DNA of 53,416 bases from an uncultured Candidatus Sumerlaeota bacterium (lineage in GTDB: Bacteria; CAYMEV01): the NCBI GenBank assembly GCA_964389675.1, contig CAYMEV010000024.1:1-53416 (forward strand), given 5' to 3'. Position numbers and translations under genes: made by a program. The notes under the pieces are model-generated. The model was given only the letters and a program-made list of their open reading frames with translations, had not been told where the DNA came from and did no database searches. Below are positions 1-53,416 of this stretch, piece after piece; within the stretch, counting starts at the first letter, position 1; every line of letters begins with the position of its first letter.

Positions 1-3000
1 TATGAATCCACCATCACTGTTGGCAGTAATTCAGACGGTAGCATCAGCCTTGACAAGGATGTATATGCCTGCGGAGCTACTGCCTATGTAACTCTTTCTG
101 ACGGTGATCTGAGCAGTTACAGCAGTTACAGCGTGAATATCAAGTCAACCAGCAGTCCTTCAGGCATATCTTTGAGCCTTTCAAAGACAGCATCAGGGAC
201 CTTTACGGGGAGCTGTGTGCTGGGTTCACAGCTTGCTGTATCCCACAATGACACTGTAACGGTCACCTATTATGACCAGAACACAGGCAGCGGTTCAGGA
301 GCCACGAAGACAGACACGGCGGTAATGAGCTGTGAGGGCCCGTCGATCAGCAATATAAGCGCAGGCAATATAACAGGAAGCAGTGCCTGGATAAGCTTTA
401 CAACGAGCACAGCATCAACAAGCAAGGTATTATACGGCTCCAGTGTTGCCAACCTGTCAAATACTGCGGATATCAGCACGACATACAAGACAAGCCACAG
501 CGGGGCCATAACCGGTCTTAGCCCGAATTCCACGGTCTATTACAGGGTAAGGGCGACGGATGAGCTTGGCAATCAAGCAGAGAGCAGTGTGCTGACCTTT
601 ACGACTCCCAATATGCTGACTGTTGGCACAGGCACCCAGACCATTAACCAGGCTCCTTTATATACGTATTACCATGACAACAGGACACAGATCATATATA
701 CCAGTTCGGAACTCGGGGGCACAGGCTTCAGGATAAACGGCATGTCCATTGATGTAACGACCCTTCCGGGCCTTGCAATGAATTCATTTACCATAAGGTT
801 AAAGCATACATCAAAGTCCAGTTATGACAGTGACAACAGTTTTGAGAATACCGGCTGGACAGTTGTATACCAGTCCAATGAGACAATAGACACATTAGGC
901 TGGAACAGCTTTGGTTTCAGCACGCCATTTGACTATAACGGCACAAGCAACCTTATGGTTGACATATCTTTCAACAATACCAGCTGGGTGCAGGGATACG
1001 GCAAGTGCAACTGGACATCCTCCAGCAGTAAGCGGACGATATATGCCTATGTTGACAGCACCCAGGGCGACCCCCTTGACTGGAGTGGCACGACCAATCC
1101 TACAGCAAATACTGCAAGCCTTATACTGAACCTGATGCTTTCGATAGAGGATTCAGAGAGCATACCGCTGAATACTGCCCTTGACAATACTGATCTTACA
1201 TTCAGTACAGACGGCGATGGTTTATGGACAGGACAGAGCGATGATTATTATTACGGCGGTTCATCAGCTGTAAGCGGTTCAATAGGTGACAGCAAGAGCA
1301 GTAACCTGACAACGGCCGTAACGGGCCCCGGTACCCTTGCATTTTACTGGAAGGTATCGAGTGAGTCCGGCGCTGATTATCTTCGGTTCTACATGAACGA
1401 TGTCCTGATAGACAGCATAAGCGGTTCCACCAGCTGGGCATTGAAGAGTGTAGATGTACCTTCCGGCAGTTATACTGCAAAGTGGGTATACATAAAGGAT
1501 GCCTCAAGTTCCCAGAACCTTGACCGCGGTTATGTTGACAAGGTTTCCTATGAGGAGGGTGTTACATGCGATCCTCCGACAGTATCTACAAATTCAGCCG
1601 GCAGTGTAACAACCAGCTCTGCAGTTTTGAACGGCACAGGCAATCCTCAGGGCTGTTCTGCAAATGTATATTTTCAGTGGGGCACGACAAGCTACAGCAA
1701 TACAACCTCCTCCCAGTCCATAGGTTCAGGGACATCCAATGTATCATTTAATGCTTCAATAACAGGCCTGTCTCCGAATACCACATATAATTACCGTGCA
1801 GTGATAGTATCAGATGGAGGCACGGTATACGGTTCGAATGTAAGCTTTACGACACCTGATGACACGAATCCGCCGACGGTATCTACAGGTTCAGCCGGCA
1901 GTGTAACAACGAGTTCTGCAGTGCTGAACGGCACGGGCAACCCGCAGGGGAGTTCAGCAAGTGTATATTTTCAGTGGGGTACGACGACCAGCTACGGCAA
2001 TACAACCTCCTCCCAGTCCATAGGCTCAGGGACATCCAATGTATCATTTAATGCTTCAATAACAGGCCTGTCATCCAGCACCACCTATAATTACCGTGCA
2101 GTCATCACATCAGCAGGGGGTACAGTTTACGGCTCGAATGCAAGCTTTACCACACAGTCGTCAGGCGGTAATTTCACCAGGGATGTCCTTATTGTGAACG
2201 GTGATAAGAACGGTGATTATACAAGCCATTTCGTATCTGCGGTCCAGTCAGCCGGTTATGATCCTGACACCTGGGTATACCAGAGTTCAGGGACGCCTTC
2301 TTCATCTGACCTTCTTGAATACAGGGTTGTAGTCTGGACCACTGGCAATGATTACGGTTCCACGACATTCACAGATGACGAAGAGAATGCCCTGTCTGCA
2401 TACCTTGATGAGGGCGGGGCCCTTTATTTCTCAAGCCATGACTATCTATATGCAGAGTATGGTTCCGGCAGCTCAGGGCCTTCAGTATCAGGCCAGTTTG
2501 CCAGGGATTACCTGCTTATTGATACATGGGACCATGATGAGAATTATACTTCCGTTACAGGTGTATCAGGAGATATTATCGGAGACGGCCTGAGCATAGC
2601 AATAAGCTCAGGGGCATTTACCAATTATGCTGATTATATAAACCCTGCAAGCCAGGCAGCAGCATTCCTGAAGGCAGGTACGTCAAATGCAGCCATAAGG
2701 GATAACGGAAGCCTCGGCTTCAGGGTCGTTACCACCGGTTTTGCCTTTGAGAATATAACCACCACAACAAATAAAAATCTTCTTATGCAGAGGATACTTG
2801 CCTATCTTATGGAAGGGGAGGCTCCGTCATGCGATCCTCCTACTGTTGGTACCTCACCGGCCGGCAGTATAACAACAGACTCCGCTGTACTGAACGGCAT
2901 AGGCAATCCGCAGGGCTGTCCGGCAAATGTATATTTTCAGTGGGGCACGACCAGCTACAGCAATACAACATCAGTTGAGTCCATAGGCTCAGGAACATCC

Positions 3001-3783
3001 AATGTAGCATTTAATGCCTCAATAACAGGATTATCAGCGAATACAACATATAATTACCGGGCAGTGATAGTATCAGAAGGTGGTACGGTCTACGGCTCCA
3101 ATGCAAGTTTTACCACACAGTCATCAGGAGGCGGCAATTTCACCAGGGATGTCCTTATAGTAAACGGTGATAAGAACGGTAATTATACCAGCCATTTCAT
3201 ATCAGCAGTGCAGTCAGCCGGCTATGACCCTGACACCTGGGTATATCAGACTTCAGGCGCGCCTTCAGCTGATGATCTGTTAGAATACAGGGTAGTTGTA
3301 TGGACCACGGGCAATGATTACGGCTCCACTACATTCACAGATGCGGAAGAAACTGCACTGGAAGGGTATCTTGATGCTGGCGGTGCTCTTTATTTCTCAA
3401 GCCATGATTATTTTTATGCAGAATACGGTTACAACAGTTCAGGGCCTTCAGTATCAGGCCAGTTTGCCAGGGATTATCTGCTGATTAATACCTGGTCCCA
3501 TGACAAGGGGTATACCTCCAATACCGGAGTATCCGGCGATGTTATAGGCAATGGCCTCAGTATATCCATAAGCTCAGGCGCATTTACCAATTATCCTGAT
3601 TATATAAACCCTACAAGCCAGGCAGCAGCATTCTTAAAGACAGGCTCATACAATACAGCCATAAGGGATAACGGGAGTCTCGGCTTCAGGGTCGTAACCA
3701 CAGGCTTTGCCTTTGAGAACATAACCACAACAGCAAATAAGAATCTATTGATGCAGAGGATACTTGAGTATCTGATGCCGTAG
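1..3783 (+). CDS. Large secreted/surface multidomain protein, 5'-truncated. It has Ser/Thr-rich Ig/FN3-like domains, three FN3-like repeats and two C-terminal alpha/beta (GATase1/ThuA-like) repeats.
   Basis: Frame +1 is open from base 1 (YESTITVGSNSDG...) to TAG 3783, so GTG 133 is not the true start. FN3-type motifs GLSPNSTVYYRV and GLSPNTTYNYRAV are present, plus a duplicated RDVLIVNGDK...LMQRILxYLM domain. Confidence 0.8.
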   Translation, partial: YESTITVGSNSDGSISLDKDVYACGATAYVTLSDGDLSSYSSYSVNIKSTSSPSGISLSLSKTASGTFTGSCVLGSQLAVSHNDTVTVTYYDQNTGSGSGATKTDTAVMSCEGPSISNISAGNITGSSAWISFTTSTASTSKVLYGSSVANLSNTADISTTYKTSHSGAITGLSPNSTVYYRVRATDELGNQAESSVLTFTTPNMLTVGTGTQTINQAPLYTYYHDNRTQIIYTSSELGGTGFRINGMSIDVTTLPGLAMNSFTIRLKHTSKSSYDSDNSFENTGWTVVYQSNETIDTLGWNSFGFSTPFDYNGTSNLMVDISFNNTSWVQGYGKCNWTSSSSKRTIYAYVDSTQGDPLDWSGTTNPTANTASLILNLMLSIEDSESIPLNTALDNTDLTFSTDGDGLWTGQSDDYYYGGSSAVSGSIGDSKSSNLTTAVTGPGTLAFYWKVSSESGADYLRFYMNDVLIDSISGSTSWALKSVDVPSGSYTAKWVYIKDASSSQNLDRGYVDKVSYEEGVTCDPPTVSTNSAGSVTTSSAVLNGTGNPQGCSANVYFQWGTTSYSNTTSSQSIGSGTSNVSFNASITGLSPNTTYNYRAVIVSDGGTVYGSNVSFTTPDDTNPPTVSTGSAGSVTTSSAVLNGTGNPQGSSASVYFQWGTTTSYGNTTSSQSIGSGTSNVSFNASITGLSSSTTYNYRAVITSAGGTVYGSNASFTTQSSGGNFTRDVLIVNGDKNGDYTSHFVSAVQSAGYDPDTWVYQSSGTPSSSDLLEYRVVVWTTGNDYGSTTFTDDEENALSAYLDEGGALYFSSHDYLYAEYGSGSSGPSVSGQFARDYLLIDTWDHDENYTSVTGVSGDIIGDGLSIAISSGAFTNYADYINPASQAAAFLKAGTSNAAIRDNGSLGFRVVTTGFAFENITTTTNKNLLMQRILAYLMEGEAPSCDPPTVGTSPAGSITTDSAVLNGIGNPQGCPANVYFQWGTTSYSNTTSVESIGSGTSNVAFNASITGLSANTTYNYRAVIVSEGGTVYGSNASFTTQSSGGGNFTRDVLIVNGDKNGNYTSHFISAVQSAGYDPDTWVYQTSGAPSADDLLEYRVVVWTTGNDYGSTTFTDAEETALEGYLDAGGALYFSSHDYFYAEYGYNSSGPSVSGQFARDYLLINTWSHDKGYTSNTGVSGDVIGNGLSISISSGAFTNYPDYINPTSQAAAFLKTGSYNTAIRDNGSLGFRVVTTGFAFENITTTANKNLLMQRILEYLMP
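1567..3777 (+). repeat. Intragenic domain repeats: FN3-like A (~1567-1854), B (~1867-2154) and C (~2830-3117); alpha/beta domain 1 (~2164-2811) and 2 (~3130-3777)
   Basis: Near-identical DNA and protein, e.g. aatgtatattttcagtggggcacgac in A and C, and ttcaccagggatgtccttat in both alpha/beta domains. Confidence 0.95.
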
Positions 3784-3797
3784 ATGAAATAACCCCC

Positions 3798-3833
3798 AAA
3801 AAAGGAGCCCTCATAATGAGGGCTCCTTTTTTT
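3798..3833. terminator. Bidirectional intrinsic terminator
   Basis: aaaaaa-ggagccctca-taa-tgagggctcc-ttttttt: a perfect 10-bp stem with A and T tails between convergent genes. Confidence 0.92.
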
Positions 3834-3867
3834 ATAATGCTGTTGCTTAACTGATTCAGAGTTTTCT

Positions 3868-5277
3868 TTAAAACAATGGCAACCCGCCGATTATCAGATG
3901 AAGCAGGCCGAAAAGAATTCCTGCTGTCCCGTATGCTGGTTCGAAAGCATCAATAAAAGCCAGCTTTTCAGTAAGGGTTATCGGTATCGGGCCTGGAGAA
4001 TCATGGATAAAGGAAAGCCCGAGAAGTACAGAGATTATCTGGGGAATCAATGAAGCATGAGGCGCCAGGCTGAAAAGATTAATAATAAAACCCAGGAAGC
4101 CTGATAAGAGGAGAATGATCCCGAGAGGGAGGTAGAGGAAACCCAATTTTCCATACAGGCCCTTGAGGTTGGGCAGAAACCTGGTAATAATGTTTTCTGC
4201 ACCCAGTATACCGCCGGCCATCAGTAAAAGGCTGAACAGTATCCTGCCGGCGCTGAACGGTGAATCAGTCGCATCTCCTGATGTTTCATCAGATCTGCTT
4301 CCTTTGGGCACGGATTTTTTCAGCATCTGATATTTCTGGTACTGTTTCGAGCTGGCATATTTGAAAGGCAGGCCCTTTTCTACCCCTGCCTCTTCTGCTG
4401 TATAAAAAACCATATTATACACATATACTATGTCAGGGTCATTTTTACCGGAAAAGGCAACAAGCATGTCAAGGCTGTACTGTGTCGGCGCATCTGTAAG
4501 GGGTGCTTTTTTCCAGACTTCCCAGCTGTTCCCGGTAACGCATGCTGCATAAGGGATATGTTCATCATCGTACTCAGGCCTGCTCCAGTCCGGGTGTTTT
4601 TTAAGGAATTCCAGAGCGGCTGAGGCAAGCTCACCTGGTTTGCCGGGCCCCTCAAAATCTTTATTATTGCCTGGCCATATAATGGATTCCATTGTCTTTA
4701 TATAGACAGCCTTTGATTCCTTCTCTGCTGACTCACATTTTTTGATCTGTTCTTCATAATCCTTATCAGGATTCATCTTTGCAGCTGCTTTATAGCCTTT
4801 TAATGCTCTCTGTGCATAGCGGTACTTTAATTCAAGCTTTGTCTTGTCAGGGTTTGAAAACTGCTCCCAGCGGTCATAGTTTTCCTCTCCCATCTTTTCA
4901 GCCCACAGGGTAATATTATTGTGCATCTGGTCAATATCTGCAAAAAGGTACTGATCGATAAGCACATAGCATTCCCTGTTGGCTTCAACCGGCTTAAAAT
5001 GCTTCTGGAAAGCCTCCTGGAGCATATTCCTGTCAGTTCCGTATCTTTCGCCAAATTCAGTTGATTTCTGTTTGAAGCGCCTGCGGAATTCAAGCCAGCT
5101 ACTGATAAATTCATCAGGGTTTTTTTCAAATTCACTCTGATACAGGAAAGCCTCTCTTTCAGTAAGAAGCTTATCCATCTCGACCCAGTCCTTTGATATC
5201 TGCTCACTGCCAGGACCTGCTGAAAGCATGCAGGAACCAATGAAAATCATGATAAGAAAAAGCAAAAAGCTTTTCAA
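3868..5277 (-). CDS. Hypothetical exported protein: signal peptide, helical soluble domain and C-terminal multi-pass membrane domain
   Basis: 469-aa ORF with TTG start preceded by AGGAGG. It has an N-terminal hydrophobic signal and about 4 hydrophobic helices at the C-terminus. Confidence 0.8.
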   Translation of the reverse strand: MKSFLLFLIMIFIGSCMLSAGPGSEQISKDWVEMDKLLTEREAFLYQSEFEKNPDEFISSWLEFRRRFKQKSTEFGERYGTDRNMLQEAFQKHFKPVEANRECYVLIDQYLFADIDQMHNNITLWAEKMGEENYDRWEQFSNPDKTKLELKYRYAQRALKGYKAAAKMNPDKDYEEQIKKCESAEKESKAVYIKTMESIIWPGNNKDFEGPGKPGELASAALEFLKKHPDWSRPEYDDEHIPYAACVTGNSWEVWKKAPLTDAPTQYSLDMLVAFSGKNDPDIVYVYNMVFYTAEEAGVEKGLPFKYASSKQYQKYQMLKKSVPKGSRSDETSGDATDSPFSAGRILFSLLLMAGGILGAENIITRFLPNLKGLYGKLGFLYLPLGIILLLSGFLGFIINLFSLAPHASLIPQIISVLLGLSFIHDSPGPIPITLTEKLAFIDAFEPAYGTAGILFGLLHLIIGGLPLF

Positions 5278-5327
5278 TTTATATCCTCCTTATAAAAATA
5301 TTTAAGAGATTTAATCATATATACTTC

Positions 5328-5353
5328 ATATTTGCACATTATATTTGCACATT
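5328..5353. promoter_or_regulatory. Tandem 13-bp direct repeat, putative operator in a divergent promoter region
   Basis: atatttgcacatt occurs twice, exact and adjacent, between divergent genes. Confidence 0.45.
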
Positions 5354-5597
5354 TAATCCATTATTATATTCCAGTTTTACAGAATATTCCAAATCTTTTT
5401 TAGAAATAATGTTATAAAATTAAACAGGAGCTTGAAAATAATTGCAAAAAATAATTGACAATTATATAAAGATATTGTAACTAATATTTATGGAATTTTC
5501 ATTTTCTGGAATCCTTGACAGAGCAAGCGCCGGACAACAAAACTATTGTCGTTATACATCCAAAAAAAATCAAGACTATAAAACAGGAGGGGGTTTT

Positions 5598-8510
5598 TTG
5601 AAAAAACTATTTTCATTCCTGGCAATCTTTCTGATGATCGGGATTTTTTCTGTATCAGCACAGGAAGCATTGCCTTTCAGCGAAACATTTGACGGTACAA
5701 CAATACCGGCTACATGGACAGTAGAGGATACCGGCGGTGACCCGGTATGGGGCATCAGTGAAACAGCCATTGCAGGCGGAGCAGTAAATGAGCTTCTTGC
5801 TACCTGGGTCTCCTTTGACGGTACTACCAGGTGCTATACGCCGACCATTGATGTTGACGGAGTTACAAATATTGCACTGAGCTTCAAGCATTTCTATGAT
5901 GATTATGCTGAAGGAGCTACACTAAAGGTTCAGTACAGCACCACAGGCCTTACCTGGGTCGATACCGGCTGGGAGATCGTTTCAGGCAGCGGAAATGTCG
6001 GGCCTGCAACTGCAAACATACTTGTCCCTAATCCTGCAAAAGCTACTACAATGCAGTTCTCATGGACAATTGAAGGCAATCATTATCAGTATGACGGATG
6101 GGTAATAGATGATGTCCTGGTTGATGTAGCGCCGGCTTATTCAGTATCAATAGCAAATATGACAGGCGATTCCCTGGTCCAGATAGGCGAATCATTCTTC
6201 TATCAGCTGAGGGTTACCAATGCAGGCGATACGGATGATGATTATACATTTACACTCTCCAAGGGATGGGCAGACGGATTATATGCTGATACAGCAGAGA
6301 ATCCAGTTCCGGATCCCCTTTCAATTACTGCAGGAAACTATGCTGATGTTTACCTTAAGGTAACTGTTCCTGTCGGAACACCAGCGCTTACTGAGATGAT
6401 AGACACAGTGCAGGCAAATGGCACAGGTGTTTCTGATTCTGTTGCAGTGACATCAACTGCTATGGATATGTGGCTGAACGAGGATTTTGCAGATGGCTAT
6501 GACGGCTGGAATATATACCAGATGGGCGATGCCACAGCGGTAAGCTGGGAGTGGAATTCCGGAGGCTACATGGTCCACGGCTGGACAGCAGCAGGCGAAG
6601 TTGCTGACAACTGGCTTGTTTCACCACAGGTTACCATAGAGCCCACAAGGCAGGAGGAACTGATAATCCTTCAGTTCTACTATGCCTGGACAGAGCCTGA
6701 TTACTATGTATATCACGGCCTTTGGGTATCCCTTGGAAGCGGCGATCCTGCTGACGGGGATTTCTTTGAACTGACAGAGCTTGCACCGGATCCGGAAGAG
6801 GATCCCGGGTATTTCTACGGCTATGCCTATGACATATCAGCCCTTGCTGGGCATACATTCTACCTGGCATTTGTATATCAGGGTGAGGATGCTGACCTGA
6901 TGGCCGTTACAGACATACTTGTCTATGATGATGCCTATGTATGGCCTGATACATATGCACTGACCCTTACTTCAGATCCTGCAGAGATCGGAGCTACCCT
7001 TACAGGTGCAGGTGACTATGCACAGGGTGCAACTGTCAATATTTCTGCAGATACTCCAGCAGGCTATAACTGGCTTGGATGGGGAGGTTTTGCATATGAC
7101 CTGGCACTGCTTGCTGACCCGTTTGCACAGTCTACATCATTTACAATGCCTTACAGGGCCATTGACCTGTATGCTGTTTATGAGCCAATTTATGCAGTAA
7201 CACTGCTTGCCAACCCGTCTGATATAGGTGTTGTCCTGACAGGTGCAGGTGATTATGCAGAGGCTGAAGCAGTTAATATATCAGCTAGCCTTCCGCCAAA
7301 GGGCTATGTATTTGTTGAATGGCAGGGGCTTTCAGAGGATGTGGCTCTTCTTGCAGACCCGTATGCAGAATCTACATCATTTACAATGCCTGCCAGGGCT
7401 GTAGAATTTACAGCATACTATGAAGAAGAAGGCGGAGATTATACACCTGCATGTATCAGCCTTGAGAACGCATCAATTATGGGAATCTGGCTTTGGGAAT
7501 ACAGCCCGACCAAATCCCCGTATATGGAGTCAAAGGGTTCAAGCTGGACCAAGATCCTCGCAGGCGTAGTTGGAACAAAGATACTTGCCGGCGATATCTC
7601 AAATGATGGAAATCTTGAGATCGTTGCACTGTTACCGGGTATGGGTCTCTATTATTATGACATTTTAGGCGCTACATGGACAAGTATAATCGGCGATGCT
7701 GCCGGCGTTACAGAATTTACCCTTGCAAAAACAACTGCACAGGGCCCGGTTCAGGTCGTTGCATCATTTTCAAGCAACGGTATCCAGAGATGGACATTCG
7801 GCGGTTCATGGACAGCTGTTAATGCTATGTCCGCTGATATACTTGCTGCAGGAAATATCAACAGGGATGTTGACGGCATAGATGAGCTCGTTGTTGTATT
7901 TACAGGATATGCAGGATACTTCCTCTATGATTTCACCACAGCAAGCTTTACCAATATAATCAATATCAGCCCGTCACAGGTAGCAGTTGCAGATGTCACA
8001 GCAGACGGATACCTTGAGCTTGTAACTGTTTTTGACGGTTTCGGGATCTATATAGTAAGATATATTCCTGAAAAGGGCCTTGATATGAAGCAGGCTGGCG
8101 AGCTCAGCCCTGAATTCGACATTATCAGCGATATACCTGAGAACCATGTATGGGTATCCAAGGGCAGCCTTCCTAAGGGGTTCCAGTTCAACAGGATCAC
8201 CTATGCTTCACCAGCATCAGGCCATTATGTAGGAGTCGGTGATATCAGCGGTACAGCTGGAGCAGAAATACTGTTCACCTATGCTGACGGCAGAACATAT
8301 TACTATTCCTATGACCTGAAAGGATGGTCAACTCTGATCATGGCATCATTGAAGAGGATCATATCCGGTAACTTCACAGGCGGTACAAGGGATGACCTTA
8401 TCGTATGCGAAACAAGTACCGGCAGTGTATACCTCAGAATTACAGATACCGGCTCATGGGAAAATATCGCAGCTGGCGGTGATACAAATGCAATGACAGC
8501 TATAGAATAG
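5598..8510 (+). CDS. Secreted acidic adhesin-like protein: cleaved-adhesin/choice-of-anchor-J-like jelly-roll domains, Ig-like domain, two InlB-B-like repeats and a C-terminal FG-GAP-like propeller
   Basis: The true start is probably TTG 5598 (AGGAGG upstream; MKKLFSFLAIFLMIGIFSVSA-QE signal peptide), not ATG 5490. Motifs include LPFSETFD, GWVIDDV, DNWLVSPQ, GAGDYAxGxxVNISA twice, GDISNDGNLEIV and ADVTADGYLELV. Confidence 0.8.
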   Translation: MKKLFSFLAIFLMIGIFSVSAQEALPFSETFDGTTIPATWTVEDTGGDPVWGISETAIAGGAVNELLATWVSFDGTTRCYTPTIDVDGVTNIALSFKHFYDDYAEGATLKVQYSTTGLTWVDTGWEIVSGSGNVGPATANILVPNPAKATTMQFSWTIEGNHYQYDGWVIDDVLVDVAPAYSVSIANMTGDSLVQIGESFFYQLRVTNAGDTDDDYTFTLSKGWADGLYADTAENPVPDPLSITAGNYADVYLKVTVPVGTPALTEMIDTVQANGTGVSDSVAVTSTAMDMWLNEDFADGYDGWNIYQMGDATAVSWEWNSGGYMVHGWTAAGEVADNWLVSPQVTIEPTRQEELIILQFYYAWTEPDYYVYHGLWVSLGSGDPADGDFFELTELAPDPEEDPGYFYGYAYDISALAGHTFYLAFVYQGEDADLMAVTDILVYDDAYVWPDTYALTLTSDPAEIGATLTGAGDYAQGATVNISADTPAGYNWLGWGGFAYDLALLADPFAQSTSFTMPYRAIDLYAVYEPIYAVTLLANPSDIGVVLTGAGDYAEAEAVNISASLPPKGYVFVEWQGLSEDVALLADPYAESTSFTMPARAVEFTAYYEEEGGDYTPACISLENASIMGIWLWEYSPTKSPYMESKGSSWTKILAGVVGTKILAGDISNDGNLEIVALLPGMGLYYYDILGATWTSIIGDAAGVTEFTLAKTTAQGPVQVVASFSSNGIQRWTFGGSWTAVNAMSADILAAGNINRDVDGIDELVVVFTGYAGYFLYDFTTASFTNIINISPSQVAVADVTADGYLELVTVFDGFGIYIVRYIPEKGLDMKQAGELSPEFDIISDIPENHVWVSKGSLPKGFQFNRITYASPASGHYVGVGDISGTAGAEILFTYADGRTYYYSYDLKGWSTLIMASLKRIISGNFTGGTRDDLIVCETSTGSVYLRITDTGSWENIAAGGDTNAMTAIE
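6954..7424 (+). repeat. Two tandem ~78-aa InlB-B/bacterial-repeat-like domains
   Basis: LTGAGDYA...VNISA...LLADPxAxSTSFTMPxRA is repeated, with DNA tctacatcatttacaatgcct identical in both copies. Confidence 0.9.
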
Positions 8511-8527
8511 GCTGTTAAACATATCAG

Positions 8528-8559
8528 AAAAGGGCAGTGCATTTGCACTGCCCTTTTTT
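8528..8559 (+). terminator. Intrinsic terminator
   Basis: aaaa-gggcagtgca-tt-tgcactgccc-tttttt just downstream of the stop at 8510. Confidence 0.92.
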
Positions 8560-8587
8560 ATTCCACCGATAAACAGCAAATTATATA

Positions 8588-8615
8588 TTGACATCAGCCT
8601 TGCAGGGTATATCAT
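8588..8615 (+). promoter_or_regulatory. Putative sigma70 promoter
   Basis: TTGACA, 16-bp spacer, TATCAT upstream of the 8709 gene. Confidence 0.55.
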
Positions 8616-8708
8616 TTATAATGTAATAAGTTGAATCAAAGCCCATAAAGGTTCTTAAAACGAACATGCTTTCTTCCAACTTAAAATGCTTACAAAAGGA
8701 GGCAAAGC

Positions 8709-10229
8709 ATGAAGGTTCTTTTAATATACCCCAAAATCCCCGATACATTCTGGAGTTTCAAGTATGCACTGAAGTTTGTATCAAAGAAGGCTACGCACCC
8801 TCCGCTGGGAATGCTTACAGTTGCTTCGATGATGCCTGAAGAATGGGATATCAGGCTTATTGATATGAATGTGGAACGACTGAAAAACAGGATGTTTAAG
8901 AATGTTGACCTTGTTTTTATCAGTGCAATGTCCATTCAGAGTGAATCTGTCCGAAACCTTATGGCTATCTGCAAAAGACTGGGCATAAAAACAGCTGCAG
9001 GAGGCCCCTTGTTCAGTACAGATCATGAGAAATACGATGATATAGACTATCTTGTGCTGGATGAGGCTGAAATGGCATTCCCCCATTTCTTAAAAGATCT
9101 AAAAGAGGGGAACCCAAAGCATATATACAGGGCAGAAGGGCATTGTGACATGGATCTTTCTCCTGTACCGATGTGGAGCCTTATAAGCATGAAGGATTAC
9201 AAGTCAATGAGCATACAATATACAAGGGGCTGCCCTTTTAACTGTGATTTCTGCAATGTAACATCCCTGTTCGGCCATAAAGTCAGGTTTAAGAGTACAG
9301 CAAAGGTTCTAAGGGAACTTGAAAACATTTATAAGAATGGATGGAGAAGCGGGGTTTTCTTTGTTGACGATAATTTTATTGGTAACAGGGCAGAGCTTAA
9401 GAACGATCTTCTTCCATCTTTAATAAAATGGATGGAAGAAAAAAAATATCCATTCACTTTCATGACACAGGCTTCAGTAAACCTTGCTGATGATGATGAA
9501 CTTATGGAAATGATGGTCATGGCAGGTTTCAACAGCGTCTTTGTTGGTATAGAATCACCAAATGAAGAGAGCCTTGCAGAATGCAAAAAGTATCAGAATA
9601 AAACCAGAGACATGATATCCAGTGTCAAAAGAATGCAGCAATATGGCCTCCAGGTTATGGGCGGTTTTATTGTAGGTTTTGATAATGATCCCCTTTCAAT
9701 TTTTCAGAAGCAGATTGATTTTATCCAGAAAAGCGGGATCGTAACCGCCATGGTCGGGCTTCTGAATGCTCCCAGGGGTACTGCCCTGTACAGGAGGCTT
9801 GAGAAAACAGGCAGGATAATAAAGGACTTTACAGGGGATAATACAAATTTTTCAATCAATTTTATTCCCAGGATAAAATATGACACATTATTAAAAGGCT
9901 ACAGGGGGATAATCAATCAGATATACAGCCCCAAAGAATATTATGAAAGGGTTAGAAGCTTTCTTAATGAATATGATCCGGTGCTGAAGACCAGGTTCAG
10001 ATTATCCCGCATACCTGAATACCTGGTATCCTTGAGGGCACTTTTTAAATCTGTGCTGTTTTTGGGCATAATAGACAAGGCAAGATCGTATTACTGGAAA
10101 TTTCTTTTCTGGGCATTGTTCAAGAAAATCAAACATTTTCCTCTTGCAATTACGTATACAATATATGGATTTCATTTCAGAAAGGTATTTAATATAAAGA
10201 AAAATACCTGGAAAAGGAGAAGGGTCTGA
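8709..10229 (+). CDS. B12-binding domain radical SAM protein (DUF4070-type C-terminus)
   Basis: N-terminal B12-binding motifs (PPLGMLTVA, GGP), RGCPFNCDFC (CxxxCxxC), FFVDDNF and GFIVGFDND. AGGAGG RBS. Confidence 0.9.
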   Translation: MKVLLIYPKIPDTFWSFKYALKFVSKKATHPPLGMLTVASMMPEEWDIRLIDMNVERLKNRMFKNVDLVFISAMSIQSESVRNLMAICKRLGIKTAAGGPLFSTDHEKYDDIDYLVLDEAEMAFPHFLKDLKEGNPKHIYRAEGHCDMDLSPVPMWSLISMKDYKSMSIQYTRGCPFNCDFCNVTSLFGHKVRFKSTAKVLRELENIYKNGWRSGVFFVDDNFIGNRAELKNDLLPSLIKWMEEKKYPFTFMTQASVNLADDDELMEMMVMAGFNSVFVGIESPNEESLAECKKYQNKTRDMISSVKRMQQYGLQVMGGFIVGFDNDPLSIFQKQIDFIQKSGIVTAMVGLLNAPRGTALYRRLEKTGRIIKDFTGDNTNFSINFIPRIKYDTLLKGYRGIINQIYSPKEYYERVRSFLNEYDPVLKTRFRLSRIPEYLVSLRALFKSVLFLGIIDKARSYYWKFLFWALFKKIKHFPLAITYTIYGFHFRKVFNIKKNTWKRRRV

Positions 10230-10231
10230 AT

Positions 10232-10720
10232 ATGTCACTTACAGATGAAATTCAGAAGCTTTATAAGATGAAACAGGAAAATATCCTGTCTGATGATGAA
10301 TATTCAGCTGCAAAAGAGAAACTGCTCAGGGATAAAGAAATAAAAAAGCAGCCTGCCAGCAGAATAAAAAACAGTGATGAGAATATATGGGCAATGCTTA
10401 TTCATCTATCTCAGTTCTTCAGCTATGTTATTCCCTTCGCCGGCCTTATAGCGCCGATATTCCTCTGGCAGATCAGAAAAAAGGAGTCTGTATATATTGA
10501 CAGACAGGGCAGGATCGTTGCAAACTGGATCTTTACATATTTTATCTATCTTATAATCTTCATCCTGCTGTCATTTCTTATTATAGGGATACCTCTGCTT
10601 ATTATCCTTGCTGTTCTTGGCGTGATATTTCCTATAATAGGGGCTATCAAGGCAAATGACGGTATATTGTGGGTATATCCATTTTCTATACGGTTTTTCG
10701 ACATAGATTCAGGGGAATGA
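10232..10720 (+). CDS. SHOCT + DUF4870 membrane protein
   Basis: N-terminal SHOCT-like EIQKLYKMKQENILSDDEYSAAKEKLL, then the DUF4870 pattern WAMLIHLSQ...IIGAIKANDG...YP. Confidence 0.8.
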   Translation: MSLTDEIQKLYKMKQENILSDDEYSAAKEKLLRDKEIKKQPASRIKNSDENIWAMLIHLSQFFSYVIPFAGLIAPIFLWQIRKKESVYIDRQGRIVANWIFTYFIYLIIFILLSFLIIGIPLLIILAVLGVIFPIIGAIKANDGILWVYPFSIRFFDIDSGE

Positions 10721-10775
10721 CAGTTACATCAGGATAATCCCCTATAGGATGAAAACCATTAAAAATTGGTAAAAT

Positions 10776-11615
10776 ATGACAGAATACCTGAAAAATCATA
10801 TTGAATACAACTCTCCTGATATTGTGTCCATATCTGATGAAATCCCGCTCTGGTCGGCTCCCTTCGGGCTTATGCTCCTTGATTCGATAAAAGTTCGCAG
10901 AAATATGAAGATTCTTGATCTGGGATGCGGCCAGGGGTTTCCAGTTTTTGAAATCTGCCAGAGATTGGGATCTACTTCACTTGTATATGGTATTGATGAA
11001 TGCAGCCAGGCAATAAAAAGGTGTGAATTTAAGAAAAAGGCCATGAATATCAGCAATGCTGTACTTATAAATGAGCCTTTCAGGGACGGCATATTTGAAG
11101 CTGATTTTTTTGATCTGATAGTATCCAATAACGGGATTAACAATATGCAAGACCAGGACAGGGTCTACCATGAGTGCCATAAAATTTGCAAAAAAGGCGG
11201 AGAACTCGTCTTTACTTTTAATCTTCCCGGTACCATGATGGAATTTTATGAATGCTTTGCAGAGGTTTTAAAGGATCAGGGCCTTGAAAACAGGGTCCCG
11301 GATATAATAGCCCATATCAGGTCCAGGAGAAAGAGCATAGCAGAGACAGAAACTGCAGTAGCAAATGCAGGGTTTGACATCAGCTTTATAAAAGAGGACA
11401 TGTTCACCTTGAACTATCTGGACGGTACGGCCATGCTTAATCATTTTTTCATAAAGCTGGCATTCCTGGAGCCATGGAGGGCAATCCTGAATAGTGATGC
11501 CTCTCTCGAATATTCTGTATTTAAGAGGCTGGAACAGGCATTGAACAGAAAGGCCAATGAAGATAAGTTATTGAGAATGAGCGTACCTTTTGCCTGCTTT
11601 GTTTGCCGGAAATAA
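10776..11615 (+). CDS. Class I SAM-dependent methyltransferase
   Basis: ILDLGCGQG motif I and FDLIVSNNG motif. Confidence 0.85.
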   Translation: MTEYLKNHIEYNSPDIVSISDEIPLWSAPFGLMLLDSIKVRRNMKILDLGCGQGFPVFEICQRLGSTSLVYGIDECSQAIKRCEFKKKAMNISNAVLINEPFRDGIFEADFFDLIVSNNGINNMQDQDRVYHECHKICKKGGELVFTFNLPGTMMEFYECFAEVLKDQGLENRVPDIIAHIRSRRKSIAETETAVANAGFDISFIKEDMFTLNYLDGTAMLNHFFIKLAFLEPWRAILNSDASLEYSVFKRLEQALNRKANEDKLLRMSVPFACFVCRK

Positions 11616-11668
11616 AAAAAAATACTTTAACAGCAGTCTTATAAATCTTTAAAAACGGAGGGAGATTC

Positions 11669-14071
11669 TTGAAAAGAGTACTTTTTGGCATTTTTATCTT
11701 ATTTCTTTTTTCAGCAGTCATAACCAGCGGATTTACCGCCTATGATTATTACGATGACCTTTTATACGGCTCACCAGGGACGTACGGTCATGGACTGCTT
11801 GGCTATATTAACCCCGCAAACCTTGCAATGCTTGATAACCCGGAGATGATCCTCTCCTATGCTGACGAAAATGATAAATACGGTATCTTTTCAGCCTTGC
11901 CGGGGATCGGGTTTGGAGTTATTTATGACAGGTATGATGAATTTTCTGTAAAAGATTACAGGATATCAACCGGATTTGGAAACAGGAAATTTGCAGTAGG
12001 AATCGGATACGGATGGTCTTCAGGAGATACAGATTATTTCAGCAGGGATGATGTATTTACACTGGGGATGCTTTACCGGCCTTCCAGTATGTTCTCGGTC
12101 GGATTATCATCTTCAATCTCAGATGACGGTGACAGGGAGGCAGTGCTTGATATAGGGCTGAGGCCGTTCAGGAATGATAGGGTATCATTATTCGGGGATT
12201 TTGCAATAAACAGGATAGACGATGAAAATGAAGACAGATGGAGCGCAGGAATTGCATTCGATGTAATAGACGGACTGAAGATCACAGGAAGATACATCAG
12301 TGATAAAAGGTTTACAGTAGGTATGTCTCTCAGTTTTGGGAAAGCAGGCCTTGGCGTGCTGGGCAGCTTCGATGATGAATCTGAGCATAGTTATAACACA
12401 TACAGCCTGAGACTGGGAGGTAATGGCAAATGCCTGCTTAAGGGCTTTAAGCAAAAAGACAGATATATATCAATGGAGCTGCTCGGAGAAGTAAGCTACA
12501 GGAAATTTGCCATGCTTGATAAAAGGCATACCCTTCTTGAAATACTGCAGGGTATTGAGAATGCCATCAATGATGATACAGTTGGCGGCATTGCAGTAAA
12601 CACATCAGGTATGGTAATAAATGACCAGATGATATGGGAGATAAGAGAAAAGCTTGGAGAGTTTAAGGATGCTGGGAAAAAAGTAGTCATGTATCTCGAC
12701 AGAGTCTCAATATCAGGGTACCATCTGGCTTCTGTCGCAGATATTATAGTAATGGACCCGATGGGGTCGATCACACTTGAGGGATACTCTGCAGGCAGGA
12801 CATTCTATAGAGGCCTTCTGGGCAAGCTTGGGCTTGGTTTTGATGAATGGAGGTTCTTCAGCTATAAAAGCGCTGCTGAAAGCTTTTCAAGGGATTCAAT
12901 GTCAGAATGTGACAGAGAGCAGAGGCAAAGAATGATTGATATTTTTTACGAGGTTGTACGTGATGAGATAGTTGAAAGCAGAAATATCTCCACCGGGGAA
13001 TTTGATAATCTGGTAAATAATATCCGGATGTTCGACTCAGATGATGCTTTGGAATACGGCCTTGTTGATGTTGTCGGAAGATTCGACAAGATAGAGGATA
13101 TAATTACAGGCCAGTTTAAGATGGAGCCTGACATGGTATCCTATGATGCATTTATCAGGGACAGCAAGCCTGACAGTACATGGGGGCAAAAACCGGTCCT
13201 GGCTGTTGTATATGCGCTTGGAGGCACTGATATGGATACCGGGATAAAGGCAAGAGAACTGAGTAAGACTATCAGGAAGCTTAAGGACAATGCAAATGTA
13301 AAGGCGGTAATAATGAGGGTTGATTCGCCCGGGGGCGACGGCCTGGCATCTGACCTTGTCGCTGAGGCTATAAAGGAATGCAAAGGAATAAAGCCTTTTA
13401 TAATTAGCCAGGGTCATGTTGCAGCGTCAGGGGGCTACTGGATATCTATGAACGGTGATATTATTGTTGCCTCACCTACGACAATCACAGGATCTATAGG
13501 GGTTATCGGCGGATGGCTTTATGATGATGGATTCAAGGAAAAAACAGGGCTCTCCTATGATTATGTAAAAAGGGGAGCATCATCCGACCTGGGCCAGGGT
13601 ATCCTGATACCTTTGATCAATGCCCGGATTCCAGACAGAAACCTTAATGATGATGAGAAAAGGATTATGGAAAAAAAGATACGGTCATTCTACAGGGAAT
13701 TTGTGGAGCTTGTTGCCGAAGCCAGGGGAAGGCCGTTTGAAGAAATAGAAAGGATTGCCCAGGGAAGGATCTGGATAGGAGAAGATGCTCTCAAAAACGG
13801 CCTTGTAGATGAGATAGGGGGAATTGAAAAGGCTATAGATATTGCACTTGATAAAATTGGGATAAAAAGGGAAGATGTCAGTATAATTGAATATCCTGAG
13901 ATGGGGCTTATCAACCTGAGCGATATTATAAAAATAAAGCTGTTCGGTGTGGAAAGAGAATTGAGGGAAGATCCGGTAATCGAGGATATTCTTCTCAGGA
14001 TCAGGTTTAACGGCCTGCCCCTTCCTATCCTCTCAATTGATTATTATGGCAGCAGTTTTCCAGACTATTAG
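11669..14071 (+). CDS. sppA: Signal peptide peptidase SppA (S49, two-domain) with N-terminal beta-barrel-like domain
   Basis: GYHLASVAD, YKSAAE (catalytic Lys), RVDSPGG, AASGGY (catalytic Ser), TITGSIGV, GRIWIG and GLVDEIGG. The N-terminal ~250 aa are alternating beta-strands. TTG start with GGAGG RBS. Confidence 0.88.
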   Translation: MKRVLFGIFILFLFSAVITSGFTAYDYYDDLLYGSPGTYGHGLLGYINPANLAMLDNPEMILSYADENDKYGIFSALPGIGFGVIYDRYDEFSVKDYRISTGFGNRKFAVGIGYGWSSGDTDYFSRDDVFTLGMLYRPSSMFSVGLSSSISDDGDREAVLDIGLRPFRNDRVSLFGDFAINRIDDENEDRWSAGIAFDVIDGLKITGRYISDKRFTVGMSLSFGKAGLGVLGSFDDESEHSYNTYSLRLGGNGKCLLKGFKQKDRYISMELLGEVSYRKFAMLDKRHTLLEILQGIENAINDDTVGGIAVNTSGMVINDQMIWEIREKLGEFKDAGKKVVMYLDRVSISGYHLASVADIIVMDPMGSITLEGYSAGRTFYRGLLGKLGLGFDEWRFFSYKSAAESFSRDSMSECDREQRQRMIDIFYEVVRDEIVESRNISTGEFDNLVNNIRMFDSDDALEYGLVDVVGRFDKIEDIITGQFKMEPDMVSYDAFIRDSKPDSTWGQKPVLAVVYALGGTDMDTGIKARELSKTIRKLKDNANVKAVIMRVDSPGGDGLASDLVAEAIKECKGIKPFIISQGHVAASGGYWISMNGDIIVASPTTITGSIGVIGGWLYDDGFKEKTGLSYDYVKRGASSDLGQGILIPLINARIPDRNLNDDEKRIMEKKIRSFYREFVELVAEARGRPFEEIERIAQGRIWIGEDALKNGLVDEIGGIEKAIDIALDKIGIKREDVSIIEYPEMGLINLSDIIKIKLFGVERELREDPVIEDILLRIRFNGLPLPILSIDYYGSSFPDY

Positions 14072-14152
14072 CAGAATTTACTTTTCTTTACATATTTGCC
14101 AAAGTGTTGTATATAAGAGCAGATTGATTGAAATTTAAATTGTGAGTATTGA

Positions 14153-16648
14153 ATGAAAAGGCAGAGGCAACCCCAATTAGATAGCAGAAAAATGATATTT
14201 GAGCTGATCGGGGTTGTCCTGCTTATTATTGGAACCTATTTGTTTTTATGCATTGCATCATATAATCCAAGGGATAATTCGCTATTCAGGCTTGATTCAT
14301 CTCATGAAATTACAAGGAATATTGTCGGTTTTTACGGCAATAGAATAAGCAGTATATTATTTGCATTTCTCGGCCTGTCCTCCTATAGTATTCCTCTTTT
14401 AGTCCTTTTTATGAGCTACAGGGCATTTTTTCTGAAAAGGATCAGATTCTGGCTTCATAAGATTATATGTATCCTCCTTATTATAATCAACCTTGCGTCA
14501 CTTCTGCATGTATCGGTGATTATATTTTCTGACAGGGAAGGGTTCATATCCTATGCAAACGAGGAAATCCTGGCTGGCGGTATTATAGGGAAACAGCTTT
14601 CGAATTTCATAATAAGGTATCTGGGTTTTTCGGGTGCAATAGCTTTGTTTTCAATACTTCTCTTTGTTTCGCTTTTTGTGGTTCTGGGCGGGTTCTCCAT
14701 TTCCTGGGCCATAAGAAATATTGCGTACGGGGCAAAAAAGGCCGCTGGATCGGTATGCTTTCTAAGCCGAAATATATGGAGGGCTGTAAGGTGGCCTTTT
14801 ATAGCAGTATATAAAATTGCAGGGAAGATCCTGAGAAGGATCAAAAGCACCAGGGAAAGATTGTCTGAAGCTGATAATATAAACCAGGAGATCGAATCAC
14901 ATAGTGGCACTAGAGATGATATTTACGACCCGTTCCATATAAACAGGGAGTATGAAAGCAGGGATAAAGCAGAGAATACCGGCAAATCATCAAAGAGGAA
15001 GAAAAAGACACAGGATTATGGTGATAATCCTGAAAACCTGAAGGTGCCGAGGCCTAATCCTGATATAAATATAATAATATCAAAGAATAAGTATGGCCTC
15101 TCTGATAAAGAATTCGATAAAGCTTCTTCGACACAGGACAGCTTTTTTCTGCCCCCATTGAATTTTATGAAGGATTATCCGTCCATAGACAGGGAACAGA
15201 ACAGGGATGTCTACCGCAGGCAGTCAAGGAATCTCGAGAACAAGCTTCTTGAGCATAAAATTGCAGGAAATGTAATAGATGTGAAACCCGGCCCGATAGT
15301 AACAAGATATGATTTCAGGATAGCCCCTTCCATAAGGATAAAGTCCATAAAGAGCCTTGAAGAAGATATATCCCTTGCTCTTGGCGTCAACAGCATCAGG
15401 ATAATCTCTGTCCCCGAGAACCGTAGCCTCGGGTTCGAGATTCCCAATGACAGTGATCTTAGGGAGGTAATTGGACTGAAAGATATTATCAGGTCGGATG
15501 ATTTTATCAGCAGATTCAAGATACCTTTCGCAATGGGGAAAAACATTGCAGGCGACCCGGTTGTTACAGACCTTAGCCAGATGCCCCATCTGTTAATAGG
15601 GGGGGCCACAGGCAGCGGAAAAAGCGTCTGCCTTAACTCTCTTCTTGTTTCTCTGCTTTACAGGTTCACTCCTGAAGAGCTTCAGCTTATACTCATTGAT
15701 CCGAAACAGATTGAATTCGGCCTTTATGAGGACCTGCCCCATTTAATAGCACCTGTTATTACTGATCCTGATAAGGCTCTGAATGTATTAAAATGGGCAG
15801 TCTCCAAAATGGAAGAATGCTATAATGATATAGCTGCACAGCGGGTAAGGAATATACAGGAATATAATTTCGAGATAAGGAATATGCAGAACAAGGGGAT
15901 AGCCCCGGAAGAGATCCCGCAGTTAATGCCTTACAGAATAATCGTTATTGATGAGTTCGGGGACCTTATGATGACTTCAAAGGGCAATCAGCTTGATGAA
16001 TGTATTTTAAGGCTTGCTCAAAAGGCAAGGGCTGTCGGGATCCATCTGATTATGGCTACCCAGAGGCCGTCAGTCGATGTCATCACAGGCCTTATAAAAG
16101 CAAACCTCAGGGCAAGGATAGCCTTCAGGGTTACCCAGGGGACAGACTCCAAAACCATTCTGGACCGCGTAGGTGCTGAAAGGCTGCTGGGAAAAGGGGA
16201 TATGTTCTACAGGCCCCCTGATAATGATATCCTTCAGAGGGTGCATGGTGCATATATATCTACAAATGAGATAAAAAAGATCGTTGAATTTATCAAAAAG
16301 CAGAGAAAGCCTGATTATGATGATGCAATACTGTCAGATGAAATTGAGGCATCTGATATTGTTGACGAAATCATGGAAAAGCAGGATGACTCCCTTTATC
16401 CGTATGCAGTTGACCTGGTTGTCAGAAATAAAATGGCATCAGTATCCATGCTGCAGAGAAGATTGAAAATAGGCCATGCCAGGGCGAGCAGGCTTATAGA
16501 TATGATGGCATATGACAAGGTAGTCGGCCCCTTTGTAGGGAGCAAAATGAGGGATGTTTTCATGGACGAGGACAGCCTGAAGACTTGGCTGTCCTTCGGG
16601 CAAAGCAGGGAGAAGCTCAGGGAGATCACACAGGGCCTTCAAAAGTGA
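14153..16648 (+). CDS. ftsK: DNA translocase FtsK
   Basis: N-terminal 4TM region, PHLLIGGATGSGKS Walker A, IDEFGD, ATQRPS, GAERLLGKGDM and the gamma domain SMLQRRLKIG. Confidence 0.97.
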   Translation: MKRQRQPQLDSRKMIFELIGVVLLIIGTYLFLCIASYNPRDNSLFRLDSSHEITRNIVGFYGNRISSILFAFLGLSSYSIPLLVLFMSYRAFFLKRIRFWLHKIICILLIIINLASLLHVSVIIFSDREGFISYANEEILAGGIIGKQLSNFIIRYLGFSGAIALFSILLFVSLFVVLGGFSISWAIRNIAYGAKKAAGSVCFLSRNIWRAVRWPFIAVYKIAGKILRRIKSTRERLSEADNINQEIESHSGTRDDIYDPFHINREYESRDKAENTGKSSKRKKKTQDYGDNPENLKVPRPNPDINIIISKNKYGLSDKEFDKASSTQDSFFLPPLNFMKDYPSIDREQNRDVYRRQSRNLENKLLEHKIAGNVIDVKPGPIVTRYDFRIAPSIRIKSIKSLEEDISLALGVNSIRIISVPENRSLGFEIPNDSDLREVIGLKDIIRSDDFISRFKIPFAMGKNIAGDPVVTDLSQMPHLLIGGATGSGKSVCLNSLLVSLLYRFTPEELQLILIDPKQIEFGLYEDLPHLIAPVITDPDKALNVLKWAVSKMEECYNDIAAQRVRNIQEYNFEIRNMQNKGIAPEEIPQLMPYRIIVIDEFGDLMMTSKGNQLDECILRLAQKARAVGIHLIMATQRPSVDVITGLIKANLRARIAFRVTQGTDSKTILDRVGAERLLGKGDMFYRPPDNDILQRVHGAYISTNEIKKIVEFIKKQRKPDYDDAILSDEIEASDIVDEIMEKQDDSLYPYAVDLVVRNKMASVSMLQRRLKIGHARASRLIDMMAYDKVVGPFVGSKMRDVFMDEDSLKTWLSFGQSREKLREITQGLQK

Positions 16649-16707
16649 ACATTTGGAGTTCCATATTGTTAAAGTTATATCAATCAGATCAATAATGGAG
16701 AGGATTT

Positions 16708-17400
16708 TTGAAAGATCATAAAGGACCATTTCTGAAATTATCGCTTATTATTCTATTTATATGTATAATCTCCTGCGTGGATCATCTGTATGCCCGCTCT
16801 GCTGAAGATGATTTCGTGGAGTTTTTAAAGAAGCACGAAGCAACTGTCAAAGAGATACAGGTGCTTTATTCTGAATTCCGGCAGACAGAGAACATAAGCA
16901 GTACAGGCATTGTAAGGGAAAAATCCGGACATCTCTGGGCAAGTACCGATGGCTGTTTCCGGGTTGAATATACCAGTCCTGATGAGATTTTGATGGTTTA
17001 TGATAATAAAAGGCTTCTACAGCATTATATAGAAGATAATGATATCCAGCTTACCGGTTCTGATGAAATGGATAAAAAGACCAATCCCTTTCACTTATGG
17101 TTCAATATGCATGATGTCATAAATTATTACCATATACTTGAATGCAGGCAGCAGGGAGAATCTATCATAATCCGGGTGAGGGACAAGGACAGGGAATCTA
17201 TTATAAGCAGTGTCACACTTTATATCGATCAGAATACTGGCCTGCTCGAGAAGATTGAATCAACCGATGAAGGGAATAATTCCAGGACCACTATTGAGTT
17301 TTTCAATTATAAAATAAATGAAAAAAGAAGTGGCCTGTTTGTAATACCTGAAGAGCTGATAAATCAAAAGACCGCATCCCCCTCGATTTTTTATGAGTAG
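16708..17400 (+). CDS. lolA: Outer-membrane lipoprotein carrier LolA family
   Basis: Signal peptide and the pattern FRQ...SGHL...FRVEYTSPDE...LMVYDNKRL. It sits in the conserved ftsK-lolA-rarA order. Confidence 0.75.
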   Translation: MKDHKGPFLKLSLIILFICIISCVDHLYARSAEDDFVEFLKKHEATVKEIQVLYSEFRQTENISSTGIVREKSGHLWASTDGCFRVEYTSPDEILMVYDNKRLLQHYIEDNDIQLTGSDEMDKKTNPFHLWFNMHDVINYYHILECRQQGESIIIRVRDKDRESIISSVTLYIDQNTGLLEKIESTDEGNNSRTTIEFFNYKINEKRSGLFVIPEELINQKTASPSIFYE

Positions 17401-18679
17401 TAGAGCAGAAACAATACATCCTCTGGCGTTTCGGACCAGGCCCAAAAAACTTGATGATATTTTTGGGCAGGAACATCTTACAGGGAAGAAAAGCATACTG
17501 TACCGGTATATAATCTCTGACAATATCCCGTCAATGATACTCTGGGGCCCTCCCGGTACAGGCAAGACATCTGTTGCAAGAGTTATTTCAGAGATGACAG
17601 GATCAATATTCAGAAGGATACTTGCAACAAGGAGCGGTGTAGCAGAGTTAAGGAAGATCATGAACCAGGCACAGGCTGAATTCAAGAAGGGAAGGAGGAC
17701 AATACTGTTTATCGATGAGATACACAGGTTCTCCAAAGTTCAGCAGGATTTTCTCCTTATGTGGGTAGAAACTGGTATTGCCGTGCTTATAGGCTCTACA
17801 ACGGAAAATCCAAGGTTTTCTATCATACCTGCACTGATGTCGAGAATAATGCTTTTTTCAACACGGGCTTTGGATAATGAAGCTCTTGATGAGGTTTTAA
17901 GATATATATTAAATCATGTTGATTCCGGTCTGCCTGCCGGGTTTTTTATCAGCAGGGATCTGTCAGACTATCTAAAAAGAGCAAGCGGCGGAGATGCCAG
18001 AAAATTCATAAACCTGATAGAGATGTCGGCATCCTTTTTTTCAGTGGAGAAAAGGCTTCCGGAAATCGATGATATAAAGGATTTTGTGCTCGAGAATGTC
18101 AGTAATTCTATTGATACAAACCTTAAAGACACGCATTATGACTGCCTGAGCGCTTTTATTAAGAGCATGAGGGGATCAGACCCGGATGCCGCATTATACT
18201 GGGCCTGCAGAGTAATAAACCTGGGCGAGGACCCGGTTATATTATTCCGAAGAATGCTCATTTTTGCATCAGAGGATATAGGCAATGCTGATCCTGATGC
18301 TGCGGTACTTTCCAATTCTATTTTTAATACATATAAGAATATCGGGATGCCTGAAGGGATAATACCCCTCGGACAGCTGATAGTCTATCTTTCCCTTGCC
18401 CCGAAAAGCAATTCTTCATGTACAGCTGTAAATGAAGCCTTGAGCTTTGTTAAAAACAGCAAATTATATCCAGTGCCTGAACATCTGAAAAATTATCCTG
18501 CTGAAAAATCAGCAGAATATAAATACCCTCATGATTTTTCAGGTTTTGTAAGCCAGTCCTATCTTGATGAGAGCATAAAGGGTATAAGATTCTTCACCCC
18601 GAAAAAAATCGGCTTTGAAGAGCAATATATCAGGATACTCAACAGGTACTGGAAGGATATTAAGGGGGAAATAAAATGA
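17393..18679 (+). CDS. rarA: Replication-associated recombination protein A (MgsA/RarA AAA+ ATPase)
   Basis: PLAFRTRP, WGPPGTGKT, FIDEIHRF, TTENP, SAFIKSMRGSDPDAA and EDIGNADP. Confidence 0.95.
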   Translation: MSSRAETIHPLAFRTRPKKLDDIFGQEHLTGKKSILYRYIISDNIPSMILWGPPGTGKTSVARVISEMTGSIFRRILATRSGVAELRKIMNQAQAEFKKGRRTILFIDEIHRFSKVQQDFLLMWVETGIAVLIGSTTENPRFSIIPALMSRIMLFSTRALDNEALDEVLRYILNHVDSGLPAGFFISRDLSDYLKRASGGDARKFINLIEMSASFFSVEKRLPEIDDIKDFVLENVSNSIDTNLKDTHYDCLSAFIKSMRGSDPDAALYWACRVINLGEDPVILFRRMLIFASEDIGNADPDAAVLSNSIFNTYKNIGMPEGIIPLGQLIVYLSLAPKSNSSCTAVNEALSFVKNSKLYPVPEHLKNYPAEKSAEYKYPHDFSGFVSQSYLDESIKGIRFFTPKKIGFEEQYIRILNRYWKDIKGEIK

Positions 18680-18750
18680 AAAATCTTTACTTAAAGCGAA
18701 ACCATATTATGTTTACATTACTCAAAGGTATGATCTTTTAAGAGAAATAT

Positions 18751-19122
18751 ATGTTAAAAAATTTATGGAAACTGATAACGCTTCTGGTTGTTCTCATTGT
18801 CCTGTACGGTGTTGTTGATATTTATCACTGTCAGTATAATATAATCAAGTATGCAAAAAAGGCTTCAGAAGAGCTTATAAGCGCTGAAAATATAAATGCC
18901 GTAGGACAGCAGATCAAGGGAAAGGCATATACTTGCAGGGATAAACTGAGCATCAAAGACATTGAACTGGAACATAAGAGGCTCTATTCTTCCAGCCAGG
19001 AAACAAACGGTAGGATCCCCTATCAGATAGATATTGTCATCCACTGCAAACAGTCCTTTTTAGGACTGTTTGCAGTGGAAAGAAGTTTTGGTACAACCTC
19101 TACGGTATACCTTCTTCCCTGA
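18751..19122 (+). CDS. Small single-pass membrane hypothetical protein (pilin/DUF4845-like architecture)
   Basis: 123 aa with an N-terminal TM helix followed by a helix and beta-strands. Confidence 0.6.
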   Translation: MLKNLWKLITLLVVLIVLYGVVDIYHCQYNIIKYAKKASEELISAENINAVGQQIKGKAYTCRDKLSIKDIELEHKRLYSSSQETNGRIPYQIDIVIHCKQSFLGLFAVERSFGTTSTVYLLP

Positions 19123-19123
19123 A

Positions 19124-21712
19124 TCATTCAAATTTCTTCTGAACATCCTCAGATGGTTCTGATATAATTATTGTGGCATCATTGAAGTATTTCTCTGCTG
19201 TTTCTTTTAATTTCTCAGGGGTCAATTCTCTGAATTTGGTTATCAATTCGCTTAGGTAGTTATATCCAAGCCCTACAGATTCATAGTAGCAGAGATTGGA
19301 GGCTATATAATTATCCATGAATTCATACTTTATCTGCTGTTCATAATAATTTGTCACAGCATCGATTTCTTCCTGTTTAATGTCGCCTTCCCTGATCTTT
19401 TCAATTTCCCTTTTCAAAACCTCGATAAGGGCATCCTTCTTGTTATACGAGGTTAGAGCAGAGATCCTGAAGAAACCATAGTCTTTTGTTGCGCTGTATC
19501 TTGGATAAGCTGAATATACAAGATTATTATCCCTCCTCGTAGCTTTAAGTATCCTGCCGCTGAAACCGCTGCCAAGGACAGCCTGAATTAAGGTCATCGG
19601 TATATAATCTTCTTCAAACATGCCTGGCGCCTGATAATTAAAAATTATGCTTACCTGTTCAAATGGTGTTTTATTCGTAAATATGCCGGGAAGTCTCGGG
19701 ATGGTAAGGGGTACGCGATCCCCCATTATTTCACCCTTTGGTACACTGTCATATACCATCTGGCTGTACTCTATGGCCTCATCAGTGTTCAGATCACCGA
19801 AGAATGAGCAGATTATCTTATCTGCCTTAAAATAATTCTTATACAGTTCTATCAGATCATCCCTGGATAGATTAAGGGCTATCTCAAGCCTTTTTTCCCT
19901 GCTGATCCCGTATTTCTGGCCCTTATAGAGGATGCTGTCCTTGAAATCATCATAAATGGTCTCAGGATCATCCGTTTTTCTGTTATACTCAGCCTTAAGC
20001 CTCTGCTTGTGCAGTTCAAGCTCCCTTTCACTGAAAGCCGGGTTACTTAATATTTCTGAGATTCTTGACAGAAGCTCAGGATAGTCTGACTTAAGGCTTT
20101 TAGACTGAATATAAAGGCCGTTGCTTCCAATGTTTACTCTTAATGTTATATATCTGTCCTCCAGCCAGCTGTCAAATTCCATGGCATCAAAAGACTTTGT
20201 CCCTCCCCAGAACATCATATCTGTCATGACTTCAAAACTTCCTGCATTTTCAGCAGTTTCATAGTCTGTAGATATTGGCAGATAGAAATATGAATGTATG
20301 AGAGGAGACCTGGTATTCTGTTTGTGAAGGACGGTATAGTTTTCTTTCTCGATCCTGCTTATCTCCGAGACCACATATTCATCTTTTGCAGCTGCCAGCT
20401 CCTTTGCCCCTGTGGGTACTCCGTAGAAAATAACCCTGTTCTTATCGGAAAAATACTCCTTTAATACCCCGATAATGTCTTCAGGCCTGATCTTCTCATA
20501 TTCCTTCATATGAATATCATAGACATCAGGTATTCCGTATTTCAGCATATTACTACCTATATTCATGCAGTCATTCTCTGGAGTCTGGATCTGCAGTACC
20601 CTTTCGGCCTTTTTCCTGTTTATTACATCATCGATCTGCTTCTGGGATATACCTTTCCGGATAATTTCCTGGATTATCTCGTCGGTCAATTTAACTATTT
20701 TATCCATATCTTTGGGATCTTTGGCCTCGAACATTATATTTAAAGTATGGTCATTTGAGTAGTATCCCTGGTTAAAGTAACCGTAGATCCAGTTGACCAG
20801 CTTCATCTCTTCAACAAGCCTGAAAGGAAGGTCGGAATTCCTTTTATAAAAAAGTATCTCGCATGCAAGGTCAATTGATAAAAAGTCCCTGTAATTGCCT
20901 GCTGGAATAATCTTTGTGATGAATCCTCTTGGCTGTGAGATATCAAATTCCTCAATATATTTATATTCACCCACTTTGACCAGTTCAGTCGGATTATAAG
21001 GGGTTTCCAGCCTGCCGGGCTTAAAATCCTTAAAAGCCTCCTTTATCATATCAAGTGTCTCTCCGGGGTTGACATTCCCGGAGACTACAAAGATCATATT
21101 ATTGGGCACATATCTCTTTTTATAGTATTTAAGCAGGTCTTCTCTCTGCAATCCCTTAAAAATCTCAATATCTCCTATAACCTCGTTTTTTACGTGTGAT
21201 TTCAGGTATGCTGTCTCATTGACCCTGTTCCTCATAGCAGCCATGGGAGGCGCAACCCTGTAGACAAATTCCTTGATTATGACCTCTTTTTCCCTTGCTA
21301 CCTCTTCTTCTGTAAAGAGTGAGAACTGCATTGTCTCTGAAAGCATATTTATAGCATCCTGCAGGTATTCGCTGTTCACATCGATGAAATATGCCGTGTG
21401 GTCATATGTTGTATAGGCATTTGAATTTCCTCCTATCTTTTCTGTCCAGTCGACATAATCACTCTCAGATCTTACAGATGTGGTGCTTCCTGATGCAAGG
21501 TGCTCTACAAAATGGGATATCCCGGCACCCAGGAATTCTCCCTCATGAATTGAGCCTGTTTTTACAAAGCAGATCACCATGGCATTTGTACTGCTTGTAT
21601 TTTCCTTTACTACCACTTCCATGCCGTTTGACAGCCTTTCATGCAGTATCTCCTGAGAAAAGACAGGGATACAGAAGATAAGCATGAATACAATCAATAT
21701 GGCCTTCTTCAT
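19124..21712 (-). CDS. Exported M16 family zinc metallopeptidase (fused two-half form)
   Basis: Signal peptide, LSNGMEVV, inverted zinc motif HFVEH, NAYTTYDHTAY and YVPNNM. Confidence 0.92.
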   Translation of the reverse strand: MKKAILIVFMLIFCIPVFSQEILHERLSNGMEVVVKENTSSTNAMVICFVKTGSIHEGEFLGAGISHFVEHLASGSTTSVRSESDYVDWTEKIGGNSNAYTTYDHTAYFIDVNSEYLQDAINMLSETMQFSLFTEEEVAREKEVIIKEFVYRVAPPMAAMRNRVNETAYLKSHVKNEVIGDIEIFKGLQREDLLKYYKKRYVPNNMIFVVSGNVNPGETLDMIKEAFKDFKPGRLETPYNPTELVKVGEYKYIEEFDISQPRGFITKIIPAGNYRDFLSIDLACEILFYKRNSDLPFRLVEEMKLVNWIYGYFNQGYYSNDHTLNIMFEAKDPKDMDKIVKLTDEIIQEIIRKGISQKQIDDVINRKKAERVLQIQTPENDCMNIGSNMLKYGIPDVYDIHMKEYEKIRPEDIIGVLKEYFSDKNRVIFYGVPTGAKELAAAKDEYVVSEISRIEKENYTVLHKQNTRSPLIHSYFYLPISTDYETAENAGSFEVMTDMMFWGGTKSFDAMEFDSWLEDRYITLRVNIGSNGLYIQSKSLKSDYPELLSRISEILSNPAFSERELELHKQRLKAEYNRKTDDPETIYDDFKDSILYKGQKYGISREKRLEIALNLSRDDLIELYKNYFKADKIICSFFGDLNTDEAIEYSQMVYDSVPKGEIMGDRVPLTIPRLPGIFTNKTPFEQVSIIFNYQAPGMFEEDYIPMTLIQAVLGSGFSGRILKATRRDNNLVYSAYPRYSATKDYGFFRISALTSYNKKDALIEVLKREIEKIREGDIKQEEIDAVTNYYEQQIKYEFMDNYIASNLCYYESVGLGYNYLSELITKFRELTPEKLKETAEKYFNDATIIISEPSEDVQKKFE

Positions 21713-22638
21713 TCTATTACTCCTTTGTGTTTATTAATATCCTTAATCAGATCGTTCAAAAAACGGAAAGACAATGGATTTATGTCTTTCAGCAGAAATT
21801 TTACCTGCCAGTGAAGATGGGGGCCTGTGGACCTTCCCGTTGTACCTACGAATCCGACTGTATCACCGGATGCAACAATATCCCCCTCATTTGCTGCAAA
21901 TCTGTCAAGATGACAAAATATTGTAAAAATACCCAGGCCATTATCAATAATGATAATATTCCCCTCATAAAAATAGTCCCGGCCGGTAAGAACGACATTC
22001 CCGCTGAGCGGTGCAAAAACCGGTGTACCTGATGGCCTGGATATATCAACCCCTTTATGCCTTGACACCTCGATATTATTTCTCAGCCTCTTCTGGCCAA
22101 AGGACTTGTACTCATCCAGGTCAGCATTGCTGACAGGTTCTGTATAGCCGTCAAGTATATACAGTTTTGGCGTGACTGGCTGGAGTGCATCATAGATCTT
22201 TTTAACCTCTTTTTTCCTGTTCTCAATCTCTTCAGCTGTTTTAGCCTGGGCTCTTGGTATATTTTTCGGCAGTCTCCAGACATCAAATTTTCTTCTGTCA
22301 TAATTGATCAGGATATCCTTTGATAAAAGGGCCTCTTTATGCCTGTATATTATCCTTATAGGGTATTTCCCCGCATCTTTCCTGAAATCCTGGGCAAATA
22401 TGGCGATATAATCCTGCCAGAATGGCAGGAAGCCCAGCTGATTATTCTCGTCCAAAACTACCTTCTCAGGGATAATGCCTGATTTTGGTGTTATTTTTAT
22501 AAAGACTGCATCACCCTGTTTCGGGTTTTTATTATATATAATGCAGTCAAACTCCTCAAATTGATATTCTGCATGGTTTTCAGCATATATGGAAAGAAGG
22601 GCTGAAAACAAAAAAATAATAATAAAGGCCTTTTTCAA
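21709..22638 (-). CDS. M23 family peptidoglycan metallopeptidase
   Basis: HKGVD and STGPHLHW zinc motifs with a signal peptide. Overlaps the M16 gene by 4 nt. Confidence 0.92.
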   Translation of the reverse strand: MKKAFIIIFLFSALLSIYAENHAEYQFEEFDCIIYNKNPKQGDAVFIKITPKSGIIPEKVVLDENNQLGFLPFWQDYIAIFAQDFRKDAGKYPIRIIYRHKEALLSKDILINYDRRKFDVWRLPKNIPRAQAKTAEEIENRKKEVKKIYDALQPVTPKLYILDGYTEPVSNADLDEYKSFGQKRLRNNIEVSRHKGVDISRPSGTPVFAPLSGNVVLTGRDYFYEGNIIIIDNGLGIFTIFCHLDRFAANEGDIVASGDTVGFVGTTGRSTGPHLHWQVKFLLKDINPLSFRFLNDLIKDINKHKGVIE

Positions 22639-22767
22639 AGCTGTTCCTTTAATCTGAATAAAATAATAGCACAGGATATTTTAGCTTAAACTATTATTTA
22701 TAAAATACCAGAATATTTCAGATTTGTTCTAATAATTCTACAAAAACCAGATTTTCATATGGACGCT

Positions 22768-25368
22768 TCAGAGAAGCTTTTTCAGCTTTTCCAGAAGAAG
22801 CAGCGCTTCTATAGGAGTTGTATTGTTTATATCAACCTTATGGAGTATATCCCTTATGCGGTTTGCTTCCTTCTCAAAAAGGGTTTTCTGTCTGGCTTCT
22901 GATTCATCAGGCTGTTCATTGCGGGCTTTAAGCCCGTCAACCAGGTTATTGCTTTCATTGCTTTCAAGTGTAGCAAGGATCTTCCTTGCCTTTTGTATTA
23001 TCTCAAAGGGAATGCCCGCCATTTCTGCAACATCAATTCCATAGCTCTTATCAGCAGTACCCGGGATGATCTTCCTTAAGAATACAAGCTTATTATTATA
23101 TTCCTTCACCTGGATGCAGTAATTTTCAATACCTCCATATTCATCACCAAGTATCGTAAGTTCATTATAATGCGTTGCAAACATGGTATAAGCTCCGATA
23201 TGCCTGAAAATATATTCTGAAATAGCCCATGCTATGCTTATGCCGTCATAGGTGGATGTCCCCCTCCCCACTTCATCAAGGAGTATCAGGCTTCTTGATG
23301 TGCTGTTCTTTAAGATCAGGGCTGTTTCAGACATTTCAACCAGGAATGTGCTCATGCCCTTGGATAGATAATCTGATGACCCTATCCTTGTAAAGACACG
23401 GTCTATGATAGGAATGCTGGCATACTTTGCAGGGACATAGCATCCAATGTGCGCGAGAAGGATTATTAAAGCGTTTTGCCTCAGATATGTAGACTTGCCA
23501 GCCATATTCGGGCCGGTGATTATATAGAACCTTGCATCATCATTAAACAGCAGGTCATTGGGGATGAATTCCCTGTTCAAAAAGCTTTCAACAAGGGGAT
23601 GCCTCCCGTCTCTGATATCAATAATACCCTCATCAGATATAACTGGCCTTGAATACCTGTTCCTCTGAGCTGTGAAACTGAATGATAAAAGCGTATCAAG
23701 CCTTCCGATGATCCCTGCACTTGTTTTTAATGACCTGGAATAGGCTTTCAGGCTCAAAAGAAGCTCTTCGAATATTTCCTTTTCAAGTGCCAGCCTCTTT
23801 TCTTCGGCATTAAGAATAACATGCTCAAGCTTATAAAGGTCCGGTGTAACAAATCTCTCATTATTGACGAGAGTCTGCTTTTTTTTGTAATTTTCAGGGG
23901 CCATGGCTGATTTGCTCTTGGGTATGTCGATATAATAACCGAATACTTTATTATATCCGACCTTCAGATTATTTATTCCTGTAAGCTTTCTCTGCTCCTC
24001 CTCATAATTAAGGATCAGCTGCTGGCTGTTTGATATAATGCCGGCTGTTCTGGCAAGCTCTTCACTGCAGTCTGTCCTGATATATCCGCCATCCCTGGTG
24101 TGGGATGGAGGATCTTCAGCTATGGTCCTTTCGATCAGTGAGACTGCATCTGAAAAATCAGCAATACCATCTGCCATACTGGATAATGGGCCTGCATCAT
24201 AGCCTGTAAGCTCTGCCTTGATCCTGATTGCCAGGATAAGGCTTTCCTTCAATGCTGCCAGGTCTCTGGGTGTTGCATTATTATGTTCTATCCTCCCGTT
24301 GATTCTTTCAATATCCGATACATCCTTTAGAAGCGATGAGACCTCATCATGCTTTTTGCGGTTTTTATAAAAGAACTCTACAATATCCAGCCTTTTGCTT
24401 ATTTCATCCCTGTCCTGCAGGGGATTTAACAGCCAGTACCTCAATGTCCTTGTTCCCATTGCTGTTCTGGTATTGTTCAGGAGCTTATAAAGGGTATTTT
24501 CCTGGGATTTTGAATCAGTATTGAGAAGCTCGAGATTCTTTATTGTTGAGGAATCCAGGTCCATGTACTCCGATGTATTATAGAAATCAATATCGTTTAC
24601 AAAGCCCAGGCGTATCCCCTTTTCTTTTGTAAATTCATCAGCAAGGTACAGGGACAGAAGTAGCTCTTCTCTCTGCTGAACTGCAAAATGCTGGAGGTTG
24701 TTTGTGGGAATGGAGGTAATAATGTCCTGTTTCCAGAGAGAGAACCTGTTCTTTGATATTCTGTATTCCCTTACAGGAATATTAAGGTCTGTCAGTACAG
24801 ATATATTCTGTCTTAATTGCTGGCATATAGTGTCTGATGCGATTATCTCTGTCGGGGAGAACTTTGTAAGTTCATCATAGATCCTTTGAGAACTGATGTC
24901 AATGTGAGTCATTTTTATTTCCTGGGTGGAAATATCAATGAACACAAGCCCGCAGGATCCGTTCATCTCGGCAATACTGCAGAGGTAATTATTGCTCTCA
25001 CTGTCAAGGTATTCCTGCTCTATTATTGTTCCGGGCGTAATTACCCTTATAACCTCACGCTTAACAATCCCCTTTGCTGATTTTGGATCTTCGACCTGTT
25101 CGCATATTGCAACATTAACTCCGCTTTCAAGCAGTTTCGGGAGGTATTTTGTGATGCTGTGGTAAGGTATGCCGCATAGAGGGGAGTCATTTGAGTCCCT
25201 GTTTCTGCTTGTAAGGGTTATATTGAGTATCTTTGATGCTTTTACTGCATCTTTATCAAACATCTCATAGAAGTCGCCCATCCTGAACAGCAGTATCTCA
25301 TCCTGATACCTGCTTTTGATCTTAAAATACTGCTCCATCAGGGGAGTGAGCTTTTTTTCAGGCTGCAT
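22768..25368 (-). CDS. mutS: DNA mismatch repair protein MutS
   Basis: TPLMEQY, FRMGDFYEMF, TGPNMAGKSTY, STFLVEM, DEVGRGTSTYDG and ATHYNEL. Confidence 0.98.
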   Translation of the reverse strand: MQPEKKLTPLMEQYFKIKSRYQDEILLFRMGDFYEMFDKDAVKASKILNITLTSRNRDSNDSPLCGIPYHSITKYLPKLLESGVNVAICEQVEDPKSAKGIVKREVIRVITPGTIIEQEYLDSESNNYLCSIAEMNGSCGLVFIDISTQEIKMTHIDISSQRIYDELTKFSPTEIIASDTICQQLRQNISVLTDLNIPVREYRISKNRFSLWKQDIITSIPTNNLQHFAVQQREELLLSLYLADEFTKEKGIRLGFVNDIDFYNTSEYMDLDSSTIKNLELLNTDSKSQENTLYKLLNNTRTAMGTRTLRYWLLNPLQDRDEISKRLDIVEFFYKNRKKHDEVSSLLKDVSDIERINGRIEHNNATPRDLAALKESLILAIRIKAELTGYDAGPLSSMADGIADFSDAVSLIERTIAEDPPSHTRDGGYIRTDCSEELARTAGIISNSQQLILNYEEEQRKLTGINNLKVGYNKVFGYYIDIPKSKSAMAPENYKKKQTLVNNERFVTPDLYKLEHVILNAEEKRLALEKEIFEELLLSLKAYSRSLKTSAGIIGRLDTLLSFSFTAQRNRYSRPVISDEGIIDIRDGRHPLVESFLNREFIPNDLLFNDDARFYIITGPNMAGKSTYLRQNALIILLAHIGCYVPAKYASIPIIDRVFTRIGSSDYLSKGMSTFLVEMSETALILKNSTSRSLILLDEVGRGTSTYDGISIAWAISEYIFRHIGAYTMFATHYNELTILGDEYGGIENYCIQVKEYNNKLVFLRKIIPGTADKSYGIDVAEMAGIPFEIIQKARKILATLESNESNNLVDGLKARNEQPDESEARQKTLFEKEANRIRDILHKVDINNTTPIEALLLLEKLKKLL

Positions 25369-25373
25369 AGAGT

Positions 25374-25760
25374 TTATTCGGTCATATCCCCGTTCTCATC
25401 ATTATCAGGTTCATCTTGGTCTGTTCCTGATTCAGCTGGAGGCCCGCCTGCGGGATGAAGGTTCTGGTTTACCAGGCTCAACTGAGATATTTCATTCTTC
25501 AGAGAGTCGATCATCCTCTTCTGCTTCTTTATAATTGCAGCATTTTTTATTGCCATGATAAGCAGTGGAAACCCTGTAAGAATCATTCCTACAACAAGTG
25601 AAAAGCTGAAATACAGTATCATAGGAGAAGGGCCCAGCGGTTTCCTGACCGGGGGGATATACATTGTGATCTCCTTGGAAAGCTCAGCATAATTCTTGTA
25701 AACGAACACGCCGACAAATACTATTATCAGCAGTACAAAACCAACCTTCAGGTAAAGCAT
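25374..25760 (-). CDS. LapA family lipopolysaccharide assembly protein
   Basis: Two TM helices then a coiled coil (KKQKRMIDSLKNEISQL). Adjacent to kdsB. Confidence 0.65.
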   Translation of the reverse strand: MLYLKVGFVLLIIVFVGVFVYKNYAELSKEITMYIPPVRKPLGPSPMILYFSFSLVVGMILTGFPLLIMAIKNAAIIKKQKRMIDSLKNEISQLSLVNQNLHPAGGPPAESGTDQDEPDNDENGDMTE

Positions 25761-25772
25761 TGATAATACTCC

Positions 25773-26504
25773 TTATATTGAATTTAGATAATCTTCAACC
25801 TTTTTTATATCTTCTATGGTATCAACCCCGATAAGCCTTTTTTTAATATTTATTACACTTATCCTTTCGCCGTTTTCTAATATCCTGAGCTGTTCAAGCT
25901 TTTCAGCCCTTTCAAGGCTGGATTCCTCCCAGGAATTGAACATTTCCAGTGATCGTGCCTTAAATCCGTAAATTCCTATATGCTTTCTGTAGATTACATC
26001 CTCCATATCATCTCTATTGTAGGGTATCGGGCTTCTTGAAAAATAAAGGGCATAATTATCGCCGGACGTGACAACCTTGACAATGTTCGTGCTGGATATT
26101 TCTTCAGGGTCTTTTATCTCAGTGCTGAGAGTTGCAAACCCTGAACTGCTTTTATAGGTCTCCTCTGCAAGCATCTCTATTATATCTAAGGATATAAGCG
26201 GTTCATCGCCCTGGAGATTGATAATTATATCCGCTTTTTCAATATTCTTAAATGCCCAGTAGACCCTCTCTGTGCCATTTTTGAAAGGAAAGCCGGATAG
26301 CAGGACTCTACAGTAATCATACTCTTTAAGCGATTCCTTTATCCTTTCGTCGTCAGTAGCAACATATACCCTATAGTCCGGGCTGGAAGGCCTTATCTGC
26401 TCTACTACCCGTTTAATCATCTCCTTGCCTGCTATTTTCATGAGAGGCTTGCCTTCTAACCTTGTAGATCCGTATCTTGCTGGGATAATTATATTTACCT
26501 TCAT
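25773..26504 (-). CDS. kdsB: 3-deoxy-manno-octulosonate cytidylyltransferase
   Basis: IIPARYGSTRLEGKPL, INLQGDEP, ALYFSRSPIP and EKLEQLRILENG. Confidence 0.97.
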   Translation of the reverse strand: MKVNIIIPARYGSTRLEGKPLMKIAGKEMIKRVVEQIRPSSPDYRVYVATDDERIKESLKEYDYCRVLLSGFPFKNGTERVYWAFKNIEKADIIINLQGDEPLISLDIIEMLAEETYKSSSGFATLSTEIKDPEEISSTNIVKVVTSGDNYALYFSRSPIPYNRDDMEDVIYRKHIGIYGFKARSLEMFNSWEESSLERAEKLEQLRILENGERISVINIKKRLIGVDTIEDIKKVEDYLNSI

Positions 26505-26513
26505 AGGGTACTA

Positions 26514-26542
26514 AGCATATCATAAAATCAATTAAATATCAA
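26514..26542 (-). promoter_or_regulatory. Putative sigma70 promoter of kdsB (near-leaderless)
   Basis: Minus strand TTGATA, 17-bp spacer, TATGCT with extended TG, 9 nt upstream of the ATG. No SD. Confidence 0.55.
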
Positions 26543-26560
26543 TTATATATATCCGGTGAA

Positions 26561-26718
26561 ATTACTGATCAAACCCTGGATTTTTACTTATTATAGTCTA
26601 TCCCCGGGGAAAATCATAACCGGATAGCCGGGATTTTGAGATCTGCACCCTTTTTTTGTTAAAAATACCATATGACGTGAGATAGCCTGCTAAAGCCCTT
26701 ATATTATTATGGATATTT
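26561..26718 (-). pseudogene. Decayed remnant of an fmt 3' end
   Basis: Minus strand reads NIHNNIRALAGYLTSYGIFNKKRVQISKSRLSGYDFPRG*TIISKNPGFDQ*, matching intact Fmt DIHNKIRGLTGYLPAYTVFNKKRLQILKSELSDCNFP...DFAQGYNIASEKALFE*. Confidence 0.9.
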
Positions 26719-26846
26719 AGCAATACTAATACTTAAAGAAGATTGAGCTTTTTTTTAGCAATAAATTTTGATTTACCTTTAAAAATATAATCAAAATGTA
26801 TGTAAAAGGTTGAAATCCACTACTGATTCTGCTAAAAATATATTAT

Positions 26847-29800
26847 ATGGGAAGATTGAATATTCTATCACTATTTGCTGGTATACACCTCTCTCAGCTG
26901 ATCTGCATCCTGCTGCTGTCCCTTCCCGTATATGGCCAAAGCAATCGCGTTCAGTTCCAGAACATCTCCATTGAACAGGGTTTGTCCCAAAGCATTGTAG
27001 AGTGTATTCTCCAGGACAGGACGGGATTTCTCTGGTTTGGCACAGAGGACGGGCTGAACCGCTATGACGGCTACACTTTCACTGTATACAAGGAAGATCC
27101 AGACAATGAAAATTCTCTGAGCCATGACAATATCCTATGTTTGTATGAGGATGGGGATGGAATTATCTGGATAGGAACCTTCCACGGGGGTTTGACGCGC
27201 TTTGATACCTTAACCGGGCGCTTTACCCGCTTCCGGCACGATGCCAGCGCAGGCAGCCTGAGCAGCAATGTTGTCTACAGCGTGGTTCGCGACAGAAAAG
27301 GCAATCTCTGGGTGGGCACAGCCGATGGATTGAACCGTTTTGACGAAACAGAGCAGTCATTCCGGGTTTACCGCCACCAGGATGGAGATCCGAACAGCCT
27401 GAGTCATAACACCATCCGATCAATGTGCCTGGATGCCCGTGGTAATCTATGGATAGGAACGGATGGCGGCGGCTTATGCATGTATGACGGTGCCGGTTTT
27501 GTCAGCTACAGGGCTTCGGGTAAACCTGACAGCATCAGCCATGACAGCGTGCTGGAGGTCTTTTGCGATTCCCAGGGTATACTCTGGCTGGGAACGAACG
27601 GCGGCGGCCTGAATTCCCTGGACATAGAGGAGAACCATTTTTATGTCTTCAGGCACAAGCCCGGCCAGCCGCACAGCCTGAGCAACGATGTTGTGCTCGC
27701 TGTTTATGAGGACGATAAGGGCAGGTTGTGGGTTGGCACGAATGACGGCCTGAACCTGTACAGCAGGCAGACCAACCGCTTTACCCGTTATTATAAGAAT
27801 GGGGCAGACCCGAACAGCCTGAGCCATAACGAAATACACTCCATCTACCAGGATTACAGCGGGGTGCTGTGGTTCGGCACCTATGGGGGCGGCATTAATA
27901 AGCTTCTGGGCCAGGACAAGGGGTTCAACCTGTTGCAGGCAGATCCGGAAAATACGAACAGCCTGAGTCACAACATTGTGTGGGCCATCTGCGAACAAGA
28001 AGACAACATTCTGTGGATAGGCACGCATGGCGGTGGTCTAAACCGCCTGGACCGCAAAAGCGGCATATTTCGAAATTATCGGCACAATACCCAGGATCCC
28101 GCAAGCTTAAGCAATGACATGGTAAGGGTTATTTTTATAGATCATGCCGGCACCTTCTGGCTGGGTACGAACGGAGGCGGTATCTGCCGCTTTGACAGCG
28201 AAAAAGGGACTTTCCGCACCTACACCTATCAGGCAGATGATCCGGAAAGCCTCAGCCATAGCCAGGTGCGCTGCATCTACGAGGACTCAGATCACGACCT
28301 CTGGGTAGGCACGCACGGCGGGGGACTCAACCGCTTTGACAGCCATAGCGCTGCCTTTGTGCGTTATCTCTCCGGTACAGTACCCGGTATGCTGAACAAC
28401 GCTGTGGTGCGCTGCATACTGGAAATAAAACCGCACGTGCTATGGGTAGGAACCTATGGCGGCGGTATCAATGTGTTTGATAAGCATACCGCTCGCTTTA
28501 GTTATATCACGAGCCAGCCGGACAATCCTGCCAGTTTGAGCAATAACTATGTGTTTTGCCTGTTCCGCGACAGCAAGAACAGGCTATGGGTAGGTACGGA
28601 AGGTGGATTAAACTATTTCAACGAGCAGGATGGAACATTCAAACGCTACACAAGGGATGATGGGCTGCCGGACAACACTATCTACGGCATACTGGAGGAC
28701 GATCAGGGACACCTGTGGCTGAGTACCAACAACGGCCTGTCCCGCTTCAACCCACAGCAGGAGTCATGCAAAAACTACACTGTCCTTGACGGCCTGCAAA
28801 GCAACGAGTTCAATGGAGGTTCTTTTTTCCGCAATCCCGTAAGCGGGGAAATGTTCTTCGGCGGCATCAACGGATTGAACACTTTCTTCCCCCGTCAAAT
28901 TCGCGACAACCCATATAAACCGCCTGTGGTTATTACCTCATTTAAGAAGCTGAACAGGGAGCATATAGGTGGCACGCCTATATTCGCGCTCCAGAAAATT
29001 ACCTTATCCTACAGGGACTATTTCTTTTCATTTGAATTTGCCGCCCTGGACTTTACCATACCGGATAAGAACCAATACAGCTACAAACTGGAAGGACTGG
29101 ATGAACAGTGGATCAATACGGACGCCAGGCACCGGGTAGCTTCCTATACCACATTAGCGCCGGGAACTTACACATTCCTGGTAAGAGGCACTAATAATGA
29201 CGGTATCGGTAAAGACACACCCACACGCCTGATTATTCACATTACCCCGCCCTTCTGGGCTACCTGGTGGTTCCGCTTATCTGCCATTGCCGCCCTGTTC
29301 CTGACAGTCCTGTTCCTCTACAAGAGCCACATCCGAAACGTTTACAGCCGTACCCGGCTGGAAACGGAGCTGAAAACTGCCCATCACGCACAAATGTCCA
29401 TCATGCCCCAGCATGACCCCCGGGTACCGGGGTATGATATTTCCGGCAGATGCTTTCCTGCTAATGAGGTGGGCGGAGATTTCTTTGATTACTTCTGGCT
29501 TGAGGAAGGCCGTGAATCCATTGGTATTGCTGTCGGCGACGTGTCCGGAAAGGCCATGAAGGCGGCCATGACCGCGGTACTCAGCCACGGTGTGCTCTTT
29601 TCACAGAGCACGGCCAGTAATTCCCTGCAGGACCTGATGCACTGGCTCAACCACATCCTGTACCACAAGACGGAGAAGTCCATATTCCTGGTCATCTGCC
29701 TGCTGGCCCTGAGGCGCGGGACCCGGGAGCTCACATTCTGCAACGCCGGTCTGCCAATGCCATTGCTTAAATCGGGAGGCACAGTCAAGCCGCTGGAGCA

Positions 29801-30092
29801 GAAGCCAGCCATGCCCCTGGGTGTACAGCCGCAACATCAGGTGCAGGAATGCCATGTCACCCTTGTTCCCGGAGATGTACTGCTGGTTTTCAGCGACGGT
29901 CTGACAGAAGCCTGGAACAGGCAGCGTGAGTTCTACGGCACAGGAAGGCTTGCAGCAACCCTGGAGGCCCTGGATACCCACAGTTTGAGCGCTGCCGAAA
30001 TAGCTGACCGGCTGGTTGCAGATATTAAGACATTTTCCAGGAACATGGAGCAACATGACGACATGAACCTGGTGGCAATCAAGGTCCTGTAG
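26847..30092 (+). CDS. Membrane sensor phosphatase: two-component-regulator beta-propeller repeats, Y_Y_Y domain, TM helix and SpoIIE/PP2C domain
   Basis: Repeated LWxGTxGGGLNRF and SLSHN motifs, YSYKLEG...YTTLAPGTYTF, PPFWATWWF, and SpoIIE motifs EVGGDFFDY, GDVSGKA, FSDGLTEA and QHDDM. Confidence 0.93.
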   Translation: MGRLNILSLFAGIHLSQLICILLLSLPVYGQSNRVQFQNISIEQGLSQSIVECILQDRTGFLWFGTEDGLNRYDGYTFTVYKEDPDNENSLSHDNILCLYEDGDGIIWIGTFHGGLTRFDTLTGRFTRFRHDASAGSLSSNVVYSVVRDRKGNLWVGTADGLNRFDETEQSFRVYRHQDGDPNSLSHNTIRSMCLDARGNLWIGTDGGGLCMYDGAGFVSYRASGKPDSISHDSVLEVFCDSQGILWLGTNGGGLNSLDIEENHFYVFRHKPGQPHSLSNDVVLAVYEDDKGRLWVGTNDGLNLYSRQTNRFTRYYKNGADPNSLSHNEIHSIYQDYSGVLWFGTYGGGINKLLGQDKGFNLLQADPENTNSLSHNIVWAICEQEDNILWIGTHGGGLNRLDRKSGIFRNYRHNTQDPASLSNDMVRVIFIDHAGTFWLGTNGGGICRFDSEKGTFRTYTYQADDPESLSHSQVRCIYEDSDHDLWVGTHGGGLNRFDSHSAAFVRYLSGTVPGMLNNAVVRCILEIKPHVLWVGTYGGGINVFDKHTARFSYITSQPDNPASLSNNYVFCLFRDSKNRLWVGTEGGLNYFNEQDGTFKRYTRDDGLPDNTIYGILEDDQGHLWLSTNNGLSRFNPQQESCKNYTVLDGLQSNEFNGGSFFRNPVSGEMFFGGINGLNTFFPRQIRDNPYKPPVVITSFKKLNREHIGGTPIFALQKITLSYRDYFFSFEFAALDFTIPDKNQYSYKLEGLDEQWINTDARHRVASYTTLAPGTYTFLVRGTNNDGIGKDTPTRLIIHITPPFWATWWFRLSAIAALFLTVLFLYKSHIRNVYSRTRLETELKTAHHAQMSIMPQHDPRVPGYDISGRCFPANEVGGDFFDYFWLEEGRESIGIAVGDVSGKAMKAAMTAVLSHGVLFSQSTASNSLQDLMHWLNHILYHKTEKSIFLVICLLALRRGTRELTFCNAGLPMPLLKSGGTVKPLEQKPAMPLGVQPQHQVQECHVTLVPGDVLLVFSDGLTEAWNRQREFYGTGRLAATLEALDTHSLSAAEIADRLVADIKTFSRNMEQHDDMNLVAIKVL

Positions 30093-30471
30093 CAAAGAGG
30101 ATTTTTGCTTATTGCTTTCTCCGAATGTCTCCATGAAACCGTCCTGCCTGCACACGGATGCTACCGCGATATTATGTTTCTGCTGCTGTGAAATGTTCAG
30201 GCGGCGGATCGCATTGCCATGTTGTGAAAATACCCTGACTGAATAAAAAAAGTATTTTCCCCGTAAATTTGTTTTGTCCCTGCAATATTTTTATATTAAA
30301 CAGGAGCAATTATAAATGAATAAAGCTTCAACAATGGATGATATTAAAAAACGAGAGAGTCATGTTTGGGGATATTATTTAATGATATAGACAAGTTACT
30401 AAAATATATGGACTTATTTAAATCATATCATAAATTCAAGCAAATATCAATTATATATACTGGCGGGAGTT

Positions 30472-31425
30472 CTATTCAAATAATGCTTTTTCACTGGCTA
30501 TATTATATCCCTGGGCAAAGTCAAAAGCCTTCATGGCATTCTTTCCCTCGGGCTTTACCTGTTTGATAAGAAGCGCGGTGCCCTGCCCGCATTTCACGAT
30601 CACATCCCTTTCCTTTATAATAACAGTTCCGGGTTCTGCCTCTTCAGGAAAATTACAATCCGACAATTCCGATTTAAGGATCTGTAATCTTTTTTTGTTA
30701 AAAACGGTGTATGCAGGCAGATAACCTGTAAGCCCTCTTATCTTATTATGTATATCAACTGATTTATCCTCCCAGCTTATCCTGCATTCTGATTTGCTTA
30801 TCGGGAAGGCATAGGTTGAGAGCTCATCCTCCTGGGATTTTAGAGTGTAATTGCTCTCATGGATATTGAGGATCACATCCGGTATATATTCACCGCTTAT
30901 TAATGACAGCTTTTGGGAAAGCGATATATAATCATCATCAGGGTCTATATGCATTTTTTTCTGAAAAATAATCTTTCCTGAATCGAGTTTTTTATTCATC
31001 CTGAAAAAGCTTACCCCTGTCTGTGTCCTGCCTTCCATAAGAACCCGGTTGATTGGTGCAGCTCCCCTGTATTCAGGAAGAAGGGATGGATGGATATTGA
31101 TGCAGAAGAATTTCGGAAGCTTAAGCAGTCTTCCCGGTATCATCTTTGAATAGGAACAGACTACTATAAAATCCAGGTCAAGTTCTTTCAGCCTTGAGAT
31201 AAGTCTTTCATCCCTGAGATCATCTGCTTCAATTATATCATGCCCAAGCCTCTGTGTTTCGACCTTTACAGGAGTCGGTATCCTTTTGTTATTCCTGCCT
31301 GATATCCTGTCGCTCAGGGTGATCACGCACTTAAGCCTGATAAAGCTTTCTTTTGCCAGCCTTTTCAGTGGTATTACAGAAAAATCAGAGGATCCGATAT
31401 ATGCTGTATTAATTGTTCTGTTCAT
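30472..31425 (-). CDS. fmt: Methionyl-tRNA formyltransferase
   Basis: INIHPSLLPEYRGAAPI and LDSG. Downstream of and overlapping def. Confidence 0.96.
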   Translation of the reverse strand: MNRTINTAYIGSSDFSVIPLKRLAKESFIRLKCVITLSDRISGRNNKRIPTPVKVETQRLGHDIIEADDLRDERLISRLKELDLDFIVVCSYSKMIPGRLLKLPKFFCINIHPSLLPEYRGAAPINRVLMEGRTQTGVSFFRMNKKLDSGKIIFQKKMHIDPDDDYISLSQKLSLISGEYIPDVILNIHESNYTLKSQEDELSTYAFPISKSECRISWEDKSVDIHNKIRGLTGYLPAYTVFNKKRLQILKSELSDCNFPEEAEPGTVIIKERDVIVKCGQGTALLIKQVKPEGKNAMKAFDFAQGYNIASEKALFE

Positions 31426-31930
31426 CCGGCGGGAGGATTTTTCTAAGTTTTCTGAGTATGAAGGTCTTTTTCAGGCCCTTTATATAATCAATAAAAAGCA
31501 CTCCCCTCAGGTGATCTATCTCATGCTGAAGGACAATGCTCTTAAGCCCTTCGGCCTCTGTGATATGCTCCTTATTGTCCAGGTCCCTGTAGGAGACCTT
31601 GACCCACTCATATCTTTCAATGGTGCTTCTTATTCCTGGAACGCTCAGGCATCCTTCTTCGCTTTCAATCCTGTTCTGGCTGTGTTCAAGGACGACGGGG
31701 TTTATAAGGTACATTGCATCTTCTTCCTTTTCCCCGAAGGAAGGGTCAATTACAATCAGGTTTATATTCTTTGCGACCTGGGGTGCGGCAAGGCCGATAC
31801 CTATGTTTCTGTACATTGTTTCAAACATGTCATCGATAAGTTCCCAGGTACCGGGATCAGGATCAGCAATATCCCTGCTGTCATTCCGTAAAATTGGATT
31901 TCCGTAGGTTATAACCTCTAAAAGCGCCAT
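31409..31930 (-). CDS. def: Peptide deformylase
   Basis: GIGLAAPQV, EGCLSVP and QHEIDHL. Confidence 0.98.
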   Translation of the reverse strand: MALLEVITYGNPILRNDSRDIADPDPGTWELIDDMFETMYRNIGIGLAAPQVAKNINLIVIDPSFGEKEEDAMYLINPVVLEHSQNRIESEEGCLSVPGIRSTIERYEWVKVSYRDLDNKEHITEAEGLKSIVLQHEIDHLRGVLFIDYIKGLKKTFILRKLRKILPPDEQNN

Positions 31931-32007
31931 AGTAACATCTCCATAATAGCAATAAATAATTCTCTAATTATTTATACGATATATCAGATTTATGTTTGTT
32001 TTTTTTA

Positions 32008-32079
32008 AGCCGGTGAAGGGATTTGAACCCATGACCTGATAATTACGAATTACCTGCTCTACCCCTGAGCTACACCGGC
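32008..32079 (-). tRNA. tRNA-Thr(CGT), CCA not encoded
   Basis: Minus strand GCCGGTG-TA-GCTC AGGGGTA GAGC-A-GGTAA TT CGT AA TTATC-AGGTC-ATGGG TTCAAAT CCCTT-CACCGGC-T forms a cloverleaf with one U.U mismatch in the T-stem. Confidence 0.95.
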
Positions 32080-32117
32080 AATAATCTATCCGGGAGAAAC
32101 TGTTATCTGTTTTTCTC

Positions 32118-32393
32118 CTATTCATCCAGCCCGGCAATATCGGATTCCTTTGATATTACTCTGTAATAAAGAGGCCTTTCCTCCTTTTTAAGGTTTCTTG
32201 CAGGTATGTCAAGTACCTCCAGGATTATTGAAAAAGAACCCTTCTGTATCCTGATTTTATCCCCTTTCCTCGTCATATAGGATGCTTTGACCGGCCTTTC
32301 ATTTGAATAAATATGGCCATTATCCAGGAGGTCTTTTGCCACTGACCTTCTTTTTATTATTCCTGTTTCTTTCAGGAATTTATCTATTCTCAT
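32118..32393 (-). CDS. S4-domain RNA-binding protein (YabO/RqcP/Hsp15-like)
   Basis: MRIDKFLK..IIKRRSVAK...KAS...GDKI pattern, 91 aa. Confidence 0.85.
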   Translation of the reverse strand: MRIDKFLKETGIIKRRSVAKDLLDNGHIYSNERPVKASYMTRKGDKIRIQKGSFSIILEVLDIPARNLKKEERPLYYRVISKESDIAGLDE

Positions 32394-32395
32394 TT

Positions 32396-33271
32396 TTATT
32401 CCCCAAACTTCCTGTCAGTGATAACCTCATATATTGAACGGTATCTGTTGAATGCTTTTGCTATTACTTCCTCAGTAAGGTCAGGCGGAGGTGATTTTTT
32501 ATCCCAGCCGGTTGATTCAAGGAAGTCTCTTACTACCTGTTTATCATAGCTTTCCGGGCTGTTTCCGGATTCATAGTCCTCCTTTTTCCAGTACCTTGAG
32601 GAATCAGGGGTCAGTATCTCATCTGCAAGTATTATCTCATTATCCTGAATGCCGAATTCAAATTTTGTGTCAACCAGTATGAAACCCCTGCTGTCCAGAT
32701 GATGTTTGGCCTGAAGGAAGAGCCTGCAGCTTATATCCTTTATGTATCTGTAGTTATCCTCTCCAATCTCACGCATCACTTCTTCTGGCGTGACTGGTTC
32801 ATCCTTATGACTGCTTTTGGTTGTAGGCGTAAGGATCACTTCAGGCAGTTCAGAATTTTTTTCCAGACCTTCCGGGAGAGGTACTGGCAGATCTTCATAG
32901 GATTCTTTATACATCTTGTAATATGACCCTGTGAGATAACCCCTTACAATGAACTCAAAGGGGAGGATATCAACCTTCCTGACTATTACCGCCCTGTCCT
33001 CGAGATAAGCCTTCTCTTCACTGTCTATCAGTTCTGAGATGGAATCCATATCCGAAGATATTATATGTGTATGAACATAGCCCTTTACGAAATCAAACCA
33101 GAAAAGGCTCAGCAGATTAAGCAGTTTTCCCTTATCTGGTATTTTCTGGTTGAGGATATGATCAAACGCAGATATTCGGTCGGATGCGACGATCAGCAGT
33201 CTCTTTTCATCCAGTTCATATATGTCTCTTACCTTGCCGCTCCTTATGAGCCTGATATTTTTTAGTTTCAT
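32396..33271 (-). CDS. purC: SAICAR synthase
   Basis: SGKVRDIY, SDRISAFD, VRGYLTGS, DTKFEFG, DEILTPDSSRYW and DKQVVRD. Confidence 0.97.
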   Translation of the reverse strand: MKLKNIRLIRSGKVRDIYELDEKRLLIVASDRISAFDHILNQKIPDKGKLLNLLSLFWFDFVKGYVHTHIISSDMDSISELIDSEEKAYLEDRAVIVRKVDILPFEFIVRGYLTGSYYKMYKESYEDLPVPLPEGLEKNSELPEVILTPTTKSSHKDEPVTPEEVMREIGEDNYRYIKDISCRLFLQAKHHLDSRGFILVDTKFEFGIQDNEIILADEILTPDSSRYWKKEDYESGNSPESYDKQVVRDFLESTGWDKKSPPPDLTEEVIAKAFNRYRSIYEVITDRKFGE

Positions 33272-33562
33272 GCTCCTCTCCTTTATATAATATTCAGGTT
33301 TCTTAAAATGACAGCGGTTTAATTAATATATCAAATTTAATCGGATTGCAAAAAAATTCAAATGCCTGCTCTTTATTAAAAGCTGCCGGTATGCAATATG
33401 TCCTGCAGAGTCTTTTCAACTGGCTGCTAAGGTTCATCTTGTTCCATTTATCCATAAAAAAAGATCAATGGATCATTGCCCCTCTTTTTAAATTTTACAA
33501 AATGCCATATGGTTATAATATAGATCCTGAAATAGTTAAAAGGGATATTTAGGGATTTTGCC

Positions 33563-34513
33563 ATGGAAATACTGATCAACCCGAAGAATTTACCGGAAAG
33601 TATAAAAAGGACATCCATTACGATAGGCAATTTTGATGGCATACATCTGGGGCATCAGCTGCTTATAAGGAAGGTAGTCTCTCTTGCAGAATATAAAAAC
33701 AGCATGCCAGCCCTCATAACATTTGCACCGCACCCTCAGAAGAGCCTGGATCTGTCCAAAGCCCCGCTTCTCCTGACTCCGTTGAAGAAAAAGATACAGA
33801 TCCTTCAGGGTTTTTCCCTTAAGCTTATGGTGATTTTCGATTTCAACCATAGTTTTTCAAAACAGCCTCCTGAAATTTTTATCAGGGAGTACATATCACG
33901 GATTATCAGGGCAGAGGATATTGTAATAGGGGAGAACTTCAGGTTTGGCAGAAATGGTGCAGGCAATGTGGAAATGCTGAAAGGATTTGGCTTGAATTAT
34001 GGATTTGAAACCCATATAATGAAGAGCATAATGGATGAAGGAGAAATAATTTCCAGCACATTGATAAGGAAATGCATTAAAGCTGGTGATGTAATAAGGG
34101 CATGCAGGCTTTTAGGCAGATATTTCAGCATATCAGGGAAGGTACAGAAAGGCAAGGGGATTGGAAGCAGTCTTGGGTTCCCGACAGCAAACATACCTCT
34201 CCCGGAAGGCATAGTGCCAAAAAAGGGTGTATATATCACATTCTGCTCTACCGGCTCTGATTATTTCCCATCCATTACAAATATAGGGACAACACCAAGT
34301 GTATCAAACAGGCCGCTGACAATCGAAGTCCATATACTTAACAGGGATATCGATATATACAATGAGGATATAGAGATTTTCTTTCTTGAGAGGCTCAGGG
34401 ATGAAAATCACTATGAAAGCATTGAGAAACTTAAAACAGCAATTGGCAATGATGTAAATTATGCAAATCAATTTTTCCAGAGAGGAGATTTTATCTATAA
34501 TGATTTCTGTTGA
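33563..34513 (+). CDS. ribF: Bifunctional riboflavin kinase/FAD synthetase
   Basis: IGNFDGIHLGHQ, ISSTLIR, LGFPTAN, EVHIL and LRDE. Confidence 0.96.
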   Translation: MEILINPKNLPESIKRTSITIGNFDGIHLGHQLLIRKVVSLAEYKNSMPALITFAPHPQKSLDLSKAPLLLTPLKKKIQILQGFSLKLMVIFDFNHSFSKQPPEIFIREYISRIIRAEDIVIGENFRFGRNGAGNVEMLKGFGLNYGFETHIMKSIMDEGEIISSTLIRKCIKAGDVIRACRLLGRYFSISGKVQKGKGIGSSLGFPTANIPLPEGIVPKKGVYITFCSTGSDYFPSITNIGTTPSVSNRPLTIEVHILNRDIDIYNEDIEIFFLERLRDENHYESIEKLKTAIGNDVNYANQFFQRGDFIYNDFC

Positions 34514-34967
34514 TATCGCAATCGCATCTGACCATGGCGGGTATGAACTGAAAGAGGTTCTGAAGGAGTACCTGAAAAGCAATAATTATAATGTTAAGGA
34601 TTTTGGATGTCACAGCAGGGAATCAGTGGATTACCCGGAATATGCAGAAAAATGCTGTAACCATGTCCTTTCCGGCCGCGACTGCCTGGGTGTGCTTATC
34701 TGCGGGTCAGGAATCGGTATGAGCATTACAGCAAATAAGATAAAGGGAATAAGGGCTGCTTTGTGTACAAGCGAGTATCATGCAAGGCTGAGCAGAGAGC
34801 ATAATAATGCCAATGTCCTTTGCCTCGGCGCAAGATATACAGCCGGTGATTATGCTATGAGGATACTCGATGCCTTTCTGATATCAAAGTTTGAGGGAGG
34901 AAGGCACATTAAAAGGCTGAACAGGATAAAAGAAATAGAAACAAAAGGTTCTGGAAACTGTAAATAA
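34500..34967 (+). CDS. rpiB: Ribose-5-phosphate isomerase B
   Basis: ASDHGG, VDYP, CGSGIGM, HNNANVL and FEGGRH. Start more likely ATG 34500 (GAGGAG upstream) than 34461. Confidence 0.95.
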   Translation: MISVDIAIASDHGGYELKEVLKEYLKSNNYNVKDFGCHSRESVDYPEYAEKCCNHVLSGRDCLGVLICGSGIGMSITANKIKGIRAALCTSEYHARLSREHNNANVLCLGARYTAGDYAMRILDAFLISKFEGGRHIKRLNRIKEIETKGSGNCK

Positions 34968-34972
34968 AAATA

Positions 34973-34981
34973 TGTTATACT
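34973..34981 (+). promoter_or_regulatory. Putative extended -10 promoter for the CDF-SPFH operon
   Basis: TG-T-TATACT 27 nt upstream of ATG 35008. Confidence 0.4.
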
Positions 34982-35007
34982 CTTTTAAGGGGAATTAAGA
35001 TATAATT

Positions 35008-36759
35008 ATGCCGGAGAATCAGAAAAAAAAGGAACAGACAGCAGTAATATCAATAGTCGGCAATGTCCTTATAACTGCTGTGAAGTTCATTGCATTCTAT
35101 TTTACCTCAAGCATAGTTGTTCTGGCTGAGGCATGGCATTCCCTTACTGATATAATCACTTCATTCATGGTTTTCTATGCCCTTAAAAAGGACTGGAAAA
35201 AAAAAGAGGAAAAAACCCCTGAAGACAGCTTCCTGATGAACCTCCTGAATTCCAGCTACGAGATAAAAAGCTCCATACTGATTGGATGTTTTATCTTTAT
35301 GGTCGGATTTTCCCTGCTGATGAGGACCATCTTTGAAGAGCTTGAGATCGTTAAATATCCCCTTGAATCCGGGCTGTTCTTTCTTCTGTTTGCTTTTCTG
35401 TCTTATGTGATATACAAGTTTGAAACAAGGTCAGGAAAGGAGCTTAAGTCTCCCGGGCTTATTTCAGATGGCATGCACAGCAGATCAGATGCCCTTACAT
35501 CGCTTTTCGCCGGATTTTCTCTTATTCTTTATTACCTTGGCATGGATATTGAACGCCTGTCAGCTTCTGTTATCTCGATAATAATCATTGGATTTGGAAT
35601 TGAGGTGGTGATCAACTCACTCAGGGCTGTCAGTAAAAAGGAAGATATATTTGACCTTAAGATCAACCAGATGCTTTTTATCATTTTTACCAGGAGTTTC
35701 TGGATTAAGGTTGACAGCAGGTTCAACCTTAACCTGACCAGCTTTTTCTCCCGAAACAAAGAAAAGACAAAATGGTCAGTTATCATTCTTATACTCTGTA
35801 TATATTCAAGTACATCATTCTTTACTGTTAAGACCAACAGCAATGCTATTGTGGAAAGGTTCGGAAAATCAACAGAAACTGTATATGATGCCGGCCTGCA
35901 TATAAAACTGCCCTTCCCGATCGACAGGGTAAGGGTACTTGAGACCAGGTCAGTACAGAAGATAGATATAGGCAATGTGCTGAACACAAACAGTTTTGCC
36001 CTGCTCTGGACACAGGAGCATGGTTCTGATGAGCCTTTTATTTCCGGGGATAATAACCTTTTTTATCCGTATCTTACTATATATTACAATATATATGATT
36101 CAAGGGGATTTTTGTATTCTGCATCCAGCCCTGCTGAGATCTTTGTCGATATTGCTCAGTCGGTAATAACAGAATTGTTTTCAAAGTACAGCTTCTTTGA
36201 TATTGCAACCTACCAGAGAGCAGCCATTCCTGACACCATAGCCGAGATAATACAGAAACAGTGTGATGATCTAAATCTGGGGATCAGGATATTAAATATA
36301 ACGATCAATGATGTTCATCCGCCAATACCTATTGCCACATATTTTGAGGATGTCATAGCTGCCATTCAGGACAAGGAGATGATGATAAACCGAAGCATTG
36401 CATTCAGGAACCAGAAGATCCCTGAAGCGAGGTCAGAGGCGATCAGGGAGGTTGAAAATGCAAAAGCCTACAGCTTTAATAGGATTCGCACATCTGAGGG
36501 GCTTTCGGAAAGTTTCAGGCTGAAACTTATGGGGTACAGGAAATATTCTGACATACTGAGGAAATTCTATATATTTGCTGCCTTATCCAGAGCCTATTTG
36601 GATAAAAAGCTTTTTATAGTTGATGAAAGCCTTCCAATGCCTGATATCTGGAGATCTGACATAAAAGCGACAATATCAGCACCAGAGCTGGCATCGGAAA
36701 GCCAGGACTCAACAACGGGGAATTTTACTGAAGAAGAAAGAAAATTCCTTGATCAATAA
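35008..36759 (+). CDS. Fusion of a cation diffusion facilitator TM domain and an HflK-like SPFH domain
   Basis: CDF motifs NVLITAVKF, LAEAWHSLTD, YEIKSS and LISDGMHSRSD, then SPFH motifs FFTV...AIVERFGK...GLHIKLPFPIDRV, SGDNNL, DVHPP, FEDV and IPEARSEA. Confidence 0.88.
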   Translation: MPENQKKKEQTAVISIVGNVLITAVKFIAFYFTSSIVVLAEAWHSLTDIITSFMVFYALKKDWKKKEEKTPEDSFLMNLLNSSYEIKSSILIGCFIFMVGFSLLMRTIFEELEIVKYPLESGLFFLLFAFLSYVIYKFETRSGKELKSPGLISDGMHSRSDALTSLFAGFSLILYYLGMDIERLSASVISIIIIGFGIEVVINSLRAVSKKEDIFDLKINQMLFIIFTRSFWIKVDSRFNLNLTSFFSRNKEKTKWSVIILILCIYSSTSFFTVKTNSNAIVERFGKSTETVYDAGLHIKLPFPIDRVRVLETRSVQKIDIGNVLNTNSFALLWTQEHGSDEPFISGDNNLFYPYLTIYYNIYDSRGFLYSASSPAEIFVDIAQSVITELFSKYSFFDIATYQRAAIPDTIAEIIQKQCDDLNLGIRILNITINDVHPPIPIATYFEDVIAAIQDKEMMINRSIAFRNQKIPEARSEAIREVENAKAYSFNRIRTSEGLSESFRLKLMGYRKYSDILRKFYIFAALSRAYLDKKLFIVDESLPMPDIWRSDIKATISAPELASESQDSTTGNFTEEERKFLDQ

Positions 36760-36775
36760 TATGGAGATATAAGCT

Positions 36776-37648
36776 ATGAAAAAGGTTCTTATAGTTATTG
36801 TACTGTTAGCATTACTACTGTATTTTTCAGCTTTTATAAATCAGCAGGGCGAATATGCTGTAATTACGCAGTTCGGGAAGCCTGTAAGGATCATAAAGGA
36901 ACCGGGGATATATTTAAAACTGCCGGGATTTTTGAATACAGTCAACAGGTTTGATGCAAGAATGGATATCTTTAAGACAAATCCTGTACAGCTTCTTTTA
37001 GGTGATAAGAACCCCATTATAATCACTGCTTTTGTTGTATGGGCGATAGACGACCCCCTTCTTTTCTTTCAGGCAATAGGCTACAAGGATCTTGCAACCG
37101 GTAAGCTGAATGACATGATAAACAGTGAACTAAGTGAAAAATTGAGCTTTTACACACTGGATAATATAGTAAATACTGACAGGGAGAATGTGAAGATAAC
37201 AGAGATCGAGCAGAAGGTTACCTCATCCTCAAATTCCAAGACAGTCAAAAACTATGGAATTAAAATTATATCGGTAGGGATCAGGAGAATAAACTATCCA
37301 TCTATTGTTGCCGATGCTGTATATAACCGTATGAAAGCTGAAAGGGAGAAGGAAGCAAAAAGGGTAAGGGCAGAGGGGATTGAGGAAGCGACCAAAATAA
37401 AGGCAGAAACGGACAGGCTTGTATCTGATATTATTTCCCAGGCGAAGAAAGATGCGGAAATCATCAAGGGTGAAGGAGATTACCAGGCATCTCTTATAAT
37501 CGGGGAGGCATATTCAAAGGACAGGGAGTTCTTTGAACTGCTGAAGTCGCTTGAATCTATTGAAAAGGCAATTAATGAAAAATCAGTGCTGATTCTGTCT
37601 ACTGACAGTTTTCTGTTTAAGATACTTAAAGGCAGAGAAGAAAAATAG
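36776..37648 (+). CDS. hflC: HflC-like SPFH protein
   Basis: AVITQFGKP...EPGIYLKLP, VYNRMKAERE...RAEG, IIKGEGD and FFELLKSLE. Confidence 0.88.
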   Translation: MKKVLIVIVLLALLLYFSAFINQQGEYAVITQFGKPVRIIKEPGIYLKLPGFLNTVNRFDARMDIFKTNPVQLLLGDKNPIIITAFVVWAIDDPLLFFQAIGYKDLATGKLNDMINSELSEKLSFYTLDNIVNTDRENVKITEIEQKVTSSSNSKTVKNYGIKIISVGIRRINYPSIVADAVYNRMKAEREKEAKRVRAEGIEEATKIKAETDRLVSDIISQAKKDAEIIKGEGDYQASLIIGEAYSKDREFFELLKSLESIEKAINEKSVLILSTDSFLFKILKGREEK

Positions 37649-37651
37649 TAT

Positions 37652-38623
37652 ATGTACGGGGAATTCTTAAAAACCATAAAGGAAATGAGGAAATACCTCA
37701 AGTATTTAATCTGGGCAGGAGTCATTATATACTTTTTATCCGGTATATACACCATTTCACAGGATCAGGTCGGAATCCTCCTCAGGTTTGGGAAAATAAT
37801 AAATCCCAAGGTTAATCCCGGTTTCAACTACCATTTCCCGTATCCCTTTGAAAGGATCATCAAAGCCCCGATAAAGAGGATCAATACCATGGTAATTGAT
37901 GATTTTTCCGACAGTTACGAAGCAGAGTCAACTCCAAGGAAATTTTATGATATAACCGGGCTTGCTTCATATTGTGTAACCGGCGATAATAATATTGTCG
38001 GTATCTCCATGTCCATACAGTACAAGATTGGAAACCCTGCAAATTACTATTTTATGCAGAATTCACCTGAGCGGATCATATATGAGATAGCAGCTAATTC
38101 CATTATCAAGATACTGTCTCATTATGATGTTGACAGCATTCTTACAAGTGCAAAAAGGGATCTGGGCATATCGATCAGGAACCTGATGCAGGAGAGGCTG
38201 AATAGTATTGACTCCGGGGTAGACGTATATTTTATTGATATCAGCTATATCAGGCCGCCGGAGTCAGTGCAGTCATTCTTCGATGATGTGATCAATGCAA
38301 AGATAGAAAGAAAAAATATGCTTGATGAGGCTTTGTCATACAAAAACACGGAGCTTCTCAGAGCCAGCGGAGAAAAGGCAAGTATAACAGAGTCTGCAAA
38401 AGGCTATAAGACATCCGTCATCAATATCAACGAGGGGGAAGCTGACAGGTTTACAAAGCGTATTGAGGGCTTCAGAGGGTACCGGGAAATTATTATTTCT
38501 GATGTCTACCTTGAATATGCATTAAGGATATTCAATAAGGTCAGGAACCTGTACCTGATCGATCCCAAAGATGAATCCGGATCCTCCAGGCTCAGGTTCA
38601 TAATTGACAGTGATAATAATTGA
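37652..38623 (+). CDS. hflK: HflK-like SPFH protein
   Basis: SGIYTI...GILLRFGK...PGFNYHFPYPFE, VTGDNNIV, RPPESVQSFFDDV and EGEADRF. Confidence 0.85.
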   Translation: MYGEFLKTIKEMRKYLKYLIWAGVIIYFLSGIYTISQDQVGILLRFGKIINPKVNPGFNYHFPYPFERIIKAPIKRINTMVIDDFSDSYEAESTPRKFYDITGLASYCVTGDNNIVGISMSIQYKIGNPANYYFMQNSPERIIYEIAANSIIKILSHYDVDSILTSAKRDLGISIRNLMQERLNSIDSGVDVYFIDISYIRPPESVQSFFDDVINAKIERKNMLDEALSYKNTELLRASGEKASITESAKGYKTSVININEGEADRFTKRIEGFRGYREIIISDVYLEYALRIFNKVRNLYLIDPKDESGSSRLRFIIDSDNN

Positions 38624-38676
38624 CTTTGAATGACAAATTAATAAAATTTAGATAGCTGGTTTCAAGGGAGATTGGT

Positions 38677-39870
38677 ATGTACAGAATCAGAGAATCGCTT
38701 AATAAAGAGCTTGCAAATATAAAGGATACTGGCCTGTTCAAGGAGGAAAGGGTCATTACATCCCCGCAGGGGCCTGTAATAAAAGTAAAGGGAGGCAAAG
38801 AGGTCCTTAATTTTTGTGCAAGCAATTACCTTGGCCTTTCTAACAATAAGGAACTGCTTGATGCAGCAAGGGAAGGCCTGGCAAAGCATGGCTTCGGGCT
38901 GGGTTCAGTCAGGTTTATCTGCGGTACACAGGATATTCATCTAAAGCTGGAAAAAGCAATAAGCCAATTCCTTGGAACTGATGACACCATATTGTATACA
39001 AGCTGTTATGATGCAAATGGAGGCCTTTTTGAGACTCTTATGGGTTCGGATGATGCTGTAATAAGCGATCAGCTTAACCATGCCTCTATAATCGATGGTA
39101 TAAGGCTTTGTAAAGCCAAGAGGTACAGGTATATACACAGTGACATGCCGGACCTTGAAAAATGCCTTATGGATGCAGACAGGGAAGGGGCTGTTGTTAA
39201 AATGATCACAACAGACGGGGTTTTCAGCATGGATGGAGCCATTGCCAAACTGGATGAAATATGTGACCTGGCTGACAGGTATAATGCCCTTGTAATGGTA
39301 GATGATTCTCATGCAACTGGCTTTGTAGGCAAAACAGGCAGGGGTACAATAGAGTACAATAATGTCATGGACAGGGTCGATATAATAACTTCAACACTCG
39401 GGAAAGCTCTGGGTGGTGCTGCAGGCGGATTTACCAGCGGAAGGAAAGAAATAATAAAGATACTCAGGCAAAAAAGCAGGCCTTACCTGTTTTCAAATTC
39501 CATACCCCCGGCTTTGGTATATGCAGGGCTTAAGACATTCGAGATCCTGTCAAAAAGCACCGAGCTGAGGGACAGGCTTGAAGAGAATACCAGGTATTTC
39601 AGGCTGGAGATGACCAGAAAGGGCTTTGATATAAAGCCGGGTATCCACCCTATTGTTCCGATAATGCTCTATGATGCCAAGTTGAGCCAGAATTTTGCCC
39701 GTGAGCTTCTCAATGAGGGGATCTATGTTATCGGGTTCTTCTACCCGGTTGTCCCGAAGGGCACGGCACGGATCAGGGTTCAGATATCAGCCACCCACAC
39801 AAGGGAGCATCTGGATAAGGCAATTGAATCGTTTACAAAAATAGGGAAAAAATACAGGATTATTCACTGA
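38677..39870 (+). CDS. kbl: Glycine C-acetyltransferase (2-amino-3-ketobutyrate CoA ligase)
   Basis: [40 protein letters not shown] (PLP Lys) and [11 protein letters not shown]. Confidence 0.97.
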
Positions 39871-39912
39871 AATCAGATATTTGAGATTAAAAGGATTATT
39901 TGGCAAAAAATT

Positions 39913-40665
39913 ATGAAAATATTAAAAGGATTATCACAGTATTTTTCTCTGAAGCTGTTAAAGACATCGCGTATTGTCTTCGGGGTGTTTATTTTTCTTG
40001 GCCTTTTATCCCCCGTCCCCCTGCTTGATGAATTGCTCTTCATAGTGCTGTTTGCTGTTTCCCATTTCCTTCTTAAGGAAAAAGAAGCTGAAATAAGGAA
40101 TGAAAACTATATGCAGGATGATAATTATCAGCTGCTGAAGGATGAGATCGAAAAGAGTATTAACAGCCTTAACAGCTATATCATCGAAAACGAACTGGAT
40201 AAATATGATGACAGCATACCCGGGCAGATCAAGGATATTGAGGATATTATCAATCAGAATTTTGAGGTGGTCAAAACCTCTACGATCAGGCTTAAACAGC
40301 TTTCCTTTAATCCGAAGCAGTATGATGAGAAACGAAAGGATATCCTAAACAGCCTTGAAGGCAATATCCCGGAAAAGGAAAGGAAATACCTGGAAGAGAC
40401 CCTGAAAAACCTTCTGGAGTATAAATCAAGTGTTTACAGGCTTATTGCAAAAAGGAGAGAGATAATAGCAGTGATTGAGAATCTGTATTACCAGATAAAG
40501 ACCCTCTATGCAAAGCTCCTTAACCAGGATGTGAGGATACAGAAGGAAGAGCCTTTCAAGAAGCTTAAAAATGAGATAGATGAGATTATTAAATCAGTTG
40601 AAGATATAGAAAAAGCAAAGAAAGAGACAGATATAATCATCAACAGCATTCATGATGTCATGTGA
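39913..40665 (+). CDS. Hypothetical membrane-anchored coiled-coil protein
   Basis: Two N-terminal hydrophobic segments followed by long charged helices, 250 aa. Confidence 0.75.
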   Translation: MKILKGLSQYFSLKLLKTSRIVFGVFIFLGLLSPVPLLDELLFIVLFAVSHFLLKEKEAEIRNENYMQDDNYQLLKDEIEKSINSLNSYIIENELDKYDDSIPGQIKDIEDIINQNFEVVKTSTIRLKQLSFNPKQYDEKRKDILNSLEGNIPEKERKYLEETLKNLLEYKSSVYRLIAKRREIIAVIENLYYQIKTLYAKLLNQDVRIQKEEPFKKLKNEIDEIIKSVEDIEKAKKETDIIINSIHDVM

Positions 40666-40680
40666 TCTAAAAGGCCTTTT

Positions 40681-43272
40681 TTAGAAAATCCACCTCAGAG
40701 GTACCCTCCAGCTTAGGGTATTTTCATTCATCAGAACCGATTCAAGTATATAGAAATATCTGGCACCGTTCTTCACATTATCTGCGAAGCTGTAACTGCA
40801 GGGCGTATTAATCGATCCGCTGGCAGGTATAAGGACTCTGTTCAGCCTTACCGGCAAATAGGAAAAACCGGGGCTTATCTTTTTTCCAACCAGCCTGTAG
40901 ATATTATAGCCCCTGATATAATACTCTGTGTTTGTCCCCCATTTTATTAAAACATTTCCCAGATAGCCGTCTGCTTTGAAATAGTCTATTTCCAGAGGCA
41001 GGATAATACTCGAAACAGCCTCATTATTCTCCGGAATTTCATCATGGGGAAGTACGCCGGAAATATAAGCCAGGATACCATATTCAGCTGTGTGATCAAA
41101 TTCTAATCCTCCCGTATCCCACTGCAATACTATGACAATGCTCCCAAGCGGGGCGATCTGGCCAAATGACTGCTCTGAAATAAAAACCGGGGTTTCATTC
41201 CCTTCAATTATGTAAAAGAGGCTTATAAGCCCGCTTTCAACTGCCTCAAGCCCGTTATTCCTTATCCTTGTGCCGATGTCTATAATATCTTCATCTTCTG
41301 CAGTCTCAAAGGCAATGTCATAGCCTGATATTGAAGCATCACTCTGTTCAGTCACGAATGGATTCAGCCTTGCGGCATATATATCCCCGTAACCGTTATA
41401 TGATGTATCCCATCCGTTTTCTACAGGCATATTGAATGAGGCACTCTGCCCGGCGATAAGTATATTATCATATTTATCGGCAGCCAGGGAAAAGCAGTAA
41501 TCCTCGCTGTTCCCGTCAAAGTAAAATTCCCATTCTAATGTGTCTCCTTCAGGGCTTATCTTAAGAAGGTCCATATTGACGACATTTTCCTGATATCTGC
41601 TGCTTATCCCGGCCAGTACAAAGTCATTTGAGTCTGTATCAAGGGCATAGCAGTAATCATCAAGATTATCGCCGATATATGACCCCCATATCATGCTGTT
41701 TCCGTTAAAGGCCAGTTTTGCCAGATAGGCATCATAATCACCGCCAAATGAATTATTCAATCCATCAGGCACCGGTATATCACCAGAAGAGGTAAAGCCT
41801 CCAATGACTGCATTATTATCAGAATCCAATGCAATGCATCTTCCATAGTCCTCATTGCTTCCCCCGATATATGTGCCCCACAATATACTTTTCCCGTCCC
41901 CGGACAGCTTTGCAGCGTATATGTCCCATTCACCGTTGAATGTATCATCATATGAATTTGGGCAGGGATTATCATCTGAATTTGTAAACCCCGTGATCAG
42001 TATATTATTCTCATTATCGAGAGCAATGGCCCTGCCCTGGTCATTACCCGACCCCCCAAGGAAACTTCCCCACAGGACAGCATTCCCTCCCGGGCTGATC
42101 TTTGCCACATAAATATCTATATCCCCGTTGCGTGTATTGTCAAAACCTCCATGCACAGGAATATCATCGGAACCTGTCCACCCTGTAATGTATATATTGT
42201 CTTCACTGTCAGTTACTATTCCAAGCCCGCTGTCCATGCCTTCCCCTCCCAGGTACGTTGCCCACAGCAAACAGTTCCCGTCAGGGTTCAGCTTACAGAT
42301 ATACATGTCAAGGGGCCCGCTGAGGCTGGAATCATATCCGTTAATTACAGGGATATCATCAGAGTCAGTGTTCCCTGAAATTATAATATTATCCTCAGAA
42401 TCAATGACTGCAGAATAGCCGTAATCATCCTGACTGCCGCCTATGAAGGTTGCCCATAAGAGGCTGTTTTCATCAGCTGTCATCTTTGCTGCATAAATAT
42501 CCCAGCTTCCGTTGAATGTTGTATCATAGCCATCAGGTGCAGGAATGTCCAGTGAGTTTGTAAATCCAATAATTACAGCATTATTTTCGGAATCCAGTCT
42601 TATAGCCTTGCACTGGTCAATAAGAGTTCCTCCTAGATAGGTTCCCCAGAGGATATTTTCCTGCATGCCTTTTGAGCCCTCAGGAATGCTCTTTTTATTC
42701 AGCTCATTATAAGTAATCTTTTTATCCCCGGATATTGAGCCTACCCTGTCAGCAGATACATCATCTCCCTGCAACTTGAACACTACATCTCTGTACCCTG
42801 TATCAAAGATCAGGTCAGCCCCCGGGTAAATTTCAGCTATCTTTATCCTGCGGTATGAAGAAACATCTGTAATCCACCGGTCACTTCCAAAACCTGTAAA
42901 AAAATTAAATTTTGTCAAAGCCTGTTCCTCTTCAATAATATTGCTGAAATCCGCCCCTGGAAACTCAATATAAACATTCTCCACATTATATGAGATATTA
43001 TCGGCATATTCCTTATCAATCCCTCTTTTCTTATAAGGTTCTTTCCCGGTAAACAGGATATACTGAAATACTATGTCATTTTTCCTGATGAGTACCCTTC
43101 TCTTTTTCATATGAGTATAGTAAAGTATTTCAGCCTCAAGCTGTCCTTCATTCTTTATCCATAATCCTGAAATACCGGTATTGCTGTATTCTTCGTCTTC
43201 CATGCAGTATAGTTCAGTACAGGCTGATAGAAGGCAAATGATAATGAGTGATAATATGAAATATTTATTCAT
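40681..43272 (-). CDS. Secreted SBBP beta-propeller repeat protein with CARDB-like and C-terminal Ig-like domains
   Basis: Signal peptide, KNEGQ N-domain, ~7 repeats of WxTYxGG...D....I.xDSxxN...GxTxSxD.P, and PHDEIPENN (CARDB). Confidence 0.85.
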   Translation of the reverse strand: MNKYFILSLIIICLLSACTELYCMEDEEYSNTGISGLWIKNEGQLEAEILYYTHMKKRRVLIRKNDIVFQYILFTGKEPYKKRGIDKEYADNISYNVENVYIEFPGADFSNIIEEEQALTKFNFFTGFGSDRWITDVSSYRRIKIAEIYPGADLIFDTGYRDVVFKLQGDDVSADRVGSISGDKKITYNELNKKSIPEGSKGMQENILWGTYLGGTLIDQCKAIRLDSENNAVIIGFTNSLDIPAPDGYDTTFNGSWDIYAAKMTADENSLLWATFIGGSQDDYGYSAVIDSEDNIIISGNTDSDDIPVINGYDSSLSGPLDMYICKLNPDGNCLLWATYLGGEGMDSGLGIVTDSEDNIYITGWTGSDDIPVHGGFDNTRNGDIDIYVAKISPGGNAVLWGSFLGGSGNDQGRAIALDNENNILITGFTNSDDNPCPNSYDDTFNGEWDIYAAKLSGDGKSILWGTYIGGSNEDYGRCIALDSDNNAVIGGFTSSGDIPVPDGLNNSFGGDYDAYLAKLAFNGNSMIWGSYIGDNLDDYCYALDTDSNDFVLAGISSRYQENVVNMDLLKISPEGDTLEWEFYFDGNSEDYCFSLAADKYDNILIAGQSASFNMPVENGWDTSYNGYGDIYAARLNPFVTEQSDASISGYDIAFETAEDEDIIDIGTRIRNNGLEAVESGLISLFYIIEGNETPVFISEQSFGQIAPLGSIVIVLQWDTGGLEFDHTAEYGILAYISGVLPHDEIPENNEAVSSIILPLEIDYFKADGYLGNVLIKWGTNTEYYIRGYNIYRLVGKKISPGFSYLPVRLNRVLIPASGSINTPCSYSFADNVKNGARYFYILESVLMNENTLSWRVPLRWIF

Positions 43273-43278
43273 ATTATT

Positions 43279-43307
43279 ATTATATCAAAGATATGTCCTG
43301 TTTTCAA
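43279..43307 (-). promoter_or_regulatory. Strong sigma70 promoter giving a leaderless mRNA
   Basis: Minus strand TTGAAA, 17-bp spacer, TATAAT with extended TG, then 6 nt to ATG 43272. No SD. Confidence 0.7.
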
Positions 43308-43632
43308 AAGAATCCTGGCCGGATATAATGATCCTGATAGCTTGGACCCCTAAATTTTGGCATGATGCTTCATGCAAAATTTACTATAAAGTCTCAACAG
43401 CTCAGCTCTTCTTGATAAAAATTGCTGCCATGAAATGAATAATAAATTTAATAGATTCTTGATATTTTGCCATATGGGCGTAAAATATCCTAATAAAGGT
43501 ATTTGATCAGGGCAGTGATTAATATTCTTCAGTCATGGTTAATAAGGATTATAATAATGTTCATCATCAATGAATATCTTCAGGATTATATGCCTGGAAT
43601 CAATGGTATTAAAATAAATTCAGGAGGTTCTT

Positions 43633-45585
43633 ATGAAAAGCACTGCAATATTAGTTTTCCTGCTTCTGTTTACAGGAGCCTTTTTCTTGCAGGCTGAACA
43701 GCTGGGAACGGTACAGGGTACCGTACGGGTTCAGCCTGATGAATTTCTTCCCGGGGCCGTTGTAACACTAAATGGGCCATCCGTAAAGATGCAGAGATAC
43801 GCCACAACAGATGATAAAGGAAATTATATATTTAAGGATGTGCCTGCAGGCAGGGACTATGTCATTACTGTCAGAATGATGGGATATCAGACTCTGGAAA
43901 AGACAGGTATTGAGGTGAGGCCAGGCCAGTCAACAAGAGTGGACATAACCCTGAATAAGGTCTCTTATGAGGGAAAACACGAAACAAATGCTGCTGCGCC
44001 AGTATTTGATTCCGCTGTAATGGCAGAAAGCCCTCCTTTAGTCAGGTCAAAGGGAAACGGGACTATTGGCCTTGCTGTAGGCGGAGCGAATGACATTGAG
44101 AATTTCAGGAAAAATATTGAGAATGATTACCTTCCAATGCCTACGGATATTACCTATGAAGGAATATACTATGATTATTATTTCGATACAGGTCAGACAA
44201 AACCATGTAACAGGCTTTTTTGCCCGTCCTACAGCATTGCTATCTCAAAAGACCCTCTTTCAAAGAAAACTGAATATTATATGCAGGTAGGCCTTAATTC
44301 AGGGATCAAAGAATCAGATTTCAAGAGAAAGAAGCTTAATCTTGTAATTGTACTTGATATTTCAGGTTCGATGGGTTCTGCATTCAACAGGTACTATTAT
44401 GATAATGCAGGAGAGAAGAAAACAAGAGAGGAAGACCCTGAATTTATCTCCATGAATAAGATGTCCATTGCAAACCATGCAGTAGCGGGCCTTTTGAAAC
44501 ATCTTAACAGTGAGGACAATTTCGGTATGGTATTATTCAATGATGCAGGATACCTTTTCATGCCCATGACAAACATGGGTGATGTAGATATAAATGAGCT
44601 TACTTCAAGGATACTGAGGATCACAAGCAGCGGCGGCACCAATATGTCACAGGGTATGGGCATGGGTATCTCGCTTTTTAAGGATCTTGTAAATGCAAAC
44701 CCGGGGGAATATGAAAACAGGATAATATTTATCACTGATGCCATGCCGAACCTGGGAGATACATCTGAGTTCAGCCTGCTTGGCATGACAAGGAGGGTAT
44801 CGAATAACAGGATATACAGCACATTTATCGGGGTCGGTGTAGATTTTAATACAAAGCTGGTAGAAGTGATAACAAAGATCAGAGGCGCTAACTACTATTC
44901 AGTGCATTCAGGCAAAAGCTTCCTGGAAAGGATGGATGATGAATTTGAATATATGGTGACCCCGCTTGTGTTTAACCTGAGCCTTGTCTTTCAGTCCAAA
45001 GGCTTTGAAATTGAAAAGGTTTACGGTTCTCCGGAGGCTGATCTATCAACAGGAGAGCTGATGAAGGTAAATACCCTCTTTCCTTCAAAAAGAGAGGGCG
45101 GAGAAACAAAGGGCGGAATAGTCATCCTGAAGCTAAAAAAGCTTTCAGAAAAAGCAGACATCAGGCTGAAAACATCCTATGAGAACAGGGAAGGCAGGAC
45201 CGATGGTGATGAACAGTCAATAGTATTTGATATTTCTGATAAGGATCACTATGACAATAACGGAATAAGAAAGGGAATACTGCTTGCAAGATATGTAAAT
45301 CTTATGAGAAACTGGATCAATGATGAAATAACAGGCTATAGCATTAAAAAGCCTGCAGTACCTTCAATTGATCGTGAGACAGGGATACTGCTTGCCCCTG
45401 ATATAGACCGTTCAGCCCTTGGCAAATGGGAGAGGCAGTCAATCCCCCTGCAGGTCAACCTGGAATATAAGTCGCTCATTGAGATCTTTTATAAATATTT
45501 TGAAAAAGAAGCAAAAGAGATCAATGATGAAAGCCTCTCCAGGGAAATGGAGATAATGAAAAAGCTTATAGAATATAAAGAATAA
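43633..45585 (+). CDS. Secreted carboxypeptidase-regulatory-like + vWA domain protein
   Basis: Signal peptide, LPGAVVTL...TTDDKGNY, MIDAS DISGSM, SGGTN and FITDAMPN. AGGAGG RBS. Confidence 0.88.
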   Translation: MKSTAILVFLLLFTGAFFLQAEQLGTVQGTVRVQPDEFLPGAVVTLNGPSVKMQRYATTDDKGNYIFKDVPAGRDYVITVRMMGYQTLEKTGIEVRPGQSTRVDITLNKVSYEGKHETNAAAPVFDSAVMAESPPLVRSKGNGTIGLAVGGANDIENFRKNIENDYLPMPTDITYEGIYYDYYFDTGQTKPCNRLFCPSYSIAISKDPLSKKTEYYMQVGLNSGIKESDFKRKKLNLVIVLDISGSMGSAFNRYYYDNAGEKKTREEDPEFISMNKMSIANHAVAGLLKHLNSEDNFGMVLFNDAGYLFMPMTNMGDVDINELTSRILRITSSGGTNMSQGMGMGISLFKDLVNANPGEYENRIIFITDAMPNLGDTSEFSLLGMTRRVSNNRIYSTFIGVGVDFNTKLVEVITKIRGANYYSVHSGKSFLERMDDEFEYMVTPLVFNLSLVFQSKGFEIEKVYGSPEADLSTGELMKVNTLFPSKREGGETKGGIVILKLKKLSEKADIRLKTSYENREGRTDGDEQSIVFDISDKDHYDNNGIRKGILLARYVNLMRNWINDEITGYSIKKPAVPSIDRETGILLAPDIDRSALGKWERQSIPLQVNLEYKSLIEIFYKYFEKEAKEINDESLSREMEIMKKLIEYKE

Positions 45586-45694
45586 GAACCTTCATTTATA
45601 TAATTAAAATATGGTTTGCCTCAGAGTATTCTATATCAGAAAACATTATCCTTATTTAAATTAGATATGATTAAAATAAAGAAAAGAGAGTATT

Positions 45695-45928
45695 ATGGGT
45701 GACTACAGGGAGGAAACAAAGGTCTCTGATACCCCCCTCCTTGCAAAAGAGGGCTGGGAAGAAATAAAGAATGTCAAACCGATAGAATGCGGGGCCTGTA
45801 AAAGCATGAATACTGTCTGCATTTACAGGTATGCAGGCGGCAGCATTATATGCGCAATGATAGAGGAGGAATTCCTCTGCAGGGACTGCGGGAAATATAC
45901 CTCGTATTATCTTGATTATGAATCATGA
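45695..45928 (+). CDS. Small zinc-ribbon protein
   Basis: 77 aa with CGAC...CRDC (2x CxxC). Confidence 0.65.
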   Translation: MGDYREETKVSDTPLLAKEGWEEIKNVKPIECGACKSMNTVCIYRYAGGSIICAMIEEEFLCRDCGKYTSYYLDYES

Positions 45929-46020
45929 CAGCTGTAAATAAAACAATCTTCTGTTCTGCGGATTCAGTCATTCAGGATTTTTATGATTTCCCTGACTTTT
46001 TCCGGATCATGAAACTGTAT

Positions 46021-46123
46021 AACATAAGCCCTGCATGTTTTTATATTAAAAATAACAATACCCTGAAAGGAAATGGATAATATACTTATTAAAAAGCCCC
46101 TATACAGCTTTATTTTTGTCTCT
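46021..46123 (+). pseudogene. Truncated duplicate of the upstream region and 5' end of the DUF6311-like gene at 50341
   Basis: ATG 46073 MDNILIKKPLYSFIFVS matches MYNTLNKKPLYSFIFVS. Exact 34-bp match 46090-46123 = 50358-50391, with colinear upstream sequence. Confidence 0.88.
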
Positions 46124-46379
46124 TTTACTTGGTTATTTTTATTGGGATGTACAACATGTATCTGTACTAGTTCCTGAATAGTCTTAATCCCACCTCAATG
46201 TATCTAGTACCAGTTTTGCCTTAAAATCATTACTGTAATTTGTTTTGCTCATAAGAATTCTCCTTTTTTTTTATTCAGGAGAAATTCACCTTGTCTATAT
46301 AAAATTTTATACAGATTTTTTATCTCATTATATTGCCTAAGGCATTTAATTGGACTTATTTGAATAGAGTCCATAATCA
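46124..46379 (-). mobile_element. IS3-family remnant (left end and degraded orfA)
   Basis: AGGAG RBS and ATG 46252 give MSKTNYSNDFKAKLVLDTLRWD/KTIQELVQIHVVHPNK/ITK*KRQ, an HTH_Tnp_1 pattern with frameshifts and a stop. The putative IR starts TGATTATGGACTCTATTCAAATAAGTCCA at 46379. Confidence 0.78.
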
Positions 46380-46421
46380 GCCTTTTCTTCCAGTCTGTAA
46401 TAAGACCAATAAGAAGTCTAA

Positions 46422-49337
46422 CTAAGGCCCAAAATGAAGCTTCATATCCTTCAGCATACAGCTCTGTAGTGTTTCTCCAGTATTTGCATCAATAATCATG
46501 ATAAATTTTTCTCCTTTTATTAGAGACATAATGAATATTCTGTCTTTGAAAAATTTAAAAAATGAGTCACTGAAACGGAATTCCTTATAATCTTCATAAT
46601 CTTCTGTTTTCTTTTCCCATATGACTGTCCCTGTTTTCAAATCTATTTCCTTCAAAGAACCATAAAAGCCGCCAGATTCATTGTATGCGTCTAACATGTA
46701 TATTTTATCTGAATACAATAGAATTAGAGAAGAAGGATTTAAGCGACCGAACATCCAATAATTCCACTCTTCAATACCGTTATTAATGTTTACAGATTGT
46801 AAATAGATAAGATGTTCAATATCTTTTAATACTATTGAACCTGGATCTTTCATAGGTATTCTGCTTAAAACGTAAAGGTGGTCTTCATGGGCAATTAATT
46901 CGCCTCTTACTTCTCCCCTTGTTCTGTATTTCCATTTCCCTTTACCTGTCTTTGCATCAATGGCATAGATGTTCCAGTTCCAGCTCCCGATAAAAATAAT
47001 ATCATTATAAACTGCAGGAGTAGTGCTGATTCCCCCGTTTATGTAAAACTTCCACAGTATTTCTCCCTCAAAGCGGTCTATTGCATAAACATATCCTTTA
47101 TCTGTACCAAAATACAGGATATCATTATAGATTAGTGGTTTTGAAAGAACATTTCCGATTATCTCAACTTCCCAGATTTCTTCTCCATCTTCTGAACCTA
47201 ATGCAATAAAGATATTATAAGAATCCTTCAAATTATCCGGTACATCAAACAGATCATCAAGTATATAGCAGCTTCCGATGTATATATTATCTTCATATAC
47301 CAATGGGGGAGAGTTTAATATTTTTTGACCAAGGTTATACTTCCATAATAACATTCCTGTTTGAATATCAAAAGCATAATATGAATTGGATATCAGCTGT
47401 CTTTCAGAGTATTTTTTACTAACCCCAGAAGGAGTAGGAACCTTTTGTGAAATGAGAACACTCTCATCGGATATCTCCTCTCTTTCTATTTTTCTTAATA
47501 TACCAGCCTCAATAAATAATTTATTTGAGTGAGTTGCAGAGGACCTTCTAAAGATTGTAAGAGGCGCAGTTTCATGCATATCATATGTTCCTGAGTATAT
47601 TTCTTCTTTTGATTGAATATCATATGCCACAATGTGAAATTCTGCGGTATATAGATTGGTATCTAAATATGAGTTCTCTTCCTTTTGCATATTATCTTTA
47701 TCTTTAGCGATAAGGTCATAAAGCACTATTATATTCTCTGACATCATGGGGTATGATATAGACCAATCCCTTGGGCGAGGCTGCCAGCGATATTCATCCT
47801 GCATACTCTGCATAGCATATAGAGCTGTATGGCAGCCATCTTTATCATATATTTCTGCTCCATAATACATTGCCTCATCGTATATTGCAACTGGTGAGTG
47901 AAGTCCTCCAACTCCGTATGCGTAGATATTTCCGCGTCTATTATCTTGAGGATAGTGTCTGTCCACATTTTCAGAAATGCCAAATATTTTTCCTATACCT
48001 CTGTAAAAGAAGTGTTCACCAGATCTCAAGTAATAGGGGTATTCATGAGATTCCCGCCAATCATTTGCAATAGATAATAAATGGATCATATCCCCTGATA
48101 TGATTAGCTGTTTGCTGGGTACTTCTGAGTTTAAAGCTTCTTGTGTTTCTAGTACATCATCTAATATATACCATGCAGGCGTATCAGCAGGTATTTTCCA
48201 TGATGAAATTCTATGTTTCCACGCTTCTTTGCCATTTCTTGCAATGAAGGAATATAAATATTTGTAACGATAATTTTTGTCTTTATCACCAATAATGACA
48301 CCGGAAAAATAAACCATGCCTTTACTTGCAGCACATTGTGAAGCCTCACTAAAAGGTCCAGCTTTCCAGATCTCTCTGCCATTTGTAGATTTAAACGCAT
48401 GAAAGTAATATGCATCAAGAAACACAATCCCTTCATATATTACCGGTGAATTTCTGGTAGGTAATCCCATATCAATTTTCCAGGATAGATTTCCTTCTGT
48501 ATTTATGGCATATAGATAGCCTTTCTGGCAGTTAATGAAAACCTTGTCCTCATAAATAGCCGGGGTAGTAGTTATTTCTCCTTGTGTCTCATATTTCCAG
48601 GCCGTATTGCCTGTTTTAGCATTCAATTTATATAAATGCCTGTCTTTACTGCCTATGTATAAACAATCATTATAGACTTTAGGATTTGCTAAGTGTAATC
48701 CAGGAATCTCAGCTTTCCATATTATGCTCCCATCTTTAATATCAAGGGCATATACATAACCATAGGCAGTTCCAAAAAAAGCCATATCATCATATATTAC
48801 AGGCGAGGAAAAAATAGCAGAAGCAGGAGGGCAGGAATCAGTTTTAACATACATATCCCTCTTTTTTTCAGATGCACTGCCTATCCTGACTACCCATTTT
48901 TCCTCACAAGAATCAATATCTATTGCATAGAAATGGCCGTCATTTGTTCCAAAATAGATTATTCTGTCATATACTGCAGGTACGGAGCAGATTAGTCCTT
49001 TATGCCTTATCTTATAGACTAATTTACACACATGATATGGCCACCAAGAACCAATATGATATGTCAAATCAGATTCAATTTTTTGAATTCCCCTTATGCC
49101 ATCTCCAGGATAGACTCCTGTATTCTGGAGATCACCGCCGAACTGGGGTATGAAGTCGGGATGTTCTATACTCCATACTCCATCCTCAAGGACAGTGTGA
49201 ATATCTTCTTTTGTGGATTTTGTTTTAAATATTGCTTTTTCCGAATAACTTAAATCTACAAGCCTAAAATAATAAAATAGTAATACCAGTACTATTGCAA
49301 GAATAAGAAATAATAAAAAATACCTGCTCTTCACCAA
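46422..49337 (-). CDS. Membrane-anchored PQQ-like (BamB-type) beta-propeller repeat protein with two propeller sets
   Basis: N-terminal TM helix and many SxPxxYxxxxYFGTxxGxxYAxD...G...W repeats. Noticeably AT-rich. Confidence 0.88.
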   Translation of the reverse strand: MVKSRYFLLFLILAIVLVLLFYYFRLVDLSYSEKAIFKTKSTKEDIHTVLEDGVWSIEHPDFIPQFGGDLQNTGVYPGDGIRGIQKIESDLTYHIGSWWPYHVCKLVYKIRHKGLICSVPAVYDRIIYFGTNDGHFYAIDIDSCEEKWVVRIGSASEKKRDMYVKTDSCPPASAIFSSPVIYDDMAFFGTAYGYVYALDIKDGSIIWKAEIPGLHLANPKVYNDCLYIGSKDRHLYKLNAKTGNTAWKYETQGEITTTPAIYEDKVFINCQKGYLYAINTEGNLSWKIDMGLPTRNSPVIYEGIVFLDAYYFHAFKSTNGREIWKAGPFSEASQCAASKGMVYFSGVIIGDKDKNYRYKYLYSFIARNGKEAWKHRISSWKIPADTPAWYILDDVLETQEALNSEVPSKQLIISGDMIHLLSIANDWRESHEYPYYLRSGEHFFYRGIGKIFGISENVDRHYPQDNRRGNIYAYGVGGLHSPVAIYDEAMYYGAEIYDKDGCHTALYAMQSMQDEYRWQPRPRDWSISYPMMSENIIVLYDLIAKDKDNMQKEENSYLDTNLYTAEFHIVAYDIQSKEEIYSGTYDMHETAPLTIFRRSSATHSNKLFIEAGILRKIEREEISDESVLISQKVPTPSGVSKKYSERQLISNSYYAFDIQTGMLLWKYNLGQKILNSPPLVYEDNIYIGSCYILDDLFDVPDNLKDSYNIFIALGSEDGEEIWEVEIIGNVLSKPLIYNDILYFGTDKGYVYAIDRFEGEILWKFYINGGISTTPAVYNDIIFIGSWNWNIYAIDAKTGKGKWKYRTRGEVRGELIAHEDHLYVLSRIPMKDPGSIVLKDIEHLIYLQSVNINNGIEEWNYWMFGRLNPSSLILLYSDKIYMLDAYNESGGFYGSLKEIDLKTGTVIWEKKTEDYEDYKEFRFSDSFFKFFKDRIFIMSLIKGEKFIMIIDANTGETLQSCMLKDMKLHFGP

Positions 49338-49348
49338 AAGCCCTCTTA

Positions 49349-50221
49349 TTATAGTGTTGACATTGCTGTTATCTCACCATCACCGCTGTTCTCCCACAGG
49401 AGCTCAAGCAAGCCGCTGTCAGATCTCCATAGATAGAGATTATTCAGCTCATTATCATAAATGATCAGATCCTCATTGATGCTGTCTGTAAAATTGCCTG
49501 ATATTATCTGTTCAAAGTACGGTATGGAGGATATATGCGACCAGCCCAATCCATAAGAATATGAATAGGCAAGCTGACTGTAGCTGATTATTATCTCTGA
49601 ACCGGTATCATTGGCTATATTTCCTGTTTGCATAGAACCATCAGGGCTGACTGAAAGGATCTGTATCCAGTTTAGGCCTTTTCCTGATTGTTTATCCTTT
49701 GATGGATTATTAATATCAAAGTAAGTGTATTTATTTTCAAAAGCCATTATATCTTTGCCTTCGCCATTGAATGTCCCAAGATATATACCATATCCATCAA
49801 AACAGCATACAATTTCATCAAATGTATCTCCTGTAATATCATCTGCTGACATTACTGATGGCCATACTGATAAGATCCTTGTAAATTTATCCTCATAATA
49901 ATCATATATATAAAGTCCATAACCTGCAAAGGAAATAATCAGCTCGTCAACAGCTTCTACATCCCTGTCTATATTTGCAGATACAATCTTTTGCCCCGGA
50001 ATTGTAAGTATCCTGTTCATGGTTGATCTGCTCTCATCAATAAGAATGCAATAGATACCATAATCTGTAAATGATGCTATAACCTGATATCCATCAGGTG
50101 TCTTTGATATTGTAAATTCATTTGGATTCATGGAAATTATAAGATGCCAGCTATTGTTTATAATACTATAATACCACAGCCCATTTCCTTCAAAATCTGC
50201 AACTATTTCCAGATCCCCATT
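49349..50221 (-). pseudogene. 5'-truncated gene retaining only the C-terminal FG-GAP-like domain paralogous to the 5598 protein; may still be translated from ATG 50131
   Basis: In-frame homology continues upstream of Met 50131 (NGDLEIVADFEGNGLWYYSI vs DGNLEIVALLPGMGLYYYDI) and stops near 50221. No start codon lies before the in-frame stop at ~50282. Confidence 0.75.
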
Positions 50222-50340
50222 GTAGGTTTTATCGGTGTTATGTGTCCTAACATTGAAAAATTTCTTTGCTATAAGAGATTTTTAGGTTTAATATAAGCTT
50301 GAATATTTTTATATTAAAAATAATGCTTCCATGACAGCAA

Positions 50341-52460
50341 ATGTATAATACACTGAATAAAAAGCCCCTATACAGCTTTATTTTTGTCTCTCTGCTGGGG
50401 ATAACTGCATTCTTGCTGATTGCTGATGTTTCAATCCTCAATCCCTCCAATACTGACTGGATCCTTCAGAATGACGATTCATCCTGGCATTATTTCGTGT
50501 GGCAATTCTTCAGGCAATCCCCTTTATTGCAGTTCCCTCTCGGTGCTAATCCCCGATATGGCCTGGATATAAGCAGTTCCATCATATATTCTGATTCCAT
50601 TCCCCTTATGGCTTTCATCTTCAAGCCCATAAGCCCTTTGCTTCCTGAAACCTTTCAGTATTTTGGGATATGGATCCTCTTATGTTTTATTCTGCAGTCA
50701 TTTTTTGCCTGGAAATTAATGTCTGTTTTCACTGATAGTACCCCCCCCCCGCATTCCTGGCATGTATCTATTTCCTTCTGTCCCCGTTCTTTCTGACAAG
50801 GCTTAATGGCCATTATTCACTTTTTGGCCAGTGGGTGCTTCTTGCTGTGCTTTATCTGTATTTCAGTAAAAACAGCTCCATGATCAAATGGAGCTTTCTG
50901 CTGGGCCTAACATCGCTTATTCATCCATACCTGCTGGCGATGGTTGCTGCAGTCTGCATGGCTGATACAATACAGAGGCTGATGATCCATAAGGATATTA
51001 GGGTCCTTATGGGATTTGCATGCGGTATTTCTATTACTCTTCTTGTAATGTGGTCTGCAGGCTATTTTATGATTAATGGCTTTACAGATTCTGGAGGATT
51101 TACCATGTACAGGATGAATCTGTACTCACTTATAAACTCCTATGCAAAGAACCCCTGGTCTATTATGCTGCCTCAATACAAACCAGCCGGCATATACTAT
51201 GAATGGGAAGGCTTCAACTATCTTGGGACAGGCATGATATTATTAAGCATCTGGGCATTATTCCATCTTATAAAGAATATCAGGCGTTTTTTAAGGCCAA
51301 GGTTTCTGCCCCTGTTTGTAATGTGTATGGTATTATTTCTTTATGCAGTTTCAAACAGAATTGCTATTGGGCCTTATGAGATCATCAGCTATGAGATCCC
51401 CGGCTTTTTTGAGTTTTTTACACAGGCTTTCAGGGCATCAGGCAGATTCTTCTGGATAATATCCTATCTAATCTATTTTATCTCCTTTTATTTCATAATA
51501 AAGAAGCTTAGAAGATCCCTCTCAATTACAATTCTTGCCATTCTGCTTCTACTGCAGGTCTTTGACTCCCAGAAGCCGCTTTTATACTTAAGCCGGGAAT
51601 GGTTTTCCAGGCCTCCCGTTTTCTCATCCCCTTTAAGGTCTCAAAAATGGCGGGAAATTGCAGAGCCATATGATAAAATTATCCTTGTCCCCCCTGCTAA
51701 TAAGCCTGAAAACTGGAAACCGCTTCTTGACCTTGCTGCCATGAATAATATGGCAGTAAATTTCGGATGTTTTGCCAGAGTGGATGGAACCAGGCTTAAA
51801 GAGGCCAGGGATGCTGTATCAGTATCAATAATCAATAATAGATATAATAATAAAGCACTTTATATCTTTTCAGATGCTGAATTATGGGTTGAAGCAAAAA
51901 GACACTATTCTGGAACGGATTATCATGGCATCCAGGACGGCATAAGGTTCCTTGCCCCTGGATTCTTCAAAACAGATATGAGAATGCATAATCCTGCATT
52001 TCAGGAGAGTGTTTTCCCTTTAAATGAAGCTGTATTCTTCCGGAGCATGTCTGAAGGATCCAGCTTTACTCTTAATGGCTGGGCATCACCGGAAGAAAAT
52101 GGCATCTGGTCTGATTCCAGAGAAGCATGCCTTAGTTTCAAAATCCCTGAATTTACATGTCAGAGCCTGTTACTGATAATTGAGTCTTATGCATTTGTGA
52201 ATGAACAGCATTGCTTTCAGGAAATTGATATGTATATTGGAAATAATTATCTGGCCACCCTAAAATACACCCTTTCTGAGAACAGAAGCATAAGATCCAT
52301 CCTGATCCCGGGAAAATATATCTTATCAGATGATCCTTCAGTCATGATAAGGTTTAGGATGAACAACCCTGTATTACCGTACACTCTTGGCTTATCCGGG
52401 GATAAGCGCAGGCTTGGCATCTTTTTAATATCTATGGAACTGTCAACTGTCTTAAATTAA
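50341..52460 (+). pseudogene. DUF6311-like polytopic membrane protein (putative GT-C glycosyltransferase), frameshifted at a C10 tract
   Basis: The 5' ORF (DSSWHY...SIIYSDSIPL...FQYFG) and 3' frame (AFLACIYFLLSPFFLTRLNGHYSLFGQW...IHPY...EGFNYLG...FRASGRFFW) join if the C tract at 50741-50750 is C11 or C8. Confidence 0.82.
50741..50750 (+). repeat. Homopolymeric C10 tract
   Basis: actgatagta-cccccccccc-gcattc, exactly at the frameshift. Confidence 0.97.
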
Positions 52461-52850
52461 AATTATCCATAAGCCCTAAATATTGAGTCTAATTTCCATT
52501 TAGGGATTGAAAAATTGGATTATGGTGAGTTAATGTTATCAGATTCTTTTATTCCTCCTGCAGTCAGAAGAGAACGTTCGTTTGAGGAGAATGGTTAAGG
52601 GAAATGTACTGGGAAATTAGCTTAGCATCAGTTGGTATTTGCTTTATCTATATTATAACATTAACGCGGGGAATTATAATTGTTCTGGACACTTGATTCA
52701 TCATGGATAAAAATGATATTTTAGGATTACAACCCTATTGTAAGCTTTATAAAAATGAATCTGAAAAATTTATTTGGGATTTATAATACTAAATCTAAAT
52801 TAAAATATAATAATAAATTATCATTTTTAGAAAAAGGAATTAGTTAAAAA

Positions 52851-53369
52851 ATGTTAAAGGTTAAGAAAAAAGCCCTAATGTTCATATTAGAAACTTTTAA
52901 AAATAATAAATCCATGACAATTTTATTATGGATTTTTATTTTATGCGAAAGTGCTATTATTGCTTATTTGCCAAGACTTGTTGGTAATGTGTTTGGCTTA
53001 TCTGAAAGCAATATGCTTTCTTTTGAGGCAATAAGGAAAATTATATTCTTTTTCTTCCTGCAGATATTCATTATATATTTTGTTTTTATAATAACTGAAT
53101 CATTTAAGTATAAATTTCTTAAATATTGGCAGAATAAATTAATGCAGAGGGTAATTAAGGGACATTATGAAAAGATTCAGAACTTTCAGGCGGGGTATCT
53201 AAGCAAAACAATTACCAGCAATATTCATAGTTCATTGTCTTTTTTTACAAAAAATCTACCAAAAGCTGTTTCTTCTTTTATTTTAGTATTGGTTTCAATA
53301 ATAATGCTGATGGTCACACTTCCCCGGATGACGCTTATCCTAATATCCGTTATAATAATAATATTGTGA
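52851..53369 (+). pseudogene. ABC exporter transmembrane domain, truncated
   Basis: ABC_membrane pattern (PRLVGNVF...QAGYLSKTITSNI...LP). It ends after ~4 helices with no NBD, at a TGA coinciding with an IS-like end. Confidence 0.7.
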
Positions 53370-53416
53370 TCAGCGACAACTATTAATGAACACTGGCGAA
53401 ATTTAAAAATACCCAC
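53365..53416 (+). mobile_element. Probable IS21-family terminal sequence running off the window edge
   Basis: TG start followed by two tandem 21-nt subrepeats, GCGACAACTATTAATGAACAC and GCGAAATTTAAAAATACCCAC, the architecture of IS21-family ends. Confidence 0.55.

Follow-up and report, generated by a model that had tools for sequence, protein, structure and literature searches.

A conserved three-gene module in which a CDF membrane domain is fused to an HflK-like SPFH protein, followed by HflC-like and HflK-like genes

SPFH proteins such as HflK/HflC, prohibitin, stomatin, flotillin and erlin form cages that have recently come to be seen as domes fencing a patch of membrane. HflK-like proteins pair with HflC, as in Escherichia coli HflK/HflC, and for flotillin-associated rhodopsin (PMC10308929) an SPFH gene is reportedly coupled genetically to a specific membrane-protein partner. 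CDF transporters move metal out of the cytoplasm, and the protease domain of FtsH lies in the cytoplasm. The module described here encodes a CDF domain fused to an HflK-like protein (K1), an HflC-like subunit (C) and a second HflK-like subunit without cargo (K2). It resembles E. coli HflK/HflC with FtsH (PDB 7vhp, 7vhq, 7wi3, 9cz1 and 9cz2) in its adjacent HflK-type and HflC-type genes and in the predicted make-up of each subunit, where an N-terminal TM anchor leads to an SPFH domain in the periplasm, then to a long coiled coil and a strand motif at the C-terminus. The E. coli complex, however, has two subunits whereas the module has three, and E. coli HflK bears a cytoplasmic tail where K1 carries a six-helix CDF domain; the module further differs in its K1-C-K2 order, in having no hflX or ftsH near it and in forming clades apart from the canonical proteins.

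Human stomatin cages enclose aquaporin-1 and urea transporter-B (PDB 9zd2; PMC12407830), a case of an SPFH cage with a channel or transporter in the membrane patch that it encloses; our structural search returned 9zd2_E among its matches. There the client is non-covalent and the cage lies on the cytoplasmic face and is homo-oligomeric, whereas the module has its client covalently fused to a subunit, and its assembly would be a periplasmic dome, presumably a hetero-oligomeric one. Operons of the SPFH-NfeD type, such as that of E. coli QmcA-YbbJ (8z5g), likewise couple an SPFH gene to a specific membrane-protein partner, but in these operons, as in the flotillin-associated rhodopsins, the partners are separate genes, and they include neither a metal transporter nor two HflK paralogues with an HflC. 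The transporter half of K1 has its counterparts in YiiP/FieF and the ZnT CDFs (5vrf, 8f6k, 8xmf and 9jj1), which show the same six-helix fold with the A-site on TM2 and TM5; unlike them, K1 has no ZT_dimer domain and no His-rich loop, its TM4-TM5 loop being short, and it is fused to an SPFH protein. According to PMC5703985, the cytoplasmic domain is usual in CDFs without being universal. We found no paper on a K1-HflC-K2 module in the literature, which agrees with an earlier, sequence-only reading of this DNA that knew of no characterised counterpart.

The module lies at 35008-38623 of the window, the whole 53,416-nt stretch that was analysed, which is an entire contig (C24) and is found in marine-sediment and sediment metagenomes. 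The ORF list confirms three tightly spaced genes, all on the + strand, with the gaps of 16 and 3 nt that had been reported (Table 1). The promoter-like site agrees at 9 of 12 hexamer positions and falls within the 40-nt gap 5' of K1, whose ATG is preceded by a purine-rich AAGGGGAA stretch. In the window the module has ribF, rpiB and a class I/II aminotransferase gene as neighbours; no metal gene (ORF list and Pfam), no Rfam riboswitch and no operator-like palindrome was found in the window. The domain E-values, 1e-18 to 1e-53, are far outside chance.

Table 1. Coordinates of the module and its parts in the window
Feature	Extent	Position	Strand	Evidence
Promoter-like site: TGGAAA, 18-nt spacer, TATACT, TG ahead of the -10 hexamer		34952..34981	+	consensus match alone
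K1, CDF transmembrane domain and HflK-like protein fused	583 aa	35008..36759	+	Pfam, NCBIfam, AlphaFold2, Foldseek
K1, CDF transmembrane domain	residues 1-210	35008..35637	+	PF01545, AlphaFold2, Foldseek
K1, linker with three short helices (219-225, 229-239, 243-249)	residues 211-250	35638..35757	+	AlphaFold2
K1, TM7	residues 251-268	35758..35811	+	AlphaFold2
K1, SPFH (Band_7) domain	residues 271-435	35818..36312	+	PF01145, phmmer, Foldseek
K1-specific conserved loop (FALLWTQEHGSDE...SGDNN)	residues 329-349	35992..36054	+	alignment
K1, long coiled-coil helices	residues 440-529	36325..36594	+	AlphaFold2
HflC-like subunit	290 aa	36776..37648	+	TIGR01932
K2, HflK-like subunit without cargo	323 aa	37652..38623	+	TIGR01933

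The N-terminal part of K1 passes the Pfam Cation_efflux profile (PF01545, residues 13-206, E 8.4e-18, 65.3 bits against a cut-off of 26.6); on the full-length CDF superfamily profile TIGR01297 it scores 74.4 bits, below the cut-off of 82.35, with a match limited to profile positions 2-196 of 285. The AlphaFold2 model has CDF helices at residues 3-33, 36-62, 84-109, 118-146, 149-176 and 182-210. Its CDF fold superimposes on YiiP 5vrf_A with an rmsd of 3.7 over 216 columns in Foldseek, which also returned 8f6k_B, ZnT1, ZnT3, ZnT7 and SLC30A10, and model and structural search together give K1 the six-helix YiiP/ZnT fold. By sequence alone no PDB chain matched the domain at E ≤ 1. The A-site quartet, defined in PMC5703985 as two residues each on TM2 and TM5, is HD-HD in K1, with H44 and D48 on TM2 (HSLTD) and H157 and D161 on TM5 (HSRSD); both HxxxD motifs are intact, as the sequence-only reading had it. 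These four residues, together with E41 and D154, are invariant in all 119 aligned homologues. When 13 distant representatives of the subfamily were aligned to K1, one (P0264) showed an HD-ED A-site and two (P0266 and P0255) a degenerate one, and the loss in these two indicates that transport is not needed everywhere the fusion persists. The CDF domain of K1 is probably an active transporter, a putative divalent-metal/H+ antiporter. The quartet had been read as a sign of zinc, which does not hold: HD-HD is, in the account of PMC5703985, the commonest CDF quartet and occurs in eight clades, an iron clade among them, and is no proof of zinc. The second shell of K1 differs from that of the iron clade as given in that source, position 14 being Ser52 and position 18 Asp154 in our own mapping. 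Identification of K1 as a magnetosome MamB/MamM protein was considered and rejected, the scores (NF033616 49.3 and NF033615 27.3 bits, against cut-offs of 350) reflecting generic CDF similarity.

A profile search for Cation_efflux, ZT_dimer and Band_7, as proposed earlier, matched the first and the last in K1 and gave no ZT_dimer match at E ≤ 0.1 (Pfam), in line with the claim that another TM helix and a full HflK-like part replace this domain. The site that ZT_dimer usually occupies at the C-terminus of other CDFs is taken by the linker, which is presumably cytoplasmic because of its Lys/Arg-rich flanks and the positive-inside rule. TM7 is the counterpart of the HflK N-terminal anchor, and in the alignment to E. 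coli HflK it pairs with the TM segment there (chain residues 87 onward). Band_7 (PF01145) matches residues 273-462 (E 2.7e-21), and comparison with HflK 7vhq_E gives E 4.5e-21 in phmmer and 3.9e-13 in Foldseek. After the coiled coil comes a C-terminal strand motif (LFIVDE...PDIW), the equivalent in the alignment of a hydrophobic-x-hydrophobic-D motif at the C-terminus of K2 and of canonical HflK. K1 retains all HflK elements, namely the TM anchor, SPFH domain, long coiled coil and C-terminal strand; its score of 140.3 bits on hflK TIGR01933 is below the cut-off of 159.4, which makes it HflK-like, not a certified equivalog. Within the loop at residues 329-349, modelled with low confidence (pLDDT < 50, AlphaFold2), W334 is invariant and A331, L332, T335, H338 and G339 are each conserved in at least 90% of 119 sequences. 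This segment is missing in E. coli HflK and is present, with other sequence, in K2 and canonical HflK of four genomes. H338 of the W-x3-H loop and H437 of a DVHPP motif occur together in all nine loop-bearing sequences of a 14-sequence alignment, and histidine is present in none of the five loop-less ones. The AlphaFold2 model of K1 (pLDDT 81.3, pTM 0.57; 6 + 1 TM helices) leaves the placement of the CDF domain relative to the SPFH domain uncertain, so that the transporter may lie within a ring or outside it.

The earlier assignment of an hflC and a free hflK downstream stands: the HflC-like protein passes hflC TIGR01932 (179.5 bits, cut-off 134.4), its gene being the sole one of the genome at that level, and K2 passes TIGR01933 (165.6 bits, cut-off 159.4) and matches E. 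coli HflK 7vhq_E at E 2.1e-31. The genome is 93.8% complete and holds two ftsH genes, on contigs C12 and C2, an hflX gene on C1 and three ordinary CDFs; ftsH and hflX being on other contigs, none is near the module, as had been noted from the window. In the same genome a stomatin-type SPFH gene adjoins an NfeD gene. Whether a canonical hflKC exists elsewhere, a question raised with the window, has a divided answer: a profile search found no second hflK or hflC above the cut-offs in this genome, while a separate canonical hflK is present in six of ten other carrier genomes and is not seen in four. One carrier genome has two modules.

A survey of the architecture and its neighbourhood, also proposed earlier, showed the fusion to be widespread. 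Both Pfam domains are present in 119 of the 120 homologues listed, query included. In an exhaustive search, 129 of the 150 top-ranking representatives of 50%-identity clusters (E ≤ 1.5e-73) are at least 500 aa long, and both domains were found in 12 of the 13 members scanned with Pfam, which had been chosen for split matches or odd length. The ESM Atlas holds clusters with both families in 100% of members, and a short-protein search gave only four matches, two of which go on to include TM7 and the beginning of the SPFH part and are therefore truncated fusions. Related loci from species-representative genomes number 62, all in metagenome-assembled genomes and spread over many bacterial phyla; three are cut by a contig end and were left out, and the 59 with sufficient downstream DNA all have K1-HflC-K2 in this order on the same strand. 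The spacing, with the nearest in-frame start taken, is -10 to +30 nt for K1-C in 47/59 and for C-K2 in 55/59 loci, with start/stop overlaps of 4 or 1 nt in 20/59 and 19/59. No further gene travels with the three, the most frequent recurring at 8 of 61 loci at most. The fusion is not accidental, and it belongs to a strictly conserved three-gene module. In trees of 26 of the 59 triads and four canonical pairs, K1, K2 and module C each form one clade (SH-aLRT 100, 99 and 96) apart from canonical HflK/HflC, and the K1, C and K2 trees have matching sub-groupings; judged from these trees, the module is a separate, co-evolving lineage, and it is paralogous to the canonical hflKC that six of ten other carrier genomes have besides.

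It is proposed, with about even confidence, that the module encodes a dedicated three-subunit SPFH assembly of the HflK/C type with a client of its own tethered to it, a putative CTD-less divalent-metal/H+ antiporter. The conserved module, the invariant A-site and the parallel clades make such a heteromeric, transporter-carrying SPFH assembly the most economical reading. The N-terminus of K1 would lie in the cytoplasm and lead into the six-helix CDF domain; a cytoplasmic linker of ~40 residues would replace the C-terminal domain that usually serves dimerisation and sensing, and TM7 would return the chain to the periplasm, where the HflK body of K1, with its SPFH domain, coiled coil and C-terminal strand, should be found. 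Like E. coli HflK/HflC, the proteins K1, HflC-like and K2 may assemble together, as a ring or dome on the periplasmic side of the inner membrane. Part of the HflK positions would then keep a transporter tethered within the patch of membrane that is fenced off, or next to it. The CDF domain would export metal from the cytoplasm, the candidates being Zn2+, Fe2+ and Mn2+; oligomerisation and regulation, which the missing cytoplasmic domain normally provides, would come from the SPFH ring, and metal export would be confined to a capped microdomain. It is quite unlikely that the module is, beyond this, a periplasmic metal-handling chamber in which metal is pumped under the K1/C/K2 dome and received or buffered by H338 and H437, which would form a K1-specific conserved pair on the periplasmic SPFH surface. 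Exported metal could then be shielded from sulfidic surroundings or passed to specific periplasmic or membrane clients, and a bacterial SPFH cage would be a reaction compartment, not a protease regulator.

An assembly or gene-calling error that fused separate CDF and hflK genes might be suspected from the metagenome-type assembly and from the coverage of 35580-35709 by the probable source run (X1) alone, yet it is next to impossible given that K1 is one open frame of 583 codons, that more than 100 independent homologues share its architecture and that the four short matches include the two truncated fusions. Contigs from runs of two other marine-sediment studies (X2 and X3) agree with the window without an indel where they cover it, X3 spanning 35710-36013, which holds TM7 and the beginning of the SPFH part. 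We consider it very unlikely that K1 is a CDF exporter whose SPFH tail serves self-oligomerisation only, with the HflC-like protein and K2 forming a separate, ordinary HflK/C complex whose only tie to K1 is the operon. SPFH proteins can form homo-oligomeric rings, stomatin and QmcA being among the structural matches, and CDFs normally need a dimerisation element, of which K1 has none. The invariable gene order across many phyla with its frequent start/stop overlaps and the parallel sub-groupings of all three proteins nevertheless speak against this, as do module C and K2 clades that are distinct from canonical HflC and HflK in genomes of which six in ten have both kinds; moreover, K1 is HflK-like, and from E. 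coli HflK/C it would be expected to pair with HflC.

A role in FtsH modulation has more in its favour, although it too is unlikely as the main one. The module would then be the organism's HflK/C and the CDF-like domain mainly a metal sensor or regulated substrate, whose metal-bound state would alter the opening of the cage and hence the proteolysis of membrane proteins by FtsH. The HflC-like protein and K2 exceed the curated hflC and hflK cut-offs, in a genome that has two ftsH genes and no further hflK or hflC at that level; four of ten other carriers likewise show no separate canonical hflK; the two distant representatives that kept the fusion and lost the A-site fit a non-transport role; and PMC12048511 describes the opening and closing of HflK/C cages around FtsH. 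Against this, canonical hflKC is retained beside the module in six of ten carriers and one genome has two modules, which points to a distinct job. No ftsH was found at the 62 loci, with two neighbours per side scanned, or among the recurrent neighbour clusters, and the A-site quartet, kept in 119/119 subfamily members, is expected of a working transporter. Since a separate canonical hflKC is seen neither here nor in four of ten carriers, the module may also do the ordinary FtsH-modulating job in these genomes. The suggestion that zinc status is coupled to the zinc site of FtsH finds no support: its topology is awkward because CDF export leads out of the cytoplasm, where the protease domain of FtsH is located, and the gene neighbourhoods show no FtsH link.

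The module could help to show how enclosure in an SPFH cage affects the proteins inside. K1 ties a defined client, a small and assayable putative metal/proton antiporter, covalently to a cage subunit, and this arrangement is kept across phyla, offering a natural test system for transport with and without the cage, for the position of the client and for the need for two HflK paralogues. K1 further delimits a CDF clade in which the cytoplasmic regulatory domain is absent, and the module is a candidate metal-homeostasis device typical of uncultured bacteria, many of them from sediment. A metal-related gene lies within 6 kb in 21/62 loci (a raw count), with FeoB at 6, a DtxR-type repressor at 8 (two lineages), NUBPL/Mrp at 8 and DUF1007 with NicO at 3 loci. 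Such neighbours, present at a minority of loci and partly tied to lineage, point more to iron or manganese. The DUF1007 and NicO genes stand immediately 5' of the module, on the same strand, in two loci (L014 and L040).

Three closely spaced genes had been read from the sequence alone as encoding a CDF-HflK fusion (K1), an HflC-like protein and a free HflK-like subunit (K2), and they are indeed present as three plus-strand ORFs separated by gaps of 16 and 3 nt (see the table). Pfam Cation_efflux covers residues 13-206 of K1 (E 8.4e-18) and Band_7 covers residues 273-462 (E 2.7e-21), with no ZT_dimer at E <= 0.1 in the Pfam scan. The domain composition proposed earlier thus stands at the level of Pfam; in the corresponding NCBIfam models K1 stays below the cut-offs, its N-terminal part being CDF-like with 74.4 bits on TIGR01297 (cut-off 82.35; the match is confined to the membrane part of the profile) and its C-terminal part HflK-like with 140.3 bits on TIGR01933 (cut-off 159.4). 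The HflC-like protein exceeds the hflC cut-off (179.5 vs 134.4) and K2 the hflK cut-off (165.6 vs 159.4).

Genes of the module, structural elements of K1 and the tRNA gene of the window
Feature	Position	Strand	Remark
K1	35008-36759	+	583-aa ORF
HflC-like	36776-37648	+	290-aa ORF
K2	37652-38623	+	323-aa ORF
K1, six TM helices	residues 3-33, 36-62, 84-109, 118-146, 149-176, 182-210		AlphaFold2 model
K1, three short linker helices	residues 219-249		AlphaFold2 model
K1, seventh TM helix	residues 251-268		AlphaFold2 model
K1, SPFH domain	residues 271-435		AlphaFold2 model
K1, long coiled coil	residues 440-529		AlphaFold2 model
tRNA gene	32008-32079	-	sole Rfam match of the window at the gathering threshold

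An AlphaFold2 model of K1 made from a 119-sequence alignment (mean pLDDT 81.3, pTM 0.57) was compared with the PDB by Foldseek. The C-terminal part matches HflK (7vhq_E, E 3.9e-13; 9cz2) and other SPFH cages, and the N-terminal part matches YiiP (5vrf_A, rmsd 3.7 over 216 columns; 8f6k_B), ZnT1, ZnT3, ZnT7 and SLC30A10; these CDF structures came from the fold search, whereas searching PDB sequences with only the CDF part gave no match at E <= 1. K1 combines, in one covalent chain, a CDF bundle that lacks the C-terminal domain and an entire HflK body. Segments rich in Lys and Arg are found at the N-terminus, within the loops TM2-TM3 and TM4-TM5, behind TM6 and ahead of TM7; by the positive-inside rule they suggest a seven-helix protein with its N-terminus inside and its C-terminal part in the periplasm. 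This predicted orientation is that of HflK, so that the CDF bundle would occupy the place of the cytoplasmic N-terminal tail of E. coli HflK; unlike an ordinary CDF, K1 carries a 40-residue linker at the site of the usual cytoplasmic domain.

The HxxxD motifs noticed by the sequence-only reading are H44-S-L-T-D48 and H157-S-R-S-D161, and all four metal-site residues, together with E41 and D154, are invariant in the 119-sequence alignment; the A-site is intact in the K1 subfamily. According to the available part of PMC5703985, the only metal site whose function is conserved across CDFs is the A-site quartet of TM2 and TM5, and HD-HD, the commonest quartet, occurs in eight clades with zinc clades and an iron clade among them. 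The suggestion that HD-HD indicates Zn2+ selectivity is therefore not supported, and the quartet supports a divalent transition metal, not zinc specifically. In the iron clade with HD-HD, position 14 is Asp and position 18 is Asn (PMC5703985, available part); by our own mapping K1 has Ser52 and Asp154 there, so neither signature is matched. Among distant subfamilies, H44 is kept in 13 of 13 representatives aligned to K1; the A-site is degenerate in homologues P0266 and P0255 and HD-ED in P0264. Regulatory signals were sought as well: a Zur-box-like consensus has 0 matches across the window with up to 3 mismatches allowed, 34880-35020 holds no inverted repeats, and Rfam at the gathering threshold returned nothing but the tRNA gene from the window and six of the 62 related loci.

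The fusion is real and recurrent. Both Pfam domains are present in 119 of the 120 best homologues listed (query counted), the exception being a 335-aa fragment, and the family is already in the databases under automatic names such as 'protease modulator HflK family protein', 'membrane protease subunit HflK' and 'cation diffusion facilitator family transporter'. An exhaustive profile search over 1.84 billion representatives gave 2625 matches at E <= 1e-30, ordinary HflK proteins being expected among them. The best 150 of these all have E <= 1.5e-73, and 129 of the 150 are at least 500 aa long; a Pfam scan of 13 of the 150, picked for a split match or odd length, found both domains in 12. ESM Atlas clusters with 111, 50 and 70 members have both families in 100% of their members. 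Shorter proteins were searched by a word-based method, which is no proof that free forms are absent, for split or unfused versions, with four matches. Two are truncated fusions, because their sequence continues into TM7 and the start of the SPFH domain; the ends of the other two are unrelated letters. The fusion also has a shorter subfamily of about 520 aa (P0239, P0240, P0245, P0246 and P0260) with higher Cation_efflux scores (74-111 bits).

Scanning a single genome for each species gave 62 related loci, every one from a metagenome-assembled genome, whose deposited labels include Planctomycetota (Pirellulales, Phycisphaerales, Planctomycetales), Thermodesulfobacteriota/Desulfobacterales, Spirochaetales, Hydrogenedentota, Muiribacteriota, Thermoanaerobaculales, Holophagae, Eisenbacteria, Euphemobacter, 'PVC group', Pseudomonadota and 'Rickettsiales'. 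All their ORFs of at least 120 aa were classified against the window's CDF part, the K1 SPFH part, the HflC-like protein and K2. The two partner genes always come next, in the order K1, HflC-like, K2 on a single strand, in 59 of 59 loci with enough downstream DNA; the remaining three (L012, L037 and L070) stop at a contig edge. Spacing is tight: measured to the nearest in-frame start, and so biased towards smaller gaps, it is -10 to +30 nt between K1 and the HflC-like gene in 47 of 59 loci and between the latter and K2 in 55 of 59, with 4- or 1-nt overlaps in 20/59 and 19/59, respectively. Clustering of flanking ORFs in 61 loci revealed no further gene that travels with the triad; the commonest non-triad cluster, a Ser/Thr kinase, occurs in eight of the 61, all labelled Planctomycetota.

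Together the three proteins form a co-evolving lineage distinct from canonical HflK and HflC. For a quick IQ-TREE tree with 86 rows (midpoint-rooted for drawing only), 26 triads were selected from the 59 so as to span the labels, and four carrier genomes contributed their canonical HflK/HflC pairs. The tree places K1 (SH-aLRT 100), K2 (99) and the module's HflC (96) in a single clade each, with canonical HflC as sister of the module's HflC and the branching order of K1, K2 and canonical HflK unresolved. Small groups are repeated in all three clades (for example the window with L009, L029 with L053, L011 with L017, L028 with L057, L047 with L062, and L058/L060/L064/L065), as inheritance of the three genes as a unit predicts.

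Whether a canonical hflKC exists elsewhere received a divided answer. None does in the window's own genome (93.8% complete), which has no hflK or hflC outside the module at the cut-offs; six of ten other carriers (G001-G005 and G010) have a separate, unfused hflK of canonical score (240-293 bits) outside the triad. Directly beside this gene lies a weaker hflK-model match in G001-G003 and G005 and, in the ORF listings of G001-G004, a second SPFH-sized ORF taken as hflC. The triad is alone in G006, the closest relative, and G007; in G008 two further long frames accompany the triad, and in G009 a partial frame does (completeness is not given for any of the ten genomes). We conclude that the module is a paralogous system usually coexisting with hflKC, and that it may be the sole HflK/C-type system in some lineages, including that of the window. 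G001 carries two triad copies on one chromosome and G008 three long fusion-length frames matching the hflK model, so the module can be multi-copy. The own genome also encodes three CDFs of ordinary length (300-315 aa frames), a stomatin-type gene adjoining an NfeD gene, a flotillin-like gene and, on another contig, hflX, which as claimed is not near the module. Its contig C11 (25185-26790; L003 1348-3484) bears an unclassified pair of neighbouring SPFH genes (365 and 345 aa), both with Band_7 far under the hflK/hflC cut-offs and the second with a weak Flotillin match, and its contig C1 (L008 1168-2223, minus strand) a Band_7_1-type SPFH protein with a C-terminal double zinc ribbon, whose gene adjoins a LIMLP_15305-family gene.

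Residues 329-349 of K1 (FALLWTQEHGSDE...) have pLDDT below 50 yet are strongly conserved, as expected of an interface or ligand site: W334 is invariant, and in the 119 sequences conservation is 90% or more at each of A331, L332, T335, H338 and G339. This loop is absent from E. coli HflK; in K2 and canonical HflK of four genomes it is similar in length but different in sequence. H437 of the DVHPP motif is likewise invariant in K1, whereas K2 has Arg at this position and canonical HflK has Val, Asn or Arg. In a 14-sequence alignment of distant subfamilies, a DVHPP-type His accompanies the W-x(2-3)-H loop in 9 of 9 sequences and is found in 0 of 5 members of the loop-less subfamily of about 520 aa; these five look like one lineage, so the joint absence may be a single evolutionary event. 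H338 and H437 are a candidate periplasmic His pair, offered from residue conservation as a lead only.

In the window, the module is flanked by ribF, rpiB and a class I/II aminotransferase, none of them metal-related. Across the 62 loci, with seed families defined by scanning against Pfam the 204 proteins encoded by the two closest ORFs on either side, 21 have at least one gene of the metal-related set within 6 kb of the triad, as a raw count. FeoB occurs in six loci, all in one Desulfobacterota-type clade, and a DtxR-type repressor in eight, from the FeoB clade and a second clade (L051, L061 and L066); NUBPL/Mrp-type Fe-S carriers were found in eight loci, CbiA-Fer4 in six, NifU in three, DUF1007 with NicO in three, and FecCD and MgtE in one each. 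These are weak hints that the neighbourhood leans to iron or manganese. Two Desulfobacterota-type loci (L014 4377-5886 and L040 4207-5813) have DUF1007 and NicO-type metal permease genes directly upstream on the strand of the triad, with FeoB and a DtxR-type repressor slightly further out; here the triad may be part of a larger metal-homeostasis operon.

CDFs export divalent metal in exchange for protons, and by analogy the CDF domain of K1 is probably a proton-exchanging exporter of divalent metal. In E. coli, HflK and HflC alternate, forming a periplasmic dome anchored by N-terminal helices (see also PDB titles and the available part of PMC12048511). We propose that K1, the HflC-like protein and K2 would co-assemble, K1 positions tethering the transporter and K2 supplying HflK positions free of cargo. 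The SPFH ring may replace the missing cytoplasmic dimerisation/regulation domain and would restrict export to a membrane patch that is fenced and capped. Co-assembly we consider likely and active transport by the CDF part somewhat favoured, while both together stand at about even chances. In function, the closest parallel is provided by stomatin, which encloses aquaporin-1 and urea transporter-B (PDB 9zd2; see PMC12407830).

Of the other readings, that of an artefact is negligible: besides the wide recurrence of the fusion, contigs from two other marine-sediment studies agree with the locus without insertion or deletion over the parts that they cover, 35580-35709 being covered by the probable source run alone, and the fear that the fusion might be absent elsewhere proved unfounded. 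A module acting as a metal-gated modulator of FtsH, of which the own genome has two copies, seems unlikely; mapping of the reported HflK Arg191-FtsH contact (PMC12048511, available part) onto K1 and K2 was dropped, because by our count the aligned chain has a residue other than Arg at position 191, which makes the numbering untrustworthy. Independent parts that merely share an operon appear less probable still, given a fixed gene order and repeated groupings in the three clades; a complex prediction with K1 residues 246-583, the HflC-like protein and K2 from our own alignments (score 0.02, mark 0.32) was counted neither way on binding. In the preferred reading, the triad would be an HflK/C-type system that has gained a third subunit and carries its own transporter. 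Literature searches on SPFH proteins, on Cation_efflux/Band_7 and on CDF with HflK yielded no description of such a fusion, in keeping with the earlier statement that no characterised system was known; among the CDF and HflK matches listed the subject was Pseudomonas zinc homeostasis, and the available part of a 2009 survey of prokaryotic SPFH proteins (PMC2636767) contains neither 'cation' nor 'transporter'.

Elsewhere in the window, a plus-strand ORF of 1081 aa at 26847-30092 has, by eye, many two-component-regulator propeller-type repeats and a TM segment, and its C-terminal part resembles a PP2C/SpoIIE phosphatase; GC is 0.53 at 28-30 kb against about 0.40 in the surroundings. As listed, the ribF-like ORF 33563-34513 ends inside the rpiB-type ORF (34461-34967, plus strand; LacAB_rpiB, E 1.6e-57); the Pfam match of the latter begins at residue 19, which probably puts its true start further downstream. 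Downstream of the module follow a coiled-coil-rich ORF of 250 aa with no above-threshold Pfam match (39913-40665, plus strand) and a repeat-rich, apparently secreted protein of 863 aa (40681-43272, minus strand).
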